Source: a virus (lineage: Duplodnaviria; Caudoviricetes). Taken from it: a DNA stretch of 64,000 nucleotides. Of the stretch, positions 1 to 64,000 are shown piece after piece. The translations under genes and the position numbers were made by a program. The stretch is taken from the IMG/VR virus record IMGVR_UViG_3300018475_000104, positions 32,001 to 96,000 of that record. The stretch is one strand, 5' to 3'. Below the pieces are notes generated by a model that was given only the letters and a program-made list of their open reading frames with translations, did not search any database and was not told where the DNA came from. Within the stretch, counting starts at the first letter, position 1; the number at the start of each line of letters is the position of its first letter.

Positions 1-235
1 AAAAGAAAAAATGGAAGCAAATACTGTTAAAGTTTTAACCATACATAGCGCGAAAGGCTTGGAATGGGATAATGTGGTGGTTATGGATACAAGAATTGGC
101 AGAAACGAAGAAGATAGATTTCTTGCTTATGTAGCAGCCACTCGCGCGAAGAAAAAGCTTTATTGGAATGCGGAACCTCCGCAATGGGATAGACCAAGAA
201 AAAAGAGGAATGAATGGGCTGAGGAGTGGAATTAA
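1..235 (+). CDS. C-terminal end of a UvrD/PcrA-like SF1 helicase (5' part outside window)
   Basis: Motifs V/VI: VLTIHSAKGLEWDNV and AYVAATRAKKKL. Confidence 0.8.
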   Translation, partial: KEKMEANTVKVLTIHSAKGLEWDNVVVMDTRIGRNEEDRFLAYVAATRAKKKLYWNAEPPQWDRPRKKRNEWAEEWN

Positions 236-236
236 A

Positions 237-446
237 ATGAAAATGTATGATTATTTAGTGAGTTATCATTTCCAGCAGGAAGGATATTTATCTTTTTCAA
301 TAGGAACCTCGCAAATATCTGTTAAGAAAAAAATTACTACTTTTGAAGATATAAATAAAGTACAAGAAACTTTATCAAAATCAATTGAAAAAGCAAAAAA
401 TTTAGCAATATTTAATATATGTTATCTTGGAAGAAATAAACATTAA
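237..446 (+). CDS. hypothetical protein
   Basis: ATG at 237 right after helicase stop, GAGGAG upstream; ends TAA. Confidence 0.55.
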   Translation: MKMYDYLVSYHFQQEGYLSFSIGTSQISVKKKITTFEDINKVQETLSKSIEKAKNLAIFNICYLGRNKH

Positions 447-453
447 AAATTTT

Positions 454-485
454 GGAGAAAGTTAATTTGACTTTCTCCTTTTTTT
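454..485 (+). terminator. intrinsic terminator overlapping the next -35 box
   Basis: GGAGAAAGTTAA-T-TTGACTTTCTCC hairpin followed by a T run. Confidence 0.6.
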
Positions 486-495
486 ATGGTATAAT
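467..495 (+). promoter_or_regulatory. sigma-A/70-type promoter
   Basis: TTGACT-N17-TATAAT with extended -10 TG. Confidence 0.8.
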
Positions 496-526
496 AAATA
501 TATAATGAGATAGAAAGGTGATAATC

Positions 527-919
527 ATGATTAAATGTTCATCTTATGAAGAGTTGAAAGAAAAATATCCTCTTGATGGAATTCATAATTATTGTTATGT
601 TGTTGATAAAACAAAAGAAAATTGTCTTACAGAAGCAGATTTAAAAATTTTAAAAACAGCACATCCAAATGGTTATTTTGATAAAGAAAATTGGAAGTAT
701 GAATATTATTATATTTCTTGTTATATAATGTATGACCATTATTGTTTTGATGGAGAGTATTGGTATCTTGGACTTGATAGTTGGGATGGTATATACTTTG
801 TGGATAATCTTCCTGATTTTGGCGTAGTTCTCAAAGGAATTAGAGGTACTTTTCGAACAATAGAAGAAGCAGAGAAACATAAAGAATATTTGGAAAGTGA
901 ATATATGTTTCAATTTTAA
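527..919 (+). CDS. hypothetical protein (Tyr-rich)
   Basis: ORF downstream of promoter, GAAAGGTG SD. Confidence 0.6.
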   Translation: MIKCSSYEELKEKYPLDGIHNYCYVVDKTKENCLTEADLKILKTAHPNGYFDKENWKYEYYYISCYIMYDHYCFDGEYWYLGLDSWDGIYFVDNLPDFGVVLKGIRGTFRTIEEAEKHKEYLESEYMFQF

Positions 920-937
920 ATAGGAAGGAGAAAATAA

Positions 938-2800
938 ATGACTGAATATACAGCAAATGATATTCAAACTCTTGATTTTAGAACGGCAATCCGTTCTCGT
1001 ATTGCCATGTATATGGGCAGCGCAGATAATCAAGGGGTACTCCAATGTGTAAGAGAAATTATCACCAACTCCATTGATGAAGCAACAATGGGGTTTGGTA
1101 ATAGAATTACAATTGATTTATATGAAGGCAATCGTATTAAAATTGCTGACGAAGGTCGTGGTTGCCCTTTTGGATTGCGCGATGACGGCACAGAGGCACT
1201 CGAAGCGATTTACACAATGGCACATTCTGGTGCAAAATTTAATGATAAAATTTTCCAAAACGTAGCAGGCATGAATGGTATTGGCGCGAAGGGTGTAGCG
1301 TTGTCTTCTGATTATTTTCATGTGACAAGCGTGAGAGATGGAAAGCTTGCCGCTCTGACTCTGGAAAAAGGTATTAAAACCAATTTTATGATTGGAGATT
1401 TTGAAGAAGGTGTAACTCGTCATAGTGGAACAACTGTAACTTTTGTTCCTTCCCAGGAAGTATATAATCTTGAACCCGTCAAATTCGACTTTGAAGAAAT
1501 TAAAAAGATGTGCCAAGACTGGTCTTATTTGTCTAAAGGTATCTCCTTCATTCTTCATAATCATATCACAAATGAAAAAGTAACCTATCTTTCTAAAAAT
1601 GGCTTGATCGACCTTATGAAAGAAAAGGGCGGAAAACTTCTTCACAAAACTCCTTTGCATATCGTTGTAGAAGAAGATAAAATTGAAGCAGAAATTGTAA
1701 TGGGTTGGACTGGCGGCCGCAATGAAACTTGGCACGTGTTCACAAATGGTCTTGAAAACTCTGAAGGCGGCACTTCCTTAACTGGTATTAAAACCGCACT
1801 TACAAACTTCTTTAAGAAGAAGCTGAAAGGTGAAGCCGCACCAGATATTCTACGCAAAGGACTTTTCTATGCAGTAACCTGTAAAGTGCCTAATCCTTCT
1901 TTCGCTAATCAAACCAAAACGAAAGTAAACAACCCCGAACTTCGTGGCCTATGCCAGCGCGCAACCACTCAAATGCTTGAACAGTTTGAGCATCGTCATA
2001 AGGACGAATTTGATAAGGTGCTTGAACTACTCACCAGAGAACTTAAGGCTGAGGCTGCTGCTGAGAAGACGCGCAAGCAAGTTTTGGAAGCAACTAAGGA
2101 CATCGAAAAAAATCAAAAGCGAAAAGTCTTTTCTTCCGACAAGTTAAAGGACGCTGAATATCTCGGACAGGACTCTACTCTGCTTATTGTGGAGGGTGAT
2201 TCTGCGGCAAGCTCTATTGCTAAGGCGCGCGATTATAAGAAATATGGTATCTTAGCAATTCGTGGTAAAATGTTGAACTGTCTCGCACATCCAGATGATA
2301 AGATTTTTGAAAATGAAGAAATTAAGCTTTTGCTTAGTGCGATGAATATTATTCCCAATAAGTATAATAGCGAAAAGCTTCGTTATGGAAAGATTGGCAT
2401 CTGTGTCGATGCTGATAGCGATGGTGGGCATATCGCTTTGCTTATTATGTCAGCACTTCATTATCTCGCGCCAAAGTTCCTTGACGAGGGAAGACTCTGT
2501 TGGTTAAGGTCTCCTTTGTATATTGTAAAGAATGGCAAGACTTATTCTTACTACTTTACTGATGAAGAGTTTAATAAAGTGAGAGGAAAGATTCGTGGTG
2601 AAGTCACTCGTGCCAAGGGATTGGGCGCGCTCTCTCCCGAAATGGCTCAGGAGTCTATGTTTGGTGAATATCAGAGAATGGATATTCTTGAAGTGGATGA
2701 GAGTGCGAAGGTTCTGCTTGAAGATTTGATGGGCGTTGATGTAGAGCCAAGAAGAAAATTTGTGTTTAATGAAATTGACTTTTCGGAAGTGAGAGAATAA
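938..2800 (+). CDS. gyrB: type IIA topoisomerase subunit B (GyrB/ParE family)
   Basis: GHKL motifs EIITNSIDE, DEGRG, GMNGIG; TOPRIM motifs VEGDSA, IRGKMLN, DADSDG; KGLG. Confidence 0.93.
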   Translation: MTEYTANDIQTLDFRTAIRSRIAMYMGSADNQGVLQCVREIITNSIDEATMGFGNRITIDLYEGNRIKIADEGRGCPFGLRDDGTEALEAIYTMAHSGAKFNDKIFQNVAGMNGIGAKGVALSSDYFHVTSVRDGKLAALTLEKGIKTNFMIGDFEEGVTRHSGTTVTFVPSQEVYNLEPVKFDFEEIKKMCQDWSYLSKGISFILHNHITNEKVTYLSKNGLIDLMKEKGGKLLHKTPLHIVVEEDKIEAEIVMGWTGGRNETWHVFTNGLENSEGGTSLTGIKTALTNFFKKKLKGEAAPDILRKGLFYAVTCKVPNPSFANQTKTKVNNPELRGLCQRATTQMLEQFEHRHKDEFDKVLELLTRELKAEAAAEKTRKQVLEATKDIEKNQKRKVFSSDKLKDAEYLGQDSTLLIVEGDSAASSIAKARDYKKYGILAIRGKMLNCLAHPDDKIFENEEIKLLLSAMNIIPNKYNSEKLRYGKIGICVDADSDGGHIALLIMSALHYLAPKFLDEGRLCWLRSPLYIVKNGKTYSYYFTDEEFNKVRGKIRGEVTRAKGLGALSPEMAQESMFGEYQRMDILEVDESAKVLLEDLMGVDVEPRRKFVFNEIDFSEVRE

Positions 2801-2802
2801 TT

Positions 2803-2997
2803 ATGAGAAAAACTACAAAAGAAATAATTAAAATTTTTGAAAATGATACAAATTTAGATTATTTTAAAATTATTGACAATAATAAATTAATATATTACGA
2901 TACAAGAAATAATGATATTAGTATTATTATTCTTGGATTAGATGGTAGAATTTTTAAAATTTTAAGAGAAGTTAATTTTTCACAGGTGAGAGAATAA
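2803..2997 (+). CDS. small hypothetical protein whose C-terminus copies the GyrB C-terminus
   Basis: 64 aa ORF ending EVNFSQVRE, versus GyrB EIDFSEVRE. Confidence 0.5.
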   Translation: MRKTTKEIIKIFENDTNLDYFKIIDNNKLIYYDTRNNDISIIILGLDGRIFKILREVNFSQVRE

Positions 2998-2999
2998 TC

Positions 3000-3173
3000 A
3001 TGAAATATTTCTTTAATGGAAAAAATTATGAAATGCCAGATATTGAATGTTCTTATACCATTTTAAATAGAATTTTAGTTGAAAAAGAAGATGATGAAAA
3101 AGTTCCCTTTTTCGCATTCGACAATGAAAAATTGAAACTTATAATTATTTTTGGAAAAGAAATTAAAGAATAA
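3000..3173 (+). CDS. small hypothetical protein (57 aa, not in ORF track)
   Basis: MKYFFNGKNYEMPDIECS...KEIKE-TAA, preceded by AGGTGAGAG. Confidence 0.45.
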   Translation: MKYFFNGKNYEMPDIECSYTILNRILVEKEDDEKVPFFAFDNEKLKLIIIFGKEIKE

Positions 3174-3179
3174 TAAAGT

Positions 3180-3208
3180 TTGAAAGTTTTCTAAATTTAT
3201 TATATAAT
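3180..3208 (+). promoter_or_regulatory. sigma-A-type promoter for gyrA
   Basis: TTGAAA-N17-TATAAT, then AAGGAGG SD. Confidence 0.75.
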
Positions 3209-3236
3209 ATATATGTAAGTTGAAAGGAGGAAACAA

Positions 3237-5582
3237 ATGAATTTAACTCCTATTATAAAAGACTCCTTCGCGCAATATTCTGGCGCCGTCCTTCAATCTC
3301 GCGCACTTCCCGATGTGCGCGATATGCTGAAGCCTTCGGCGCGACAAATTTTCTATTGCCTTTATACAGATAAATTCACTCACAATAAACCCTTTAAGAA
3401 AACCCTAAAGGCTATTGGTAGTGCAATGCGTATGTATATCCATGGCGATAGTTCGTGCGAAGGAATTATAATGCGAGCTTCGCAAGATTTTGCTATGAGA
3501 TATCCTTTCGTAGAAGTGGAAGGTTCTAACGGCGACCCTGTCCTAAGCGGTAACTGGTCTGCGCCTCGTTATACTTCTTCAAGACTATCCCAACTGGCAA
3601 ATTACTTGTTTGAAGATATAGAGAAAAATACCATTAACGAGTGGCGAGATAATTATGACGATACAGAACAGTATCCTGCCATTCTCCCCACAAAGGGCTT
3701 TTATGGAATTGTTAATGGCGGTATGGGCATCGGTGTAGGTGCAGCTTTTAGTTGCCCGCAATTTAACATCAAAGATGTCAATGCCGCACTTGAAAAACTA
3801 CTCGACAATCCAGATATTGACTTTGAGGAGATTTATTGCGCGCCGGACTTTGCGAGTGGCGCAATTCTTCTTAATGAGTCCGAAGTAAAAGAAAGCCTTA
3901 AAAAGGGAACTGGACTTGCTTGTAAGTTGCGGTCTGTTGTATCTTTTGATTCAACTGAAAGATGTTTAATTGCAACAGAAATTCCTTATGGGGTTTATAC
4001 AAGCACCATTTGCGGTGAACTTGATAAAATTCTTGAGGATGAAGCCAACCCTGGTGTAGATAGGTATAATGACCTAACCAAGGGAACTCCTATCATCAAA
4101 ATTTATCTCAAACGCGCGGCCAATCCAGATAAGGTGTTGAAGTATTTGTATAAGAATACTTCTCTCCAATCTCATTTTGGTATCAATCTCACAATGCTTG
4201 AAAATGGTCGTTTCCCCAAAGTGTTTGGTTGGAAAGAAGCTCTTCAAGCTCATATTGACCATGAGAAGGTAGTTTATCGTAGAGGTTACGAATTTGATTT
4301 AAACAAGATAGAACAGCGAATCCATATTATTGATGGTTTGTTTATTTGTCTTGCCCAAATCGAAGAAGTAATTCAAACAATCAAATCCTCTGTTTCAACT
4401 ACTGCCGCAAATAAGGCTTTGTGTGAGAAGTTCCTTCTTGATGAAGCACAGGCAAAAGCAGTTTTGGATATGAAACTTTCTCGTTTGGCTCATTTGGAAG
4501 TAGAAAAAATTGAGAAAGAGAAAGAAGAATTAGAAAAAGAAGCCGCCAAGATAAAAGAACTTTTGAGTAATACTGTTTTATTTAACGAACAACTCAAACT
4601 TGGTTGGCGCGAAGTGGCTAAAAAATTTGGTGACGCGCGCAGAACTAAAGTAATGAATTTGGTCGTTAATGAAGAGGAACCCACCGAAGTTCGTCAACTC
4701 ATTCTGAACTTCACCAACCACGGGAACATTTTTATCTCTGAAAGCTCTACTCTTTATACACAAAAGCGTGGTGGAGTAGGAACCAAGTTTAAGCTTGATA
4801 AGGGAGAATATGTTGTTTCCGCAAAGATTGGTGATAGTACAGATACTGTGCTTTTCTTCTCCAATAAAGGTAACTTCTATCATGCAAAGATGAATGAGAT
4901 GCCCGTTGGCGAAAAAATTCACACCTCTTCTCTAATCTCAATCCATTCCTATGAAGAGATTCGCGCAGCAACTGTATTGTCTAAAACAGACAAGAAAAAG
5001 TTTATTATCTTTGTCACCAAGCAAGGTATTGTAAAGAAAAGTGAACTTGATGAATACAATGTAAAACGTGGCGGTGGCGCGAAGGCAATTGAACTTCAAG
5101 ATACGGATGAAATTGTATCAACACTTTTTGTTGATGATGAACCTTGTGGTATTCTTACTGCTGAAGGTAACTTGCTACTAATTGAAACAAAGGATATTCG
5201 CGCGATTGGACGTATAGCAAAAGGAGTTAAGGGCATCAAGCTAAACGATGGCGACTATGTTGTCAGCGCGAAAGCATTGCCAGAAGCAACAAAAGAAATC
5301 CTGTCTATTTCGTCCAGCGGCTTATCTAAGCGAACTGACTATTCTGAGTTCTCAATTACTGGCAAGAATACCAAAGGCAAAAAGGTTCAAAAGATTGTTG
5401 ACAAGGACTTCATGGTAGACTTCCTACCTATTGAGTCAAATAATGATGTGGTAGTTGTATCTTCCACCGCGCAGTTGAGAATTTCTCTTGTCGATATTTC
5501 TCTTTTAGGACGTGGCGCGCAAGGCAACAAAACAATTAAACTGAAAGAAAAGGATAGAGTTATCTCTCTCCAAACAGTTTAA
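3237..5582 (+). CDS. gyrA: DNA gyrase/topo IV subunit A with C-terminal pinwheel repeats
   Basis: RALPDVRD.LKP, HGDSS, catalytic APRYT, GyrA-box-like QKRGGVG, repeated GRxxKG blades. Confidence 0.92.
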   Translation: MNLTPIIKDSFAQYSGAVLQSRALPDVRDMLKPSARQIFYCLYTDKFTHNKPFKKTLKAIGSAMRMYIHGDSSCEGIIMRASQDFAMRYPFVEVEGSNGDPVLSGNWSAPRYTSSRLSQLANYLFEDIEKNTINEWRDNYDDTEQYPAILPTKGFYGIVNGGMGIGVGAAFSCPQFNIKDVNAALEKLLDNPDIDFEEIYCAPDFASGAILLNESEVKESLKKGTGLACKLRSVVSFDSTERCLIATEIPYGVYTSTICGELDKILEDEANPGVDRYNDLTKGTPIIKIYLKRAANPDKVLKYLYKNTSLQSHFGINLTMLENGRFPKVFGWKEALQAHIDHEKVVYRRGYEFDLNKIEQRIHIIDGLFICLAQIEEVIQTIKSSVSTTAANKALCEKFLLDEAQAKAVLDMKLSRLAHLEVEKIEKEKEELEKEAAKIKELLSNTVLFNEQLKLGWREVAKKFGDARRTKVMNLVVNEEEPTEVRQLILNFTNHGNIFISESSTLYTQKRGGVGTKFKLDKGEYVVSAKIGDSTDTVLFFSNKGNFYHAKMNEMPVGEKIHTSSLISIHSYEEIRAATVLSKTDKKKFIIFVTKQGIVKKSELDEYNVKRGGGAKAIELQDTDEIVSTLFVDDEPCGILTAEGNLLLIETKDIRAIGRIAKGVKGIKLNDGDYVVSAKALPEATKEILSISSSGLSKRTDYSEFSITGKNTKGKKVQKIVDKDFMVDFLPIESNNDVVVVSSTAQLRISLVDISLLGRGAQGNKTIKLKEKDRVISLQTV

Positions 5583-5602
5583 AAATTCTAGCCAATTAAA
5601 AT

Positions 5603-5631
5603 TTGAAAAAATTTCAAAATTAGGCTATAAT
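5603..5631 (+). promoter_or_regulatory. sigma-A-type promoter
   Basis: TTGAAA-N17-TATAAT. Confidence 0.75.
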
Positions 5632-5723
5632 ATATATAGAAAGTTGAGAGAAGAAAGCCTCAACTTCGGCCATCCTTGAATGGCAAATAAAAAATATTTT
5701 AATTAAAAAGGAGATTGAAAATC

Positions 5724-5978
5724 ATGGCAGACACTATTAAACTAACCGAAAAGACTCTAGAGGCATTTAACTTTGTAAAGGAAAAGGGTGGTCGTGTATC
5801 CACTAAGGACATTCAGGCAGGTCTAGGTCTAGAGAAGATCGCTTCCGTAACTGGCCGCGTAACCAGCCTTTGCAATAAGGGCCTAGCCGTTCGTGAGTAT
5901 GAAGAGGATTCCGAGGGCAATAAGATTTGCTACGTAGTTCTAACTGACGAAGGTATGGAGTATACTCCCGCTGAGTAA
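5724..5978 (+). CDS. small winged-HTH DNA-binding protein
   Basis: AAGGAG SD; STKDIQAGLGL...SVTGRVTSLCNKGL...VVLTDEG fits a MarR-like wHTH pattern. Confidence 0.6.
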   Translation: MADTIKLTEKTLEAFNFVKEKGGRVSTKDIQAGLGLEKIASVTGRVTSLCNKGLAVREYEEDSEGNKICYVVLTDEGMEYTPAE

Positions 5979-5994
5979 TTAAACTCACAAGTAG

Positions 5995-6026
5995 TAGGGC
6001 ATTAGTTCATTCCTAATGCCCTATTT
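5995..6026 (+). terminator. hairpin / probable terminator
   Basis: TAGGGCATTAG-loop-CTAATGCCCTA followed by TTT. Confidence 0.55.
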
Positions 6027-6070
6027 CTCCCTTAGAAAGAACTAAAATTTTAAAAAAGAGGTATAATAAA

Positions 6071-6997
6071 ATGAGAGTTGCAGAAAATAAAGTTCGTATT
6101 GAAGGTATCCTAAGTGAAACTAATCTTGAGTATGGTTCTTTCCAGAAGGATGGCAAGACAGTCGAATGTATCCGTGGTCTGATTAAGGTTCTCGTAAATC
6201 AGAGTGTAAACGGAATTCCTACCGACAATGAAATTCCGGTTCATATGTTTGCTTCTAAGCTGAAGAATGATGGTACACCCAATCCCGCATATGAATCTAT
6301 TGACCGCATTAAGAGGGAATATATTTCTATTGCTGCATCCGAAAATGGTGAAGCAGGCGCAGATTGTGTTCGTATTACAGGTGCGCAGATTACAATGAAT
6401 GAGTATTACAATCAGAATAAGCAGCTTGTGTCTTTCCCCCGTATCCAGGCTTCCTTCGTTCAGAAGATTGCTCGTAAGGATATGAAGCCCGAAGCTTCTT
6501 TCAGCGCTGAAATGGTAGTTGGCGCAAAGGGTTATAAGACCGATGCTGAGGGTAATGAAGTTGAACCTCGTGTTTATTCTGTAAAAGGTATCATGCCCCT
6601 ATACGGTGATAAGGTTCAGGTTGTTGAGTTTATCGCAGCCAATGAAAAGGTTGCCGATGTTGTTGAAAACAACTGGGAAGAAAAAGACACTGTTAAGTTT
6701 ATCGGTCGTCTAAACTTCTCTTCTCGCACTGAAACTTATCTTGAAGAAGTTGACTTTGGTGAGCCTCAAGAGCGCACTCGTACTTTGTCTGTAAGTGAAC
6801 TACTAATTACTGGTGGTTCTAAGGATCCTCTCGAAGGTGACTTTGCTTTTGATAAGGATGACATTCAGAAAGCTCTATCTGACCGCATCGCTCGTCTGGA
6901 AGCTCAGAAGACTAAGGATATTGAACGTGCAAAGGCTCGTAAGGCTCCTGCTCCTGCTAATGAGACTTCGAAGGGTAGTTTTGACCTCGGATTTTAA
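6071..6997 (+). CDS. putative single-stranded DNA-binding / replication protein
   Basis: Beta-rich body, flexible tail ending FDLGF, position before an AAA ATPase; function inferred from context. Confidence 0.45.
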   Translation: MRVAENKVRIEGILSETNLEYGSFQKDGKTVECIRGLIKVLVNQSVNGIPTDNEIPVHMFASKLKNDGTPNPAYESIDRIKREYISIAASENGEAGADCVRITGAQITMNEYYNQNKQLVSFPRIQASFVQKIARKDMKPEASFSAEMVVGAKGYKTDAEGNEVEPRVYSVKGIMPLYGDKVQVVEFIAANEKVADVVENNWEEKDTVKFIGRLNFSSRTETYLEEVDFGEPQERTRTLSVSELLITGGSKDPLEGDFAFDKDDIQKALSDRIARLEAQKTKDIERAKARKAPAPANETSKGSFDLGF

Positions 6998-7015
6998 TTG
7001 AGGAGGTTGTAAACT

Positions 7016-7999
7016 ATGGCTATTGATTTATTGGCTATTCAACCTACGACTATTTCCCGCGATCTTCGCGGGAAGTATGTCTTACTTTATGGTAAGCCTA
7101 AGTCTGGTAAAACCACTGCTGCTGTTCAGTTCCCTAGAGCACTTCTATGTGCCTTTGAGAAAGGTTATAATGCGATTGGCGGTGTAAAGCCAGTAGACGT
7201 TGATAAGTGGTCTGATTTTAAGCAGGTACTTCGTCAGTTGGCTAAGCCAGAAGTTAAAGAAATTTATGAAACAATCGTAATTGACACTGTTTCAATTGCT
7301 TGGGATTTATGTGAGCAGTTTGTTTGCGCGCAGAACGGTGTTCAGAAAATCGCTGACATTCCTTGGGGTGGCGGTTATTCTGCGGCCAAGAAAGAGTTTG
7401 AATCTACACTTCGTAAGATTACCCAGCTTGGGTATGGTGTTGTTCTAATCGCACACAGCGCGACTCGCATTGAAAAGGGTGCTGATGGTAGTGATATTGA
7501 GATTATTTCTCCCGAACTACCCAAACGCGCCTATGAAGTATGTAATGGTATCGTCGATATTATTGGCTATATTGGCAATGAGTGGGTAAATGGTGAACAG
7601 CATCGTTGGCTATATACTCGTGAAACGCCTACTCTATTTGCTGGTTCTCGCTTTAAGCATCTTGCGCCTAAGATTCCGTTCAGTTATCAGAATCTTGTAA
7701 ATGCTATTGGCGAAGCTATTGATAAAGCCGAACAGATTGATGGAGCCAAAGTTATTGAACACGCTGTCACAAGAGAGGTTGAGGTTCTTAATTTCAATGA
7801 GATTAGAGCTGAAGCAGAAAGCCTTTGGAAGCAGTTGCTTGCCAAGGGGCAGACAGATGAAGAAAAACAGGATATTGCTAAAGCCATTAGCAAGAAAATT
7901 GAAATGGTATTTGGTAGAACAATGAGACTTTCTGAGATTACAGAAGACCAGGTTGATTTGTTTAATCTTGTTGTTCTTGATATGCGCGACATGCTTTAA
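7016..7999 (+). CDS. phage AAA ATPase (Sak4/AAA_24-like)
   Basis: Walker A YGKPKSGKTT, Walker B IVIDT, LIAH. Confidence 0.75.
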   Translation: MAIDLLAIQPTTISRDLRGKYVLLYGKPKSGKTTAAVQFPRALLCAFEKGYNAIGGVKPVDVDKWSDFKQVLRQLAKPEVKEIYETIVIDTVSIAWDLCEQFVCAQNGVQKIADIPWGGGYSAAKKEFESTLRKITQLGYGVVLIAHSATRIEKGADGSDIEIISPELPKRAYEVCNGIVDIIGYIGNEWVNGEQHRWLYTRETPTLFAGSRFKHLAPKIPFSYQNLVNAIGEAIDKAEQIDGAKVIEHAVTREVEVLNFNEIRAEAESLWKQLLAKGQTDEEKQDIAKAISKKIEMVFGRTMRLSEITEDQVDLFNLVVLDMRDML

Positions 8000-8020
8000 T
8001 TTAACATTCAGTCTTAGATT

Positions 8021-8046
8021 AGAGGTAGAGAAATCTACCTCTTTTT
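8021..8046 (+). terminator. intrinsic terminator
   Basis: AGAGGTAGA-GAAA-TCTACCTCT followed by TTTT. Confidence 0.75.
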
Positions 8047-8049
8047 AAT

Positions 8050-8078
8050 TTGACTTTTTAAAAAAATTATGGTATAAT
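8050..8078 (+). promoter_or_regulatory. sigma-A-type promoter
   Basis: TTGACT-N17-TATAAT with extended TG. Confidence 0.8.
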
Positions 8079-8107
8079 AATTTTAGGAAAAGAATTGAGG
8101 TGGAAAT

Positions 8108-8686
8108 ATGGCTCATGTTGTAAAGTGTAGATGGTGTGGGAAACAATTTGACACCGAAAAAATAGAGCAAGATAAATGGATTATGCCCTCAAAGGGGCAA
8201 TATTATCATAGAGATTGTTATGAGGAGAAAATTCAACCTGGCGCAGTTAAGCCAACTACACAAGAGAACAAAGAAAATGAGTTCCAAACTTGGAGAGATA
8301 ATATTTTCGACCTCATACAACGAGACTTAAAAGGGAAGTGTGATTTCGCGCGAATTACACAAATGATGACAAGTTATAAAGCACAGCACAAAGATTGGAC
8401 TTATAAAGGAATGTACTATGCTTTAAGATGGTTTTATTTAATTAGGAAAAATGATTGGTCAAAAGCAAACGGCGCCATAGGCATACTTCCTTATATATAT
8501 TATGACGGGACAGAATATTGGAGACAAAGAGAACGAGAAGATATTGGTATTGTAAAACGAATTGAAGAGCAAATCACGCAAATGAAAGAAGTTCAAGTTA
8601 AAGAAATTGCTCGTTCTAATAAAAAGAAGAAACGTGGTGTTAAAACGGTTAGTTTTGAAGACATTGAAGGGATGGAAGAAGAATGA
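8108..8686 (+). CDS. hypothetical protein with N-terminal Zn finger
   Basis: CRWC...HRDC; overlaps helicase start (ATGA). Confidence 0.65.
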   Translation: MAHVVKCRWCGKQFDTEKIEQDKWIMPSKGQYYHRDCYEEKIQPGAVKPTTQENKENEFQTWRDNIFDLIQRDLKGKCDFARITQMMTSYKAQHKDWTYKGMYYALRWFYLIRKNDWSKANGAIGILPYIYYDGTEYWRQREREDIGIVKRIEEQITQMKEVQVKEIARSNKKKKRGVKTVSFEDIEGMEEE

Positions 8687-10245
8687 TTGTTGATAAATAT
8701 ACGATTCAACAGGTTTTGGGGTCTCTTATCAAGCGGCCGCAGTATTTAAGCCAATCGGATAGATACAACCTTTCAGTTAATGATTTTACTTCTCGTTTTG
8801 AAAAGTATTTATATAATGCTATTGCAGAATTGTATAATCAAGGTTTGAAGAAGATTCAAATTAGTGATATTGAAAATTTTTTACAGGTAAACATTGCTGC
8901 TAAAAAATGCTTTGATGATAACCATGGTATTGAATATCTTCAAGACTTGGAAGAATATGCTGATGAAGATAACTTTGACTTTTATTATCGAAAGTTAAAG
9001 AAGTTAAATTTGCTGAGAGATTATGAGAAGATTGGTATTGATATCAGTGAATTTTATGAGAAAGATTTGACTAAGCCTCACGCGCTTGAAGTAAATGAAA
9101 AGTTTGAGTTGCTTACCACGCAGGAAATTACCGATTCAGTAAAGAAGAGATTACTGGGTATTGAAAGTAAGTATTTAAGAAATGATGCAACCGAGGTTGA
9201 AACAGCAGTAAGTGGTATTAGGGATTTAATTCAGACTTTTAAGAATAAGGAAGATGTCGGTGCACCCATCCAAGGTTTGATTATTAATGAAATACTTAGC
9301 GGTGCGCGAAAGGGTACTTTGTGTATTCGCTCTGCGGCGAGCGGTACGGGTAAAACAAGACAGGCAGTTGGAGATGCTTGTTTCTTAGCTTATCCAGTTC
9401 GATATAATTCGAATACTTGTAAGTGGGAACAAGAGGGAAATTGCGAAAAGATTTTGTTTATTGCGACCGAGCAAGATTTTGATGAAATTAGAAAAATGAT
9501 TTTGGCATATCTAACTGATATCAATGAAAGTAAATTTAGATATGGTGAATTTTCAGATAGAGAATTGAGAGTGTTGGAACAAGCAGTAAAGGTAATGGAA
9601 GAATATGAAGAAAATTTTCTGATTATTCGTATGCCAAATCCAACTATTGAATTAGTAAAGTTGTTAATTCGAGAAAATTGTCTTGTGAGAGATATTCAGT
9701 ATGTGTTTTATGACTATATCTTTATTGGTCCAGCACTACTTAATGAATTTAGAGGTTTTAATTTAAGAAATGATGAATTGCTGTTAATGTTTGCGACGGC
9801 GCTGAAAGATTTGGCAGTTGAATTAGATATTTTTGTTATGACTTCTACACAGGTTAATGCTAGTGCAGATGATAATAAAAATATTCGAAACGAAGCAAGT
9901 CTCGCAGGTGGCCGTTCAACTATTAACAAAGCAGATTACGGTCTGATTATGGCAAGGCCAACTAAAGAAGAATTAGAAACTTTAAAAAGTTTAACAGAAA
10001 GATGTGGTGTTGTTCCTAATGTTGTAACTGATGTATTCAAAGTGCGTAGTGGCAAGTGGACGCAAGTAAGAATTTGGTCATCTGTTGACTTGGGAACTTT
10101 AAAGAAAGAAGACTTGTTCATAACTGATTCTCGACTTGAGCCGATTGATGACTTCTGTTTGGAGTTTAGTTATACAATTAGTTTTGAAGAAGAAGAAGTT
10201 CAACGAATTAAACAGTTGTTAGAAAGGTTTAATCATGGATTATAA
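8683..10245 (+). CDS. dnaB: replicative DnaB-like helicase
   Basis: SAASGTGKTR Walker A, FIATEQ, VFYDYI, TSTQVN. Confidence 0.82.
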   Translation: MIVDKYTIQQVLGSLIKRPQYLSQSDRYNLSVNDFTSRFEKYLYNAIAELYNQGLKKIQISDIENFLQVNIAAKKCFDDNHGIEYLQDLEEYADEDNFDFYYRKLKKLNLLRDYEKIGIDISEFYEKDLTKPHALEVNEKFELLTTQEITDSVKKRLLGIESKYLRNDATEVETAVSGIRDLIQTFKNKEDVGAPIQGLIINEILSGARKGTLCIRSAASGTGKTRQAVGDACFLAYPVRYNSNTCKWEQEGNCEKILFIATEQDFDEIRKMILAYLTDINESKFRYGEFSDRELRVLEQAVKVMEEYEENFLIIRMPNPTIELVKLLIRENCLVRDIQYVFYDYIFIGPALLNEFRGFNLRNDELLLMFATALKDLAVELDIFVMTSTQVNASADDNKNIRNEASLAGGRSTINKADYGLIMARPTKEELETLKSLTERCGVVPNVVTDVFKVRSGKWTQVRIWSSVDLGTLKKEDLFITDSRLEPIDDFCLEFSYTISFEEEEVQRIKQLLERFNHGL

Positions 10246-11287
10246 AGAGATAATTGATGGTCTGGAAACAAAATCTGTTATTGAATTAATGCAAAAACTT
10301 GGAGCAGATAGATATATTGAAAGACCTGGACAGGTTATCTTTCCCACGATTTGTCATAACGTAGACAGCGCCGAAGCCTCGATGAAATTGTATTACTACA
10401 CCAATAATAAAATTTTTATGTGTTATACTGAAGAAGGCGCAATGTCGATTTTTAAGTTTTTAAGAACTTATTATGAAACTCGTAATATTGAGTATGATTG
10501 GCATGAAGATATTTACAATGTAATTCTTGGTTGTAGTACAAGAAATTTGGTTGAAGGCTTCGCGCCGACTCCATATGTTTCCTTAAAGGACAGATATAGA
10601 AGTCAAAGACTTAAAAAGGAACTTGAAACAATTCCTACTGGTTTATTGGATATTTTTATTAAACATTATCCTGTTGAATGGTTGAATGATGGAATTACGA
10701 AATCTACAATGGATAAGTATAATATTCGTTATTCAATTAGTCAGAATAAGATAATTATTCCTCATTATGATGTAAAAGGAAATTTGGTAGGAATTCGAGG
10801 ACGCGCGCTGAATGAGTGGGAAGTAGAGAATGTGGGTAAGTATATGCCAGTTCAAATTGAAGGTAATTGGTATGCTCATTCACTTAGTATGAATCTTTAT
10901 GGGTTAAATGAAACAAAAGAAAATATTAAGCGATATGGTATTTGTTATGTTGGAGAGGCAGAGAAATTTTGTTTGCAGATGGATAAGTTTAGTATTCCAA
11001 ACTGCTCTTGCGCGGTGTGCGGTTCTAACTTTAACAAATATCATTTGAACTTGTTAATTAAACACTGCCATCCAAGAGAAATTGTGATTTGTTTTGACCA
11101 AGAAGAAAAAACTGGTGAAGATAAATATTTTAATAAGTTGTATAAGATGGCAGAGAAATATAAGAATTATTGTAAAATAAGTTTCATCTATGACAGAGAT
11201 GGACTTTTAAATTTAAAAGATTCTCCTACTGATAGAGGAGAAGAAACTTTTAGAAAACTATTAGAAAGAAGGGTTTTTGTAAGATGA
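10235..11287 (+). CDS. dnaG: DNA primase (DnaG-like)
   Basis: N-terminal CH...CY Zn-binding region, IIIPHYD..GIRGR, LYGLN, TOPRIM VGEAEK and CFD. Confidence 0.8.
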   Translation: MDYKEIIDGLETKSVIELMQKLGADRYIERPGQVIFPTICHNVDSAEASMKLYYYTNNKIFMCYTEEGAMSIFKFLRTYYETRNIEYDWHEDIYNVILGCSTRNLVEGFAPTPYVSLKDRYRSQRLKKELETIPTGLLDIFIKHYPVEWLNDGITKSTMDKYNIRYSISQNKIIIPHYDVKGNLVGIRGRALNEWEVENVGKYMPVQIEGNWYAHSLSMNLYGLNETKENIKRYGICYVGEAEKFCLQMDKFSIPNCSCAVCGSNFNKYHLNLLIKHCHPREIVICFDQEEKTGEDKYFNKLYKMAEKYKNYCKISFIYDRDGLLNLKDSPTDRGEETFRKLLERRVFVR

Positions 11288-13029
11288 AGTATATTCTAAC
11301 TAACAAAGAAATTAAGTCGAACTATGGTGCCGAGGTATTATATGCTCGTGGGGTAAAAGAAGTAGATGAATTCCTATATCCTTCTCCCGTCCAGCTTCAA
11401 GATGCTACGGCGCTTGACAATATTCAGAAGGCGGCGCGCATTGCGTATGATGTCGTAAAAGCAAATGGCCGTATTGCACTAATTGTAGACTGTGATGTGG
11501 ATGGCTATACATCTTCCGCGATTATCTATCAGTATCTAAATTGTCTAAATCCCGATTTGGAAATTGATTATTATCTTCACGAGGGAAAGCAGCACGGTCT
11601 TGAGGATATGATGGAAAATCTTGAAGGAAAGGACTATTCTCTTTTAATTATTCCCGATGCTGGCTCTAATGATAGTCACTATATTGATAAACTAAATATT
11701 CAAACTATTGTAATCGACCATCATATTTTGGAAGATGAAAGCACTACTCCTTTAATGACTTTGGTTAATAATCAAACTTCTCCTAATTACATCAACAAGA
11801 ATCTATCTGGCGCAGGCATGGCTTATCAGTTTTGTGTTGTTCTTGATAATGTGGCTGGTGTGAATTATGCCAATGAGTTTATTGACCTTGCCGCACTTGG
11901 AGTATGCGGCGATATGATGAGTGGTCTTGAGCCAGAAAACCAATATCTCTGGCGAGAAGGCTTTTCCAATGTAAAGAATTTTTTCTTCCAGACTTTAATG
12001 CGCAAGCAGGCTTATTCAATTACTGGTCAAGTCGCGCCTTCTGATAGAGAAATTATGGAAAAATTAACTCCTATTTCAGTTGCCTTTTATATTGTCCCTC
12101 TAATCAACGCAATGATTCGTGTTGGTACGATGGCAGAAAAGGAGCGTTTATTCTTGGCCTTTATTGATGGTGAACGCCTTGTTCCTTGTAACAAGCGTGG
12201 CGCAAAAGGCACAATGGAAAAGGTTGCGATTGAATCTACGCGCGAATGTACCAATGCTAAAAAGCATCAGGATGACCAAAAGAAAGATGTGGCCGAAGCT
12301 TTGGAGATTAAGATTCATAAGCATGGACTACTTGATAATAAGGTTTTGTTTATCCGACTTGATGATGATGACGTGTTCCCAAGTGAGTTAAATGGTTTGG
12401 TATGTATGCAGCTTTCTCAAAAGCATAAGCGTCCTACAATTCTTGCTCGACTAAATAATGAAGGTTTTATTCGTGGTAGTGCGCGCGGACTAAACAAAAG
12501 CGAAATTACGTCCTTTAAGGATTTTCTTGGCGAAAGTGGAATGTTTGAATATACTATAGGCCATGATAATGCCTTTGGTATTAGCATTTCAAACTCCAAG
12601 TTAAGCGACTTCCATAATTATGCAAATGAGAAGTTGGCTAATGTAAACTTTGGGGAAAATGTTTATGAAGTTCAATTTGTGCGGCGCGCTGTGGATGGAG
12701 ATATTGCTGATATTACTTTTGACCTTGATAAGTACAATAAAGTTTGGAGTCAGCAGAATGATACTCCTCTAATTGTTGTAAAAGATATCTTTGTAAATAA
12801 GGAAGATATTAAAGTAATTGGTAAGAATAAAGATACGATTCGTTTTGAGAAGAATGGTATTACATATATCAAATTCTTTGGTAAGGCGCTAATTGAACAG
12901 CTTCAGCAATATGATGAAATGAAGATTGATGTTGTTGGAAAGACAGCCGTTAATAATTGGCAAGGAAGAACGACTCCCCAAATTTTAATAGAAGACCTTG
13001 AAGTTGAAGATGCTAGACTTGCTTTCTAA
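11284..13029 (+). CDS. recJ: RecJ-like ssDNA exonuclease (DHH family)
   Basis: DCDVDG, IPDAG, IDHH, GSARG, GHDNAFG. Confidence 0.88.
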   Translation: MKYILTNKEIKSNYGAEVLYARGVKEVDEFLYPSPVQLQDATALDNIQKAARIAYDVVKANGRIALIVDCDVDGYTSSAIIYQYLNCLNPDLEIDYYLHEGKQHGLEDMMENLEGKDYSLLIIPDAGSNDSHYIDKLNIQTIVIDHHILEDESTTPLMTLVNNQTSPNYINKNLSGAGMAYQFCVVLDNVAGVNYANEFIDLAALGVCGDMMSGLEPENQYLWREGFSNVKNFFFQTLMRKQAYSITGQVAPSDREIMEKLTPISVAFYIVPLINAMIRVGTMAEKERLFLAFIDGERLVPCNKRGAKGTMEKVAIESTRECTNAKKHQDDQKKDVAEALEIKIHKHGLLDNKVLFIRLDDDDVFPSELNGLVCMQLSQKHKRPTILARLNNEGFIRGSARGLNKSEITSFKDFLGESGMFEYTIGHDNAFGISISNSKLSDFHNYANEKLANVNFGENVYEVQFVRRAVDGDIADITFDLDKYNKVWSQQNDTPLIVVKDIFVNKEDIKVIGKNKDTIRFEKNGITYIKFFGKALIEQLQQYDEMKIDVVGKTAVNNWQGRTTPQILIEDLEVEDARLAF

Positions 13030-13031
13030 AC

Positions 13032-13060
13032 TTGATATTTCTAAAAATTTATGATATAAT
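13032..13060 (+). promoter_or_regulatory. sigma-A-type promoter
   Basis: TTGATA-N17-TATAAT with extended TG. Confidence 0.75.
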
Positions 13061-13146
13061 ATTTATATAAAGTGGATGAGATTTATGGAGATTTTATCAT
13101 TTTATTTTACTTGTAATTAGAATGAAATGGTAAAAGAGGTGCAAAG

Positions 13147-13998
13147 ATGTTCATTTATAAAGCAATAAGCAAAACAACTGGTAAAGTTTATATTGGTCAA
13201 AGTTCTCAAACTTTACAAGAAAGAATTAATCAACATAACTCTCATGCTTATGGTTCACAATATAATTATCACTTTCATAATGCAATTCGTAAGTATGGCG
13301 CAGAAGATTTTAACTATGAAATAATTGAAGACAACATAACAGATGCCGCTACTTTAAATGAGAGAGAAAGATTTTGGATTAAATACTACGATTCTTACTA
13401 TAATGGGTATAATTCAACTTTGGGTGGTGACGGACATCAAACCAGAGATGATGAATTAATTATTAAATTATTTAACGAAGGGAAAACTACCAAAGAAATA
13501 TCTGAAATTACTGGATATAACAGAGGGACTATTTATAAAAGTTATAAAATAAATAATAAGACTAATGAAAATAATAAACGAAAAAATGAACAAACCAAAA
13601 TAAGATGTTCTCGTCCAGTTGAGCAATATGACTTACAAGGTAATTTTATAAAACTTTGGGAATCTGCTTCGGAATGCGGCAGAACTTTTGGAAACGAATC
13701 TTTTATTAGTGCTATTTGTAGATAGGAAGAAAACATTATTACTGCTTATGGTTATTTATTTAAATATGCAGACGACCCTTAGGATATTAAAATATGGGTT
13801 GAAAGAGTGGCAAATAAAAAAAATGGTGGAAAACCAAAAAAACAAATAGGGCAATATGATTTAAATTGGAATCTAATTTCTGTTTATAATTCTGGGGCTG
13901 ACGCTGCAAAGGCTCTAGGGAAAAATGACAAAAGCAATATTTGCGCGGCAGCGAGAAAGGAAGGTAAAGCATATGGATTCTTATGGAAATACGAATAA
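13147..13998 (+). CDS. free-standing GIY-YIG homing endonuclease with NUMOD1-like repeats, read through two in-frame TAGs (13723, 13780)
   Basis: FIYK...KVYIGQS, ERERFWI, GYNSTLGG; two QYDL-type repeats; track ORFs 13147-13725 and 13807-13998 share a frame separated only by TAG. Confidence 0.85.
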
Positions 13999-16900
13999 TA
14001 AAAGTGGCTATCCAGGAAGTCTTCACAACCACACTGATTTTTCAAATTTGAGACTTCGGGATTGCATAATTAAGGTCGAAGATTTACTATGGCACGCCGC
14101 GAAACTTGGACATGAAGTAGTCGGAATTACTGACCACGATAGTTTAAGTTGTCACATAAAAGCAGAAAAAATATACAAAAAGGTAAAAGAAAAATATCCT
14201 AATTTTAAGATGATTAGAGGCAATGAAATTTATCTCGTCCGAAATGGTTTGAATGCTGATAATTTTAATAGAGACTTTGACAAATATTATCATTTTTGCT
14301 TGTATGCAAAAGACGCCACCGGGCACCAGCAAATTCGAGAAATCTCAACTCGTGCGTGGAATCGTTCTTACATGGCGCGCGGTATGCGTCGAGTTCCTAC
14401 ATACTATCAAGACCTGATTGATATTATTGGAGCGAATCCTGGACACGTTATTGGTTCCACGGCTTGTCTTGGTGGCGCGCTTGCGACTCAGTTAATGAAA
14501 TTTCAAGTCCTTTCAAGAGGTACCGGAAAGATCGAAGCTGCTTTAAATTTAAAGGAAAAAATTATTTCTTGGTGTAATCAAATGAAGAATCTCTTCGGAG
14601 AGGGTAATTTCTTCTTTGAACTTCAACCTTCTGAAAGTCATGAGCAGACTTATGTAAATAGACAGTTAATTGGTTTGTCTATTTTGCTTGATATCCCCTA
14701 TATTATCACCACTGATAGTCACTACTTGAAAAAGGAAGATGCCGATGTTCATGCGGCTTTTCTTAACGCGCAAGATGGTGATCGAGAAGTTAAGTCTTTC
14801 TATGCTACGACTTATATGATGAGTACAGAAGAACTTGAAAGTCATATGGATTTAACAGAAGAAGAACTCGAAAAGGCTTATGATAATATTCGCGCAATTA
14901 AGGATATGTGTGAAGATTATAGTTTAATGAAGCCTTTAAAGATTCCCCAACTTCCTTGGAGAGATTTAGGTTCTTATCAAATCGACCAAAGAACATGGTG
15001 TAAACGAATTCCCTATCTCGATAAGTTTTGGAGTTCAGAGTATGAAGGAGATAAGGAGCTTGCTGATGCAATTTGTTTAAAACTAATGGAAGATGAAAGA
15101 CTCCATGATTTTAAGATTTATGATGCAATCAATGAATGTCTTGAAATGACTTGGATTTCTTCGGAAGTAAATAAAACTCATTGGTCAGCATATTATCTAA
15201 ATCTCCAAAAGATTATTGAGGAATGTTGGAACGCAGGAACACTCGTAGGATGCGGGCGCGGTTCTGGTGTAGGTTTCATTTTGTTGTATTTGCTTGGTAT
15301 CACTCAAATAAATCCTCAATGGGAGACAACTCAAACTTTTGCTTGGCGTTTCCTTAACCCAGATCGTGTATCTGTACTGGACGTTGACGTAGACATTGAG
15401 GGCGGCCGTCGTGGTCAGGTTTTGAATCATCTGCGCCAAGTGTATGGTAATGACCGAGTAGCAAACGTAACCACTTTCGGCACTGAAAAAGCAAAAAGTG
15501 CAATTCAAACAGCTTGTCGTGGTTTAGGTATTGATGTAGATATTGCTCAGTATTTGAGTTCGATGATTGCGGCAGATCGTGGTCTTCAGCGTAGTTTGAA
15601 GCAAACTTTCTATGGCGATGAAGAAAATGATTTTCTACCTAATAAACAGTTCGTTTATGAAATGACAGAAAATTATCCCGAAGTTTGGGCAATCGCGCAG
15701 AAGATTGAAGGACTTGTATGTCGAAGTGGTATTCACGCGGGCGGTGTGATTTTCGTTGATGAACCTTTCACAAACTCAACTGCTCTAATGCGCGCGCCAG
15801 ATGGAACTTTGGTTACACAGTATGACCTTCACGATTGCGAAGATGTATCACTAATTAAATATGACTTGCTTTCTGTTGAAGCATTGGATAAGATGCATAT
15901 TTGTCTTGACTTGTTGGTTCAGGATGGATATATTAAACCAGAAACAAGCCTAAAAGAAACTTACGAAAAAGTAATTGGTATCTACAACCTTGAAAGAGAA
16001 GATAAGAAGATGTGGAAAATGGTTTGGAACCATCAAATTTCTTCTCTGTTTCAAATGGAGAAGCAATCTGGTATTCAAGGAGTTGCTTTGGTTAGACCGG
16101 AAAGTGTTGATGACTTGGCAACTCTAAACTCTGTAATTCGTCTAATGGCGCAGGAGAAGGGCGCTGAACAACCACTAAATAAATTTGCTCGTTTCAAAGC
16201 AGATATTAGTTTGTGGTATGACGAGATGGCGCGATATGGTTTAACAGAAGATGAAATGAAGATTCTTGAACCGATTATAAAACTTTCTTATGGCATTTGT
16301 GAAAGCCAGGAAGGATTCATGCAGTTGGTTCAGATGCCAGAATGTGGTGGATTTGACTTGTCTTGGGCAGATAGACTTCGTAAGTCTATTGCAAAGAAGA
16401 ATCCTGCAGATTATGAAAAACTTCAAACTGAATACTTTGCGCGAGTCGAAGAAAAAGGTTTGAGCAAGAGACTTTGTAATTATGTGTGGAATGTTCTGGT
16501 AGCAACGAGTAGAGGTTATGGTTTTAATAAGAGCCATACTCTTGCTTATTCATTGATTGCGCTTCAAGAAATGAATCTAGCTTTCCATTATCCAGTTATT
16601 TACTGGAACACCGCTTGTTTGATTTCTGATAGCGGCGGTGCCGAAAGAGATGATTCTGAACTTAGTGAAGATGAAGAAAGAGAAGATTTATGGTTTGTTG
16701 AAGCAGAAAGTGTTGTTGAAGAGTTTGTAGAAGAAGATGATGAAGAAGATGAAGAGGATGAAGAAGAAGTTACTGTAAAAAAGAAAAAGAAAACTCGTTC
16801 AGCAAACTATGGTAAAATTGCTAGCGCGATTGGTAAAATGAAATCGGAAGGCGTTGAGATTGTATCTCCCAACATTAATAAGTCGTCTTTCACTTTCTCT

Positions 16901-18004
16901 CCTGACGCGGAAACAAATACGATTCGTTTTGGTTTGAGTGGTATCACACGAATTGGCGAAGAGCTAATTCAAAATATCATTGAGAATAGACCTTATGAGT
17001 CTGTAGAGGACTTCTTAAAGAGAGTTAAAATCAATAAACCTCAAATGGTTAATCTGATTAAAGCGGGCGCATTTGATGATTTTGGTGATAGGTTTGGTTT
17101 GATGGTAAAGTATATTGAATCTATCAGTGATAAGAAAAATCGAATCACTTTACAGAATATGAAAATGCTAATTGATTTTGGTTTGATTCCCGATGAATTT
17201 GACCTTGAGCGCCGTGTATATAATTTTAATAAGTATTTGAAGAAGTTTAAGTTTGAGAAATATTATCTGTTAGATAATATTGCTCTTGGATTCTTTGATA
17301 AACACTTCGATATTGATATACTTGTCCCAACGGATAAAGTTGAAACTGGTTTAATGATTGAACAAGTTAAATGGGATAAGATTTATCAAAAACATATGGA
17401 TATTGTTCGTCCTTATGTTAAAACTCACAATCAAGAACTGCTTGAGGCAGTGAACTCAAAGTTGGTTAAGGATATGTGGGATAAGTATTGTAAGGGTAAT
17501 ATCAGTAAATGGGAAATGGATAGCGTTTCTTGTTATTTCCATGAACATGAACTTGCTGATGTTGAGGAATATTATTTCGATTGTGTAGACTTTAATGAGT
17601 TGAGCGAACAGCCCGAAGTTGATTCTGTATTTACGATTAAGGGCAAACAAGTTCCTATTTTTAAAATTTATCGTATTATGGGAACAATTTTGGATAAAGA
17701 TAAGGCAAAGAAAACAGTAACCTTATTAACAAATACTGGTGTTGTAACTGTAAAGATTTATGGTGATGTTTATTCTCACTATGATAAGCAGGTGTCTGAG
17801 AAGAATGTGGCAACTGGTAAGAAAAAGGTTATTGAAAAGTCTTGGTTCACAAGAGGTAATAAGATTATCGTAACTGGTATTCGGCGCGATGATATGTTCA
17901 TGGCGAAGAAATATTCGAGAACTCCTTATCATCTTGTAGAATTAATTACTGAGGTTAAGGGTGAGAGAATTATGACTCGTGGAGAAAGAACTGAAGTGGT
18001 ATGA
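13973..18004 (+). CDS. dnaE: DNA polymerase III alpha subunit (family C, PHP domain)
   Basis: LHNHTDFS, GITDH, TTDSHY, GRGSG, LDVDVD, GIHAGG, KYDLL, YGFNKSH; start placed at ATG 13973 behind GAAAGGAAGG. Confidence 0.93.
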   Translation: MDSYGNTNNKSGYPGSLHNHTDFSNLRLRDCIIKVEDLLWHAAKLGHEVVGITDHDSLSCHIKAEKIYKKVKEKYPNFKMIRGNEIYLVRNGLNADNFNRDFDKYYHFCLYAKDATGHQQIREISTRAWNRSYMARGMRRVPTYYQDLIDIIGANPGHVIGSTACLGGALATQLMKFQVLSRGTGKIEAALNLKEKIISWCNQMKNLFGEGNFFFELQPSESHEQTYVNRQLIGLSILLDIPYIITTDSHYLKKEDADVHAAFLNAQDGDREVKSFYATTYMMSTEELESHMDLTEEELEKAYDNIRAIKDMCEDYSLMKPLKIPQLPWRDLGSYQIDQRTWCKRIPYLDKFWSSEYEGDKELADAICLKLMEDERLHDFKIYDAINECLEMTWISSEVNKTHWSAYYLNLQKIIEECWNAGTLVGCGRGSGVGFILLYLLGITQINPQWETTQTFAWRFLNPDRVSVLDVDVDIEGGRRGQVLNHLRQVYGNDRVANVTTFGTEKAKSAIQTACRGLGIDVDIAQYLSSMIAADRGLQRSLKQTFYGDEENDFLPNKQFVYEMTENYPEVWAIAQKIEGLVCRSGIHAGGVIFVDEPFTNSTALMRAPDGTLVTQYDLHDCEDVSLIKYDLLSVEALDKMHICLDLLVQDGYIKPETSLKETYEKVIGIYNLEREDKKMWKMVWNHQISSLFQMEKQSGIQGVALVRPESVDDLATLNSVIRLMAQEKGAEQPLNKFARFKADISLWYDEMARYGLTEDEMKILEPIIKLSYGICESQEGFMQLVQMPECGGFDLSWADRLRKSIAKKNPADYEKLQTEYFARVEEKGLSKRLCNYVWNVLVATSRGYGFNKSHTLAYSLIALQEMNLAFHYPVIYWNTACLISDSGGAERDDSELSEDEEREDLWFVEAESVVEEFVEEDDEEDEEDEEEVTVKKKKKTRSANYGKIASAIGKMKSEGVEIVSPNINKSSFTFSPDAETNTIRFGLSGITRIGEELIQNIIENRPYESVEDFLKRVKINKPQMVNLIKAGAFDDFGDRFGLMVKYIESISDKKNRITLQNMKMLIDFGLIPDEFDLERRVYNFNKYLKKFKFEKYYLLDNIALGFFDKHFDIDILVPTDKVETGLMIEQVKWDKIYQKHMDIVRPYVKTHNQELLEAVNSKLVKDMWDKYCKGNISKWEMDSVSCYFHEHELADVEEYYFDCVDFNELSEQPEVDSVFTIKGKQVPIFKIYRIMGTILDKDKAKKTVTLLTNTGVVTVKIYGDVYSHYDKQVSEKNVATGKKKVIEKSWFTRGNKIIVTGIRRDDMFMAKKYSRTPYHLVELITEVKGERIMTRGERTEVV

Positions 18005-19134
18005 GTATTGGGCTATATGATATTGATTTTATGACTTATATTCATGTTCCTTTCAATCTCACCCTAATGAAACTCGCGGCTTATTACAAAAAGAAAAGAG
18101 AAGTAGTAGTTCTGGCTCCTTATTTGGAGCCAGAGCGATATCAAAAGATGTATGTGGTTAAGGACTATTTTGATGGAAATTTTGATAGAAGAATTCTTGA
18201 ATCAAATGTAATATATAGTGGTCATGCGTTTACAAAAGACTTTTACAGCGCGATGGCGCCGGAAATTGAGATAATGAAACCAGATAAATATCTTTATCAC
18301 AAGTATGATAAAATGTTTTGTATTAACAAGTCAAAAGAGTCTTTATTTAAAACAATGACCAATGCAGAACATATACGACTTTCACTTGATAATAAAACAA
18401 TTTGGCCTGGTTATAAAAAAACTTATTCTTTTTCTCCTACAACGCGCGCCGTCATCTTTCATGATTATAATATAGCCTCTTTAGAAAATGGATATGAGAC
18501 TGTGAAAGAAATTATTTCTGAAATGAATCAAAATTGGTTTCATGGGCCATTACTCGGCGCGAAGTTCCCAATTCAAGTTTCAACACCAGAAGATTTATTT
18601 AATTGGATGGATTTTAAAGCCATGGACATCTTTTATAATATTCAGTATAATAATTTAATGAGCGATGAACTTGTTAATGAAACTGTGCAAAGATTTCCAA
18701 TGAATAGTAAAAAGATGTGGTATAATGTAACCTCGACATCATACAACGAGAACCATTTTTCAAAAGAAGTCTTACCAAAAATTTTTCGTCAGGCTTTATT
18801 TTTTCGGACTCACCATATACCAATCCTACTTAAATATGACGATAATTTTTTCAAAGACGAAAGATGGGAACGAGTTATTAAATTGATAAATGGTTATGTC
18901 TCAATGAATAACAGAGCGCCAAAGAAAGAAGGCTTTAGAGATTTCAGTAGAACTTTTACAATGTTTAGATATGTAACTTCAAAAAATCTTGTAGAAGCAC
19001 CTTCCAGTGATTGGACAATTGAAGAGTTAAGAGATTTATTCCAATTCGTCAGAGAAGAAAGTTATGAAACATTTAAAATGTTTTATGAATCATGTTTAAT
19101 GGAATATAAAGGAGGAAAAATTAATGACATCTAA
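18001..19134 (+). CDS. hypothetical protein
   Basis: 377 aa ORF translationally coupled to dnaE. Confidence 0.7.
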   Translation: MSIGLYDIDFMTYIHVPFNLTLMKLAAYYKKKREVVVLAPYLEPERYQKMYVVKDYFDGNFDRRILESNVIYSGHAFTKDFYSAMAPEIEIMKPDKYLYHKYDKMFCINKSKESLFKTMTNAEHIRLSLDNKTIWPGYKKTYSFSPTTRAVIFHDYNIASLENGYETVKEIISEMNQNWFHGPLLGAKFPIQVSTPEDLFNWMDFKAMDIFYNIQYNNLMSDELVNETVQRFPMNSKKMWYNVTSTSYNENHFSKEVLPKIFRQALFFRTHHIPILLKYDDNFFKDERWERVIKLINGYVSMNNRAPKKEGFRDFSRTFTMFRYVTSKNLVEAPSSDWTIEELRDLFQFVREESYETFKMFYESCLMEYKGGKINDI

Positions 19135-19315
19135 AGAAATTAAAGAGAAAATTGATTTTAACAATAAACTCATTAGAGATATGTTTAATCCTAATCAATT
19201 TACTTTAAATAACACGGTGCGCGAACTTCTTGAAGAGAATGCGCGGCTCCAAGAAAAATGCGAACATAAATATGCTGATGGTTATTGTGTTTATTGCTAC
19301 AAGGAGAAGAAATAA
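19124..19315 (+). CDS. small coiled-coil/Zn-ribbon protein
   Basis: CEH...CVYC C-terminus; GGAGG SD. Confidence 0.6.
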   Translation: MTSKEIKEKIDFNNKLIRDMFNPNQFTLNNTVRELLEENARLQEKCEHKYADGYCVYCYKEKK

Positions 19316-19515
19316 TGATAATACTTTATTCAACTGGTTGTCCTCGTTGCACTGTTTTAGAAAAGAAACTTGAGCAGAAAAAAATTGAATACTCTAAAAT
19401 AACTGACGTAGATGTAATGCTAGCGATGGGAATTAAGTCTGTTCCAATGCTTCAAATTGATGACGCCGCGCCAATGGATTATATGAAAGCAGTTAATTGG
19501 GTAAAGGAGCAGTAA
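19315..19515 (+). CDS. nrdH: glutaredoxin/NrdH-like redoxin
   Basis: ILYSTGCPRC, SVP motif; directly upstream of nrdD. Confidence 0.75.
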   Translation: MIILYSTGCPRCTVLEKKLEQKKIEYSKITDVDVMLAMGIKSVPMLQIDDAAPMDYMKAVNWVKEQ

Positions 19516-19516
19516 A

Positions 19517-21427
19517 ATGAACATTAATATTAGATTAAGCAAAAACTTTACTACCGCATATAACAAAATGCAAGAAGCCTACGGCGAAGAAATCGCGCGA
19601 ATCAATGGCTTCTCAGATGGCCTTCTATCATATACAGACTTCATTGATAATTTCGTTGATACAGAAACAGTGGCAGATGCTTCTGTAGATGGTAATGCTA
19701 ACGTTGGTCAAAAAGATATCGTAACTCTAATCAATGAAATGCCTAAACCTCATCAAAAGCTTTTGGCTTTCAATAAAATCTATCACGAAATCAATAAGAA
19801 ATATGGCTTTAAAGTGGCAAATGATTGGCTTCGCGCGGAATGGGATGGACATCTATATATGCATGATGCGAATACCACTTCATTCGTTCATTATTGCTTT
19901 GCTTATGATTTAAAAGACTTGGCTGAAAAAGGTCTATTCTTTATTGAAAACTTTAATGCTGAACCTCCTCAGCACTTAGAAACTTTTGTCGATTTTGTTA
20001 AAGAGTTTGTAAGTTGGGCTTGTAATCGAAGCTCTGGCGCGGTTGGTTTACCAAATCTAATTCCTTATATGTATTATTTTTGGAATAGAGATTGTGAGAA
20101 AGGTTATTACACAGTTTCTCCCGAAAAATATGCTGAGCAACAAATCCAACGTCTTATTTACGCTTTAAATCAACCTTTCCTGCGCGGCGGTATTCAATCT
20201 GCCTTTACGAATACATCTGTATTTGACCGCCCCTATCTTGAGGCTCTATTTGGCGGCGCCGAGTTCCCAGATGGAACCTTCATGATTGATGAAATGGAAG
20301 GCATTATGGAATTCCAAAAGCTTTATATGGAAACAATGAGTAAAATTCGTTCTCATAATATGATGACTTTCCCAGTAAGCACTATTTCTCTATTAAAACA
20401 AAATGGCAAATTTGAAGATGAAGATTTTGCAATTTGGGCTTGTAAGCACAATATGAAGTGGAATGATTCAAATATCTTTGCTGATTCAAGTGTCAATAGT
20501 CTATCCAATTGTTGCCGCCTAAAATCTAACATTGAAGACCTTGGTTATTTTAACTCAATCGGCGGCACTGCTTTAAAGGTTGGTTCTGTAAAGGTTAATA
20601 CAATTAATCTCGCGCGCCTTGCTTTGGAGAATAAAACTGAGAAGGACTATTTAGTTGCTTTGCGCGATATGGTTGAGTTAGACCTCAAAGCTCTTGATGC
20701 AGTAAGATATATCATTCGCAGAAATGTTGAGAAAGGTTTGTTAAAGAATTTCACTCTTGGCTTAGTTGATTTTGAGCATTTGTATAATACAATTGGCTTT
20801 ATTGGTATTTATGAGACAATGAAGTCTTTTGGATATGTAAGATATGATGAATTTGGCAATTGCTTCTATACCGAAGAAGCTGAAAAGTTTGGCAAAAAGA
20901 TTTTCGATGTAATTCATAATGTAGCTGATAACTTTAAGCTTGATAAAGATTACATGATTAACTGTGAAGCTATTCCTGGCGAAAGTGCTGCCGCGAAGCT
21001 AATGAAGAAAGACAAATTCTTCTTCCCCGAAACCGTAGTAGATGACCTACCTCTCTATGGTAATCAGTTTATTCCTCTCGGCATTAAAACCACTCTTCAA
21101 GAAAGAATTCGTATCGCTGCAATGTTTGATGGATTCTGTAATGGTGGTAGCATTCTTCATGCCAATATCGAAGCGCCATTTAAGACTTTTGAACAAGCTT
21201 GGGATATGCTTAATTACATTACTGACCAGGGAGTAACCTATTTTGCTTTTAACACAAAAATTCAAGCCTGCGCGAAGAACCATGCTTTCTATGGCACAGT
21301 TTGTCCCGAATGTGGCGGCCCTGTTGAGACAGAATATACACGAATTGTAGGTTTCTACACACCAGTAAAAACTTATTCCAAAGAAAGAAAAGCAGAATAC
21401 GCAATGCGCGAATGGGAGAATGTATAA
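19517..21427 (+). CDS. nrdD: anaerobic (class III) ribonucleotide reductase
   Basis: SNCCRL finger loop, NLARLA, PGES, CPECG Zn site, glycyl-radical loop TRIVGFY. Confidence 0.9.
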   Translation: MNINIRLSKNFTTAYNKMQEAYGEEIARINGFSDGLLSYTDFIDNFVDTETVADASVDGNANVGQKDIVTLINEMPKPHQKLLAFNKIYHEINKKYGFKVANDWLRAEWDGHLYMHDANTTSFVHYCFAYDLKDLAEKGLFFIENFNAEPPQHLETFVDFVKEFVSWACNRSSGAVGLPNLIPYMYYFWNRDCEKGYYTVSPEKYAEQQIQRLIYALNQPFLRGGIQSAFTNTSVFDRPYLEALFGGAEFPDGTFMIDEMEGIMEFQKLYMETMSKIRSHNMMTFPVSTISLLKQNGKFEDEDFAIWACKHNMKWNDSNIFADSSVNSLSNCCRLKSNIEDLGYFNSIGGTALKVGSVKVNTINLARLALENKTEKDYLVALRDMVELDLKALDAVRYIIRRNVEKGLLKNFTLGLVDFEHLYNTIGFIGIYETMKSFGYVRYDEFGNCFYTEEAEKFGKKIFDVIHNVADNFKLDKDYMINCEAIPGESAAAKLMKKDKFFFPETVVDDLPLYGNQFIPLGIKTTLQERIRIAAMFDGFCNGGSILHANIEAPFKTFEQAWDMLNYITDQGVTYFAFNTKIQACAKNHAFYGTVCPECGGPVETEYTRIVGFYTPVKTYSKERKAEYAMREWENV

Positions 21428-21657
21428 TGGCTGAAATGAATATGGATACTGTTTCGCTAAGCAGAGTAAAAAAATTAGTAGAACAATTAGAAAGACAAAA
21501 GGCGCAACTTGAACTAAGTGAAGAAGATGACTTAGAAGTTGCTTTTGAATATATAATTGGCAGTCTATTTCCAACAGCTTATCAAAATATGAAAAATGCC
21601 TGTCGCGCCTTCTATATTGAAGGATATAATGAAGGGAAGAAAGCGAATGAAAATTAA
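21427..21657 (+). CDS. hypothetical protein
   Basis: ORF coupled between nrdD and nrdG. Confidence 0.55.
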   Translation: MAEMNMDTVSLSRVKKLVEQLERQKAQLELSEEDDLEVAFEYIIGSLFPTAYQNMKNACRAFYIEGYNEGKKANEN

Positions 21658-22117
21658 AGGTTTAAATGAGTGTGATATAGTAAATTATAAAAAAACCTCA
21701 ATGTTTATTGTATTTCCTCATTGTAGCTTTAAATGTGATAAAGAGTGCGGGCGCAATGTTTGTCAAAACAGCGCGCTCGCTTGTGCTCCTATATTTGAAA
21801 TAGACACAAAAAAAATAATTGAAAGGTATGTATATAATCCTTTAACAAAAGCCTTGGTTTGTGGTGGACTTGAGCCATTTGACAGTTGGGAAGAATTACA
21901 AGAGTTAATTTTTAATTTTAGACAAGAAAATAATGATGAAATTGTTATTTACACTGGCTACACAGAAGAAGAAATAGAAGATAAAGTTGAATGGTTAAAA
22001 TTATATAGTCCAATTACTATTAAATATGGCAGATTCATTCCAAATCAAGAAAAACATTTTGACGAAATTTTAGGCGTAGATTTAGCAAGCTCAAATCAAT
22101 ACGCGAAGGAGTATTAA
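21647..22117 (+). CDS. nrdG: class III RNR activating radical-SAM protein
   Basis: CSFKC...CQN, GGLEPF, IYTGY, KYGRF, LASSNQ. Confidence 0.82.
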   Translation: MKIKGLNECDIVNYKKTSMFIVFPHCSFKCDKECGRNVCQNSALACAPIFEIDTKKIIERYVYNPLTKALVCGGLEPFDSWEELQELIFNFRQENNDEIVIYTGYTEEEIEDKVEWLKLYSPITIKYGRFIPNQEKHFDEILGVDLASSNQYAKEY

Positions 22118-22119
22118 AT

Positions 22120-22320
22120 ATGTCATCATCAATGACAATTACAATTAATCAAGATAAAGCAGAAGTTGAACGTATTCGGCGCGCAGTGCGTGAAAATGAT
22201 GGATATTGCCCATGCCAGTTAGAAAAAAACGAAAACACTCGTTGTATGTGTAAAAATTTTGTAAATAGCGAAGAAAGTGGCTGGTGTCACTGTGGCCTGT
22301 ATTTTAAAACTATAAAATAA
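22120..22320 (+). CDS. ferredoxin-thioredoxin reductase catalytic-subunit-like Fe-S protein
   Basis: GYCPC...CMC...CHCGL(Y) matches the CPC/CxC/CHC pattern of FTR. Confidence 0.75.
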   Translation: MSSSMTITINQDKAEVERIRRAVRENDGYCPCQLEKNENTRCMCKNFVNSEESGWCHCGLYFKTIK

Positions 22321-22323
22321 ATT

Positions 22324-22352
22324 TTGACTTCCTTCGAAAAATATGTTATAAT
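22324..22352 (+). promoter_or_regulatory. sigma-A-type promoter for the deaminase-thyX-(tRNA) unit
   Basis: TTGACT-N17-TATAAT with extended TG. Confidence 0.8.
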
Positions 22353-22385
22353 ATTTATAGATAAAAAAGAGAAGGGAAAAGAACT

Positions 22386-22802
22386 ATGACCAATCGAGAA
22401 AAGAGAATGTTTCGAGTAGCAAAAGAGATTTCAAAATTTTCTAACTTTAATGGGCCGCATATTGGCGCAGTAGTATGTGAAGGAAAGACTATAATCTCAA
22501 CTGGTTATAATTCTTATAAGACTCGGCCTCTTCAACATCAATATAACATATATCGAGACTTTGAAGATTATGAAAACTCTATCCCCAGACAACACGCAGA
22601 AGTTGATGCTTTGAGTCGGCTTATTGGTAAAGAAGTTGATTGGAATAATGTGTCTATTTTTGTTTATAGAGAATTTAAAAATGGCGAACCAGGCTGTTGT
22701 CGACCGTGCGCGGCGTGTTCTCGTTTAATTAAAGATTTGGGTATTAGAAACATTTATTTTATTGATGAAGAAGGACGATATTGCAAGGAAAAGGTGCTTT
22801 AA
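22386..22802 (+). CDS. Zn-dependent cytidine/dCMP deaminase family protein
   Basis: HIGAV, GYN, HAE, RPCAAC. Confidence 0.8.
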   Translation: MTNREKRMFRVAKEISKFSNFNGPHIGAVVCEGKTIISTGYNSYKTRPLQHQYNIYRDFEDYENSIPRQHAEVDALSRLIGKEVDWNNVSIFVYREFKNGEPGCCRPCAACSRLIKDLGIRNIYFIDEEGRYCKEKVL

Positions 22803-23402
22803 ATGAAATTTACCGATATTGTTTCAAATGTAAAAATTTATGATTTAGAAGAATCAATTATCGCAAGTGGCTATCCTATGAGAACTAAAGCTGGTAGGCG
22901 AGAAGTTGAGGAGAAAGATATTAATCGGGGCGAAAAGTTAGTTAGGGCTACCCTTGGCGGTAATACCGCACATCATTAGTTCTTAACAGGTATTAGGGTA
23001 AACTTTGATTTAACTTTTACAAATAAGGCGTGGGTTGAAGCCGAAAGATATAGATTCTTAGAATTTGTTTCAAGCCAATCAACAATGCACAGAATTACTA
23101 AATTCAATTTAGATAATCAGTATATTAAATATGTTGACCCACGAGTTATTAAAATTATGCAAGAGTTGGTTGATGCATACAACGAAAATCCAACTCCAGA
23201 AAATTACTTAAAGGTTCTTTATACAAATCCCGCAGGTTTTAAAATTACTGCGCGCATGACTACAAACTATAGAAGTTTAAGAAATATTTATATTCAAAGA
23301 AAGAATCATAGATTACCTGAATGGCGCGCGTTTTGTAAATGGATTGAAACCTTACCTTTTGCAAAAGAGTTTTTAACTAATATTAATCAAGAAGAGGAAT
23401 AA
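22803..23402 (+). CDS. thyX: flavin-dependent thymidylate synthase-like protein, one in-frame TAG (22977)
   Basis: From ATG 22803: ...AHH*FLTGI...AERYRF...SQSTMHRI...TNYRSL...RKNHRLPEW; in frame with track ORF 23085-23402. Confidence 0.75.
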
Positions 23403-23415
23403 TTCCTCTTTTTAT
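23392..23415 (+). terminator. terminator-like hairpin with the thyX stop codon in its loop, immediately 5' of the tRNA
   Basis: AAGAGGAA-TAA-TTCCTCTT followed by TTTAT. Confidence 0.5.
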
Positions 23416-23449
23416 AGCCGTGTAGTTTAATGGTAAAACGCCGGTCTCT

Positions 23450-24138
23450 AATTAAAAATTGGACACCAAGAAGGGAAACCGCTTGTGTGAATCGTGTCAA
23501 ATTCGGTAAAACTCTTTAGGAGAATACAATGGCAACAAAAATTTCACTTTTAAGTGACGAAGAATTTTAGAAAATAATTTATGAATCTTATTCCTATGCT
23601 GAATGTTGTAGAAAGATTGGATATAGTGATAAAGGAAGTCATGGCACAGATGCGATAAAGAAAAGATGTCAAGAACTTAACTTGTCTACTAGTCATTTTT
23701 CTAAGACCAAGGCAGCAAATAAAAGTAGCACAAAATATTCTTTAGATGATATATTGATTGAAAATTCTAATTATAAAAACATATCAAGATTAAAAACTCG
23801 ACTAATCAATGAAAACAAACTTGAATATAAATGTGCTATATGTGGTAATACTGGAGAATGGAATAATAATCCCCTAGTTCTTCAATTAGACCATATTAAT
23901 GGAAAACACAACGACCATCGTTTAGAAAATCTAAGATTCTTATGTCCTAACTGTCATTCTCAAACAGAAACATATTCTGGAAAAAATAAAAATAAAGACA
24001 ATACCGAGCTAAATCAGTAAAAAACTGTAAATGTGTAGAGACTAAACGGCACGAACCTAAACCCAATTTGGGCATGGTTAAGATATAGTCCAGACTACAA
24101 CACAAATAATTGTGGCCATGGTGACATGGAGTAGTATG
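23450..24138 (+). ncRNA. group I self-splicing intron in the tRNA anticodon (689 nt)
   Basis: P1 with U.G at the splice site (TCT|AATT-aaa-AATT-GGA); P3 CGTGTC 23493/GGCACG 24048; P4 TTCGGTA 23502/TACCGAG 24002; P7 GACTA 24040/TAGTC 24086 within GTAGAGACTA and AAGATATAGTCC; GNRA-capped P2 and P9; terminal G 24138. Confidence 0.92.
23529..24020 (+). CDS. intron-encoded HNH homing endonuclease, in-frame TAG at codon 14 (23568)
   Basis: TAGGAG SD, MATKISLLSDEEF*KIIYES... in frame with CAICG...LQLDHINGKHNDHRLENLRFLCPNCH. Confidence 0.87.
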
Positions 24139-24225
24139 AAAACCGTAATATCCTTCTGACGGAGGTTATCTGGGTTCGAATCCCAGCACGGCCGCCAATC
24201 AAATATTTTACTGGAGGACAGTCCA

Positions 24226-24450
24226 ATGAGAGATGGTTTTGATGCCTCTAGTTTTCTAATACCCAAAGCATTCCATGATTTACCACTTTTTGGTGGAGGA
24301 GAAGGAAATGACGTTGGGTGGATGTTACTAGATCTTGCAACCTACTATAATGAACTTTTAGACAAATACTTACAAACTAATGATGACAGATATTTAAAAG
24401 TTTTAAATGCAATACTACCAAATCTAAGGAGAGAATTAGAAGATGAGTGA
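24226..24450 (+). CDS. hypothetical protein
   Basis: GGAGG SD, overlaps dut start. Confidence 0.6.
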   Translation: MRDGFDASSFLIPKAFHDLPLFGGGEGNDVGWMLLDLATYYNELLDKYLQTNDDRYLKVLNAILPNLRRELEDE

Positions 24451-25372
24451 TAATGTAATTCAGATGCCAAATACACAAGTAGAAGAAACAGAACAGCCAA
24501 ATGTTCTTGAAAGTGCTTTTAATGCTATAACAGAAGCCGCGCCAGAGCTTCAAGGTATGGAAGGAGTAGCTGCTTTACTAGCAATGCCAGATAAAGAATT
24601 TTCTGTGCTCGCGCCGCTCGTGCTTGAGAATATGGAAAAATCTTTAAACAATGTTAGCGATAAACTAATTCTTGTTCAGGCACTAAATGCCAGTGGGGGC
24701 ACTTCTGAGGACTTAATCGAAGCTTTTGCTAAACTAACCGATGAAATTGATAATCAGCTAACTACTCTAACACGTGCAAAGCGCGATTTCGTAAAACAGC
24801 TTATTGGTATGCTTTGTAATGCAATTGCAGATACAGAGGGTATTGCTAAAAAAATCATCCAAGTTCCTTTTGAGTTGTGTCATCCCAATGCTAAAATGCC
24901 TACCTATGCAAATGTAAACGATGCTGGTATGGATATTTATGCATTAGAAGATATCACAATTCATCCTGGTGAGACAATTATTGTTAAAACTGGGTTAAAA
25001 TGCGCGATTCCTAAGGGCTATGAACTCCAAGTTCGTCCTAAGAGTGGTAGAGCTTATAAAACTAAAATGCGCATTGCAAATACTCCTGGTACAATTGATA
25101 GTGGCTATCGTGATGAAATTGGAGTAATTATTGATAATATCGAACCTAAGATTAAAGATATTACCTTTGAATCTGATTTAGTTGATGGTAAGCCTGAATA
25201 CAAAATTACTTCCGTTCTCTTTGGCGAAGATATGCATATCGGAGAGGGCGAAAAATTTGCCCAATTAGTATTGAATGAAATTCCTAAGTGTGCGCCTTAC
25301 CAAGTTGAAAGCGTCGCTGCTATTGAGAATGATGGTCGTGCAGGCGGATTTGGAAGTACGGGGTTAAAGTAA
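24443..25372 (+). CDS. dut: trimeric dUTPase with ~140 aa N-terminal extension
   Basis: AGMDI, RPKSG, GTIDSGYR, AQLV, RAGGFGSTG. Confidence 0.88.
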   Translation: MSDNVIQMPNTQVEETEQPNVLESAFNAITEAAPELQGMEGVAALLAMPDKEFSVLAPLVLENMEKSLNNVSDKLILVQALNASGGTSEDLIEAFAKLTDEIDNQLTTLTRAKRDFVKQLIGMLCNAIADTEGIAKKIIQVPFELCHPNAKMPTYANVNDAGMDIYALEDITIHPGETIIVKTGLKCAIPKGYELQVRPKSGRAYKTKMRIANTPGTIDSGYRDEIGVIIDNIEPKIKDITFESDLVDGKPEYKITSVLFGEDMHIGEGEKFAQLVLNEIPKCAPYQVESVAAIENDGRAGGFGSTGLK

Positions 25373-25677
25373 TGAGTGAATTTTGGAAAGATAAAGATTA
25401 TCATATGATAGGTAGTAGATGTAGTGGAAAAACTACTTCGCTACTTTATGCCGCAGAATTAAGAGGCATTAAAAATATAGTTATGGCTGAATCACAAGTA
25501 GGTAAATTAAAAGAACAAGAATTGGGGTATCCAGAAGGAACTTTTAATTTTATTAACTATAAAGATTTCGACCCTTTAACAATGAAAGAAGATTTTTTAA
25601 TTGACGAAGTAGATAATTTTTTACATTATCTTTTTCGTGGATACAGAGGATTTACAATGTCCTCGCAAGAATATTAA
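25372..25677 (+). CDS. small P-loop-containing hypothetical protein
   Basis: GSRCSGKTT and FLIDEVD. Confidence 0.55.
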   Translation: MSEFWKDKDYHMIGSRCSGKTTSLLYAAELRGIKNIVMAESQVGKLKEQELGYPEGTFNFINYKDFDPLTMKEDFLIDEVDNFLHYLFRGYRGFTMSSQEY

Positions 25678-25694
25678 TTATTGAGGTAATTTAA

Positions 25695-26426
25695 ATGGCG
25701 CGAATCCGATTAGAGGACATTCAATAGGAACTCGCGCGGGATGGCTGGAAGGTCATATCTGAAGAGTATGTCAATCTTGATACGGAAATGATATTTGAAT
25801 GTAACGAAGGACATCGTGTTTATGCGCCGTGGAAAAAGATTAGACAGAAAAGAGTTTGTCCTATATGTCAACAAAATTTTGAAAAAAGAGAACAAACAAT
25901 TATTCCAAAACCAAAAGATAAAAATCGTGTTCTAGCTTTAGACTAGGCAACAAAAATAACTGGGTGGTCAATATTTGACGGCGCGCAGTTAGTAAAATTT
26001 GGAACTTTTGAAACTTCTTTGAATGAAGAGATAGCAAGAGATAATGCAGTTAAGATATGGCTCATCTCAATGATTGAGAACTGGAAGCCAGACTACATTG
26101 GAATAGAAGGAATTTAGCTTTAGGAAAATAGTGAAGAGCGTAAGATGGGCGTTACAGTTTTTGAAACCCTTGCGCGCCTTCAAGGTATTCTAATGGAAAC
26201 CGCCTATGAGCATAAAATTCCCTTTAAAATTTGCCCAACCAATACTTGGCGAGGGCATTGTGGAGTAAAAGGAAAATCTCGCAGTGATAAAAAACGTTCA
26301 ATGCAACTTATAGCAAAAAGACTTTATGACATCACACTAACCGATGATGAAGCAGATGCAATTGGTATTGGTAAATATATAAGCGAGACTTGTGCAAAAG
26401 AAGTTTCAATTGAATCATGGGAATAA
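25695..26426 (+). CDS. ruvC: RuvC-like Holliday junction resolvase with N-terminal Zn-finger region; in-frame TAGs at 25725, 25944, 26115, 26121
   Basis: VLALD*ATKITGW, IEGI*L*, LARLQG, DDEADAIGIG; continuous frame if TAG is sense. Confidence 0.78.
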
Positions 26427-26461
26427 AAAAGAGAGGTATTTCTACCTCTCTTATTTTTTTA
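26425..26461. terminator. bidirectional terminator at the convergence of the two gene blocks
   Basis: AAAAAA-GAGAGGTA-tttc-TACCTCTC-TTATTTTTTT. Confidence 0.75.
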
Positions 26462-26821
26462 TTTAACTTTATATGTCTCCCACACAAATCGGTCGGAGGG
26501 GTCAAAAGTATCCCATATAACTCCATCAATTATGCAAGTAATATGCCCATTCATTGTAACAAGATAAACACCTTGATTAAACTCTTCAGCGAATTCACCT
26601 ACCGTCATTTTACCGCGGCAATCACATACTTTATCATATCGCCTACTCAAATACTAATCAATGTATAAAACCTCATCGGGCATAATTGCTTGAGACTGCG
26701 CGAAGTCACTTAATTTTTCATAAGTCTCATCCCAGGTGGCGCCCGTTGCGAGTGAAATTGCACGAACTGTACAATCATTAACTCTTCTTCCCAACGGGTT
26801 AGCATTATAGTAATGAAACAT
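26459..26821 (-). CDS. hypothetical protein, possible Cys-His hydrolase; one in-frame TAG (26654)
   Basis: MFHYYNANP..NDCTVRAI...YID*YL...GHITCIIDG. Confidence 0.65.
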
Positions 26822-27345
26822 TATAATTTACTAAGCTTCTGTAAGTGACGGCGAATAGTCTCTTTTTCTTGAGGAGTTTCAGCAAATTCCATTGTAGATT
26901 CAACGAAGGTGCAAATTGCATACATTAGTTTCTCAATACCATCCTGTAGGCGCGCTTCGTCTCCTCCATGCATATAACGGTCACGACCATATTCATAACT
27001 TTCCGCGCCATCCATAATTCTATCCATATGGTCGCGCATTCTCATGTCCTGACCTCTATAGGTACCATAATTATTATATCCGCCTCTGTCATAGTCATCT
27101 CTGTAATTACCACCACGGCGGCCATAGTTGCCACCATCGCGATAGCCAGAATAATCTCTATAATCATCACGATATCTTGGCATATCATAACCTCCTTGTT
27201 CCATGGCTGCAATGGTAGACAAGTCTTTTCTTGCCTCTGCCAAAGCTTTAAAATTTTGTACAGTATTTGCGCTCAAACCTTTTTCGGCCATAGCCATTAG
27301 TTCTTTATCTAGAACTTCATTAATTTTTTTAACATCTAAAGCCAT
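26821..27345 (-). CDS. hypothetical protein with R/D/Y/G low-complexity centre
   Basis: 174 aa ORF, GGAGG SD. Confidence 0.7.
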   Translation of the reverse strand: MALDVKKINEVLDKELMAMAEKGLSANTVQNFKALAEARKDLSTIAAMEQGGYDMPRYRDDYRDYSGYRDGGNYGRRGGNYRDDYDRGGYNNYGTYRGQDMRMRDHMDRIMDGAESYEYGRDRYMHGGDEARLQDGIEKLMYAICTFVESTMEFAETPQEKETIRRHLQKLSKL

Positions 27346-27357
27346 AACTCAACCTCC

Positions 27358-27744
27358 TTAACCAGTGGTTATAGGAAGGGCCAAGGCGTTGTTAGCACAA
27401 CGGGAGCAAGGTAACTTTCCTAAGAGTTTAAATACACCATCTGCGATACCAGTGTTGACACAGACAGAATAGCGGGTTCGTCTATTAATCTAACAAGCAT
27501 AAACTGTTGTACAATCACAGTTCACTAATGGATAAGTGGTAGCCGTATCTGCGCCAATAGTTATAGCAACTGGCGCTGTAATAGTAGTTGCATCGGGTAA
27601 ATTCTGCGCGACAACTATGCAATATTTCTCTCCATCGCCATAACTGCCCGCAGGAATATTAATTAACAAAGTATTATCTGCAAAAGTAACTGATTCAGAA
27701 ATTACCAGTCTTTTGCATAAAGTTTTAACATTCTGGCAACTCAT
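27358..27744 (-). CDS. Cys-rich hypothetical protein; one in-frame TAG (27490)
   Basis: MSCQNVKTLC...VYAC*INRRTRYSV...PITTG-TAA. Confidence 0.68.
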
Positions 27745-27835
27745 AACATCTACCTCTCTAATAAAAGAGAGGGTATCAGCGTGATACCCTCTCAAAAATC
27801 ACGCCGGAGCGGAGTTTTTAAGTTTTAGTTAATTT

Positions 27836-28657
27836 TTAGCCGCAACCGCAACCGCACCCATTGTTGCCGAAATTGAATCCAAAGTTCCCATAGCAGCAAT
27901 TGGGGTTAGGAACTACATAGGCAGGTACGGGGCAATCTCTGCCGAGACGACGAAGAAGTTCAGCGGTCTGGGCTTCCTGGTTTGCAGCGATATATGCGTT
28001 CTGCGCGCTCTGAGAAGCCTGGAAACGGAGAGCTTGATTCTCTGCAGTAAGAGTATCAATTTTGTCTTTAACTAGGAAATCAAGAATGGAACGAGTGTTA
28101 TTGTTCTGGTTTTCAATAATGTCTCTTGTGTTATTCTGGAGAGTGTTGCGAGTATCGCAGAACTGAGATGCCATATCATACCGCATATCGCAGCAGCATT
28201 GTGCTAGCTGGGCGGCGAGAGCATTAAAGCCTGCCTGATTCTGGAAGCTGGCGTTCATAATTGATTTATCAACGCCACAGAAACCGGAAGCCATCTCTCT
28301 CTGAGTAGTGCAGCAGCAATTCTGAATAGCACTTAACACACCATTAATAGCATTGTTCTGAGCATAGAAGCCATCACATAGTCCATTAGCAAGACTACGA
28401 ATGCCATTGTCGAGCTGATTGAAGTTGAATGCATCGGTCATTCCCTGTGCAGTGGCGGGTACGCAACATGCGCTGTAGCCTCCGCCATTTTCGCTGCCAA
28501 AGCCGCCGTTACGGCCCCAGCCGCCCATAGCGAAGAAGAGAATTAAGATTATCACCCACCATGCTCCGTTGTCGCCACCAAAGCCACTGTCGGAGCCTCC
28601 ACCAGAGTTACGTAGAGCTAGAGCATCAGCCACAGAAATTCCTTCGTTTCCTGTCAT
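27836..28657 (-). CDS. Gly/Cys-rich protein with one hydrophobic segment
   Basis: WWVIILILFFAMGGWG, CCC clusters, GCGCGCG tail. Confidence 0.72.
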   Translation of the reverse strand: MTGNEGISVADALALRNSGGGSDSGFGGDNGAWWVIILILFFAMGGWGRNGGFGSENGGGYSACCVPATAQGMTDAFNFNQLDNGIRSLANGLCDGFYAQNNAINGVLSAIQNCCCTTQREMASGFCGVDKSIMNASFQNQAGFNALAAQLAQCCCDMRYDMASQFCDTRNTLQNNTRDIIENQNNNTRSILDFLVKDKIDTLTAENQALRFQASQSAQNAYIAANQEAQTAELLRRLGRDCPVPAYVVPNPNCCYGNFGFNFGNNGCGCGCG

Positions 28658-28689
28658 AACTTTATTCTCCTATTTTATTTATTAATTGC

Positions 28690-28932
28690 TTATAGATGTT
28701 TAACTGCGTCCATTAAAGATTGAAACTCAGCGCTAAAGTTTCGACCTTGCGAACCCAGCATCTATGTAGCAATCTATTCCAATTGCTTTACATCACCATT
28801 ACGACCCAATTGAAGCAAATTTTGCATCTGTGGGTTGTTTGGGAAATTTTGTTGAATTATTTGTTGCGCGACTGCTTGTGGATTTCCACCTTTAAGCATC
28901 ATCATCAATTGCATTGGATTTAAAGCTGCCAT
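28690..28932 (-). CDS. Gln/Met/Asn-rich hypothetical protein with two in-frame TAGs (not in track)
   Basis: MAALNPMQLMMMLKGGNPQ...QLE*IAT*MLGSQG...KHL-TAA, AAAGGAGG SD. Confidence 0.65.
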
Positions 28933-29402
28933 TTTTCTGTCCCTCCTTTATTAGGTGAAAGTGATTTTTCAATAGCGGAGAGTCTATCGTTGAATTGGCT
29001 TAAGACCTCTGCTAATTTGCTTTCTACTTGCGAGGGTTCAGATTCTTTAGGAGAAGTTTGTGTTGCGGGAGTTTGATTTGTTATTTGATTGTCTAAGGGA
29101 ATTAACTTATATCCTATCATACTTGGATTACCATTTTGCATTGTTTTGATGAATAACGTTCCATCTGTTAAACAAATACTCGCGGAAAGTCCATTAGTGA
29201 TGGGGATATTGTTTACATCAGAAGACGACCGAATCATGTATACGGCGCCTTGTGGTTGTGGAAAGTAAGTTTGACTTTCCTGGGTCATAGGAGTTGGATT
29301 GTACCCTACTGGTGTCCCCATTGGCATATTTAAATAATTTTGAGCCGGGTTTTGAGTAAACTGAGGAGCAGTGGGGAATTGAGAATAATTATAATTCGCC
29401 AT
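28920..29402 (-). CDS. Pro/Gln-rich hypothetical protein
   Basis: 160 aa ORF, AAGGAG SD. Confidence 0.68.
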   Translation of the reverse strand: MANYNYSQFPTAPQFTQNPAQNYLNMPMGTPVGYNPTPMTQESQTYFPQPQGAVYMIRSSSDVNNIPITNGLSASICLTDGTLFIKTMQNGNPSMIGYKLIPLDNQITNQTPATQTSPKESEPSQVESKLAEVLSQFNDRLSAIEKSLSPNKGGTEKWQL

Positions 29403-29529
29403 CTTTTTAATCTCCTTTTGGTTTGTTTTTTCTTCCCTTCTACTAAAAAGTCGCGGAGAAAGGGAGACGTTACAAAAAATTTATAAAATTTAAAATTTCA
29501 AAATTAGGGCTTACGCAGTTGGAGAGAAT

Positions 29530-29563
29530 AAAGAAAAAGAGCGAACTTAATGGTTCGCTCTCT
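29530..29563 (-). terminator. intrinsic terminator after tail-fibre genes
   Basis: GAGCGAAC...GTTCGCTC hairpin followed by a T-rich run on the minus strand. Confidence 0.6.
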
Positions 29564-29565
29564 CA

Positions 29566-30243
29566 TTATACAGCTTTTTTGCCATCTATCACAACTTCTC
29601 CGACAGCAAGATATTTTTGTCCAATATAATCTGAACCATATTTATCCCCTGTCATATTATACCAACTTGTAAATTTTATCATTATATATTGATAAGCATT
29701 ATTGTAATTCCTACAATCAATAACCGAACTGCCACCAGAAGTTGCGCCGTCAAGCCCAGAAAAATCAATTAATTTTGTTTGCGAGCCATCTATAGAATCA
29801 AATCCATAAATCGTACCTGCAACAGGTCCATTAATTAAGACAGTCCAAACTCGATTATATAAAGTTACTTTTATATTTTTTAAAGCATAAGGAAGTTTTA
29901 TTGCGAGCCAAGGGGCGGTATCATTATTAGCTGTTGCCCAAGAATAATTAGAATTTAATATCCCATTGAAAGCTTTTGCTATCCCATAAGCTATATAGCT
30001 ATTATGTGTAGAACAATAATAGGTATATCCATTACTTGTATAACCTCCGCTTAAGCCAGTCTAATATTCAGAAGTTGGATCTTTGGCTTTTATAAGTGGA
30101 TGACCATTCTCTTGAATCCAATGAGGTATTCTAATTCCATTTACATATGCCCAATATTCTGTTCCGGTGGCAGGATCATAAGGAATATAATCTGTTGCAG
30201 TGTTTTCATTTTCATTCATTATAATTCGTTTTGCTACAGCCAT
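29566..30243 (-). CDS. tail-associated protein, possible discoidin/carbohydrate-binding domain; in-frame TAG at 30061
   Basis: Frame continues past TAG to TAA at 29566; KAFNG...SW...PWLAIKLP pattern. Confidence 0.55.
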
Positions 30244-30252
30244 AATTATACC

Positions 30253-31308
30253 TCACGAAGTTTTAAATGATACTAGGCCTTCATGCCAAACTTTTTTAGT
30301 TGAACCACTACTATTCGCAGCATTTGGTATACAAACATAAATAGTTTCATTACCTGCAGTCCCATCATGTCCAGTAGAAATATAAGTCTTGCCAGTATGA
30401 TGTTTTGTAGCCGTTTGTGTAGAACCAATCCATAAATTTGTACCATTATCATTCACACCAGGATAATCATAGCCAGTAGAATCTTTTAAATAATATCCTC
30501 TACTAGAACCAGTTGCAGAAGTAAGAATTTTTCCTGTTATAGTTCCTCCAGCAAGTGGTAAATAGATATTATTTTCATTTGATTTTTCCCAGCCTTTATA
30601 TATCCAAGAGGTAATATCTCCGTTTGTATATACATGTCTTGAATAATAATAATTTTTATTATAAGGTCTATATACTTGTCGTAAATAGATATAAGTTCCA
30701 CTAATCCCATCTTCACCAGCGGCATCTGAAACTTCAAGTACTCCCGCCAAAGCTTCTGGAATGTTTGTAATAAAACCTGCTAGTTTATTACTTGCAATAC
30801 TATATTTACCAAGTGTTCTAAATTCTGGATCATTAAAATCTTTTGGATCCTCTGCTGTTGCTGTTATTACATAGTCAGCTTTACCATAACTACTAATAGC
30901 TAAATTTAATCTAGCTTGTTCAGCCGTACTTGCGCCGGTGCCTCCCTCGGTAATTTTCACAAGTTCGGCAGTTGTTAAAATTTTCTTTCCTTTAATAGTT
31001 AAACTATTAGTTATATCACCGCCAGTAAGTGGTAAATACGTTTGTACCAAATGATTTTTAATAGCCTCATCTTCATTTTCTATCTAAGAAATTACATAAC
31101 TAGCAACAGCCTTACCCGTAACTCCAGAAGTTTCGTCTGTGCTATCAATTTCATTAACTAACCTTGAACCAACTACTTTTGCTTCTTGATTTTCTCCCTA
31201 TCCTATATATAAAAGTCCATCATCAGTACAATAACCAAGTTCAAAAGCCTGTAGAACTCCCACACCAGGAGCATTCGTTCCGTGCTTAATCTATATAATA
31301 TTAGCCAT
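30253..31308 (-). CDS. tail fibre protein with several in-frame TAGs
   Basis: MANII*IKHG...ELGY N-terminus, YLPLTGG/YLPLAGG repeats, EGGTGASTAEQARLNL. Confidence 0.75.
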
Positions 31309-31320
31309 TTTTTCCTCCTT

Positions 31321-31353
31321 TTAAAAATAAAGGGCGCCAATGTTCTGGCGCCC
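31321..31353 (-). terminator. intrinsic terminator
   Basis: GGGCGCCA-loop-TGGCGCCC followed by TTTATTTT on the minus strand. Confidence 0.7.
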
Positions 31354-31358
31354 GCTTA

Positions 31359-31736
31359 TTATTCCTCTATAAAAGGCATTAGCCATTCCATTTCTGTTAT
31401 ACTTAATTCAAAAAAGTCCAACTCTTCAAGAGTAAATTTGATGTCTATGGCATCAATTTCTAAATTAGATAGTTCTCTAATTTTTTCTTCACATTCTTGA
31501 ATTTTATCAGGTTTAATACGGACTCCTTGTTGGTCAGATGTTAGAAGATAGTCTCCATTTTCATCAATCATTCCATATTCACGAATCAAGTCAGTCATCT
31601 TCTTTTGATAAAAGAAAGCTTCTTCTTCAAGTTTATTAAGTAATTTGTTTAATTTATATGCTGTCTTGATTGGCATTTTCTTTTCTTTTATATCATTATA
31701 GAATTTTTTACATTCTAAGATTTGATACATCTTCAT
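31359..31736 (-). CDS. hypothetical protein (TAG-free, own promoter)
   Basis: 125 aa ORF, AAGGAGG SD. Confidence 0.72.
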   Translation of the reverse strand: MKMYQILECKKFYNDIKEKKMPIKTAYKLNKLLNKLEEEAFFYQKKMTDLIREYGMIDENGDYLLTSDQQGVRIKPDKIQECEEKIRELSNLEIDAIDIKFTLEELDFFELSITEMEWLMPFIEE

Positions 31737-31765
31737 AGTAATTCCTCCTTTTAACTCTTTATTTT

Positions 31766-31794
31766 ATTATAACAGAATTTTTAATTTATGTCAA
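31766..31794 (-). promoter_or_regulatory. consensus sigma-A promoter inside the tail module
   Basis: TTGACA-N17-TATAAT with extended TG, minus strand. Confidence 0.8.
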
Positions 31795-34700
31795 ATTTTG
31801 ATCCCAAGTTCCTCCAGAGATTGTAATTCCAGAAATTGACATTACATCAGAATCTAAATCAACAATAATTTTCTATCCGGTTTTTACTCCATAAAAAACT
31901 ATTTTATTCCTGATTTCATCAGCAGGTGAGATAGCAAATAGTTCATCTGTATTAAAAGAAGACATATTAATACCAACATGATTCTGTCTTAGCTGCAGAG
32001 TACTCGAGAAAGGATAAAATATTAAAGCATCTGAATAAGCTTCTACTGGATTAGAAGGTTGATTAGAAGAATCTATACTGGTATATATTTTTAAATAAAG
32101 TCGAATATAAAATTTCTTATCTACTTCCCAATTGGTAAGATAACTGTAACTACTGTTGATGATATTAAATAATTTATTTCCATTACTAGAAGTAGTAGAT
32201 AAATATAATTCATTTGAGGGTTCAACTTGTATTTTATTTGAAAAATCAGCAGTTTCAGAATACTAAACAAAAATTTCGGCTTTCCCCGTATAACTATTTC
32301 CAATATATCTTTCAAAATAATGTTGAATTGAATAGGAAAGTTCATTATTTCCAGAAGAGATATTGCCGTAACCTCCATCAGTAATTTGATAGGAATATTT
32401 TAGTTTTTTATTGTTATCAACTTCAACCTTTTCTAATACAATATTTGGGTTTGTCCTTATCCCTCGAATTAAACAAAGATCAGTACCTTGTAATGAATTT
32501 AATGATTCTTTTCCTTTCGTATCTTTAACAGTTATTTTAAAATATATAAACTTAACTTCACTTGGATTCTTTGAAAAACTATAAGTAAAACTTTTAGGGC
32601 TATCTTCTGAAGCAGTTTTATCGACATTAATCTCGGCAATTAAACTCCATGAAGGTTCACTATTTATAAAACTTGTAACTTTTTGGGAATTTTCCCAAGT
32701 ATATAAACAATATTTTGAAACGTCGGAAAATCCATTTGCATCGGTATATTGTAAATTAGTAAATTCAATCATCTCTCCAGGAAAAAATATTCTTGTTTCA
32801 TTTTCATTTGTGGAAGAAGGAAAAATATTAACTTCTTTTCCATTTGAAGAAACCTTTATATTAACTGGGATTGCGCTATTATATACCATTATTTTTGGAG
32901 CTTCTTTATAATCTATTTCAATGCCTGTTTTAATTAACGGTTCAGATTTTAAATCAAAGACATCTATTGCATAAACCTCAATCTAACAATTAGAATATAA
33001 AGTATTCTTATTATTAATTTCACTTGTTTCTAATAAAATTTTTGATAAAAGTGTTGTTGAATTAAATAGTGATATATCTTCTTTAGCCTCTGAAGTTATT
33101 TCCGATACAAATATATCATTAAATGACCCATTGTTCGAATGAATATAAGTTTTATAAGTTAAATTATCATAAGATCCTGTTTTCGCATAGGGAGTTTCTA
33201 AAGAAATTTCTGGTGACTAATAGGGAAAAACTGTCGGATTACCAGTATAGATAAGATTTGTCCCCGTAAAACTTGGTTTAGAAGCTCTTTTATAGCTAAA
33301 ATCTGTTGTAGAATCAATAATCTAGCCAGCAGTATCTTCTAATCTTACTCCTATATGGTATAATTCACCTCGTTTAATATTAGAACTATCACTGTAAGTT
33401 GCAATAATTTCATTTTGACCATTAGAATTTAAATTTGTCCCTTCATGTATAGAAGTTAAAACATTCGTAGTTTCGTTTTTAATATATATAAGTTTTAAAC
33501 TTGCTATATTACATTGACCATCAATTATATTTGGATTGGTAAATTTTAATTTTATCTTGTTACTAAAATACCATGATGATATTTCTTCACCATTATCATC
33601 AATTAATGAATTGTCTAAGTCATTTTTTAAATTATTTATAACAACACCGGAAGGTTCCTTGGGAGAATAATATATTACATTATCATAAAATGTTTTCTAG
33701 GGTTCATCAGTTAAGTTATCTGTAATAGTTACTCCCAATCTAAAATAGCATCCAGCACTTAAATCCGTTAATTTATAATCTGAATAAGAAGTATTTGAAC
33801 CTATATTACTTTTATCGCTGGCATTATTTATAGTAGAAGCATTAGAAGTTTGAAAAAACCAATTATATGTTTTTGGATCTCCAGCCGTTTTACTAAAAGA
33901 AAAAGATAATTTGTTAGTCAAACATTCCGCGCCACTAGGAATTATGCCAGCATATTCATCCGCAGTAGAAACAATATTCCCTGTAATAGCTATATTTTTT
34001 GTAACTTTAAAAGTTTTTGCACTGCTATATTCTAAACCATCAAAAGAGTAAAAACTATATGTTATTGAAGAACCTTGCGCACTAGGAGCACTGAGAGTTA
34101 CAGTGTTTCCTGTTATTTCTGTTTTAGTCTCTCCATTTTGATAATAACAACTTACTGACTAACCCTAAGCATCAGCACCAGGAGTAACCGTTAGTTTAAC
34201 AGTTGTAGCAGTACTAATTACTTCTGTTGGTCCAGTAACCGTAGGCGCGTTGGGCGGTGAGTTTACTGTTACAACTGCTACATTGGTATAATCTGAATAA
34301 TATGATGAACCAGCCGAACCCAAAGTTCTAACTTTATAATTAATAGATTTACCCTTTGGCGCGTTAGAAGGAATGGTTGTTGTAAAAAAAGGTTTACCAT
34401 CTGTCCCCGCAACTGTTCCGTTAATTGTTCCCAGTGATGTAAAAGCCGCGCCATTGATACTTCTTACTATTTCATAGCCAGAAATTGATTGAATGCCGTC
34501 TGGAGAAGTCCCTTTGTTCCATTTAAGAGTTATATTACCGTTAATTTTCTATATATTGACATTACTTGATAAATTAGATGGTGCACCCATCTATTTATAG
34601 GCATTTTCATGTGTAATAGTAATTGTTGGACATTCGGTGTCACTACGAGTATCACAATGTATTTCTTGATATCCATAGTTATTTCCTCGCGCCTCAGACT

Positions 34701-35172
34701 AAACAAAAACTATCCATTTATCTTTTGTATAGTCTCCCCAAACGTTTGAATCTATATCAATTGTGTATGATTGACCACTCTAAGCTGTCAAATCTTCTTT
34801 TATACGAACAAAGCCAGTAGAATTATAGGCAACATTTACTGCTGGCTAAGAAGTCATTATACCTATATCCCAACGACCAGAACTTGACCAACGTGTATTA
34901 ATTTTAAAGCTTAGAGTTACTTTAGTGATTCTCTAAGGAACTGAATTGGCGCCTTCAATATTATTTTTTATGGTTGCGCCCGGTATTTTAAAATAAGAAC
35001 GATATTTTGTTCTGCTTCCTGAATCATCTACATTTGTATAACCAGCAAGTAAGTTATAATAACCTGTGACCTCGCTATATTGTCTATTATACCAAGAAGA
35101 ACCAGTAGAAGCCTTATATATTGAATTAAATAAAGTAGCATTTAATTCATTAGGATATTTAAAAATTGCCAT
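31786..35172 (-). CDS. large Ser/Thr/Asn-rich tail protein (~1,128 aa) with many in-frame TAGs
   Basis: Track fragments 34933-35172, 33697-33921 and 32263-32889 are co-frame and end in TAG; final TAA at 31786. Confidence 0.7.
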
Positions 35173-35177
35173 TCTAT

Positions 35178-38048
35178 TTACTCCTTTATCTCAGTTATCT
35201 CATCGGCCATAATATAGATATCATAACCAATAATACATTCCACATTTGACGCGTCTGATACAACTTGAATTATCATTTTATCCTGGCCACTATTATTTGT
35301 TAAGTGAAGTTCTTTTTTAGTAACCAAACTACCAGAAAATTTTGCGTTATCTTTATTTAACGAAGCTATTGTTTTATTTTCAACTTCATTGTTACTATCG
35401 TTTTTAATTTCTTGTTTGATATTAAAATAATCAATATTATTTTCTTTCTCACCATTTAAAGAAAAAGAACCCTCATAAAATTTTAAATAGCCATTATTAA
35501 GTAAATCAATTTTTGAGGAGAAAACTACGTTTTCGTTTATAGTATTAAACTCTCCAATAGAAAGTTTAACTGATTGGAGGGCTACTTCTTCATCTTTCAC
35601 CGAGGGATAGATACTTATATTTTTATTAAATCTAACAACTTCACCAAATTCGGCCTGGTTTAAAATCCAAGTTGCATCTGCATCTGTTCTAAACCATTCT
35701 TGTGGGTCTTCATCGTTTCCATTCCAAAATGAGATACCTTCATCTGCATTTTGAATTACAAGTGCTGCGGTCTTTGGCTTTTCTGTCGTACCTCCAACTT
35801 TTGTGTCTCCAATCCCTTCGATTACTGCTGTCTAAATCTTGGCAGCCTAAATTATAGCATCGGTAATGATTGTACCATTAAAATAACCACTGCCAGCATA
35901 GAGATTACCATACATATCTACTCTAAAATTGGCAGATTCAATAGCATCTATTTCATCACTTTCCGCGCCGGCCCATAATAAAATATTACCTTTTTTAGCA
36001 TTAGGAAACATTGTATTATTATTATCTATCATCATTGCTTCTGAATTTGTACTGATACCAGAAGCATAATCATCAGTCTTTGCTATCATAGAACCCTTAA
36101 CCAAAACATTATCGGCATAAAGACCCCAAGATCCAGCAAGAGTTCCATAAAAGTCTTCATCTGGTATTTTTCCAATAACTACATGATTATTAGTTAACAA
36201 TACTTCGTCTATGAGTCCTTTATTTTCAAAAACAGTGATTGCCTAATCAGGAAAACCATTAGCATCATTTTTAGAAGAATTAATAGAAATACCAATATCA
36301 CTTTCTTTTCCAAAATTTACACACGTTTTTCCTATTAATGATTTAAGTTCAGCATCTTCACCTTTAAGGTCTAATTTAATTCGGTTCTATTCATCTATAG
36401 TAATTATATAAAAAAGTTCTCCTATTTTACATAAATCACCTGAAATAAAACCTGTATTATCTTCATCTTCTAAAGCAATAAAATAACTAGTAACTTCAGT
36501 ATTCTAATCTATTTCTTTAAAAGCATTTTTTATAATACTACTTGGACGAACCAATAAAATTCCTCCGACGGCTTGAGTTTCTCCATATTCTAAAACTGAC
36601 GCTTTAATAGAGCCAGTTACAACAACATTCTTAAACTCTGCGGAAAAAGGTGATAAACTCCAATAATAGCCAAGATTTTCATTATCATCAATTGGTAAAC
36701 CTTTAATAGTAGAATTTGGACCATCAATAATAATACCACCTGCTTCAATGGTACCATTATCTTTTATCATGAGGCTTGCATCAGAATTGGAAGTAGTAGA
36801 ATACAATACAATTTGATTATTCTTTTCTAGAGTAGCATTGTACAAATAAGTATAATCTCCTAATTTTAAATAATCTGCTATTTCTGCATTAGATCCTAAC
36901 TTTAATTCATTGGCGTAAATGGTACCATCTGATTTGATAGAAAAACCCGTTTGATCTGCTTCAGAATAATTAGAAGAAGAAATCGTTCCATCCTATCCAC
37001 TTATTTGAATATTTTCAGCTGAAGACTATTTTTGAACAGTTAAAACACCGCTTACAATTAAGTTTTGTAACTCTCCTTGCTATGCTGTAATCGTTCCAGT
37101 AAAACTGCCCTCATTCGCGATAACTTTTCCTTCAAAGGTACCTGAACCTACAATTTTTAATTCTCCATTTTCGGTGATTTCAAAAAGAGTCCTTGTTGGA
37201 GAGTCTTCTCCCGTGGTACCATTTATTCTAAAACCACCATTCCCAATGGTTAATCCATATTCATCAAAAGTTAGTTTAGTACTTTGAATTGAAGCATTGA
37301 TATTTCTTGCATTGATGGAAAAATCTAATAAATCAGAAGTTAAACCATATCGAAAACTAAGAACTTTAATTGCTATTATTTGATCATTTTCTTTTTCTTT
37401 AATAATGATTTTTAGAATATTATCTCTAGAAAGTATTAGTTCTTGTAGTTTTATTTGTTCATCTGATTTTGATTCTGCATTTAAAAATTCGGTAAAAGAT
37501 ATAACACACTTTGAGCTTTCTGCCTCTTTACTAATATAATCCTCTAATATATTTGTAATATCTCCAAATGTATTCTATTTTAATCCCGTTCCACTATCTT
37601 CTACTTCACCACCAACAGTAGAAAAATCGGAAAACTTTAATTCAATTGTAACCTCTTTCATCTAAAAATAAGTATTATCTTTAACTTTTTTTATTTCAAT
37701 TTCCAAGATTTCTGGACTTAGTTCAACCTTTTCATCATTTCTAAATTTTAAAATCTCTTCTTGGTTGGTTTCAATAAGATAACTATTTCCATCTTCACCA
37801 GGTTCACCGGGTTCGCCTTGAGGACCAACATATTTTGACCATTGCGTGTCATCGGGCGCGTTCTCTGGTTGGCCGCCATCTAAAGCAGTTCCATTATATA
37901 TACCTATATATTGAGAGTTAGCATTAGGGGTTATAGTAACCCCTTCTGCTACTCCATTTTCATATAATTCGGCATAATATATATAGGTGGCTTTATCAAT
38001 TAAATCAACCAAAGTAATTTGACCGGTTGAAACAATTTTCTCACCCAT
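35178..38048 (-). CDS. tail/baseplate protein (~956 aa) with collagen-like GPQGEPGEPGEDG segment and many in-frame TAGs
   Basis: Four co-frame track fragments joined across TAG; STGQITLVD N-terminus. Confidence 0.7.
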
Positions 38049-41000
38049 TCTATACCTCCTTTTTACTCACATTACATATAAAAGTTTTACTAAAATTAAC
38101 CTATTCCGCACTTACAGCCAACTCTCTTCCGTTTCCTAGCAGCTCGTTATCATCAGCGCTTACCCAAGAATAATCATATTCTGTTCCATTTACATCAATT
38201 TGCTAGCCACCGCTAAATAACTATGCTACTAATGTGGTATTACCGATACCATTTTTAAAATAAGTACCATTACTAGAAGTAATAACCAAAGTTATTGCAT
38301 CATCGCCTTTTTCTCCATCTTCACCTTTTTCTCCATCAGAGATGGCCATTATTGTTTTCCAAGCAGTATACGTGTTTCCATCCGTACTTCGCGCGACTGC
38401 TTTAATGTAATATGTAGAATTAAAGCTCTTTTCTTTAAAATCGTCATAAGTTAAAGTATAAGTTTCTTCTGTGCTTAAGACGGTGCCCCAATCCTCAAAA
38501 TTAGAACTACCATACCAAGCAATTGAATGTAATTCAAAGCCGACTACTTCACTCTCTAAAATTAAAGAATTTGTATTAGGCGTTCCGCTCTCTACTTTAA
38601 AAGTATAACCTGATTTTGAAATAATGTCAAGTTTTCGAGTTTGTTCGACAACGTCTTCAACGTCATCAATAGTTAAATTACCAATTTTTCCGCCAGTTGC
38701 AATAATCGTACCTTCGAACTCTGCTCCCTAAGCGACCATTTTGCCATCTTCATAGACAACAAATTTCTATTCTCCCTTACCAGCATGAATTACTTCATGA
38801 ATTGCAGTATTGTCGCGCGTATCTTTAAGATAACCAATCTATACAGTTGCTTCTTCTTCAGAGATGCCTTTGGCTCCAACAATCAATTTGTTTCTTAACC
38901 AAAGCTCGCCATTATCATCTGATTCCATGACAACCGCACCTTCTGAATTAGAAATTCTAATACCATAGTTCGGATCTAAATCAGAATTAAGTCTACCAAT
39001 TTTAATTCTTTCTTTTTCACCCTCAAAAACTGCAATATCATTTTTTGAACTAACTTCAACGTGACCTTTGCCTTGACGATTCTTAACAAAGAATCCATCC
39101 CAAGTCATACCAAAGTTGGCATTATCCCAAATTTCCTTTTCATTTTCAGGAGAAAAAGTTTTATCTTCATTCCAACCATTAATACCATAAATACCATATT
39201 GATCAAATCGAACAAAGGTATTTAAATCGGTATAACTATAGATTTGTTCTTGACTATTCTTGCCTTCTTTTCTAGAAAAAGCATTGATACCATCAGAATC
39301 CCAACGGAAAGCGGTATGCTCACCATCTTGAATTATGATGTTGTTTGTATTAATCGCGCCGGCAGTTAAATACTGAGTTGAAATACCCGTGCCTCGAATA
39401 CCACTCTTCCAAGTATTACCGCCGTCTGTTGATAAGAAAATACCACCAGAAGTTATCTTAACTTTATTATTAGGGTTAGATGAATCAACTAAAGTTAATC
39501 CAGTATTATCCTAAATAAAAGTTTCATTTTGCGCGCTAATTACCAAGTTTTGGTTTAAAGCTAAACTATTCGATAGAGTTAAAGTATTAATTGTACCATC
39601 AGGTTCTATAATGTTTGCCGCACGCTAATATTCACCAGAAGCATATTGAAGACTTTGTGTGGTTGCTGTTATGCGTTGAAATAAATCTTCAAATTGTGTT
39701 TTATAATTCTAAACTTTAAATGAATCTTTTTCTGGAGAATCAAAATTTGAAGTAATTTCAGTTACTAAAACTTTTTCTTTATAAGGAGTAAATCCATCAG
39801 ACATAAATCCAAAGAATTCGGTATCCTGGACAAAGCTAATGTCTCCTAAATGAAATGTTTTATTTTTAAATTCTTCAAGCGCGCTAATTCTTAAAACAGA
39901 AATGTTATAAGTAATTTGAGGCCGTGAAGAAGTATACGCAACACTTTGCGCGTCAAGATAATAATAATCATCATCAATATAGTCTTGGGAAGTCCAAGAA
40001 CCTTCTTGTAAGAAACGAGAATATTTTGTATAAAATTTTGTATCATACTCTACTATCTCTTCAATTATCGTTTCTTGTCTTTCTTCTGTATCGGTAATGA
40101 TTTCATCTAAATTAGATAAATTATTAGTGATAGTATTAACTAATTTATCATAATTAGCATAGTTCTTTTTCATTACACTGCGCGCATTCATTTTGGTCTA
40201 GACTTTTGTATCATCTTTGTGACCTTCTAGGTAAGCCTGTACATTCTCCCAGTCTTTTGCACCAGTATGTTGTAAAATTTCATTTTCTATTTCTTGAATT
40301 TCTTCTTGCGCCGCGTCTCTAGCAGAAGTATAAGTAGACAGTAAAGCTTCCTGTCGGGTCTTTTCAGCTTTATTATTTTTTAAAACCTCTGCTATTCTCT
40401 CATTTTCTTTATTTAATCTGTTTAAGTTAAAGTAATAACCAATCTCAGAAGAGGAGTCATATAAATCCTTATTCAGTGCACCAGCATCTAACATACCTTG
40501 ATTAATATAATAATCAAAGTTTAAAATAAAGGTTGACCTTGCATAATTTTCACGACTTCGCGCGATTGTACATATCCCATCAATGGCTAATTCGTTAATA
40601 TTGGGCTATACAATTACTTTTGATATAACTTTATCCGAATTAATTGTACGAGAAATTTGTTTTAAGTCTATTCCATAAATAAAGCCTATACCAGTATCTT
40701 TACCTATTTCTTTTTTAAAATAAACTTTCTTTTGCGGTTTGCCATCGACTAATTTTATCGCACCGTCATCTTCATGTTCAATCTCAAAGCGCACCCAACA
40801 TTCAAAAGTTTCAGCTATTGTTTGTAATAAATTAAATCTATTTGAATTCTTTGCGGTTATTGAACGAATTTTCTCTTCATACTTCTCTCCATCTTTTTCT
40901 ACTGTATTATAAACAATCTTATAATCAGCAGACGGAGCAGAAAAAACTGAACCAACTAAATCATCAATAGATGTTGCTTGTGAATTTTCTAATGGATTGT

Positions 41001-42606
41001 AGTATACATAAACTGTTCTAACAATACCTTGTTTTTCAATCTCTCCTGGGTTAATGCGTATATTATCGGCAATCTCTGTTTTACCAAAAATCTCTTTAAA
41101 AAATTCTACTTTTTCTATATAAATTTTAGAAGGAATATTAAATAAAATACCAAAATCTTCTGCTTTTAATAGTTCACTTCTAGAAAGTGTTTTAACACAC
41201 TCTGCTTCATATTCCAACCAATTATCAATTATTCCTTTATTAGTAATACTGAAATAAGGTTCACCAACAGAATAAATATTTTGCTCTCCATCGAGCTAAA
41301 AAGTTCCTATAAATGGCGAAACTTCATTGGAATATTCGTCTTTGCTTAAATCTTTCTTGGCTTTAATACGAATAATATAACGTTCACCTTTCTAAAAACC
41401 CTTTTCAAGATATTGACTATTCGCTTTGATTCCTCTATTTAAATAATAGCCACTATTATCTAGTCTTAAATAACTAAAAGACTCATAATTTTCAATTTTA
41501 AAAGCTTCATTTGATTCAAGATCTGCTAAAGAGGGATAATGCTCAAAAGTAATAGCGCCAAAGCCGCCACCAGCCCAACCCTCAATATTAGAAAAGTTTT
41601 CATAATTCGCAAGTAAATTTACAACAACAATAGGACTATTGTATTCTGTTTTTTCAAAGCCATAAATTTCTATTGGCTTATTATTTTCATCTTTACCTTC
41701 GTAAACATAAACAGTTCTTTTAATAGTAGGATCATAAACCTACTTTTGCTAACGAACTGGTCTCTCCGCGCGATAACGAGAGGAAACTTTTTCGCCATTG
41801 GCTAAATTAAATTTAATCTTCGCAGTATCAATTGTAACAGTATAATCATTTTCTTCCCATACAACATTTTCTACTCCATAAACTGGCATATCAATAATCA
41901 ACATACCATTTTCTTCAGTAGAAAATTGACCAGTCGTGCTGTATAAGAACTAGAAGTAAGGATTTTTATTAATTACTGTTGAATAAAATACAAGTAGTTT
42001 TCCATTTCCGTTAGTTGAAATAGTCGTTCCATCTACCTCAAAACTACCTGTCATATCAATACCACTTACTTCATAAACAGCCTCTTCTGTAACTTGTTCA
42101 ATAATATCACTACCTGCAAACTACCAATCACTTCCTTCGAGAACCTACTCTCCTAAGTATGCGGCGGTGCCTAGATTATTACCAAGTTTTTCATCAAATT
42201 CAAGATTAAAACCAGTTTTACTTAATTCATTAATAAATAAATCTTTACAAGTATAAGTAATTGATTTACCATTTGAATCCTCTTGAATACTTTTAATAAC
42301 CAAGTCATACCACTTGTTTTTCCAAAAGGCTTTAATTTTTCTTTCATTGGTCATTAATTTAGCAAAAGGATTAATGACTTTCTCACCAGTTTCTGTATCA
42401 ATATAGGTATAATACATCTTAAAAGTAAAAGTATTACTACCATTAATATTCTCAACCATTTTTGGTTCAATCGCGCGCCATTGCGCGGTTAAAGTATCAG
42501 AACCAATTATGGCTAATTTTTTTTCTGCATAGTGCTCAGGAATATTATCTGTCGCAGCAACAAGATAATCTTCCCAGAGGCTTATTTCATATTTATCTTT
42601 TAACAT
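38041..42606 (-). CDS. tail tip/hub (Tal-like) protein (~1,521 aa) with many in-frame TAGs
   Basis: Five co-frame fragments joined across TAG; follows Dit; ends at TGA overlapping the next start. Confidence 0.68.
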
Positions 42607-42617
42607 ATTAAGCCTCC

Positions 42618-43598
42618 TTAATAGTAAATATAATCATATTCAATTGTGTATTTAAAAGGTACATTTAAAAGAAATTCGCCAACAGGAATTTTAAAGAAAT
42701 CTCCTTTAGAAACATACTCATTGTATAAAGTGCCAGTTTCTTTGCCATTATCATCAATACCACTAATTAAATTAGTTTTACTATTAATACAAATACCAGC
42801 ATCATCCTTCTCATCTTTCTATTTTGGTTCGATTTTGCTCAGTTCTAAATGGCCAACTTCTATGTTTTCTTCATTTTCAAGTGTTATCTTACCTTGAATT
42901 GAGCCATCAGCAAACTTAGCAAAAATCTTACAATCAGTGTCAAAATCTCCACCATTATAAATATTTGCTTCATCCCAATCAAAAGTCCCTTCTGCTTTAA
43001 TTCCACTTTCAATGCGCCATTCTTCAAGATTTCCTATTGAGGCTTCTCCAAGTATGCCTGGTTTATATAAATCTCCACCTTCTGCCTCTCCAGGCCAATT
43101 ATCCCATTCTGGAATATTAGCACTGGTATAGTCTTCCAAATATTTAAATCTACTTCGCGCGAAAGGATAGTATGCAGTAAACGTTAATGTTCCTTCTCCT
43201 TTGTAAATTCTACAAGGATTACCATCCTTATCCTCTCCATCAAAACAAATTGTCTTCAACTAAGGAGTACCAGTAGATTTAGCCATATAAACTTTGTAAG
43301 GTCTTTCATCAAAAATTAACTCATGAATACCCTTATCGCCAAAATGCTGCCGCAGTCTACGATATTGCGCTTCTGTTAAACTATCAAAAGCAATTGGCAC
43401 ATTAAATGGTCTTTGCGTGTAAAAACTGCCAAAAAAATAAGTGCCATCCGCGCCAGGTACTTGAACTGTTTTATCCTAAATGGTAGGCAATAAATTTTCA
43501 TTATATCTACTACCATCACTCGTTCTAGTAATACCTAATTCCGAGGAATGAACACCATTAAAACTAAATGATATAAAATCGCCTTTTAAGCCGCCCAT
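42618..43598 (-). CDS. distal tail protein (Dit-like) with in-frame TAGs
   Basis: FSFNGVHSSELGI...PTI*DKTVQVPGADGTY...LIFDERPYK...FTAYYPFA; directly after tape measure. Confidence 0.7.
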
Positions 43599-43633
43599 TT
43601 CTTTTCCTCCTTTAGTCCTATAAAAAGGAATAA

Positions 43634-43669
43634 CTCCTTACTAATTCTAAGTGAAGAATTAGTAAGGAG
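43634..43669. other. long inverted repeat between tape measure and Dit genes
   Basis: CTCCTTACTAATTCT-aagtga-AGAATTAGTAAGGAG. Confidence 0.6.
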
Positions 43670-43680
43670 CCTCCAATAAA

Positions 43681-46600
43681 TTACCGTTGTAGTGAAATTG
43701 TGTTTACATTTCGATACATACCATCTTCATAGATATTTTGTTTAATACGTTCACTTAACTGGTCTACATCGTAATCACTACCGATTTCATCAACAATGAT
43801 ATCAATATCAAAGTAGTTGTCGCCGCCTTGTGCGGAAGTTTTTCCGGACATCGCGCCGAGTGCATCGGCCAGGATATCTTTTAGTACGATAAAGTTTTTG
43901 GTGTCTTGTTGGTTTAGAACAAGTTCGGGATGGGATTTTGTTCCGTCTAACCAAGCTGGGCCGGTGAAATCGGCAAGACCGCCGGTTTTGAAGGCTTTAT
44001 ACTTAGCGGATTTCATAACCGCATCATGAGTTTTTGGCCCATAAATACCATCAGCACTTACTCCAACTGCTTTTTGAAGTTTTCTTATTGCAGCAGTTGT
44101 TTTTTCACCAATAATACCATCAATAGAACCGGCATTAAAACCTGCAGCATTTAAGGCTTTTTGAAGTGTTTTTATTTCACTTTTTGTTGTTGGCCGACGT
44201 TTTGAAGCAATAGTTTCTGTTAAAGACTTAAAGTAGCCCTTGTCAGTACCTTCGTTATCGTCAAGGGATGTTGTTCCTCCCTGCTCTCCACCTTGTGTTT
44301 TAGGAGATTCTTTCTTTTTCTCCCCAGCCTCTTCTGCAGTAGTATAATCTCCATTAAACATCTGCACAACGTCTTTATAAGTTTCACCATCTGCAGTTGT
44401 AACACTACCATCTTTATTAACAGTACCAGTTAAAGTCTCGCCTTTACTATTTCTAAAGGTGACAGTTTTACCAGCTATACCATCAATCTTCTCAAGCTAT
44501 CTACTTGAACCTTCTCCTATAATCCAAGCCAAACCACTCATTATAGTTTGTTCAAGATCATCAACCCAAGTAGCTTTTTGTTGTTCAGACATTGATTTCC
44601 AATCGCTATTAGCAGTTAAAAGTTTGCCTAAAGGAGAAGATGGATCAATTTTACCATCATTTTCAACCAGTTGGGCAATTAAATCATGTGCTTGTTCCCA
44701 GAAATATCCGGTTTCTTGCTAATAATCAAGCTAAGATTGCATTATCTCAATCTAACGTTCTCTTTGCTCTGCGGCCTCCTCATTGGCTTTATTTAGTCGT
44801 TCAATTTCTTGGTCAACTAAAGTATCGCCATAAGATTCTCTTGCTTCGGCAAGTTGTTCTTCAAGTTCAAGAATCTCAAGACGATTACCGCTAGAAGTAT
44901 CCGCGCGCAAGTATGCGAGACGAGCTTCCATTTCAGCAATATCTTCTTCTTGTTTTGTATTGTCGCGAATCTAACGCTCTAGGTCAATTGATTCCTGAAG
45001 TGCAGTTAGCATATTAGAAGAAGATTCAGACAAGGTTTCGGAAAGCGTTGAATAATTATCAATTAAAAGTTGTCTATCAGCAACAATTGCATCGTAAACT
45101 TGTTGTTCAAGTTCTTCATAATCTTCACGACCTTGCTCAAGAATCTCAGCAACTTTATCATCGATTTCATAAAGAGTATCTTCTGTTTCTTCGATTTGAC
45201 CAGCAACTTCATCATAACGAGATTTTAAAGCTTCAATTAATGCACCCTGGTCTTCACCAGTTTTTTCATTTTTCTCAATTGCTTCAATTCTGTCCCAGTC
45301 AATCCAAAGCTCTCCGGTTTTCTGGTCATATCCCATGTACTTATCAATTGAGCCAAGTCCAAGACGTTTGAATTCTTCCGCAAAAGTTGTACGGAATTGT
45401 TCCTCTTCATCTCCGTTCCTTTTTGTTGCAATGTAAGATTCATTTGCTAGATTCTTTAGTTGTCTTTTTCTTCCTTCAAGAAGTTCCTTTTGTAAGCTGC
45501 GCTCTCGTTCAAGATTTGCAAGTTGGTCTTTTTGGTTTTCGTAGAGGTCTTTGAAGGTTTTTGTACGATCTTTTAAGATTCGGTCGTAATCAATTTCAAG
45601 TTGATTGCGGTCACGAAGAGTTTCATCAATTTGTTCTTGTTTGTTGTGGAGTTCATCGTAGGGATTTTCCCAGTGCTAAGTTTTTGGCTTCGAGGACCCA
45701 CCTCCGCCACCGCCTTTTTTCTATTTTCCAGCATCTATATTGCCAGTAGAAATTCCTCCTCCACCAGAACCGGTAGAAGTTAAAGTTTTAACAACAGGAA
45801 AATAACCTGTTATACTTTGTGGCTATCCAGTTGTAGTAACAGTATGCCATTTTGTAGGCATTTTACTGCTCGGATCATATTCATCAATAACACGTTCTGT
45901 ATATTCAGAAGGAACCATTCTGGTATCTTTAACATATTCTATTTCTGCATCAAAACCCATTGCTTTAACAGATTCTTGAATCTGTTCAGCCGATAAGTTT
46001 GACGCTGCAGCCATATCGTTAAAGGCATTAATAAATTCTTGTGACCCCTCGCCATTCCACTAGACACCAGCTTCTAAATTAGGAATATCAACCCCTTGTA
46101 TATAGTCTGAAAATTCTTGAATGGCGCTTTTCGCACCCTCAACATCTTCTACTTGTAAGCCTAAGTCTATATTATTTAGATAGTCAGAAGCAGCAGCTTT
46201 TTGTAATGCTTCTAAAGCTTCAGTATCTCCTTCTGCGGCCTTCTTTAGATTATCCATATTCTCTGCATTGTCCCAGAAGGCATCAGATAAATCTTCGGAA
46301 GTATTAAGCATTGTATTAACAGACTTCTTTAATTTATTATACGCTGCGACATCTTCGCTTGAACTTGCTTTTATAGTACCAGTATTTTCGTCAATCAATC
46401 CTGTCCATTCGTCATAAGATTCAATGATTTCACCTAAACCTAGATTCATCTTAGAATTTGCTAAGGCAACCTAAGTCGCAGTTACTTTGTTAAGACCTTC
46501 ATTTATATTTTGAAGATGCTCAGCATAGGCTGTCATTTCATTTACATCGAGACCTGCCTCTATAGCTTCATTTTGCGCACTATAGATTATACTTTCATCG

Positions 46601-49600
46601 CTATGGCCCAACGCCTCTGCTTCAGCCGAGCTATATTTGGCAGCTTCAGCCATCGCGGCAGCCTTTTCCAAAATAGCAGACGTCTCTTCGCCGGTATTTA
46701 AAAGATTAATATAATTATCATAAGCCTATTGAATTCTTGCAATATAAGCCTCATTGGTTTCGTCTTCTCTCTTTCCGTCTTCGCCAAGAACGCCTAGCAT
46801 ACTACCAGCATTTTCAAGAGTAACTTCACCGCCAATCAGTTTGCCATTATCATCAACAGAAGTTATCCCACCTAAACCTTTGTCTGTAATAGAAAACCGC
46901 CCAGTTTCTTCATCATAAATAATATTATCAGTTACATTGCTAATAGCAGCTTCATAGGCTTTATTATGTCGAGTTAAAGTATTCTCCGCATTTATTGCGT
47001 TCTACTCTTTTAATTTTTCTGTAGCAACTTCAATTTCTTCTGCTGAGGCCTACCAGCCTTCAGCAGTTAATTGAAAATTACTAATATCTACACCGGCCTC
47101 AACCAAATATTGAACATCTTCATAAGTCCCTTTTCCATCTGATAGGCGGCTCTCAATTTCGGAAATTCCTATAAGTTTTTGCTGGAACCTCTCTGTTAAA
47201 TTTAATGCCTAACCAATACTTGTAACAAAAGCATTGGCGCCTCCGGTTGCTTTTTCCCAAAAATTCTATACTTCAGTAGTATCAAAGCCCTAAGTCTATA
47301 AATATTCCATGGCTTCTACTGCCTAAGACATGTCTGACCAGTCGACAGTAGACAGATAATTACTTAAAACATTTTTTGCATTTCCCGACTTCTAAGACAC
47401 TACTTGTTCAAACTCTTTGAGATAGTCTTCAGTAGCCTATTTAGATAAATTTTGAGTTTGTTTAGCTAAATTTGATAAAAGTGCAGGAGAAATTTCTGAA
47501 AGGAAGCCAGAGTCTACAAGTATACCCTTATTATTAAAAGCTTTTGTAGCTTCTGTTTTAACCTAAGTAATCTATTCTTGAAATTTCTAATCCTCTAAAA
47601 ATAGCTAAGCCTCTAGAGAAATAACTTCTCCTTTTTGTTCTTGTTCTGTTATATAACTATTAATATTTTCATCTGTTATTTCTTCTGGTTTTTTACCTTC
47701 TTTTTCCAAGGCAAAGCGTGCAACTGCTTTTTGTTCAGTATCACTCAAATCCTCAAAGAAAGTCATATCATATCCTAAATTTTCTCTAATTGCCGCTTCA
47801 GCTTCTGAACCTTCACCATAGATCTTTGTAAGAAGCTCATATTGAGAAGTTCCTTCCAAAGCCTTTAATTCTCCCATTGATAGCTTAGAAGTGTCCTTTG
47901 ATATAAAAGCAGATAACTGTTTCTATTCTTCATCAGTTAATTTTTCCTGCATTGCTAGTCTGAATTCTTCTAATTTTGCTACTTTTTCCTCTGTCTTTAG
48001 AGCATACGCTATAGCCTTAGACATCTCTTTATAATTACCTTCAATTTCAGCAGGAATTTCAGAGACTTTCATTACATCTTTATATAAAGCTTCTATCTGC
48101 TAATTTTCATTGCCAACAACGTCTAAATCTCGTGATTCCATCAGCTCTTTTCTTTTCGCATCTTCTGAGCCTGAAGATTCAGTATTATAAATTTCGTCAT
48201 AAACATAATCATCAATATAAGTACTATATTCTTCTTCTGACATTGGCTGAGCAAAACTACTAATAATTGCATCAGAATATTCATAATTAAGAGTCTCTTG
48301 AGACGCAGCAGTAGTTAATAATCCCTCTGTCATTGCCAAATTAGTGCTTTCAGCAGCCAATACTGCAGAAGTATAAGAAGTTAAAGCTCCTTCTAAAGTA
48401 GCAAGATGCATAGCAGTTTGAGAAGAACCATTAGCTAGTTTTAATAGATCTTCATTAAAAACCTTAATCGTATCATTGTCTTTGAAAAATAAATCAGGTC
48501 GATTGGTATAACCATAACTATCTAAAACTTTATTTTGTTCTTCTTGGGATAATTTTGAAAACTCTTCTTCAGTTAATTCTTTAGATGAAAAGATGGCAGG
48601 ATTCTTTTTAAAACTATTTATAATAGTCTCTAATGGAATACCAGCATTTATTAATAATTTTTCATACTCTTCAGTTAAATTTTCTTTTTCTCCGCCAGCA
48701 CTTAGATTAGTTTGACGTACTTGATTCATTATTAAAGAAGCATTAGCAGCTTTTATACCTTTCTCTTGATCAGCAAGTACTTTTTCAAAGCCCTCATCAC
48801 TAATAACTAGTTGTCCATCTTCGCCTCTAGATAGATACTCAGCTAATTTAGGATAAGTATTTAAAAGTTGTAAAACTTGATTGTTTGCTTCAAGCAAGGC
48901 TTGCTTCCATTCATTTGTTCCCTTTGTTAAACCTTCAAGTGTTTTTTGAAGTTCATTAAATTCGTCTCTATCCTATAATAAATTATCATATTCTTCTTTT
49001 GCGGCTTTTGCAGACTATTCTGCCGCATCAGTGGCTTTTTTTGCTGCTTCAAGTTTTCCTTCTAGAGAATTAGCATAATCAGCTTTAAAAGTATTAATTA
49101 ATATGCCAGCTAAAACTCCTAGTGCCGCGACCACTCCAATAATCCAACCAATAACAGGAATAGATACTATTGATGTTGTAACGCTAGATGAAAAAATTTG
49201 TGCGGCAACCTAAACTACCTAAAAAATAACTGGTAAGGTCATTAAAGCTACACCAATTGCTTTTATTACAGTAGTAACTTCTTCTCCAACTCCCAAAGAT
49301 TCCAATCCTTCCGCAGCAATCATTAACAGTCCACCTACTGTTGCCGCGGCTTGACCCATAGTATCCATGGATGCCCCAAACTTATTTAACGTTGCTCCAG
49401 CCTAAGCCGCTTCTTTTCCAGTTAGCTAAATTTGCTTCCCCGTGCCTTCCAAAGCTTTATTAATACCATCTACATCTAAAGAATCCCCAGATAGACTACT
49501 TCGAATTTTATCATTTATCTCTTCTGAAAGGCCCATGCCACTAACCTATGTTAAAATATTCTCTTTTAGGGCCGTCATGCCTTCTGGCTTTACATTTTCA

Positions 49601-51894
49601 AAATTTAATGAGTTTAAATCAAAAATTTTAGTATAGTTTTTTTCTAAAATTGGTACACCTTTTTTAATACCAATAGCATTTAAAAGACTCTCTTTAAAAC
49701 CTTTTTCTTTTATTCCTGTAATTTTTGCTTTTATTCCATTAACTAAATTTTTTCCAATACCTTCTCCTTCTTTTTGGGCTTCTTTTCTTACATAACCCAT
49801 ACTCTTTAAAATACTGTCAAATGGACCAGCCTAACCTTTCCCACCTAATAGGCCTCTGCCAATTTTAAAAGCACTTAAAAGACCCATGGCTGTTACAAAG
49901 GTTTTTACTATACCACTTCCGCCAGATAAAGTATCTATTATTTTATTAAGTGTTTCTAAAAGAAAAGTTAGAGTTTCAACTCCAGCCTTTAATAAGTCAC
50001 TATTAAATAGTCCCATAATAAAAGTATCCCAAGCATTCTTTAACTCATTCAACTTTGAATCTAGACTATCTAGTGTTTTATTAAATTGTTCAGTACTTGC
50101 GCCAGCACTATTATTTGCCGCATTTGTTAATTCAACAGTTCTTTCGTAGTCGCTCATCATAGCAATAAAACGAGACTGTTGTCTTGAACCTGCCGCAGTT
50201 GTGGCAATATATCTCTGTGTCTCAAAATCAAGTGTATCCCACTTTTCAGCAAGACGCAATAATACATCCTCTAAACCTTCAGTACCCTTAAAGAAGTCAT
50301 CCATCGAAATTCCAACTGTTCTTAAAGCAGTTTGAATTTTATTTACATCAATAACTTCTCCTTCTTCATCTTCACCAGTACTCTGCCCTTCATTAGCTAA
50401 TTTTTTAACTTCTGAAAAACGAGCAATAATTGTCTTTAATGCAGTACCAGCAGTTTCAGGAGCTTCTTGGGTTGTTTCAATAATCTGTGCTAATAGTGCC
50501 GCAGTATTTTCAAACTCCATATTAGCACTTGATGCGATTGAAGCAGTTTTAGACATAGCTGTGGCAATTTGGGAAGTATCAGCCGCAGTAATAGCCGCCA
50601 ATTCTGAATAAACATCATTAACGGTTTGTGCGTTCATTTCATTTACTTCCATATTAAAACCACGTAGCGCCGCAGTCATTGCAGTGGTTGCTTCAGTAGC
50701 ATCCATGTTAGCAATGCGCGCCATCTTCATGGTTTCAACACCAACGCCCATAGCTTCATTAGTCTTTAAGCCTTGCTGATAGTATAGAGTGGTTGCACCA
50801 TATAAATCATTAATACGCGCGCCAAGCTAAGAAGCTTCTTGCGAATATTGTGGAAGTTTTCCCCACATATCCCCAACAGAAAACTCTGTAACTACAGCAG
50901 CCTCTGTCATTGTAGCGTCTAATTCTTTTACCGTTTCAAGGGCAGAATTAACAGCTCTTTTAAAAAGCTAAACAGCATTTCCAATTGAGAAAAAGTTTAA
51001 AATAGAGTTCTTTAAATGATCAACATCCTAAGCAGTTTTATTTAAAGAATTTGCAGTATCTACACTAGTCTTTCCAAAATTTTCAGCACTCTGGCGTGCC
51101 ATTTCCATTTTTTCTTTTAGGTCTGGAAATTGAGCTATAAATTCATCCAATCTTTTCTAAGCTAAATTTTCAATTAAATTTGAAATATTTGCAATATCTG
51201 CTTTCGCGCCTTCAACGTCTCCACTATTAGCAAAATTTGTAAGAGAGGTTTGTAACTCTTGAATTTGCTTTAAATACTCTTTTGCCGCAGTGTGTTCAGC
51301 ACTTCCTGTTTTTTCTCCTTTCTCAAGCTTTGTTAATGTTGCCTTCGCAGTAGATTCAAGAGTTTTTAAAGCCTTTTCTGCGGCAGGAATATCATTTTCT
51401 GCTATCGCTTTTATAAAATTTTGGCTTGAAATACCACCTTTTTTGCCAAAGTCCTGTAGTATCTAAGACATCTTGGCCGAAAAGCCTTTAAATTGATCAC
51501 CATTTAATAAAGTTGTAAGTCTCTATTGAGCATTAGCCAGTTGCTTATTTAGTTCTTCAAGCTCTTTTGGATTAACCTAAAAAGAATCTCTAAGCATTCC
51601 AGGGCTAATCTGATTAGCCTGCTGCTAAAGCTAAAACATTAATTGATTAATCTTTTGATAGCTCTTTTCTAAAGCAGTAACGTCCCCTTGTTTTTTAAAA
51701 CCAGAAGTCATTAGCCCCTAAATCTTACTTGTCTCTTTTTCAATTCCATCAAAAGTTTTTGTAAAACTTGTTTTTAATTTGTCTGGTAGCTTTAAACTAT
51801 TAATCGCACTTTGAATTGCACCAACATTACTAGTAATATCTTTTATGTCGCTGACCATCTTCAAAGTAACTTGAATTGTTTGTTTATCTGCCAT
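43681..51894 (-). CDS. tape measure protein (~2,737 aa) with C-terminal peptidoglycan-binding domain; more than 20 in-frame TAGs
   Basis: Nine track fragments share one frame; TMP core (TAALRGF, AGTALKTIIARF, AGSRQQSRF); PG-binding LQKALN...DGIIGEKT...DGIYGPKT. Confidence 0.85.
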
Positions 51895-51952
51895 CTCTTT
51901 TCCTCCTAAATAAAAAAATCGACATTAATTAAAAATTAATGTCGATTTCTCC

Positions 51953-52735
51953 TTAAAAGTCTATATCTTCATCCAAAACAATAAAATTACAGACATAGCT
52001 TGTTCCTCTACCACCCATGGGGACGCCAACAGCATTAAAATTAACCGTTGCTGGGTCAGCGTTACGTCCCAATCTAATAGATAAATCAGACATTAATTTT
52101 AATCTTGGTATTTCAATAATACCAGTTACTGTACGTCCGTTTTCACTTTCCTTTAATCGCGTTTTGGCTTCGAGTTTTAGATAGCCATTCCATAGACGTC
52201 TACCAACTTGGATGATTTGGGCTTCGTTTACATATTCCCAATCATAAGTTACATAAACATCATTGTATGGTTTCTCAATTTTTAATTCTTTGCCCGAAAC
52301 CTCAAAATCAAGCTTTTCTCCTGTTTCTCTATCATATAAAAATAGGTTCTGCTTTGGTTCTCTTTTAAGTGTAATTAATCCATCTTCCGAACTTTCAAGA
52401 CTTTCTCTTTCAGTTAGAATAATTGGATTAGAAATTTTTTGAGAACCAAGTAAACGAGAATTGCTAATTAAACTTAAGTGGTCTACAGAAAAAATACCTT
52501 GTGTAAAACTGAGTGGAACTTCGCGAGTTGTTTCCCAGTTTACCCACGCGCGATTGTCGAAACCACCTCGCGCGGAAACTCTGTCTTTTAGTTCCTAAAG
52601 ACCGCCAATTTGGATATTGTCAAAAGCCATTACAATTTCGCCAGGTTCAATTTTTCTGTTACCTAACTCTATAGGATAAGTAGATTTTAGTGTGACTCCG
52701 TATAGTTCTTTGAGACCTTGTAAGTCGTTATTCAT
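51953..52735 (-). CDS. tail-tube paralogue / minor tail protein, one in-frame TAG (not in track)
   Basis: Aligns by eye with the neighbouring tube protein (ARGGFDNRAWVNWE vs ARGGKGNPALIMWD; IPRLKLMSD vs IPKAKVQSE). Confidence 0.7.
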
Positions 52736-52804
52736 CTTTTTCTCTCCTAAAGTAAATAAGGCGAAGGATTACCTCCTCCGCCTTACAGATTTTTTAATTA
52801 ATTA

Positions 52805-53719
52805 TTAGCCTTCAGCCTGCTCGTCTGTGCCAGGTTCTGTGCCAGCAACTACAACCTCTTCCTTAGCGAGGTTATGGTTATGGATTAATTCAACAGTATT
52901 TTCTTCCGCAGCAGCACCTTCATCACCAGCTAATTCATATTTAACTAGCTTCATCATCTTACCATCGGCAGGACGTAGAACACGTAGACTCATATTGAAT
53001 ACAGAAGGATCACCTTCAGCTTCTAGAGTAATAGTATTTTCAGATTGTACCTTAGCCTTAGGAATAATAAACTGGAAGAATTCATCTTTACCAGAAGCTT
53101 CGCTACGAGCAAAAGTATCACCAGTTACATAATATGTACCGGGGAAGCTGTTAGCAGAAATTTCAATGACAGAACCCTCAGCAGCGAGGTCAAAAGTACA
53201 GAAATATTTATTATCCGCCTCTAGTTTCTCTACTAGCTTGTCATTTTCGTCATAGAACTTAGGATTAATTTTAGCATATCTATTGCCATCGGGAGCTTCA
53301 AACTTAGCATTCCAACCGCAATCTGCTAAAGCAGCAGTATCTTTTACTCCACCATCGGTTTCATCATAAGCAATAGAAGCAACAGCTTTGGTGCAAGTAA
53401 ATACTTCAGTTTTCATAATATAACTACCAGTAGCAATTTCCTTAACCTTACCATTACCAAACATAATAGCCATGGATTTGGCAGAGAATAGAGCATCCTC
53501 TAGAGTTACATTAATTTCCTTACCATAGTCCCACATAATTAGAGCAGGGTTACCCTTACCACCACGAGCCTCAGCGGTTTCAGCGGTCTGCTCAATGGTA
53601 GAAACTTTTAGAGTGTCTAGGTATAGAACAGGAGAAGTAGGCATGCCGTTATTATTTAATTCATAAAAAGTTACGTCAGCAACTTCTTTAATACCATATC
53701 TATCAAGAATACTAGCCAT
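52805..53719 (-). CDS. probable major tail tube protein (TAG-free)
   Basis: Position between neck genes and TMP, high-expression codon bias, downstream hairpin near 52757-52785. Confidence 0.65.
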   Translation of the reverse strand: MASILDRYGIKEVADVTFYELNNNGMPTSPVLYLDTLKVSTIEQTAETAEARGGKGNPALIMWDYGKEINVTLEDALFSAKSMAIMFGNGKVKEIATGSYIMKTEVFTCTKAVASIAYDETDGGVKDTAALADCGWNAKFEAPDGNRYAKINPKFYDENDKLVEKLEADNKYFCTFDLAAEGSVIEISANSFPGTYYVTGDTFARSEASGKDEFFQFIIPKAKVQSENTITLEAEGDPSVFNMSLRVLRPADGKMMKLVKYELAGDEGAAAEENTVELIHNHNLAKEEVVVAGTEPGTDEQAEG

Positions 53720-53750
53720 TTTTTATATAGCCTCCTATATAATTTTAATT

Positions 53751-54494
53751 TTAATCATCAATTTTCCTAATCCAATATTTGGGTTTAACCTTTTTTGCTC
53801 CTGCCATAACGCTTTTAATATCAACTTCATACTTCTCTCTCTCTTGAAAAGTACGCATTATAGGCGAAATCGCGCAGTAGCTTATCTCTCCGATATTAAG
53901 TGGAGTTAAACCTATACCCATACAACAAATTGCGACCAAAGTAGATTTTAAATCCAATCCATCTTTGCTTTGTTGTTTGGCTTTTATTTTATCTCTATAA
54001 CGCGCGCGAGCCTTCATTTGTTTAATCTTCCAATGCTCATTTGGATTCGGTGGTTCAATTGCTTTCTAACCACACGCTTCGCGCACAATATTCTAAAAGG
54101 CAAAAAAGTTTTCTTCATTAATAGTTCTCAATTCAGAAACGTTCTTAATCTTTGGTAAAACTTCTTTCAAATCTCCAACTACTATTGTCTTTTGCTCAAA
54201 AAGTAAGGTAACTTCTTCGCGCAAGAAAAACTTAAATGCATCTTTTATTAACAAATGAATCTTATCTTGCTAATAAGCAAGTGCTAAAAGAGTTTCAAGA
54301 GGAGTGAGCATATCTTTCAAATCAATTTTCTTTTCAACATACTCATCCTCAATCTCTTCTTGAGAAGTTGTCAACAACTTCTAATAAGTCCCAAAATATC
54401 TATTGGCAACCACATCTTTAACTTTTGGGGGATAGATATAAATATCTTTTTGGAAGAACAATGGTTCTCCAATAAAAGATACAACATCATTCAT
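53751..54494 (-). CDS. hypothetical virion-assembly protein with in-frame TAGs
   Basis: MNDVVSFIGEP...YPPKVKDV...; co-frame with track ORF 53751-54017. Confidence 0.62.
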
Positions 54495-54984
54495 AAGCCA
54501 CCATATTAAAAGTCATTTCATAACAAGACATTTCTTCAGTTAGGAAGTTCAAATCGAAACCCCCAAATTCAATTCGTCCTAAACCTTCAATAACCTTGCC
54601 TTCAAGACTTTTCTAAATTTCACTCATAATCAAAAAAGGTCTTAAACTAACATCTTTTAAAATCCATTGAGTAAGTGGAACGAAAACTTCAAAAGCAAGT
54701 GAAATATTTTGAAATTCAGAATTCGTCGTAGTTTTTCTACCACGAGTAACTCTAAAAGCAATAATTGATTGCGCGCCTTCTTTTGCTTCCGCGCCGACTC
54801 TTGGGACAATTTTTATTAACTTTTCAAAAATCTCTTTTTGAACTTGTTCTTTGGTTAAATCCTACTGACTAAAGGGGTCTTTATCAGTATAGTAAAGCAA
54901 CTTTAATAAGTTCTGATTTGCCGTCAACCTTTTAACAATATTCTAAAGATTGTAGCCCATCTCCTGCAATTGTCTTACTTTCAT
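54487..54984 (-). CDS. putative neck/tail-completion protein with in-frame TAGs (not in track)
   Basis: MKVRQLQEMGYNL*NIVKRL...LLYYTDKDP...; ends TGA. Confidence 0.6.
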
Positions 54985-55709
54985 TACTCTACACCCCCAT
55001 TTAGCCAGAAGAATTCTTCTTCTTCATCCTCTTCTGTTTGTTCAGGCTTGGGAGAAGAATCATATTCATAAATAGGATCGACAGATACATATTCAACTCC
55101 TTTGGAGGATTGAATATCATAACCAGTAACTCGATACTGTTCTTGTAACTCACCTTCTCCAATAATTAAATAATCATCTTTTTTAATTTTTGGCGTAGTA
55201 GGCATTACAAAGAAACTTAGCTTTAAGTTTTCTGAATACAAAGTATCCATACGACTCCTAGAACGTATTTCATCCTTAAGCATATTATTCTCTTGGCCAT
55301 ACATATATACCCAAGATGAATAATTTTCACCATCGCGCGCAGTCCACGTAATAAAATGAGTCATCTTCAACATTATATATCTATTATATCCACTGCGTTT
55401 GATTTCTTCTAAATACCAAATCATCCAAGGCTTCTCTTCCCCATTCTTATTTGGTATCATTAAAATTGTGCCATTCGGCATATCAAGATCTACACGAGTT
55501 AATAAATATTGAACTGTTTCGGTTTCATCCTGTTTATATCTCTCAATACATCCAGGATACTTTTCATTCTCATATTCAAAATCTACCTAATAAGTACTCT
55601 TCATCCACAGTAATTCAAACTCATGCTCTCTTTTGCCCTAAATGCGTGTCTGATAGGTGGTACCATAACGATTCAATCTTTTCTTGTAAACTTCCTCAAA
55701 ATAACTCAT
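54984..55709 (-). CDS. putative head-closure/neck protein with two N-terminal TAGs
   Basis: MSYFEEVYKKRLNRYG...RI*GKRE; co-frame with 54984-55481. Confidence 0.62.
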
Positions 55710-55972
55710 TAGTTCTTTCCAAGCAAATTCATACAATCAAAAACTGTTGAACGAAAATAATCATATCTTAAATAACGAAGTGAACTCAGCTTAAAATACA
55801 AGACATAATAATTAATGGTCTTCTCCTCTTCGGGATAGCCAAGTAATTCAATCAAAATTGAATCTAAAAACTTCTCCCATTCGCGATTTTTCTCTCGTTC
55901 ACAAAGAAGACCATATAACTTATTTCTAAGCTTATTATTATATCCTTCTCTTAGCTCAGGATAAGTAAACAT
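55709..55972 (-). CDS. hypothetical protein
   Basis: Translationally coupled 87 aa ORF. Confidence 0.62.
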   Translation of the reverse strand: MFTYPELREGYNNKLRNKLYGLLCEREKNREWEKFLDSILIELLGYPEEEKTINYYVLYFKLSSLRYLRYDYFRSTVFDCMNLLGKN

Positions 55973-56400
55973 TACTGTTCCCCAGCTAATTTCTTAAAAT
56001 CGAAAGGTTTACCGCGGCGTGAACGGTAATAAACTCTTTCTAGCTTTGTTGCATTATATTTTTCTTGCTCAAGCATATTATTAAACTTGTCAAGCAAGTT
56101 TGCCTGGGAAAAGTCTCTCTCCTCATATAAAGGCTTGACATTCTCCCAAGTTAAAATAGTTCTATTTAACCATTCACATTTCATATAACACGCCAAAATT
56201 TGAATTTCTTCGTTATTTAAATCTTCAATAAAACCGTTATCGTCTCTTTCTAGCGACACGCGAGGAAATTTAAACCAAGGAATCGCGCCTTCTAACATTG
56301 CGCGCCAGTCAGCAACAACATCCTCAATCTCCCAATTTCCCCATTCATCTTCTAGCATTTTAGCTAGAAAAGCATCATAAACTTTCTGATAGGGAGTCAT
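55972..56400 (-). CDS. putative head-tail adaptor
   Basis: MTPYQKVYDAFL..., helical, two genes after capsid; function from synteny. Confidence 0.55.
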   Translation of the reverse strand: MTPYQKVYDAFLAKMLEDEWGNWEIEDVVADWRAMLEGAIPWFKFPRVSLERDDNGFIEDLNNEEIQILACYMKCEWLNRTILTWENVKPLYEERDFSQANLLDKFNNMLEQEKYNATKLERVYYRSRRGKPFDFKKLAGEQ

Positions 56401-56417
56401 TGTGTGCCTCCTTTATG

Positions 56418-56948
56418 TTAAACTCTAAAAGGATTCTGCGCATTTGCCTGCTCGGCGGCTTTCTTTTCTTTCTCAATTAAAGCTTTTTCAGCCATATTGT
56501 TTTCATGAATCTTTAGTACGTCAATACCAGTAATCTCCTTAACAACGGAGCAACGCTCATAGTCAAAAAGCTTCTTCTCTAGCATATAATCAGCTAAATT
56601 CTTGCACTGGTCTACAGAATACTTACCAATCAATTCTTTAAAACGCCAAACAGGTTGCTTTAGAATATCTTCTATAGTCTTATCATTAAAAACTAATATA
56701 TTAACTGGCTCTTTTGCATCTTCAGGTTCAAGTCCAAGGTCTTTTTTTACCTGCATATCTTCAATATAAAGAATACCTTTTCTTAACATATACTCAAAGC
56801 CAGGGTCAAATTGCATTTCTTCGAGCTTTTCTCTCTCGACAGGAATTCTCATTCCTTTCTTCGTCCAGGTACGACGAAAATTAATCTGTGGAACAGAAAC
56901 CGTGATATTACCACGGACGGTACTAATTAAATAAACTTTATCACTCAT
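56418..56948 (-). CDS. hypothetical protein
   Basis: 176 aa ORF, AAGGAG SD. Confidence 0.7.
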   Translation of the reverse strand: MSDKVYLISTVRGNITVSVPQINFRRTWTKKGMRIPVEREKLEEMQFDPGFEYMLRKGILYIEDMQVKKDLGLEPEDAKEPVNILVFNDKTIEDILKQPVWRFKELIGKYSVDQCKNLADYMLEKKLFDYERCSVVKEITGIDVLKIHENNMAEKALIEKEKKAAEQANAQNPFRV

Positions 56949-57029
56949 AATAAGATCTCCTTTTCACTCAAATTAATAAAGAGGAAGGAAGGCTCGCTTC
57001 CTTCCCCTTTAATCATTCATATTTTAAAA

Positions 57030-58079
57030 TTATAGATTTACGTAGGGATTTTCATAAGTCTGGGTGATACCAGTGTTCTGGTAGATACCCCAGTTGTTAT
57101 ATGCTAGAATTGCACTACCCATCTTCTTATAGGTATGAATTTCAATAGACTGATCGGGGTTGATGAAATCCCACATCTGAGTCTGACCTTCTAGACCAAC
57201 TTTTACAATCTTCTCGCCGCCAGTGGGAAGAACATAAGCAATCTGGGGGTCCACCCAAGTAGTGGTATTAGTGTCATCAACGAAAGACTGCTGCATCTGA
57301 ACAATGGGAGTACCACGGAATAGGGTGATAAAGCCAGTGTTGTGGATAGCATCGATATCCTGGGGATGATAAATGCCCTGGTAATTGGTGCCAACAGGAA
57401 CGATGGCATCAGGACCCATAGCAGCAACGAACTCTGGAGGAGCAAAGATTACTGCGCCAGCACCATATGCACGAACTACGTTTACTAGTCTCTGCATGGA
57501 CTCGGCATTGAATACGTTGTCAATTACTAGGTTGGTGTCAGGACGATTTGTGGTTTCGACAGCAGCACGTAGAGCCTTATGAATCTGTACAAATACAGCG
57601 TCAGTTAGACCAGTTGTGATGATGTCCATTAGATCAGCCATGTTGTCAGCACCGTCAAGCATACGCTCGAAGTCAATGCGGGCAGCTCCGCCAACAGCCA
57701 TACCCTGTAGTTCGAAGGTATCGTTGTCTAGACGGAAGGTCTCATATAGACCACTTAAACCAACCTGGGTTAGGAACTTACGAGCACGAGCATGACCTTT
57801 CTTGGTCTTGAACATGATCTTCTGTCCCTGGGGTACAGATACTACTTCAGCAAACATGCCGACAGCATCCATTACTTTCTTAGGTACTACTTCATCAGCA
57901 GCAGTGATGATGATATCAAAGATATCATGTTTATTACGCTGGAACTCATTAATGGAGCCAGCTAGAGCGCGCATCTCTTCACGGAGAGCGTCGTTTACAT
58001 TCTGAGTTGAGAAATTAGCGGGAGCAGTGCCTTTGGCTGCATGTAGAGCTAATTCTTTTAATTCTTTAATTGTAGCCAT
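57030..58079 (-). CDS. major capsid protein (TAG-free)
   Basis: 349 aa from ATG 58079 with GGGAGG SD; after protease/scaffold; strong codon bias; terminator hairpin near 56980-57007. Confidence 0.75.
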   Translation of the reverse strand: MATIKELKELALHAAKGTAPANFSTQNVNDALREEMRALAGSINEFQRNKHDIFDIIITAADEVVPKKVMDAVGMFAEVVSVPQGQKIMFKTKKGHARARKFLTQVGLSGLYETFRLDNDTFELQGMAVGGAARIDFERMLDGADNMADLMDIITTGLTDAVFVQIHKALRAAVETTNRPDTNLVIDNVFNAESMQRLVNVVRAYGAGAVIFAPPEFVAAMGPDAIVPVGTNYQGIYHPQDIDAIHNTGFITLFRGTPIVQMQQSFVDDTNTTTWVDPQIAYVLPTGGEKIVKVGLEGQTQMWDFINPDQSIEIHTYKKMGSAILAYNNWGIYQNTGITQTYENPYVNL

Positions 58080-58093
58080 TCTATTTACCTCCC

Positions 58094-58648
58094 TTACGCC
58101 TTCACACACTGGAACTGAATTGCGAACTGACCATCAGGCATGGAGCCGTTACCGCAGCCGCGGATTGCTACTAGTACAGGACCTTCAGCAGGAGCAGTAC
58201 CAGAAACTAGGATAGCGCCAGTCTCGGATACGCCGCCGTATAGTTTGGCTTCGCCTTTAGCAGCTTCCTTTACAGCCTCTTCATCAGCAAATTCGCCATC
58301 GTCATATGCTAGGCAGTTAGTTGTGAACTTATCGCCAACAGAGAGATAACCTAGACGGGGATAGAAGTGATTACGCTCTAGCTTAAAGTGCTTGAGACCA
58401 GTTGTTCTCTCGTCGTACATATGTTCAGTAGAATAATTTAGTGCAATGGGGAAAACTTCGCCAGGAACAGGTAGTTTTACCTCACGAGCAATGTTATCAA
58501 CCATAAGTAGCATTCCGTTTTCAGCGGGCATCTCAGCAAAATCTTCGCCTAGAGCGCACTGGGCTTCAATACGGCCATCACGAGGGAAAGCTACTAAATT
58601 TAACTCTAATTGACCATAACCGTCAATTTTAAATCTTTTCTGAGCCAT
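58094..58648 (-). CDS. putative capsid decoration/cement protein
   Basis: 184 aa, between scaffold and capsid genes, ENGMLL motif, high-expression codons. Confidence 0.55.
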   Translation of the reverse strand: MAQKRFKIDGYGQLELNLVAFPRDGRIEAQCALGEDFAEMPAENGMLLMVDNIAREVKLPVPGEVFPIALNYSTEHMYDERTTGLKHFKLERNHFYPRLGYLSVGDKFTTNCLAYDDGEFADEEAVKEAAKGEAKLYGGVSETGAILVSGTAPAEGPVLVAIRGCGNGSMPDGQFAIQFQCVKA

Positions 58649-58662
58649 TTTCTTTCCTCCAA

Positions 58663-60069
58663 TTATTTCTTATACTTAGATAAAATGTCTTCAAGACCAC
58701 CAGTTGGTGCATCTTTAGGGATATATTGAGGTTCCCTTGAAAATACTGAGGGATTAGATTTCTTTAACTCATAAGCTAATTCCTTATCGAGTTCAATAGC
58801 ATTTTCATACTTATCGAGGTTCGCCTTGAATTCGGCAATCTTCTCATCGCTAAGCATTTCAGCATAGGAACTAATTACAGCTTCCTTCTCGGCTTTCACG
58901 ACATTAGCCTTATAAGTTTCAAGTTCTGCATTTTTGTCGTTTAATTCTTCAATGCGGGTGCTTAGATTTTCAATTGTGACATTGAAAGATTCTACATCAA
59001 TAGCATTAAACTTTTCAACCGCTTCATCCCTTTCCGTAGTTAAAGTAGCAATAGTATTATTTAGCTCTTCAATTTTGAGACCAAAATTTTCACTACTTTC
59101 TTTATATTCTGCCGCGTGTTCGAGAGTTTCATCAACTAGCTCATAAGAGCCGCCATTTAGAGCACGTAGAGTCTCTACAGTATCTTTTTCCTTTTCGGAA
59201 AGATCCATAATATAAACGGGCATCTTTTCATTAATTGAAATCTCGTCATTTTCATCGTCTTTTGTATAGTAAACTCTTTCAAACTTGGCTTCGGCATAAT
59301 TATAAGCTAAAGCGTAGTCATCATAAACTTCGGTAATGGTGTAATCAATGATCCAACCATTCTCCTCGTTATAATTCTGGTTTAAAAGAGACCAAAGATA
59401 ATCATGCTTCTGCGCGTCAGAAAGCTTAAAATTTAATTTTGACATTTCCGACTGTCCTCCTTGTGTTTTAGAATCAAGAGAATATTCTTCAATTTTCTTA
59501 ACTAAATCTTTTAATTCTGAAGTAAGAGAGAAGAAGCTTGCGCCCTCAAAACAAGGCTCAACTTCGTCTCCTAATACTTGAAGCCCTAAAAAACAACCTT
59601 CTCTAAAACGGAATAATTGCTTTCCATTAATTACTGTCCAATCACCAGCAATTGATGGTTCATAAATCTCCATTGATTGGGGTTTTCCAATAATTTGTTC
59701 GGCTTCATCATAAAGAGCAGTATAAATGAAGACATCCGCGCAGGCATAAGTTCTCTCGATACCATCTTCATCCAAATGCTTTTCCCAAGCAAAATTATGA
59801 TTTTCTGGAACTACTCCATAAATTCTACCAAGGCTTCTTTTGTTACCATGGTCAGAATAATCTTCTTCAAAATTATCGTAAATACCTTTCACCGGAGTGT
59901 AAGGTAGCGTCTTTATTAATTTTTCAGCAAATTCATCACTGATGTAACTACCATTTCTGTTCTCATACTTGTAGAAAATTCTACATCTTCCTCTTGAAAT
60001 AGTAGGAGAATATTTCTCTGTGATACTATAAACTGTAATCGGAAACTCTTTAACAGCTTTTAAATCCAT
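58663..60069 (-). CDS. putative prohead protease-scaffold fusion
   Basis: N-domain NRNGS..H..QSMEI..LG..VEPCFEGA; C-terminal acidic coiled coil. Confidence 0.65.
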   Translation of the reverse strand: MDLKAVKEFPITVYSITEKYSPTISRGRCRIFYKYENRNGSYISDEFAEKLIKTLPYTPVKGIYDNFEEDYSDHGNKRSLGRIYGVVPENHNFAWEKHLDEDGIERTYACADVFIYTALYDEAEQIIGKPQSMEIYEPSIAGDWTVINGKQLFRFREGCFLGLQVLGDEVEPCFEGASFFSLTSELKDLVKKIEEYSLDSKTQGGQSEMSKLNFKLSDAQKHDYLWSLLNQNYNEENGWIIDYTITEVYDDYALAYNYAEAKFERVYYTKDDENDEISINEKMPVYIMDLSEKEKDTVETLRALNGGSYELVDETLEHAAEYKESSENFGLKIEELNNTIATLTTERDEAVEKFNAIDVESFNVTIENLSTRIEELNDKNAELETYKANVVKAEKEAVISSYAEMLSDEKIAEFKANLDKYENAIELDKELAYELKKSNPSVFSREPQYIPKDAPTGGLEDILSKYKK

Positions 60070-61604
60070 TAGTTAGAGCCTCCTTGATTTTCAATAGATT
60101 TTTCATTTTCGATAGTTTTTTCAGTCTTATCTTCTTCTTTTAGCGAAGGCCGTCCGCCTTCTTCAGTTGCTCCTGCACTTTCTTCCCCAGCACTCGCTGT
60201 ATAAGCTGATTTTAAAGGAATTAATTTTTCTCCCAAATTCAATACTTCGTTTTCCAGGTCTTTTAAATTACTAAACTCAAGTTGAGAAAAACCACAGGCT
60301 AGAGCGGGCAATAGGAAACTATATCCGCTCTGTGCAAGTTTGAATGTGTCAGTGATATAATCTGATTCATTATAATAAGAAATAGGTAACATTAAATATT
60401 TAAAACTTAAAGCGCCATTTCCAAAGAGCCTGTTAACAACATTTGTAATGAATCGACCATATTTATTCGCAATTGACATCATTAAAGCAATATCATTCTT
60501 TATTGAAGTTTCCAAAGAAGAGCTACCCGTTGCAGCAAATAATTCACCACTAACGCCGCCTTCTGCATAAATATTTTGAACCATTTTTTCTAAAGCATTG
60601 TTGGCTGCTTCTGAACTTGTTCTTGAAATAATAGAATCAACATCCGCGTAAGTAGTCAAAACAGAAACATTTTTGTTTCCTTTCATCATACCAACAGTAC
60701 CTTCATGGATTACTTCTGCTTCATCTGGTTCAAACAATAGACCGCCATCAGTTAAATGAGGAATTTTCTGAACTATAATTTTTCTAATTTCCTCTAGTTC
60801 GCGTTCCCTTTCGGTCTCAACTGCTTCATCATACTAAATCGTTGCAGGGATAATATTCAAAAACAAAGGCGCGCCATCATAAAATGGAAAACAAATACCA
60901 ATATCACTTGGGATGATTACCCAAGGAGTATTTACCTTGTCTTTTACCCATAAACGATAATAAGATGAAATAACTTTAGGATAAAGTTTTAATGCCTCTT
61001 GTCTGGATTCTTTATTAGAAATAGTATTGAAATAAGAAACATCAAATTCAATAATATCATTCCCAGTAAAATCCTTAAAGAGAGTTCTACAATAACCTTG
61101 AGGTAAATCTAATACCACAAAGTCGTGTTTATCTTTACCGACTAAAACTCCATAATACGCACCGTTGATAAGTGCACGAATTGAGAAATTAGTAAGTAAA
61201 GTGCTTAAAGACATTCTATCGACATACTCCATAGCACTATAATAACGCTTTTGTAGAGATTTTTCGGAGAGAGATTTTCCAGGCGCGGGATTAGGAATTA
61301 ACACACCTGTATATTTTAAAAGCGTTGCGTAGTACATTAAAATACGCTTATAGAATCCGTCTTTATAAAAGAAATCGCGAGATAATTTTGCTTGAAGAAC
61401 AGTATCATTGGAGTTGATAATTTCTTGAATCTCTTTCATCGTATATTCTTTCTGTTTTCTATAAAGAGAATAACGACTATTGTTGTTATTCCAAGCAGTC
61501 TCGCTTGTTGCGACCATTTGATTAGAAATGCGTTTAAAGGAGTCTAATGTAAATCTCTGAGGGATTTGGTTGGCCGCATTATCCTTATTTAGTTTTTCCG
61601 ACAT
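60069..61604 (-). CDS. portal protein (~511 aa), one in-frame TAG (60834)
   Basis: Two co-frame track ORFs; position after terminase; GGRP tail. Confidence 0.72.
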
Positions 61605-61606
61605 CG

Positions 61607-63409
61607 TTAGCCTCCCGTAAAGAACACCAACTTACGTTCGCCGCCAGAGGTTCCAAAACGACGTCGACTCTTCTTGGCGGCTTCTTCTTCGATTTCTTTG
61701 ATTCTCCACTGCCCATAGGCGAATGAAGAATACTTATCTTTAGGAAATCTTGGATTAATTTGCTCAAGAACAATGTCTAAGCCAGTACCTGTCCGTTTTA
61801 AACGTAAATTAGCCATTTCTTCGAAAAGTTTAGTGGTCATTTCGTGAGGAAGTAATCTCTTGACCCTATCTTCAATGGACATTTTTTGTCCCTTTTTGGT
61901 TGCAAGCAAAGCATTCTTTGCTTCCTATTCCTTAATTAAGAAACGAACCATACCACCATTCAATCTTGAATAGCAATTACCATGAATTTTAGAGTTTAAA
62001 GGACCATTTGCCTTTAAAGAATAAAGAATTTGTCGCGCATCCTTTGGTTGAATCTTTTTATACTCATTATCATTAAAAAACCCATATGCTGGAAGGTAAT
62101 TTCCTTGCTCATCATATTGGGGTTTAATCATTTCATCGGCAAGGCCGATACCAAGGCCGTTTGTATCGATTACTACCTCTCGAGGATTAAAGTCTCGAAT
62201 GATGGTTTTTAAGTCGATAGCCTGTTGTGTAAATGTCTTGGTTTGAGATTGTCTACCAAGAACAAAAAGATTAACTAAGGTAGAGTAATATCTTCCTTGG
62301 GCAATATTAACTCGGAAAACGCAGCAAACTGTTTGGTCATGGAGTCTTCCTACGTCCACTGATAATAAGTAAAATTGATCACTACCGGCTCTAAAAATTG
62401 CACGCTTTTCTGGATTTTTAATTTTTCTATATTTTGCCAATTTGTCAAAGTTAAACCAAGATTCATCACTACCACCACTCCAAATGGACATATACTCGCG
62501 CGCAAAGGACTCCTCGTTGTAAGAAGGGCTCATGCGCAATTTATTGATAAAGGTTTTATCAAGTAGTCCATGAAGCATTGGAACACGATAATCACAACCT
62601 AAACAAAATGAATGGTCAGGGTCGATAATGGAGTTTTCAAAAGTATCTAAAAGTCTTTCATAAGCGAAAGAAGTTTTAACCCCAGCAGAAGTCATACAAA
62701 TTACTTCTTGGTTTGGTTCTTTTTCGTTTACGGTATTGTCTGGCAAACGGCGTGAAACGTTCATTAGAGGTAAAACAATTTCGTTGATGGCTGTTTCATC
62801 ATGGTCACGAATCTCGTCAATAAGGCCGCCATGTCTACGACCACCACGTTGGGAGTCTAAGGCGCCGACAACGTCAAATTGGGAACCATTTCGAAATTTA
62901 AGAGTTACATAGTCTTTACCAAAATTACCAGGTGTATCTGAAATATCTCCGCCAATGACTTCGCGCCGTATAAGTGGCCATCTGTCGTAGATTTCGGTGA
63001 TTTTTTCTTTTGCAATCTGCGCAGACTGGTTTTTATTAGGAGCGCAAATGAATCGTTTTGTACCAGGAATAAAAATACACTAAAGAATCATCGCAAGAAT
63101 AGTTAAAAATGATTTTGAGAAAGCACGAGGAGCGGTTACAAAAATATCCTTAAACCGCATAATCGCGCGCAAGACAATTCTTTGATAGAAAAATAAATCA
63201 AAGTTTGAATCAACAGGCTTAATTAAGTCTAAAAATACATCTGGATAAGCCGTGAAGAACTCAGCATACTACTTAAACAATTCCTCATGGGCTTCCAAAT
63301 AGTCATTAGTTAAAACAACACCTTTATCTAATTCTATGCCTTCGCGCTGTATAGGTATATAATTATCATCATTTCTATTTAAAGAAAGTAATTTAATAGG
63401 CTCGCTCAT
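61607..63409 (-). CDS. terL: terminase large subunit (~600 aa) with in-frame TAGs
   Basis: TAPRAFSKSF P-loop, GLIDE Walker B, FAREY, nuclease motifs SVDVGR, IDTNGLG, KDKYSS. Confidence 0.85.
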
Positions 63410-64000
63410 TAGTCCACCTCAACCTCAAACTCTTCATCTTCTTTAAATAACTTCTCAAAACCTTCATTCTCAAATTCATCTAAATCATATTCTCTATTAG
63501 TATCATAAAAGTTTTCTTGTTCTTTGGCAGATTTAAGTGCGTCAAGACGACGAGTTATTTCTTCTCCAATTGAGGATTCATTTGTATACAAACGCTAATT
63601 GTAACTTTGGATATTCTTAATTGTTTCATCAACAATATCCCTTGTAACTCCATCGAAAAACTTATTCTTCCAACCTCTCTTCTCAAGCCAGCGGAATAAT
63701 TCTCCAACAGAATCAAAGTCCGAAGCATTCTTTGCGTTTTTGGGAGTGAACTCCGCAACCTTAACAAGTTTGTCATAACTAGTCAAAAGTTTATCAAAGT
63801 CTGCTCCGGCACGAATTCTCGATTCAAGTTCAAGAGAAATCATGCACAATTGTTGGGCTTGTTTTGTCTACAGCGCGCCATTAACATTTTGAGTCTTAAG
63901 TATTCCACTATAAAGATCTTCGAGGTAAATGAGTTGTTCTTCATCGTAATTCGCACCCCACTTCTCTCTTAACTTGTTAAACTTTTCATCTCTAAGTAAA
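63409..64000 (-). CDS. hypothetical protein upstream of terminase (5' end outside window) with in-frame TAGs
   Basis: Track ORFs 63595-63849 and 63409-63591 are co-frame across TAG. Confidence 0.6.

Follow-up and report, generated by a model that had tools for sequence, protein, structure and literature searches.

A candidate phage tRNA(CUA) gene split within its anticodon by a group I intron

The window analysed here, a stretch of 64,000 nucleotides, corresponds to bases 32001-96000 of a single phage contig of 109,534 bp. Its plus strand, which carries all of the tRNA and intron features described below, includes two exons which together would form a tRNA reading UAG codons. Exon 1 (23416-23449) ends in ...CCGGTCTCT (also written ...GCCGGTCTCT) and contains the 5′ strand of the acceptor stem, the D arm, the 5′ strand of the anticodon stem and the loop nucleotides C32, U33, C34 and U35. 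Exon 2 (24139-24197; phAss-1 tRNA-Sup-CTA identity 83%) begins with AAAACCGT and ends in ...GGCCGCCA (GCCA). It provides A36, A37 and A38, the 3′ strand of the anticodon stem, a variable arm of 23 nt, the T arm, the 3′ strand of the acceptor stem, G73 and CCA. When the exons are joined in silico, ARAGORN recognises a 93-nt tRNA(cta), in line with the cloverleaf proposed in the preliminary description of this locus, with a 7-nt loop C32-U33-C34-U35-A36-A37-A38 (CU-CUA-AA) including U33 and a purine at position 37, a long variable arm with a 5-bp stem, G73 and an encoded CCA. The spliced tRNA also includes an A1.C72 mismatch; weak 1:72 pairs (A-U, U-A) are the rule among its homologues.

The position of the junction is fixed by two independent lines: an uninterrupted homologue and the covariation of guide and exon sequences described below. 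The homologue is the tRNA-Sup-CTA gene of phage phAss-1 (L022:1467-1554), in which a contiguous GCCGGTCTCTAAAACCGT spans the splice junction of the window gene. The 18-nt junction region is identical in this tRNA and in the spliced window tRNA, and the two have the variable arm, T arm, G73 and CCA in common, while compensatory changes distinguish their acceptor and D stems. Exon 1 can be aligned to phAss-1 tRNA-Sup-CTA and to the spliced tRNAs of two other phage contigs, L014 and L176, and the stems of the window tRNA covary with those of all three. Ligated exons would be expected to read ...GGUCUCU/AAAACCGU. Gut-metagenome contigs from 2022 and 2024, diverged by 3-8%, run across both exon-intron junctions and the split arrangement thus persists in other samples. 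An exact 26-mer of exon 2 had no match in IMG/VR, and when the whole locus was compared to GenBank phages by blastn, the endonuclease gene within the intron was the only part to match. Syntenic loci identified through the dUTPase gene (L001, L002; 52% identity) carry no tRNA at the corresponding place. A promoter scan gave no more sites than in shuffled sequence and no clear tRNA promoter; the precursor tRNA would be transcribed together with the plus strand nucleotide-metabolism block.

The intron itself (23450-24138) is 689 nt long, lies between anticodon positions 35 and 36 (U35/A36) and ends in G. All the group I elements previously listed for it (P1 with its U.G pair, P3, P4, P7, P9 and the terminal G) are present, and P2, P5a, P6 and P8 can be added. 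P1 (23447-23463) is a helix of 7 bp with an AAA loop, in which exon UCU (23447-23449) and intron AAUU face AAUU-GGA; the guide sequence GGA occupies 23461-23463 and U23449.G23461 is the wobble pair at the 5′ splice site. It is followed by the P2 hairpin (23464-23489), with a GAAA tetraloop at 23475-23478 and compensatory changes in 9/9 family pairs. P3 is formed by CGUGUC (23493-23498) and GGCACG (24048-24053), with 5/5 family pairs covarying and 100% paired, and P4/P5 by UUCGGUA (23502-23508) and UACCGAG (24002-24008), which pair across an ORF insertion. A putative P5a-like hairpin (23513-23521) was read directly from the sequence, and the P6 hairpin (CAG/CUG) lies at 24015-24027. P7 (GACUA at 24040-24044 with UAGUC at 24086-24090), in a pseudoknot with P3, and P8 (24054-24079) are placed both by the group I model RF00028 and by the family alignment. 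J8/7 (AAGAUA) and the P7 3′ strand UAGUC, together 24080-24090 and aligned by RF00028, are invariant in the family; these segments constitute the most conserved group I signature. P9 (ACUAC/GUAGU, 24094-24135) encloses P9a and P9b, with a GUGA tetraloop at 24121-24124, and the terminal (omega) G at 24138 is a G in every family member seen. With GAAA in L2, GUGA in L9b and P8 directly after P3′, the layout is IC3-like, as judged from a comparison of layout only.

RF00028 aligns J6/7-P7-P3′ (AGACUAAACGGCA) and J8/7-P7′ (AAGAUAUAGUCC), but the match is weak (22.1 bits, E 0.0033) and does not reach the gathering score of 50. The seed of this model includes no bacterial sequences and the match is split by the ORF insertion. 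For tRNA introns, hits from 18-20 bits were accepted by Williams 2020 (bioRxiv 10.1101/2020.01.27.920355). A second line of evidence comes from covariation. The group I structure was written on an alignment of ten ORF-less relatives (198-359 nt) as 50 pairs in P2, P3, P4/5, P5a, P7 (as a pseudoknot), P8, P9, P9a and P9b. In this alignment, 95.2% of cells are paired, compared to 29-37% when the partners are slid, and 29 of the 50 pairs show compensatory changes, a count reached by none of 500 shuffles. P7 itself changes from GACUA/UAGUC to GAGCA/UGCUC in L012 and GACUU/AAGUC in L007. Every helix of the family structure can be mapped onto the window intron, and an nhmmer profile of the ten relatives, built with the window excluded, matches both halves of the window intron (E 2e-29 and 3e-9). 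Judged from these alignments, the signal for a group I intron is far beyond chance.

Such an intron would remove itself by the usual guanosine-initiated two-step reaction, with P1 pairing exon UCU to guide GGA through the U.G wobble and the P3-P9 core closing across the ORF. Sequencing runs with the locus come from faecal and gut metagenomes of animals. Four runs were inspected as assembled contigs; the joint 23449>24139 is absent from them, which has no bearing on whether splicing occurs. One contig from an RNA library covers exon 1 and most of the intron (to 24104) and represents either unspliced RNA or DNA. Another joint found in the RNA run, 23514>24072 (29-nt side), was rejected as a splicing product and probably derives from an ORF-less intron of another phage.

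An ORF of 163 codons (23529-24020) for an HNH homing endonuclease interrupts the P5 region, its 3′ end overlapping P5′/P4′/P6. A likely ribosome-binding site, AGGAG at 23518-23522, would be located partly within the 3′ strand of the P5a-like hairpin. The product matches Pfam PF01844 at 26.5 bits (cut-off 21.4) and PHROG 10822 (E 1e-52, residues 5-159), and carries the motif CAICG ... DHING ... CPNCH with its zinc-binding Cys pairs. The ORF includes an in-frame TAG at 23568-23570 (codon 14), within the part matched by the PHROG profile. A related HNH ORF, in the intron of contig L206, has two in-frame TAGs, and the homologue residues at the three TAGs of the two ORFs are K, Y and Q. To be produced, the window endonuclease would thus need the very tRNA that is split by its own intron.

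The gene is invisible to standard tRNA scans, as had been anticipated: within the window, ARAGORN with default settings detects no tRNA, and there is no Rfam match, tRNA or other, above the gathering thresholds. With introns allowed, ARAGORN finds the locus, places the intron off by two nucleotides, after position 32, and calls the tRNA His-atg. This placement was discarded because it provides no U.G/omega-G pair fitting P1 and conflicts with the unsplit homologue. The gene is hidden because the group I intron lies within the anticodon and bacterial-mode tRNA finders do not model introns of this type. Surveys of recoded phages include genomes with clear TAG reassignment yet no detectable suppressor tRNA (PMC7886860, PMC10607447, PMC12386605). 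Split genes of the kind described here provide one concrete cause of such "missing" suppressors, the decoder being present and interrupted by a group I intron.

The phage carrying the locus belongs to a Firmicute-type lineage. Its nearest cultured terminases are those of Geobacillus virus E3 (41%) and Enterococcus phage H1, and that of the TAG-recoded human-gut phage phAss-1 stands at 36%. A minus strand block (26459-64000) opens into long ORFs once TAG is read through. PHROG matches in the minus strand genes identify the terminase large subunit (TerL, 3 in-frame TAGs), portal (1), a tape measure of 2737 aa (44), a minor tail protein (19) and Dit (3); on the plus strand, they identify a RuvC resolvase with 4 in-frame TAGs. 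This bears out the earlier proposal that late genes of the phage need a UAG decoder. Reading TAG through extends the longest ORF of the genome from 1361 to 2747 aa, while TGA or TAA leaves it unchanged. In-frame TAGs in the window number about 110 in minus strand virion genes and about 10 in plus strand genes, among them the gene immediately upstream of the split tRNA.

Does this phage possess another decoder? The preliminary description considered that a CUA tRNA would exist only after splicing and, indeed, the contig (109.5 kb) lacks any further, unsplit CUA tRNA. The contig, however, has no terminal repeat and begins within a tRNA-Phe gene, in a tRNA array. The claim of a sole decoder is weaker for the window phage because its contig is incomplete at this end. 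The cluster of exact TerL sequences has 8 members, including a contig of 122.6 kb, and further tRNAs may lie past the contig end; a 30-mer from the contig start had no match in IMG/VR. Another phage provides a firmer case. The L014 contig (genome G002; 179,585 bp, CheckV 100% complete) is TAG-recoded, its longest ORF increasing from 1332 to 4974 aa when TAG is read, and carries 22 unsplit tRNAs, 0 of which have a CUA, UUA or UCA anticodon, so that its split gene is its only amber decoder. The suggestion that other recoded phages might hide their suppressor in the same way is therefore supported by at least this genome.

The intron belongs to a family whose members were found in 17 phage contigs in an IMG/VR search with the intron 3′ end and in three with a related core pattern. 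Among 185,579 prokaryote genomes, the 3′ signature occurs in 1 contig, which is small and carries a tRNA array and phage-like DNA. By this signature, the family appears essentially phage-borne. A metagenome pattern scan was also undertaken, in which 80 loci were examined of the 84 matches listed; 76 of these 80 were rejected as chance matches. Most family members split tRNA-Leu(UAA) after U34 and one splits Arg(UCU). The Leu(UAA) copies include one in the genome of the window phage itself (genome 3367-4166) and others in about 15 further phage contigs; G002 too has a second family copy, in its Leu(UAA) gene. Insertion after U35 of a CUA tRNA is found in at least five other phage contigs. L014 (= L140, 297-nt intron) and L176 (224-nt intron) share the tRNA body of the window gene, while L003 (359-nt intron) and L206 (with an HNH-bearing intron) have a class I tRNA body; L161 is a fragment with only exon 2 and the last 64 nt of the intron.

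The guide sequence follows the target. In the 5/5 CUA tRNAs with exon 1 on the contig (window, L014, L003, L176 and L206), the exon ends in UCU and the guide is GGA, whereas in the Leu(UAA) cases the exon ends in CUU and the guide is GAG; the U.G wobble at −1 is constant in both. Introns of CUA tRNAs are not monophyletic in a tree of 167 core columns (AU test p 0.0026), and this rejection is conservative because the guide-sequence columns, which would favour monophyly, were included. The window intron groups with the introns L016, L007 and L008 from UAA-anticodon tRNAs (support 100/99); its sister is not the Leu intron of the same genome. According to the tree, at least three moves between UAA-anticodon and CUA tRNAs have occurred within the family. 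In IMG/VR, the uninterrupted form of the window tRNA outnumbers the split one by about 25 to 1. A search with its anticodon arm retrieved 71 unsplit tRNA(cta) genes (46 with the long arm) vs 2 split (L014 and the window phage). L003 is also split in the IMG/VR set but has a different anticodon arm. The intron looks like a selfish mobile passenger which hops between similar anticodon loops (YU/AAAA), its guide being re-tuned at each move. The switching of the family between Leu(UAA) and Sup(CUA) anticodon loops makes it a natural model for the acquisition of new targets by group I introns.

We consider it highly probable, from the comparative sequence data, that the locus represents a functional tRNA gene for amber decoding, split by a mobile group I intron, and that the intron is a passenger without a dedicated timing function. 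The mature product would be a 93-nt tRNA which reads UAG, most likely as Gln. The TerL protein provides a test of the inserted residue. Among 120 relatives (76-100% identity), its three TAG columns contain Q25/K44/E42, Q115/L4/K1 and Q120: W, S and Y do not occur, L occurs only 4 times, and two columns are 96-100% Q. These columns favour Gln, although the test has an element of circularity: for recoded contigs, the protein collection itself writes TAG as Q. For the phAss-1 tRNA-Sup-CTA, Gln was also assigned by its authors (PMC10607447).

That the tRNA is active and inserts another residue is unlikely: Trp, in view of a Trp-like body, or Ser, Leu or Tyr, in view of the long variable arm, a class II feature. 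The anticodon arm (CCGGU-CUCUAAA-ACCGU) and the D arm resemble those of bacterial tRNA-Trp. A tRNA-Trp body combined with a CUA anticodon (U35), G73 and a weak 1:72 pair is, on the other hand, the recipe for glutaminylation of E. coli Su7, and the same features would thus argue for Gln. The K, Y and Q aligned to the TAGs of the HNH ORFs allow residues other than Gln, and 19.4% of the phage suppressors associated with theta ribozymes were typed Trp by tRNAscan-SE (PMC10879173). Against these stand the TerL columns, from which W, S and Y are absent and in which L is rare, and the assignment made for phAss-1.

The most far-reaching proposal of the preliminary description was that splicing times a switch to the late code: slow, delayed or conditional splicing would yield mature tRNA(CUA) late and so control expression of the TAG-rich virion, tail and resolvase genes. 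Several observations fit. Within the sequence covered, the decoder requires splicing, the TAGs are concentrated in the minus strand late block, and the endonucleases of the window and L206 introns contain in-frame TAGs, which would tie nuclease production to successful splicing. Moreover, a ribozyme located beside suppressor tRNAs, the theta ribozyme, has previously been proposed as a switch (PMC10879173). The wider family, however, speaks against such a role and we judge it quite improbable. Most members reside in tRNA-Leu(UAA), and one in Arg(UCU), where no code switch is involved; the family has apparently moved repeatedly between UAA-anticodon and CUA tRNAs; and the tRNA is unsplit in most phages that have it, including TAG-recoded phAss-1. 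With E values up to 10 admitted, Rfam shows neither a riboswitch nor any other family in or next to 23350-24260. TAG codons are already found in some plus strand genes, including that just upstream. Self-splicing of bacterial tRNA introns is generally regarded as constitutive; the c-di-GMP riboswitch-ribozyme tandem of Clostridioides difficile is an example of a group I intron under ligand control.

A variant of this reading is a feed-forward timer, to which we assign a similarly small chance. Here splicing would be rate-limiting since the ribozyme must fold across an ORF of 490 nt, and the TAG-bearing endonuclease would appear only after splicing; if this were true, a single ribozyme step would license late-gene translation and homing alike. 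Finally, it is very improbable that the split gene is a dead relic with UAG decoded by another suppressor tRNA past the contig end, as the start of the contig within a tRNA array without terminal repeats, the three tRNA-Sup-CTA genes of phAss-1 (PMC10607447) and the A1.C72 mismatch might suggest, given that the exons retain a full cloverleaf with CCA, the guide is tuned to the window exon, the ribozyme core is intact, the diverged 2022/2024 gut contigs bridge both junctions and the split gene is the only CUA tRNA of the complete genome G002.

With the split gene read as a functional decoder, the altered code of the phage would depend on a ribozyme step, and in some phages one whole genetic-code variant may rest on a single ribozyme reaction. 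This dependence is amenable to laboratory experiments, irrespective of any role in timing. In the literature, no report was found of a group I intron interrupting a suppressor tRNA; the search was incomplete and this absence does not prove novelty. The closest known introns are those of bacterial and plastid tRNA-Leu(UAA), subgroup IC3, of the 'Leu.3Ug' type (CUU/a...g/AAAA) (Williams 2020, bioRxiv 10.1101/2020.01.27.920355; Hausner 2014, PMC3984707). Like the window intron, they occupy the anticodon loop of a tRNA, have U.G at −1, end in G and possess a compact core of P1-P9. The window intron differs in its site, which is shifted by one nucleotide towards the 3′ side, to after U35 (Williams' 'position 4'), in having the guide GGA rather than GAG, and in residing in a phage and in a tRNA that reads a stop codon. 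The same preprint gives 21 types of bacterial tRNA intron.

Phage phAss-1, also Firmicute-type and TAG-recoded, carries the homologous tRNA-Sup-CTA (OQ749652.1; PMC10607447), which matches the window tRNA in its anticodon arm, long variable arm, G73 and CCA. Unlike the window gene, this is uninterrupted, detectable by tRNAscan-SE and present as three genes. The theta (HDV-like) ribozymes (Kienbeck 2024, PMC10879173) likewise couple a ribozyme to the maturation of phage suppressor tRNAs in recoded gut phages. These are small and self-cleaving and cut the 3′ trailer, whereas the window ribozyme has to splice itself out of the anticodon and join the two exons; introns are not mentioned in that study. 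Introns are also found in tRNA genes of the code-15 Lak megaphages, where phage tRNA introns were described as previously unreported (Devoto 2019, PMC6784885). In contrast to the window intron, they were called 'enigmatic' and given no class, the tRNAs named are Tyr-GTA and Thr-TGT rather than suppressors, and no homing endonuclease was reported. A further parallel is provided by Agate phages (Borges 2021, bioRxiv 10.1101/2021.08.26.457843), in which an intron endonuclease carries a recoded in-frame stop and its synthesis is expected to be delayed until the suppressor is active; there, the intron interrupts a protein-coding early gene and the recoded codon is TGA. Since the phage group I introns known in 2014 were all in protein-coding genes (Hausner 2014, PMC3984707), the family described here would add a phage-borne lineage of tRNA introns.

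Besides the intron in the window's tRNA(CUA), the same phage carries a second, sister group I intron outside the window. It is found near the start of the contig (L023; genome coordinates below refer to the whole contig), on the minus strand, where it splits a tRNA-Leu(UAA) gene (genome 3367-4166). This intron is 714 nt long, is inserted after U34 and includes its own HNH ORF, which is free of in-frame TAG. Compared with the window intron, it has an additional hairpin in the P1 loop and an HNH protein with a different N-terminus. By these features the two introns belong to different subfamilies, and the closest relative of the Leu intron is that of L012, another member of the intron family. 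Immediately downstream of the split tRNA-Leu gene lies a skipping-rope RNA (Rfam RF02924, 60.4 bits, E 3.8e-12; genome 3290-3359, minus strand).

A third split tRNA was called by ARAGORN -i on the minus strand at genome 571-1135, with an insertion of 487 nt. An ORF of about 140 codons, whose product looks like a PD-(D/E)XK endonuclease, takes up nearly all of this insertion, which leaves too little space for a group I core and lacks a terminal G. Also on the minus strand, a 38-nt stretch resembling a tRNA 5′ half (genome 61-98; AGCTCAGTAGGATAGAGCAACGGCCTT) adjoins the next tRNA without a gap. Its last nucleotides resemble the end of exon 1 in another contig, L021, where an Arg(UCU) gene is interrupted by an intron, and the stretch may be what is left of a tRNA that was split or rearranged.

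Immediately upstream of position 1 of the window tRNA(CUA) is a hairpin of 7-10 bp (AGAGGAA-UAA-UUCCUCU) followed by a T run (window 23390-23415). The UAA in the hairpin loop serves as the stop codon of the preceding gene. The element looks like an intrinsic terminator, in which case expression of the tRNA would depend on read-through or on a separate promoter. The hairpin is not among the sites given by the consensus scan.

Introns of the same family also occur in UAA-anticodon tRNAs of two other IMG/VR contigs (L007:1845-2120 and L008). The variable arm of these tRNAs is short, which makes for a body not usually seen in a tRNA that decodes Leu. A 135.8-kb viral contig (L004) carries both an intron-split tRNA-Leu(UAA) and, within a tRNA array, a tmRNA called by ARAGORN (L004:987-1411). 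In the TAG-recoded phage phAss-1 (L022:1296-1554), one tRNA-Leu(UAA) and two tRNA-Sup-CTA genes, all unsplit, are adjacent upstream of nrdD, so that the two target types of the intron family are neighbours there.

Follow-up and report, generated by a model that had tools for sequence, protein, structure and literature searches.

A candidate amber suppressor tRNA, split by a group I-like intron and carrying a glutamine-type second anticodon-like arm, in a TAG-recoded gut phage

We found a split tRNA gene in a siphovirus-like, TAG-recoded gut phage (source record 109.5 kb, CheckV completeness 89%), located within the 64 000-nt stretch of this record that was analyzed and that is called the window below. 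Joined, its two exons (23416-23449 and 24139-24197) yield a 93-nt cloverleaf with the anticodon CUA (ARAGORN, run on the spliced sequence, returns tRNA(cta)), and its variable region folds into a second arm that presents a copy of a glutamine anticodon loop. The account we consider probable is that the phage owns a single, intron-split glutamine suppressor with a body of the tRNA-Gln type and a Gln loop in its second arm, which would be charged by the glutaminyl-tRNA synthetase (GlnRS) of the host. Taking this further, the molecule may represent an undescribed design of stop-reassignment tRNA, in which arm 1 decodes the stop codon while arm 2 serves as a handle for the synthetase, perhaps in a bistable manner, and which in this phage is additionally gated by an intron; for this wider reading we see the chances as evenly balanced. 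The gene is organized as follows (window coordinates).

23416-23449, plus strand: 5' exon of tRNA(CUA), from A1 to U35 (acceptor strand AGCCGUG, D arm, 5' strand of the anticodon stem, C32, U33, C34 and U35)
23450-24138, plus strand: group I-like intron of 689 nt, which splits the anticodon between U35 and A36
23447-23453 with 23457-23463, plus strand: P1 of the intron, containing a U35.G23461 wobble
23503-23508 (P), 24002-24007 (Q), 24035-24046 (R), 24080-24091 (S) and 24138 (terminal G), plus strand: core elements of the intron, as read from the sequence
23529-24020, plus strand: open reading frame of 163 aa for an HNH homing endonuclease (phrog_10822 HNH endonuclease, E = 1e-52)
24139-24146, plus strand: start of the 3' exon, with A36, A37, A38 and the 3' strand of the anticodon stem (ACCGU)
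24147-24169, plus strand: variable region and second arm, with the stem UCC (24151-24153) and GGA (24161-24163) and the loop UUCUGAC (24154-24160)
24170-24197, plus strand: T arm (CUGGG-UUCGAAU-CCCAG) and 3' end, with CACGGCC, G73 (24194) and an encoded CCA (24195-24197)

The spliced tRNA has an A1xC72 mismatch, followed by G2-C71 and C3-G70, and ends with G73 and the encoded CCA; the features A1, G73, G2-C71 and A1xC72, which a preliminary description of the locus had read from the letters, are thus all present. Its anticodon arm is CCGGU-CUCUAAA-ACCGU, where the U at position 43 turns 27-43 into a C.U pair. The gene is easily overlooked: neither ARAGORN with default settings nor Rfam at its gathering threshold gave a match in the whole window, and ARAGORN with introns allowed reported a single tRNA at 23416-24197 with a misplaced splice site, labelled His. 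The exon junction is fixed by homologues that lack the intron. Both exon matches are contiguous in the tRNA-Sup-CTA of Phage Phass-1, and two intron-less metagenomic tRNAs (L266 and L306) are collinear with the spliced molecule, each being 84% identical over 93 nt. Other searches were empty: neither the spliced junction nor the 5' exon was matched in exact-pattern scans of viral contigs (0 matches), a synteny search of the surroundings of the neighbouring ThyX-like gene in 80 IMG/VR loci found no tRNA(CUA) homologue beside that gene, no tRNAs were seen in the flanks of tape-measure homologues, a search for related loci from one late protein returned 0 relatives, and promoter and terminator scans around the tRNA(CUA) gene performed no better than on shuffled sequences. 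The tRNA(CUA) is the sole detectable amber suppressor in this phage genome, and no tRNA-Gln gene occurs among the phage's own tRNAs. Three of the eight tRNAs of this phage are interrupted, tRNA(CUA) among them; the other two split genes lie upstream of the window on the minus strand (G000:C1:571-1135 and 3367-4166), with introns of ~487 and ~714 nt (ARAGORN, introns allowed).

The intron boundaries at 23450 and 24138 were placed by the rules for group I introns, i.e. a U.G wobble in P1 and a terminal G, both of which are found here. P1 is made up of the exon bases U33-C34-U35 together with the first four bases of the intron, which pair with 23457-23463, and the core contains TCGGTA/TACCGA, GTAGAGACTAAA and AAGATATAGTCC. 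The Rfam model Intron_gpI (RF00028) scores 22.1 bits (E = 0.0036), which is below its gathering score of 50, with an alignment that is distorted by the inserted open reading frame. The intron is classified as group I-like by its anatomy, not by the Rfam threshold, and is predicted to be of the self-splicing type. The HNH open reading frame sits between the elements P and Q and contains an in-frame TAG at codon 14 (23568-23570), so that the full-length enzyme needs the very suppressor that its own intron interrupts. As part of the evenly balanced reading given above, the intron may therefore act as a gate: the suppressor anticodon would come into being only after splicing, and the endonuclease of the intron would itself depend on the suppressor.

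The distribution of TAG codons in the window is uneven. A replication block on the plus strand is devoid of TAG, and a late block on the minus strand is open only if TAG is read through. The tape-measure gene of this late block (43681-51894, minus strand; 2737 aa) contains 44 in-frame TAGs. In a comparison with the DNA of 80 IMG/VR relatives, of which 65 are free of in-frame stops in that gene, the conserved TAG columns 309, 2308, 2381 and 2388 were found to be occupied by genuine CAA or CAG codons in 43-53 of the stop-free relatives. Glutamine is enriched at the conserved TAG columns; serine, leucine, tyrosine and tryptophan are not, and these alignments rule out a reading of TAG as one of the latter four. 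A second line of evidence comes from the ThyX-like gene just upstream of the tRNA (22803-23402), where codon 59 (22977-22979) is TAG; at this position the 80 relatives have Gln in 63 cases, TAG in 14 and Asn in 3. Throughout 13 late genes, TAG makes up 108 of 385 inferred glutamine codons (28%), 9 early genes contain none, and TAG does not serve as the terminator in any of the 13 late or 9 early genes. These comparisons indicate that TAG means glutamine in this phage, and the earlier proposal of an amber suppressor with TAG = Gln is supported by the CAA and CAG codons that standard-code relatives use at TAG columns. Recoding of TAG to glutamine (code 15) is already known for gut phages (Borges et al., 10.1101/2021.08.26.457843). 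Two side observations belong here: opposite TAG codon 2392 of the tape-measure gene, 97 of 119 protein homologues have Trp, which makes it the only TAG column with such a non-Gln majority, and the TAG of the ThyX-like gene is the single one in that gene, on an otherwise TAG-free strand.

The second arm became apparent when a Gln profile, aligned to the spliced tRNA, placed its own anticodon loop on the variable region. The 23 nt of this region form a hairpin in which UCC/GGA closes the 7-nt loop UUCUGAC, with U33, CUG (24156-24158) and A37 in the positions of an anticodon loop. By a pattern scan on the anticodon-arm core GGUCUCUAAAACC we collected 114 unique phage CUA tRNAs, 30 of them with long variable regions, and 24 of these 30 have an N-U-(C/U)-U-G loop. 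Counted over unique arms, the triplet is CUG in 23 and UUG in 4, and one further arm reads CCCUGAA. As a control, ~110 sense tRNAs with long arms from the same loci were examined, and none has the same Gln-type loop; the lone apparent match was a mis-called CUA tRNA. U33, U35 and G36 are invariant in all 27 arms, position 34 is filled by C (23 arms) or U (4 arms), and position 37 is a purine in 24 of the 27. The stems, on the other hand, covary (UCC/GGA, UGC/GCA, AGC/GCU, CCA/UGG, CUC/GAG, CAC/GUG). In the alignment of these arms (A4), 87% of cells are paired and compensatory changes are found at 4 of 6 pairs; the covariation score of 0.277 compares with 0.072 in shuffles (0 of 500 reach the observed value), and registers slid along the alignment give at most 0.05. 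The minimum-free-energy fold of the unmodified transcript favours a 4-nt loop in arm 2; covariation favours the 7-nt register. Arm 2 is a copy of the Gln anticodon loop (N-U-C/U-U-G-A-N), in which the loop is conserved while the stem covaries. The preliminary description had overlooked the variable region as a carrier of identity, although the copy of the Gln anticodon loop lies there.

Some further features of the long-armed tRNAs were noted. The fourth pair of arm 2 (A4 columns 12/26; window 24150/24164) is non-canonical in 12 of 17 cases, mostly with A opposite G, and is A.G in 14 of 21 unique arms. The phage arrays (L182, L298, L192, L271, L292, L272 and others) also contain sense tRNAs with long arms in isotypes that normally do not have them, i.e. 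Trp(CCA), Cys(GCA), Gln(UUG), Thr, Gly, Ile, Met, Val and His; a screen of the loops of those sense arms for the Gln-type motif found none. ARAGORN labels the CUA members (L161-L305) as tRNA-Pyl and two-armed opal suppressors (L380-L458) as tRNA-SeC, and it reads one CUA member (L211) with a 4-base anticodon; wrong labels of this sort may keep the family out of sight in annotated phage genomes.

The opal suppressors just mentioned come from an independent test, a scan for UCA tRNAs with long variable regions, which gave 50 unique genes. In 36 of them a second hairpin is present whose loop, N-U-C-C-A-N-N, contains the Trp anticodon CCA; the remaining 14 look like tRNA-Sec. The stems of these opal second arms comprise ~4-7 pairs (5 or 6 being common) and covary as well. 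Their bodies are of the Trp type, mostly beginning AGGGG... with G3-C70, and the nearest neighbour was Trp for 17 of 32. On many contigs with such two-armed opal tRNAs the coding density rises when TGA is read through. In both families, the suppressor anticodon sits in arm 1, while the triplet of arm 2 is a sense anticodon for the inserted amino acid and tracks the recoding (CUG or UUG with CUA, CCA with UCA).

We then asked which type of tRNA the rest of the molecule belongs to. The body, stripped of both anticodon-type arms and of the variable region, was compared with ~800 labelled reference tRNAs; of its five nearest neighbours four are Gln and one is Gly, and across 23 family members the nearest neighbour is Gln in 12 and Trp in 2, in a comparison whose ~55 positions carry a weak phylogenetic signal. 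Isotype HMMs built from phage tRNAs and applied to the whole tRNA end in a three-way tie (Gln 31.8, Ser 31.6 and Trp 31.1 bits). For a closer comparison, tRNA-Trp and tRNA-Gln were gathered from genomes of the order of one metagenome-assembled genome (MAG) that holds a family member. Host-order tRNA-Gln(CUG) has U1 or A1, G2-C71, C3-G70 (24 of 24), G73 or A73, the T arm CUGGGUUCGAAUCCUAG and the anticodon loop CUCUGAC, whereas host-order tRNA-Trp has A1-U72, G3-C70 (17 of 17), another T arm and the anticodon arm CCGGU-CUCCAAA-ACCGU. The T arm of tRNA(CUA) is 0.88 identical to that of host-order tRNA-Gln(CUG) versus 0.63 to that of tRNA-Trp, and the D arm 0.73 versus 0.61; for the anticodon arm the values are 0.57 to tRNA-Gln(CUG) and 0.89 on average, up to 1.00, to tRNA-Trp. 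The latter likeness is not specific for Trp, as the arm is also 0.93 identical to arms in Cys, Ser, Tyr and Phe tRNAs. All of these read codons starting with U, and their sharing of the arm fits Yarus's idea of an extended anticodon. As judged from sequence, tRNA(CUA) is a mosaic with a Gln-type body, a mutated tRNA-Trp is not supported, and its ancestry call is corrected from Trp-derived. Host-order tRNA-Gln(CUG) itself (L350-L379) has A73 in a third of the 24 sequences and A1-U72 in five, and it departs from the E. coli GlnRS identity set (G3-C70, G73, U1-A72).

The origin proposed originally was that of a natural Su+7, i.e. a tRNA-Trp changed by C35U and mischarged by GlnRS through U35, G73 and a weak 1-72 pair, with a long arm that is incidental. 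We regard this as unlikely, although much of its background is sound: E. coli K-12 trpT does have A1, G73 and CCGGUCUCCAAAACCGG, charging of amber tRNA-Trp by GlnRS is documented (PMC2965240, PMC9976931), and the weak 1-72 pair, G2-C71 and G73 recur across the CUA family. Over positions 8-42 the family members come close to identity with E. coli trpT (33 of 35 in L246), the best bacterial BLAST matches to positions 12-43 of L266 are tRNA-Trp (91%), A1 and G73 are compatible with Trp, and tRNAscan typed 19% of phage tRNA-Sup genes as Trp (PMC10879173). The resemblance of the anticodon arm to that of E. coli tRNA-Trp stands apart from C35U, but it is an imperfect copy owing to U43 and the C.U at 27-43 (ACCGU with U43 is likewise found in host-order tRNA-Trp). 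Against a Trp origin speaks the remainder of the molecule. A tRNA of the Su+7 type would combine the acceptor stem A1-U72, G2-C71, G3-C70 and G73 with a body clustering with Trp; here the body clusters with Gln and the T and D arms are nearer Gln, while the anticodon arm, which does agree with tRNA-Trp apart from position 35, is found in Cys, Ser, Tyr and Phe tRNAs too. The 3-70 pair is C-G as in all host-order tRNA-Gln rather than G-C as in all their tRNA-Trp, most of the CUA family has U at position 1, A1 and G73 also occur in host-order tRNA-Gln(CUG), and BLAST matches to positions 63-93 of L266 are tRNA-Gln(CUG). Moreover, genuine Trp-bodied two-armed tRNAs are different, with AGGGG..., G3-C70 and UCA plus CCA. 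Isotype scoring and clustering had been suggested as a check on the Trp proposal; the scores tie between Gln, Ser and Trp, and the body groups with Gln, the outcome that the preliminary description had itself counted against a Trp tRNA mutated to CUA.

In the explanation that we prefer, a suppressor with a Gln-type body, removal of the group I-like intron would give the 93-nt tRNA, and with it UAG would be read as glutamine. The molecule is a member of a widespread phage tRNA family in which two anticodon-type hairpins stand in tandem. Arm 1 presents CUA at the canonical position, within an anticodon arm typical of tRNAs that read U-starting codons, and acceptor stem, D arm and T arm are of the tRNA-Gln(CUG) type of Oscillospirales-type Bacillota. 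The charging enzyme and the role of arm 2 we infer as follows. The phage record contains no GlnRS or GluRS catalytic domain, GlnRS anticodon-binding domain, GatB/YqeY domain or release factor, and no aminoacyl-tRNA synthetase was found in it; because the phage has no such enzyme of its own, the GlnRS of the host would charge tRNA(CUA). Oscillospirales-type Bacillota are taken as the candidate host order on the strength of phage-like contigs in MAGs and of the Phass-1 paper: five further family members were found on phage-like contigs binned into Bacillota-type MAGs, in agreement with the Clostridia host proposed for Phass-1 (PMC10607447). A GlnRS-type anticodon-binding domain was detected in 88 of 121 genomes of this order, in open reading frames of ~555 aa. 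Of the two sources named earlier, a host or a phage GlnRS, the host enzyme is plausible from this marker and the phage has none. That host GlnRS charges TAG suppressors was suggested earlier (Borges et al., 10.1101/2021.08.26.457843), and 28 of 29 phage CUA tRNAs insert glutamine in E. coli extract (preprint 10.1101/2025.10.30.685624).

The major determinants of GlnRS are U35 and G36, and its identity set also includes the 1-72 and 3-70 pairs and the discriminator (PMC9976931). The loss of G36 from arm 1 would in part be offset by the Gln-type acceptor end with its weak or mismatched 1-72 pair. This pair is mismatched in about half of the CUA family (it is always paired in host-order tRNA-Gln), which fits the need of GlnRS to open it. 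Arm 2 might offset the loss as well: its U35-G36 would be offered to GlnRS, with the arm working as a tethered handle or trading positions with arm 1. GlnRS, a monomeric class I enzyme, approaches the tRNA in its E. coli complex from the side that faces away from the variable region, so that it is doubtful on geometric grounds whether arm 2 could be reached in the canonical L-shape. It also counts against recognition of arm 2 by GlnRS that the pseudo-anticodon engineered into a variable arm by Mukai et al. was exploited by means of an extra anticodon-binding domain fused to HisRS variants (PMC7590224).

The loop of arm 2 could alternatively be a second working anticodon, so that a bistable tRNA would read UAG as well as CAG and CAA and be charged while arm 2 is docked. 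U33 is kept in all 27 arms and a purine at position 37 in 24 of them, as decoding needs, in many opal members a second stem of 5 bp carries a 7-nt loop and leads into a linker of 4 nt similar to a class I variable loop, and the phage itself is without a tRNA-Gln gene. The second stems, however, range from 2 to 7 pairs over the two families taken together, which suits a handle better than an arm measured by the ribosome; in this tRNA there are only 3 Watson-Crick pairs followed by A.G, and L310 has a two-armed tRNA in addition to ordinary tRNA-Gln(CUG) and tRNA-Gln(UUG) genes. We consider dual decoding improbable on these grounds.

A further possibility is indirect charging, in which a non-discriminating GluRS and then GatCAB would act on the tRNA, with arm 2 and the state of 1-72 serving those enzymes. 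GlnRS is absent from many Bacillota; the marker had no match in 33 of the 121 host-order genomes and in 3 of the 5 MAGs holding family members, nor in the B. subtilis and L. lactis controls. On the other side, most genomes of the candidate order do have the marker, and phage CUA tRNAs gain glutamine in an E. coli extract, which contains GlnRS. The U1-A72 pair is used by GatCAB; about half of the CUA family has a mismatch or another change there. Taken together, we rate the indirect route as quite improbable. Least tenable is a class II tRNA whose long arm confers Ser, Leu or Tyr identity, with TAG read accordingly, or is a neutral leftover: G73, G2-C71 and the long arm do resemble tRNA-Ser, the Ser profile is level with Gln and Trp, and ARAGORN draws a class II cloverleaf, but this identity is rejected by the alignments, which place Gln, not Ser, Leu or Tyr, at TAG, and by a 1-72 pair that is not G-C (phage tRNA-Ser has G1-C72 in 43 of 45), and the loop of the arm is selected while its stem covaries, with 0 sense class II tRNAs having such a loop.

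The literature on phage recoding leaves open how a tRNA that reads a stop codon gets its amino acid from a host synthetase that checks the anticodon, and a second arm that tracks the reassigned amino acid (Gln or Trp) offers a concrete and testable answer. If true, it would be a natural uncoupling of identity from decoding, a step so far achieved in engineered systems alone. The failure of gene finders to report many phage suppressors, or to label them correctly (they appear as tRNA-Pyl, as tRNA-SeC or, with an intron, as nothing), would then be accounted for as well, and two-armed suppressors could supply new scaffolds for the expansion of the genetic code. Our literature search found no paper describing a natural second anticodon-like arm.

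Among known systems, the allo-tRNAs of Mukai et al. 2020 (PMC7590224) are also amber suppressors with a variable arm that imitates the cognate anticodon arm; they are synthetic and have His identity, whereas the phage two-armed tRNAs are natural and no matching change of an enzyme is known. With E. coli supE our tRNA shares a Gln-type body and the change of G36 to A36; supE is charged by GlnRS despite the lost G36, as the phage tRNA would be. The variable loop of supE, however, is 5 nt long and its anticodon stem is that of tRNA-Gln, in place of the U-codon-type anticodon arm and the separate CUG-loop hairpin seen here. E. coli Su+7/supU resembles it as an amber suppressor with an anticodon arm of the CCGGUCUCUAAAACCG type, A1, G73, a weak 1-72 pair and expected glutaminylation; Su+7, however, is a tRNA-Trp body with one base changed, and the phage tRNA departs from it by C3-G70, by a T arm of the Gln type, by the Gln loop on its 23-nt second arm and by a body that clusters with tRNA-Gln. 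The intron is comparable to group I introns of bacterial and phage tRNAs, such as that of cyanobacterial tRNA-Leu(UAA), which likewise are inserted in the anticodon loop and have the P1 U.G, the terminal G and a P/Q/R/S core. Here an HNH homing-endonuclease open reading frame is present as well. The intron differs from them in its insertion between positions 35 and 36 of a suppressor anticodon and in that its endonuclease frame needs TAG read-through; its Rfam score is sub-threshold and its splicing predicted.

The closest relative is the tRNA-Sup-CTA of Phage Phass-1 (OQ749652, 62445-62532; PMC10607447), with 82% identity, the same CUA, anticodon arm and G73, and the same two-arm layout with a CUCUGAA loop, in a phage in which TAG is recoded to Gln and which has no synthetase of its own. 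In that work tRNAscan typed the suppressor as Gln, and the second arm goes unmentioned (PMC10607447). The Phass-1 gene is uninterrupted, has A1-U72 and lies beside a second, short Gln-like suppressor; the gene described here has a 689-nt intron and A1xC72 and is the only suppressor. The family as annotated in Phass-1, the proposal of charging by host GlnRS (Borges et al.) and the Trp-type isotype calls (PMC10879173) are thus already known. Specific to this locus are the interruption of the suppressor anticodon by a group I-like intron, the mismatch A1xC72 and the position of this tRNA as the sole suppressor found in its genome.

Follow-up and report, generated by a model that had tools for sequence, protein, structure and literature searches.

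Can a homing endonuclease depend for its synthesis on the very tRNA that its intron interrupts? The question is raised by a 64,000-nucleotide stretch of phage DNA (the window; positions 32001-96000 of a contig of 109,534 bp), in which an intron within an amber-suppressor tRNA gene carries a nuclease reading frame with an early in-frame TAG. A sequence-only reading of the window had proposed that the nuclease needs this tRNA and is made only once the spliced suppressor has accumulated. With moderate confidence, we favour a closely related reading, namely that a suppressor gene has been split by a mobile intron whose nuclease is made after suppression has set in, trailing both splicing and the switch of the genetic code.

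A TAG-reading genome and its split suppressor gene

The genome reads TAG as sense and, judging from sequence comparison, most likely as Gln. TAG is used as a sense codon in about 45% of the genes, with a TAG share of 25-40% in the genes that use it, and many minus-strand ORFs are open only if TAG is read, among them three long ones (2737, 1521 and 1128 aa, with 44, 19 and 14 TAGs, respectively); the replication block contains zero TAG. At the two TAG sites of TerL (110 and 495), Q is found in 115/120 and 120/120 homologues, counts that are partly circular because the protein database holds code-15 calls of this genome (P0121, P0127). In distant standard-code phages, TAG sites are occupied by K/R/E/D and never by an aromatic residue. 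A Ser, Leu or Tyr identity, considered from the long variable arm and G73 of the tRNA, was dropped because the TAG-aligned residues are polar, charged or Q. A crAss-like phage was assumed first and then rejected, as TerL is nearest to those of Geobacillus virus E3, Enterococcus phage H1 and phAss-1, the last being a TAG-recoded gut phage with three suppressor tRNA genes (PMC10607447).

The suppressor gene itself escapes the usual scans. ARAGORN with default settings reports no tRNA at this locus of the window, and an Rfam scan of the window at gathering score gives neither an intron nor a tRNA match. In its intron mode, ARAGORN detects a split tRNA whose variable arm is long, and joining the exons gives a 93-nt product called as a tRNA with anticodon CTA, that is, an amber-suppressor cloverleaf. 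The intron interrupts the anticodon itself (CU|A, after U35), and the earlier description of the tRNA had to be amended in this respect and in the length of its variable arm. ARAGORN's own splice choice (His, atg) was dropped because the U.G and terminal-G rule and the intron-less alleles favour CU|A. On further contigs, from phages and metagenomes, intron-less homologues carry ...CCGGTCTCT|AAAACCGT... across the site, and the exon junction CTCT|AAAACCGT is exactly that of four of them (L024, L038, L041, L043), giving a predicted ligated-RNA junction of CUCU|AAAACCGU. The features of the gene and its intron are as follows.

23416-24197 (+): split tRNA(CUA) gene, 93 nt once the exons are joined
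23416-23449 (+): 5' exon of tRNA(CUA), A1 to U35, comprising acceptor, D arm, anticodon stem and the loop to C34-U35; from ARAGORN in intron mode and the sequence common to intron-less homologues
23450-24138 (+): group I intron, 689 nt; from splice-site rules, helices and the intron-less junction
23447-52/23458-63 (+): P1, UCUAAU/AUUGGA, with the U35.G pair at the 5' splice site (UCU|AAU)
23463-70/23482-88 (+): P2
23494-98/24048-52 (+): P3, read by eye
23502-07/24003-08 (+): P4, read by eye
23513-17/23994-98 (+): P5, read by eye
24015-17/24025-27 (+): P6, read by eye
24040-44/24086-90 (+): P7, from compensatory changes
24054-57/24076-79 (+): P8, from compensatory changes
24094-98/24131-35 (+): P9, from compensatory changes
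24116-29 (+): GNRA hairpin
24138 (+): terminal G of the intron, followed by the 3' splice site
24139-24197 (+): 3' exon of tRNA(CUA), A36-A37-A38, anticodon stem, variable arm, T arm, acceptor, G73 and encoded CCA

The intron has the splice-site features of group I introns (U.G in P1, a terminal G and the correct ligated exon). When the 3' halves of eight related introns were folded with RNAalifold, P7, P8 and P9 were supported, 10 of the 19 pairs showing compensatory changes, and P3 covaries between the window (GUGUC/GGCAC), the tRNA-Leu intron of the same genome (GCUGG/CCAGC) and a related tRNA(UCA) intron (GUGAU/AUCAC, L008). The Rfam model Intron_gpI (RF00028), run in E-value mode, finds the core at 23872-24115 (22.1 bits, E 0.0036), and its threshold of 50 is not reached because an ORF of about 480 nt in L5 breaks the model. 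An ORF-less intron of the same family occurs at the same CU|A site in two other loci (L033 and L044); because L5 is a tiny loop in these relatives, the nuclease gene invaded a pre-existing intron. At 173 nt (L033:3233-3405; L044), the ORF-less form is at the small end for group I introns. Together, the splice sites, helices and intron-less alleles identify a mobile group I intron that splits the suppressor tRNA gene and is predicted to be self-splicing. No promoter or terminator signal above shuffles was seen near the locus.

Several features of the tRNA merit description in their own right. The variable arm has 23 nt (24147-24169) and forms a stem with a 7-nt loop, UUCUGAC, which resembles the anticodon loop of tRNA-Gln(CUG). 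All CUA-type relatives keep YUCUG in this loop, and UCA-type relatives have CUCCAAA there, the anticodon loop of Trp (CCA); from these sequences, the loop may act as a decoy anticodon for the synthetase. The acceptor stem has an A1.C72 mismatch (23416/24193) together with G73 and the encoded CCA, and the same mismatch is found in L024 and L033, with A1-U72 in L041.

The HNH reading frame and its codon-14 TAG

The reading frame within the intron and the signals around it are the following.

23518-23522 (+): Shine-Dalgarno sequence AGGAG, 6 nt 5' of the ATG and directly after the 5' strand of P5; from the sequence
23529-24020 (+): HNH homing-endonuclease ORF, 163 codons and TAA, in L5; phrog_10822, Pfam HNH
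23568-23570 (+): in-frame TAG at codon 14, in the helix aa 10-19 of the N-terminal domain; from sequence, alignment and AF2 model
23682-23684 (+): TTG at aa 52, the first in-frame ATG/GTG/TTG after the TAG, with no Shine-Dalgarno sequence

The ORF starts with ATG 23529, is preceded by TAGGAG at 23517-22 and ends with TAA at 24018-20. The sequence-only reading had placed it between the two P4 strands, behind a TAGGAG Shine-Dalgarno sequence and with its end overlapping the 3' P4 strand, and this geometry is borne out (P4 at 23502-07/24003-08, the motif six bases 5' of the ATG). More exactly, the ORF lies in L5, between the P5 strands, and its last nine codons cover P5', P4' and the 5' strand of P6. 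No significant local hairpin was found over the Shine-Dalgarno sequence.

The encoded protein matches phrog_10822 (HNH endonuclease, E 1e-52) over residues 5-159, and because this homology extends across the TAG, the ORF is a real gene and not a chance one. The HNH domain is also recognized by Pfam (PF01844, 26.5 bits versus a cut-off of 21.4). In an alignment of 36 homologues, C102, C105, D121, H122, N134, C139, C142 and H143 are invariant or nearly so, residues 1-13 and the block up to residue 50 are conserved, and S22, R28, G31, G36 and K44 of the N-terminal domain are nearly invariant. The AF2 model (pLDDT 81.5) predicts the N-terminal domain (aa 4-50) confidently, as four helices, and a floppy linker joins it to the HNH core (aa 72-150). 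The N-terminal helical domain is probably DNA-binding; a Foldseek search of the PDB brought up HNH and HTH structures, all of them weak matches. Family members are full length, and relatives at 94-100% identity retain the whole 163-aa frame.

The TAG at codon 14 is where the earlier reading had it, well ahead of the HNH core, and it is the sole in-frame TAG of the ORF. The feature to which Borges et al. drew attention, a phage's recoded stop in frame within an intron nuclease ORF, is therefore present here. The earlier reading had also suggested comparing homologues for Gln at this position. The closest set does have Q, and the aligned codon is CAA in L005 and L006; further out, the column is variable (K/I/R/S/L/T/V). 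Full-length HNH, whose residues 1-13 and N-terminal domain (aa 4-50) are conserved, requires TAG read-through, and we take dependence on suppression to follow, as a physical fact, from the sequence as it stands. This much of the proposed need for suppressor holds; further suppressor genes may lie beyond the contig. Another claim, that the element is inert in standard-code genomes, has little bearing, since any gene into which the intron would home is already a suppressor gene.

The contig carries five ordinary tRNAs (ARAGORN, Rfam), none of them CUA, and these programs found no second tRNA(CUA) on its 109.5 kb. At the contig start, a tRNA-Phe(GAA) is severed (L049:1-60, minus strand), so the assembly is incomplete, and relatives with identical proteins reach 122-125 kb. 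Given this missing portion and the three suppressor genes of phAss-1, self-dependence holds for the assembled sequence but not for certain.

Under the reading we favour, ribosomes that start at ATG 23529 in a cell without suppressor would stop after 13 residues and never reach P5', P4' and P6. Once mature tRNA(CUA) is present, read-through would allow the full nuclease to be made, and ribosomes would then traverse the core sequence. Because tRNA(CUA) on this contig comes only from splicing of the ORF's own intron, nuclease synthesis would trail splicing. Keeping ribosomes off the ribozyme core early would help splicing, as for I-TevI, and the nuclease could, in co-infected cells, home the intron into alleles that lack it. 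Termination after 13 residues in the absence of suppressor follows from the sequence itself; the late timing, the feedback on splicing and any adaptive value are what we infer from this arrangement, and the influence of ribosomes in the core on splicing is proposed by analogy with td / I-TevI.

Related loci and the origin of the early stop

A pattern scan with the 3' exon uncovered a family of homologous long-arm tRNAs; neither the exact 3' exon nor an HNH N-terminal pattern matched any viral contig, and a scan of genome contigs gave only one distant match, in Paceibacterota. Almost no genes are shared between these loci and the present genome, according to tblastn of all its TAG-bearing ORFs against the loci of related tRNAs and nucleases. 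In TGA-recoded phages, a tRNA(UCA) is split at U|CA by a related intron, which comes in three forms: without an ORF (207 nt in L008), with a PDDEXK_5 (I-Ssp6803I-type) ORF that has TGA at codon 4 (L009, L023, L025 and others), and with a different HNH ORF in which TGA occupies codon 5 as well as the position of the invariant Trp (L012, L013, L028). These ORFs start in L1, 15-24 nt past the splice site, read without a frame break across the IGS and the greater part of the core, and stop within P7 in L009 and L012 (L009:3005-3508, minus strand, and L012:1454-1972, where they traverse the IGS and P2-P6 and run into P7). The two unrelated nucleases of L009 and L012 have the same C-terminal ~45 residues because the ribozyme core encodes them. 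Genes beside the tRNA(UCA) introns use TGA at only about one third of Trp codons. The intron site shifts by one base with the anticodon, from CU|A after position 35 (23449/23450) to U|CA after position 34 (L008:6553/6554), and at both sites the exon ends in the U needed by P1.

Two further tRNA genes of this genome, both on the minus strand, house nucleases. Outside the window, a 714-nt group I intron, a close relative of the window intron, interrupts a tRNA-Leu(UAA) at the classical U|AA site (L049:3367-4166) and carries in L6 an HNH ORF with five Gln codons, none of them TAG; this tRNA gene adjoins an Rfam skipping-rope RNA (RF02924, 60.4 bits; L049:3290-3359, minus strand). A tRNA-Lys-like gene (L049:571-1135) has a 487-nt anticodon-loop insert that is nearly filled by a PDDEXK_5 ORF (Pfam E 4.5e-27; seven Gln codons, none of them TAG) and leaves little room for a ribozyme.

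Homologues of the window HNH also occur as free-standing genes within tRNA arrays (L001-L006), a setting that suggests tRNA genes as the targets of this lineage. At L003:2908-3520, an intron-less 74-nt tRNA(CTA) is followed within ~20 nt by such a homologue, with an in-frame TAG near codon 41. At L001:2712-3261, a tRNA(UCA) with an ORF-less 207-nt intron is followed, directly after its CCA end, by a 5'-truncated homologue of the window HNH (aa 72-157) with TGA at the invariant Trp; from its sequence and position, this fragment looks like the remnant of a free-standing nuclease beside its target.

For the window ORF taken alone, drift is a sufficient explanation of the early stop. The ORF has 1 TAG, 3 CAA and 1 CAG, and with the TAG share of the TAG-using genes, one TAG among five Gln-type codons is the expected number; chance alone would place it first among them about 1 time in 5, and because codon 14 falls in a variable column, a neutral CAG-to-TAG change fits. 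Pure drift can be taken further, to an absence of any practical self-dependence, if suppressor comes from intron-free tRNA(CUA) copies located where the assembly is missing. The contig does break off within a tRNA array, and phAss-1 relatives have 2-3 suppressor genes; however, there is no second suppressor in 109.5 kb, and early stops recur in this setting among TGA-recoded phages, so we regard this explanation as rather unlikely.

The TGA parallels, an internal contrast and an indirect sign of conservation all argue for more than drift. The internal contrast is with the two other tRNA-embedded nuclease ORFs of this genome (0 TAG among 5 and 7 Gln). Conservation is suggested by code-11 calls of diverged copies, whose shortened form implies an upstream stop and suggests persistence of the TAG: P0043 (MBQ4060579.1; 81% identity) is called with 122 aa from Met42, and P0022 (74% identity) begins at residue 16, just past codon 14-15. 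Among residues 1-41 of P0126, a cluster-mate of P0043, Gln occurs at position 14 alone (Q14). Against more than drift, free-standing HNH homologues in recoded phages have recoded stops elsewhere as well (~codon 41 in L003, Trp111 in L001).

These observations invite the stronger proposal of a selected gate with feedback, in which the TAG would bar ribosomes before suppressor is available, and later read-through would unfold P5/P4/P6, throttle splicing, set the suppressor level and restrict homing to late infection. Three unrelated intron ORFs in suppressor tRNA genes have the cognate stop within codons 4-14, and because the ORF of TGA-type introns spans the IGS and the core up to P7, translation there must clash with folding. 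The TAG is probably kept in relatives at 74-81% identity, the nuclease ORFs in non-suppressor tRNA genes of the same genome are TAG-free, and the I-TevI precedent likewise favours a selected gate. However, the sample is small and the window ORF is not significant. Recoded stops turn up at other positions in the free-standing HNH homologues of recoded phages, so that recoding of nuclease genes is general, and the 5' strand of P5 is already covered by the initiating ribosome, whatever happens at the TAG. On this evidence, we consider such a gate unlikely. The same tentative standing applies to its generalization, a recurrent, selected and self-referential circuit in which any nuclease family in suppressor-tRNA introns would gain a cognate stop within its first few codons, ribosomes would be kept off the ribozyme until spliced suppressor appears, and nuclease synthesis with disruption of splicing would then provide homeostatic control of suppressor level and of the genetic-code switch.

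Two remaining explanations are highly improbable. A decaying gene, with the TAG as a true stop and an intron that persists by splicing alone while nuclease is no longer made, would have company in the ORF-less or truncated versions elsewhere (L033, the L001 fragment and the broken PDDEXK ORFs of L010 and L014), but the ORF is otherwise intact, its catalytic and zinc residues are all present, the full 163-aa frame is kept at 94-100% identity, and TAG is sense throughout the genome. Initiation at TTG 23682 would open a 112-aa ORF in the standard code and retain the HNH core (aa 72-150), possibly active without suppressor, but no Shine-Dalgarno sequence precedes this codon, and the product would lack aa 1-51, that is, the conserved N-terminal domain, in a family of full-length members. 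Returning to a nuclease that trails suppression, we attribute the origin of its dependence mostly to life in a recoded genome, where CAG to TAG is tolerated, with selection possibly reinforcing it.

Relation to known systems

The 780-bp cassette joins three selfish or regulatory layers, namely a code switch, a ribozyme and a homing nuclease. Because standard tools (default ARAGORN, Rfam at gathering score) miss this split tRNA, similar genes may explain some of the 'recoded phages without a suppressor tRNA' in the literature. Whether recoded stops serve as translational timers is a question that this compact locus makes testable, through a single codon that can be TAG or CAG. A selected gate would be a new way for an intron nuclease to spare its host gene; if the stop arose by drift, the locus would show cleanly how mobile elements adapt to a carrier's code. 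The arrangement gains interest because it recurs with different nuclease families and different stop codons, and precedent, drift-compatible statistics and the incomplete contig lessen that interest.

Anticodon-loop introns include those of tRNA-Leu UAA, at 34/35, and of tRNA-fMet, with the PD-(D/E)XK nuclease I-Ssp6803I. Group I introns are known in the anticodon loops of bacterial and plastid tRNAs (PMC3984707), and the window intron resembles them in the kind of host gene and in its site; this genome also has a U|AA intron in tRNA-Leu(UAA), and PDDEXK_5 nucleases in related tRNA(UCA) introns parallel the I-Ssp6803I case. Unlike in the bacterial and plastid examples, the interrupted tRNA here suppresses a stop codon and has a long variable arm, the intron lies at 35/36, and the ORF is recoded. 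The tRNA introns of Lak phages have been described only as enigmatic. SegB of T4 is a free-standing GIY-YIG homing endonuclease in a phage tRNA gene cluster (PMC2330249); homologues of the window HNH are likewise free-standing in tRNA arrays, whereas the window HNH is intron-borne.

Translation within intron cores has a precedent in T4 td / I-TevI, where ribosomes on the intron core impair splicing and translation is delayed, 'better late than early' (Gibb & Edgell 2010, as reviewed in PMC3073962). As in td, the window ORF extends into core helices. I-TevI is a GIY-YIG enzyme encoded in P6 and restrained by a late promoter and an RBS-sequestering hairpin, whereas the present enzyme is an HNH nuclease in L5, with the in-frame recoded stop as the only candidate brake.

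The closest parallel is found in the TGA-recoded Agate phages, where a group I intron endonuclease prefers TGA and in-frame stops were proposed to withhold the nuclease until late (Borges et al., bioRxiv 10.1101/2021.08.26.457843). The idea of delay by a recoded stop is thus already published, and we found no report in the literature of an intron in the suppressor tRNA itself or of a nuclease-tRNA loop; the self-referential placement is a twist and no new principle. In both cases, a homing endonuclease ORF in an intron of a recoded phage carries the recoded stop. The Agate intron interrupts an early protein gene, and its nuclease ORF contains TGA; in the present case the stop is TAG and the intron sits in the suppressor tRNA gene, so that the nuclease would depend on the product of its own intron's splicing.
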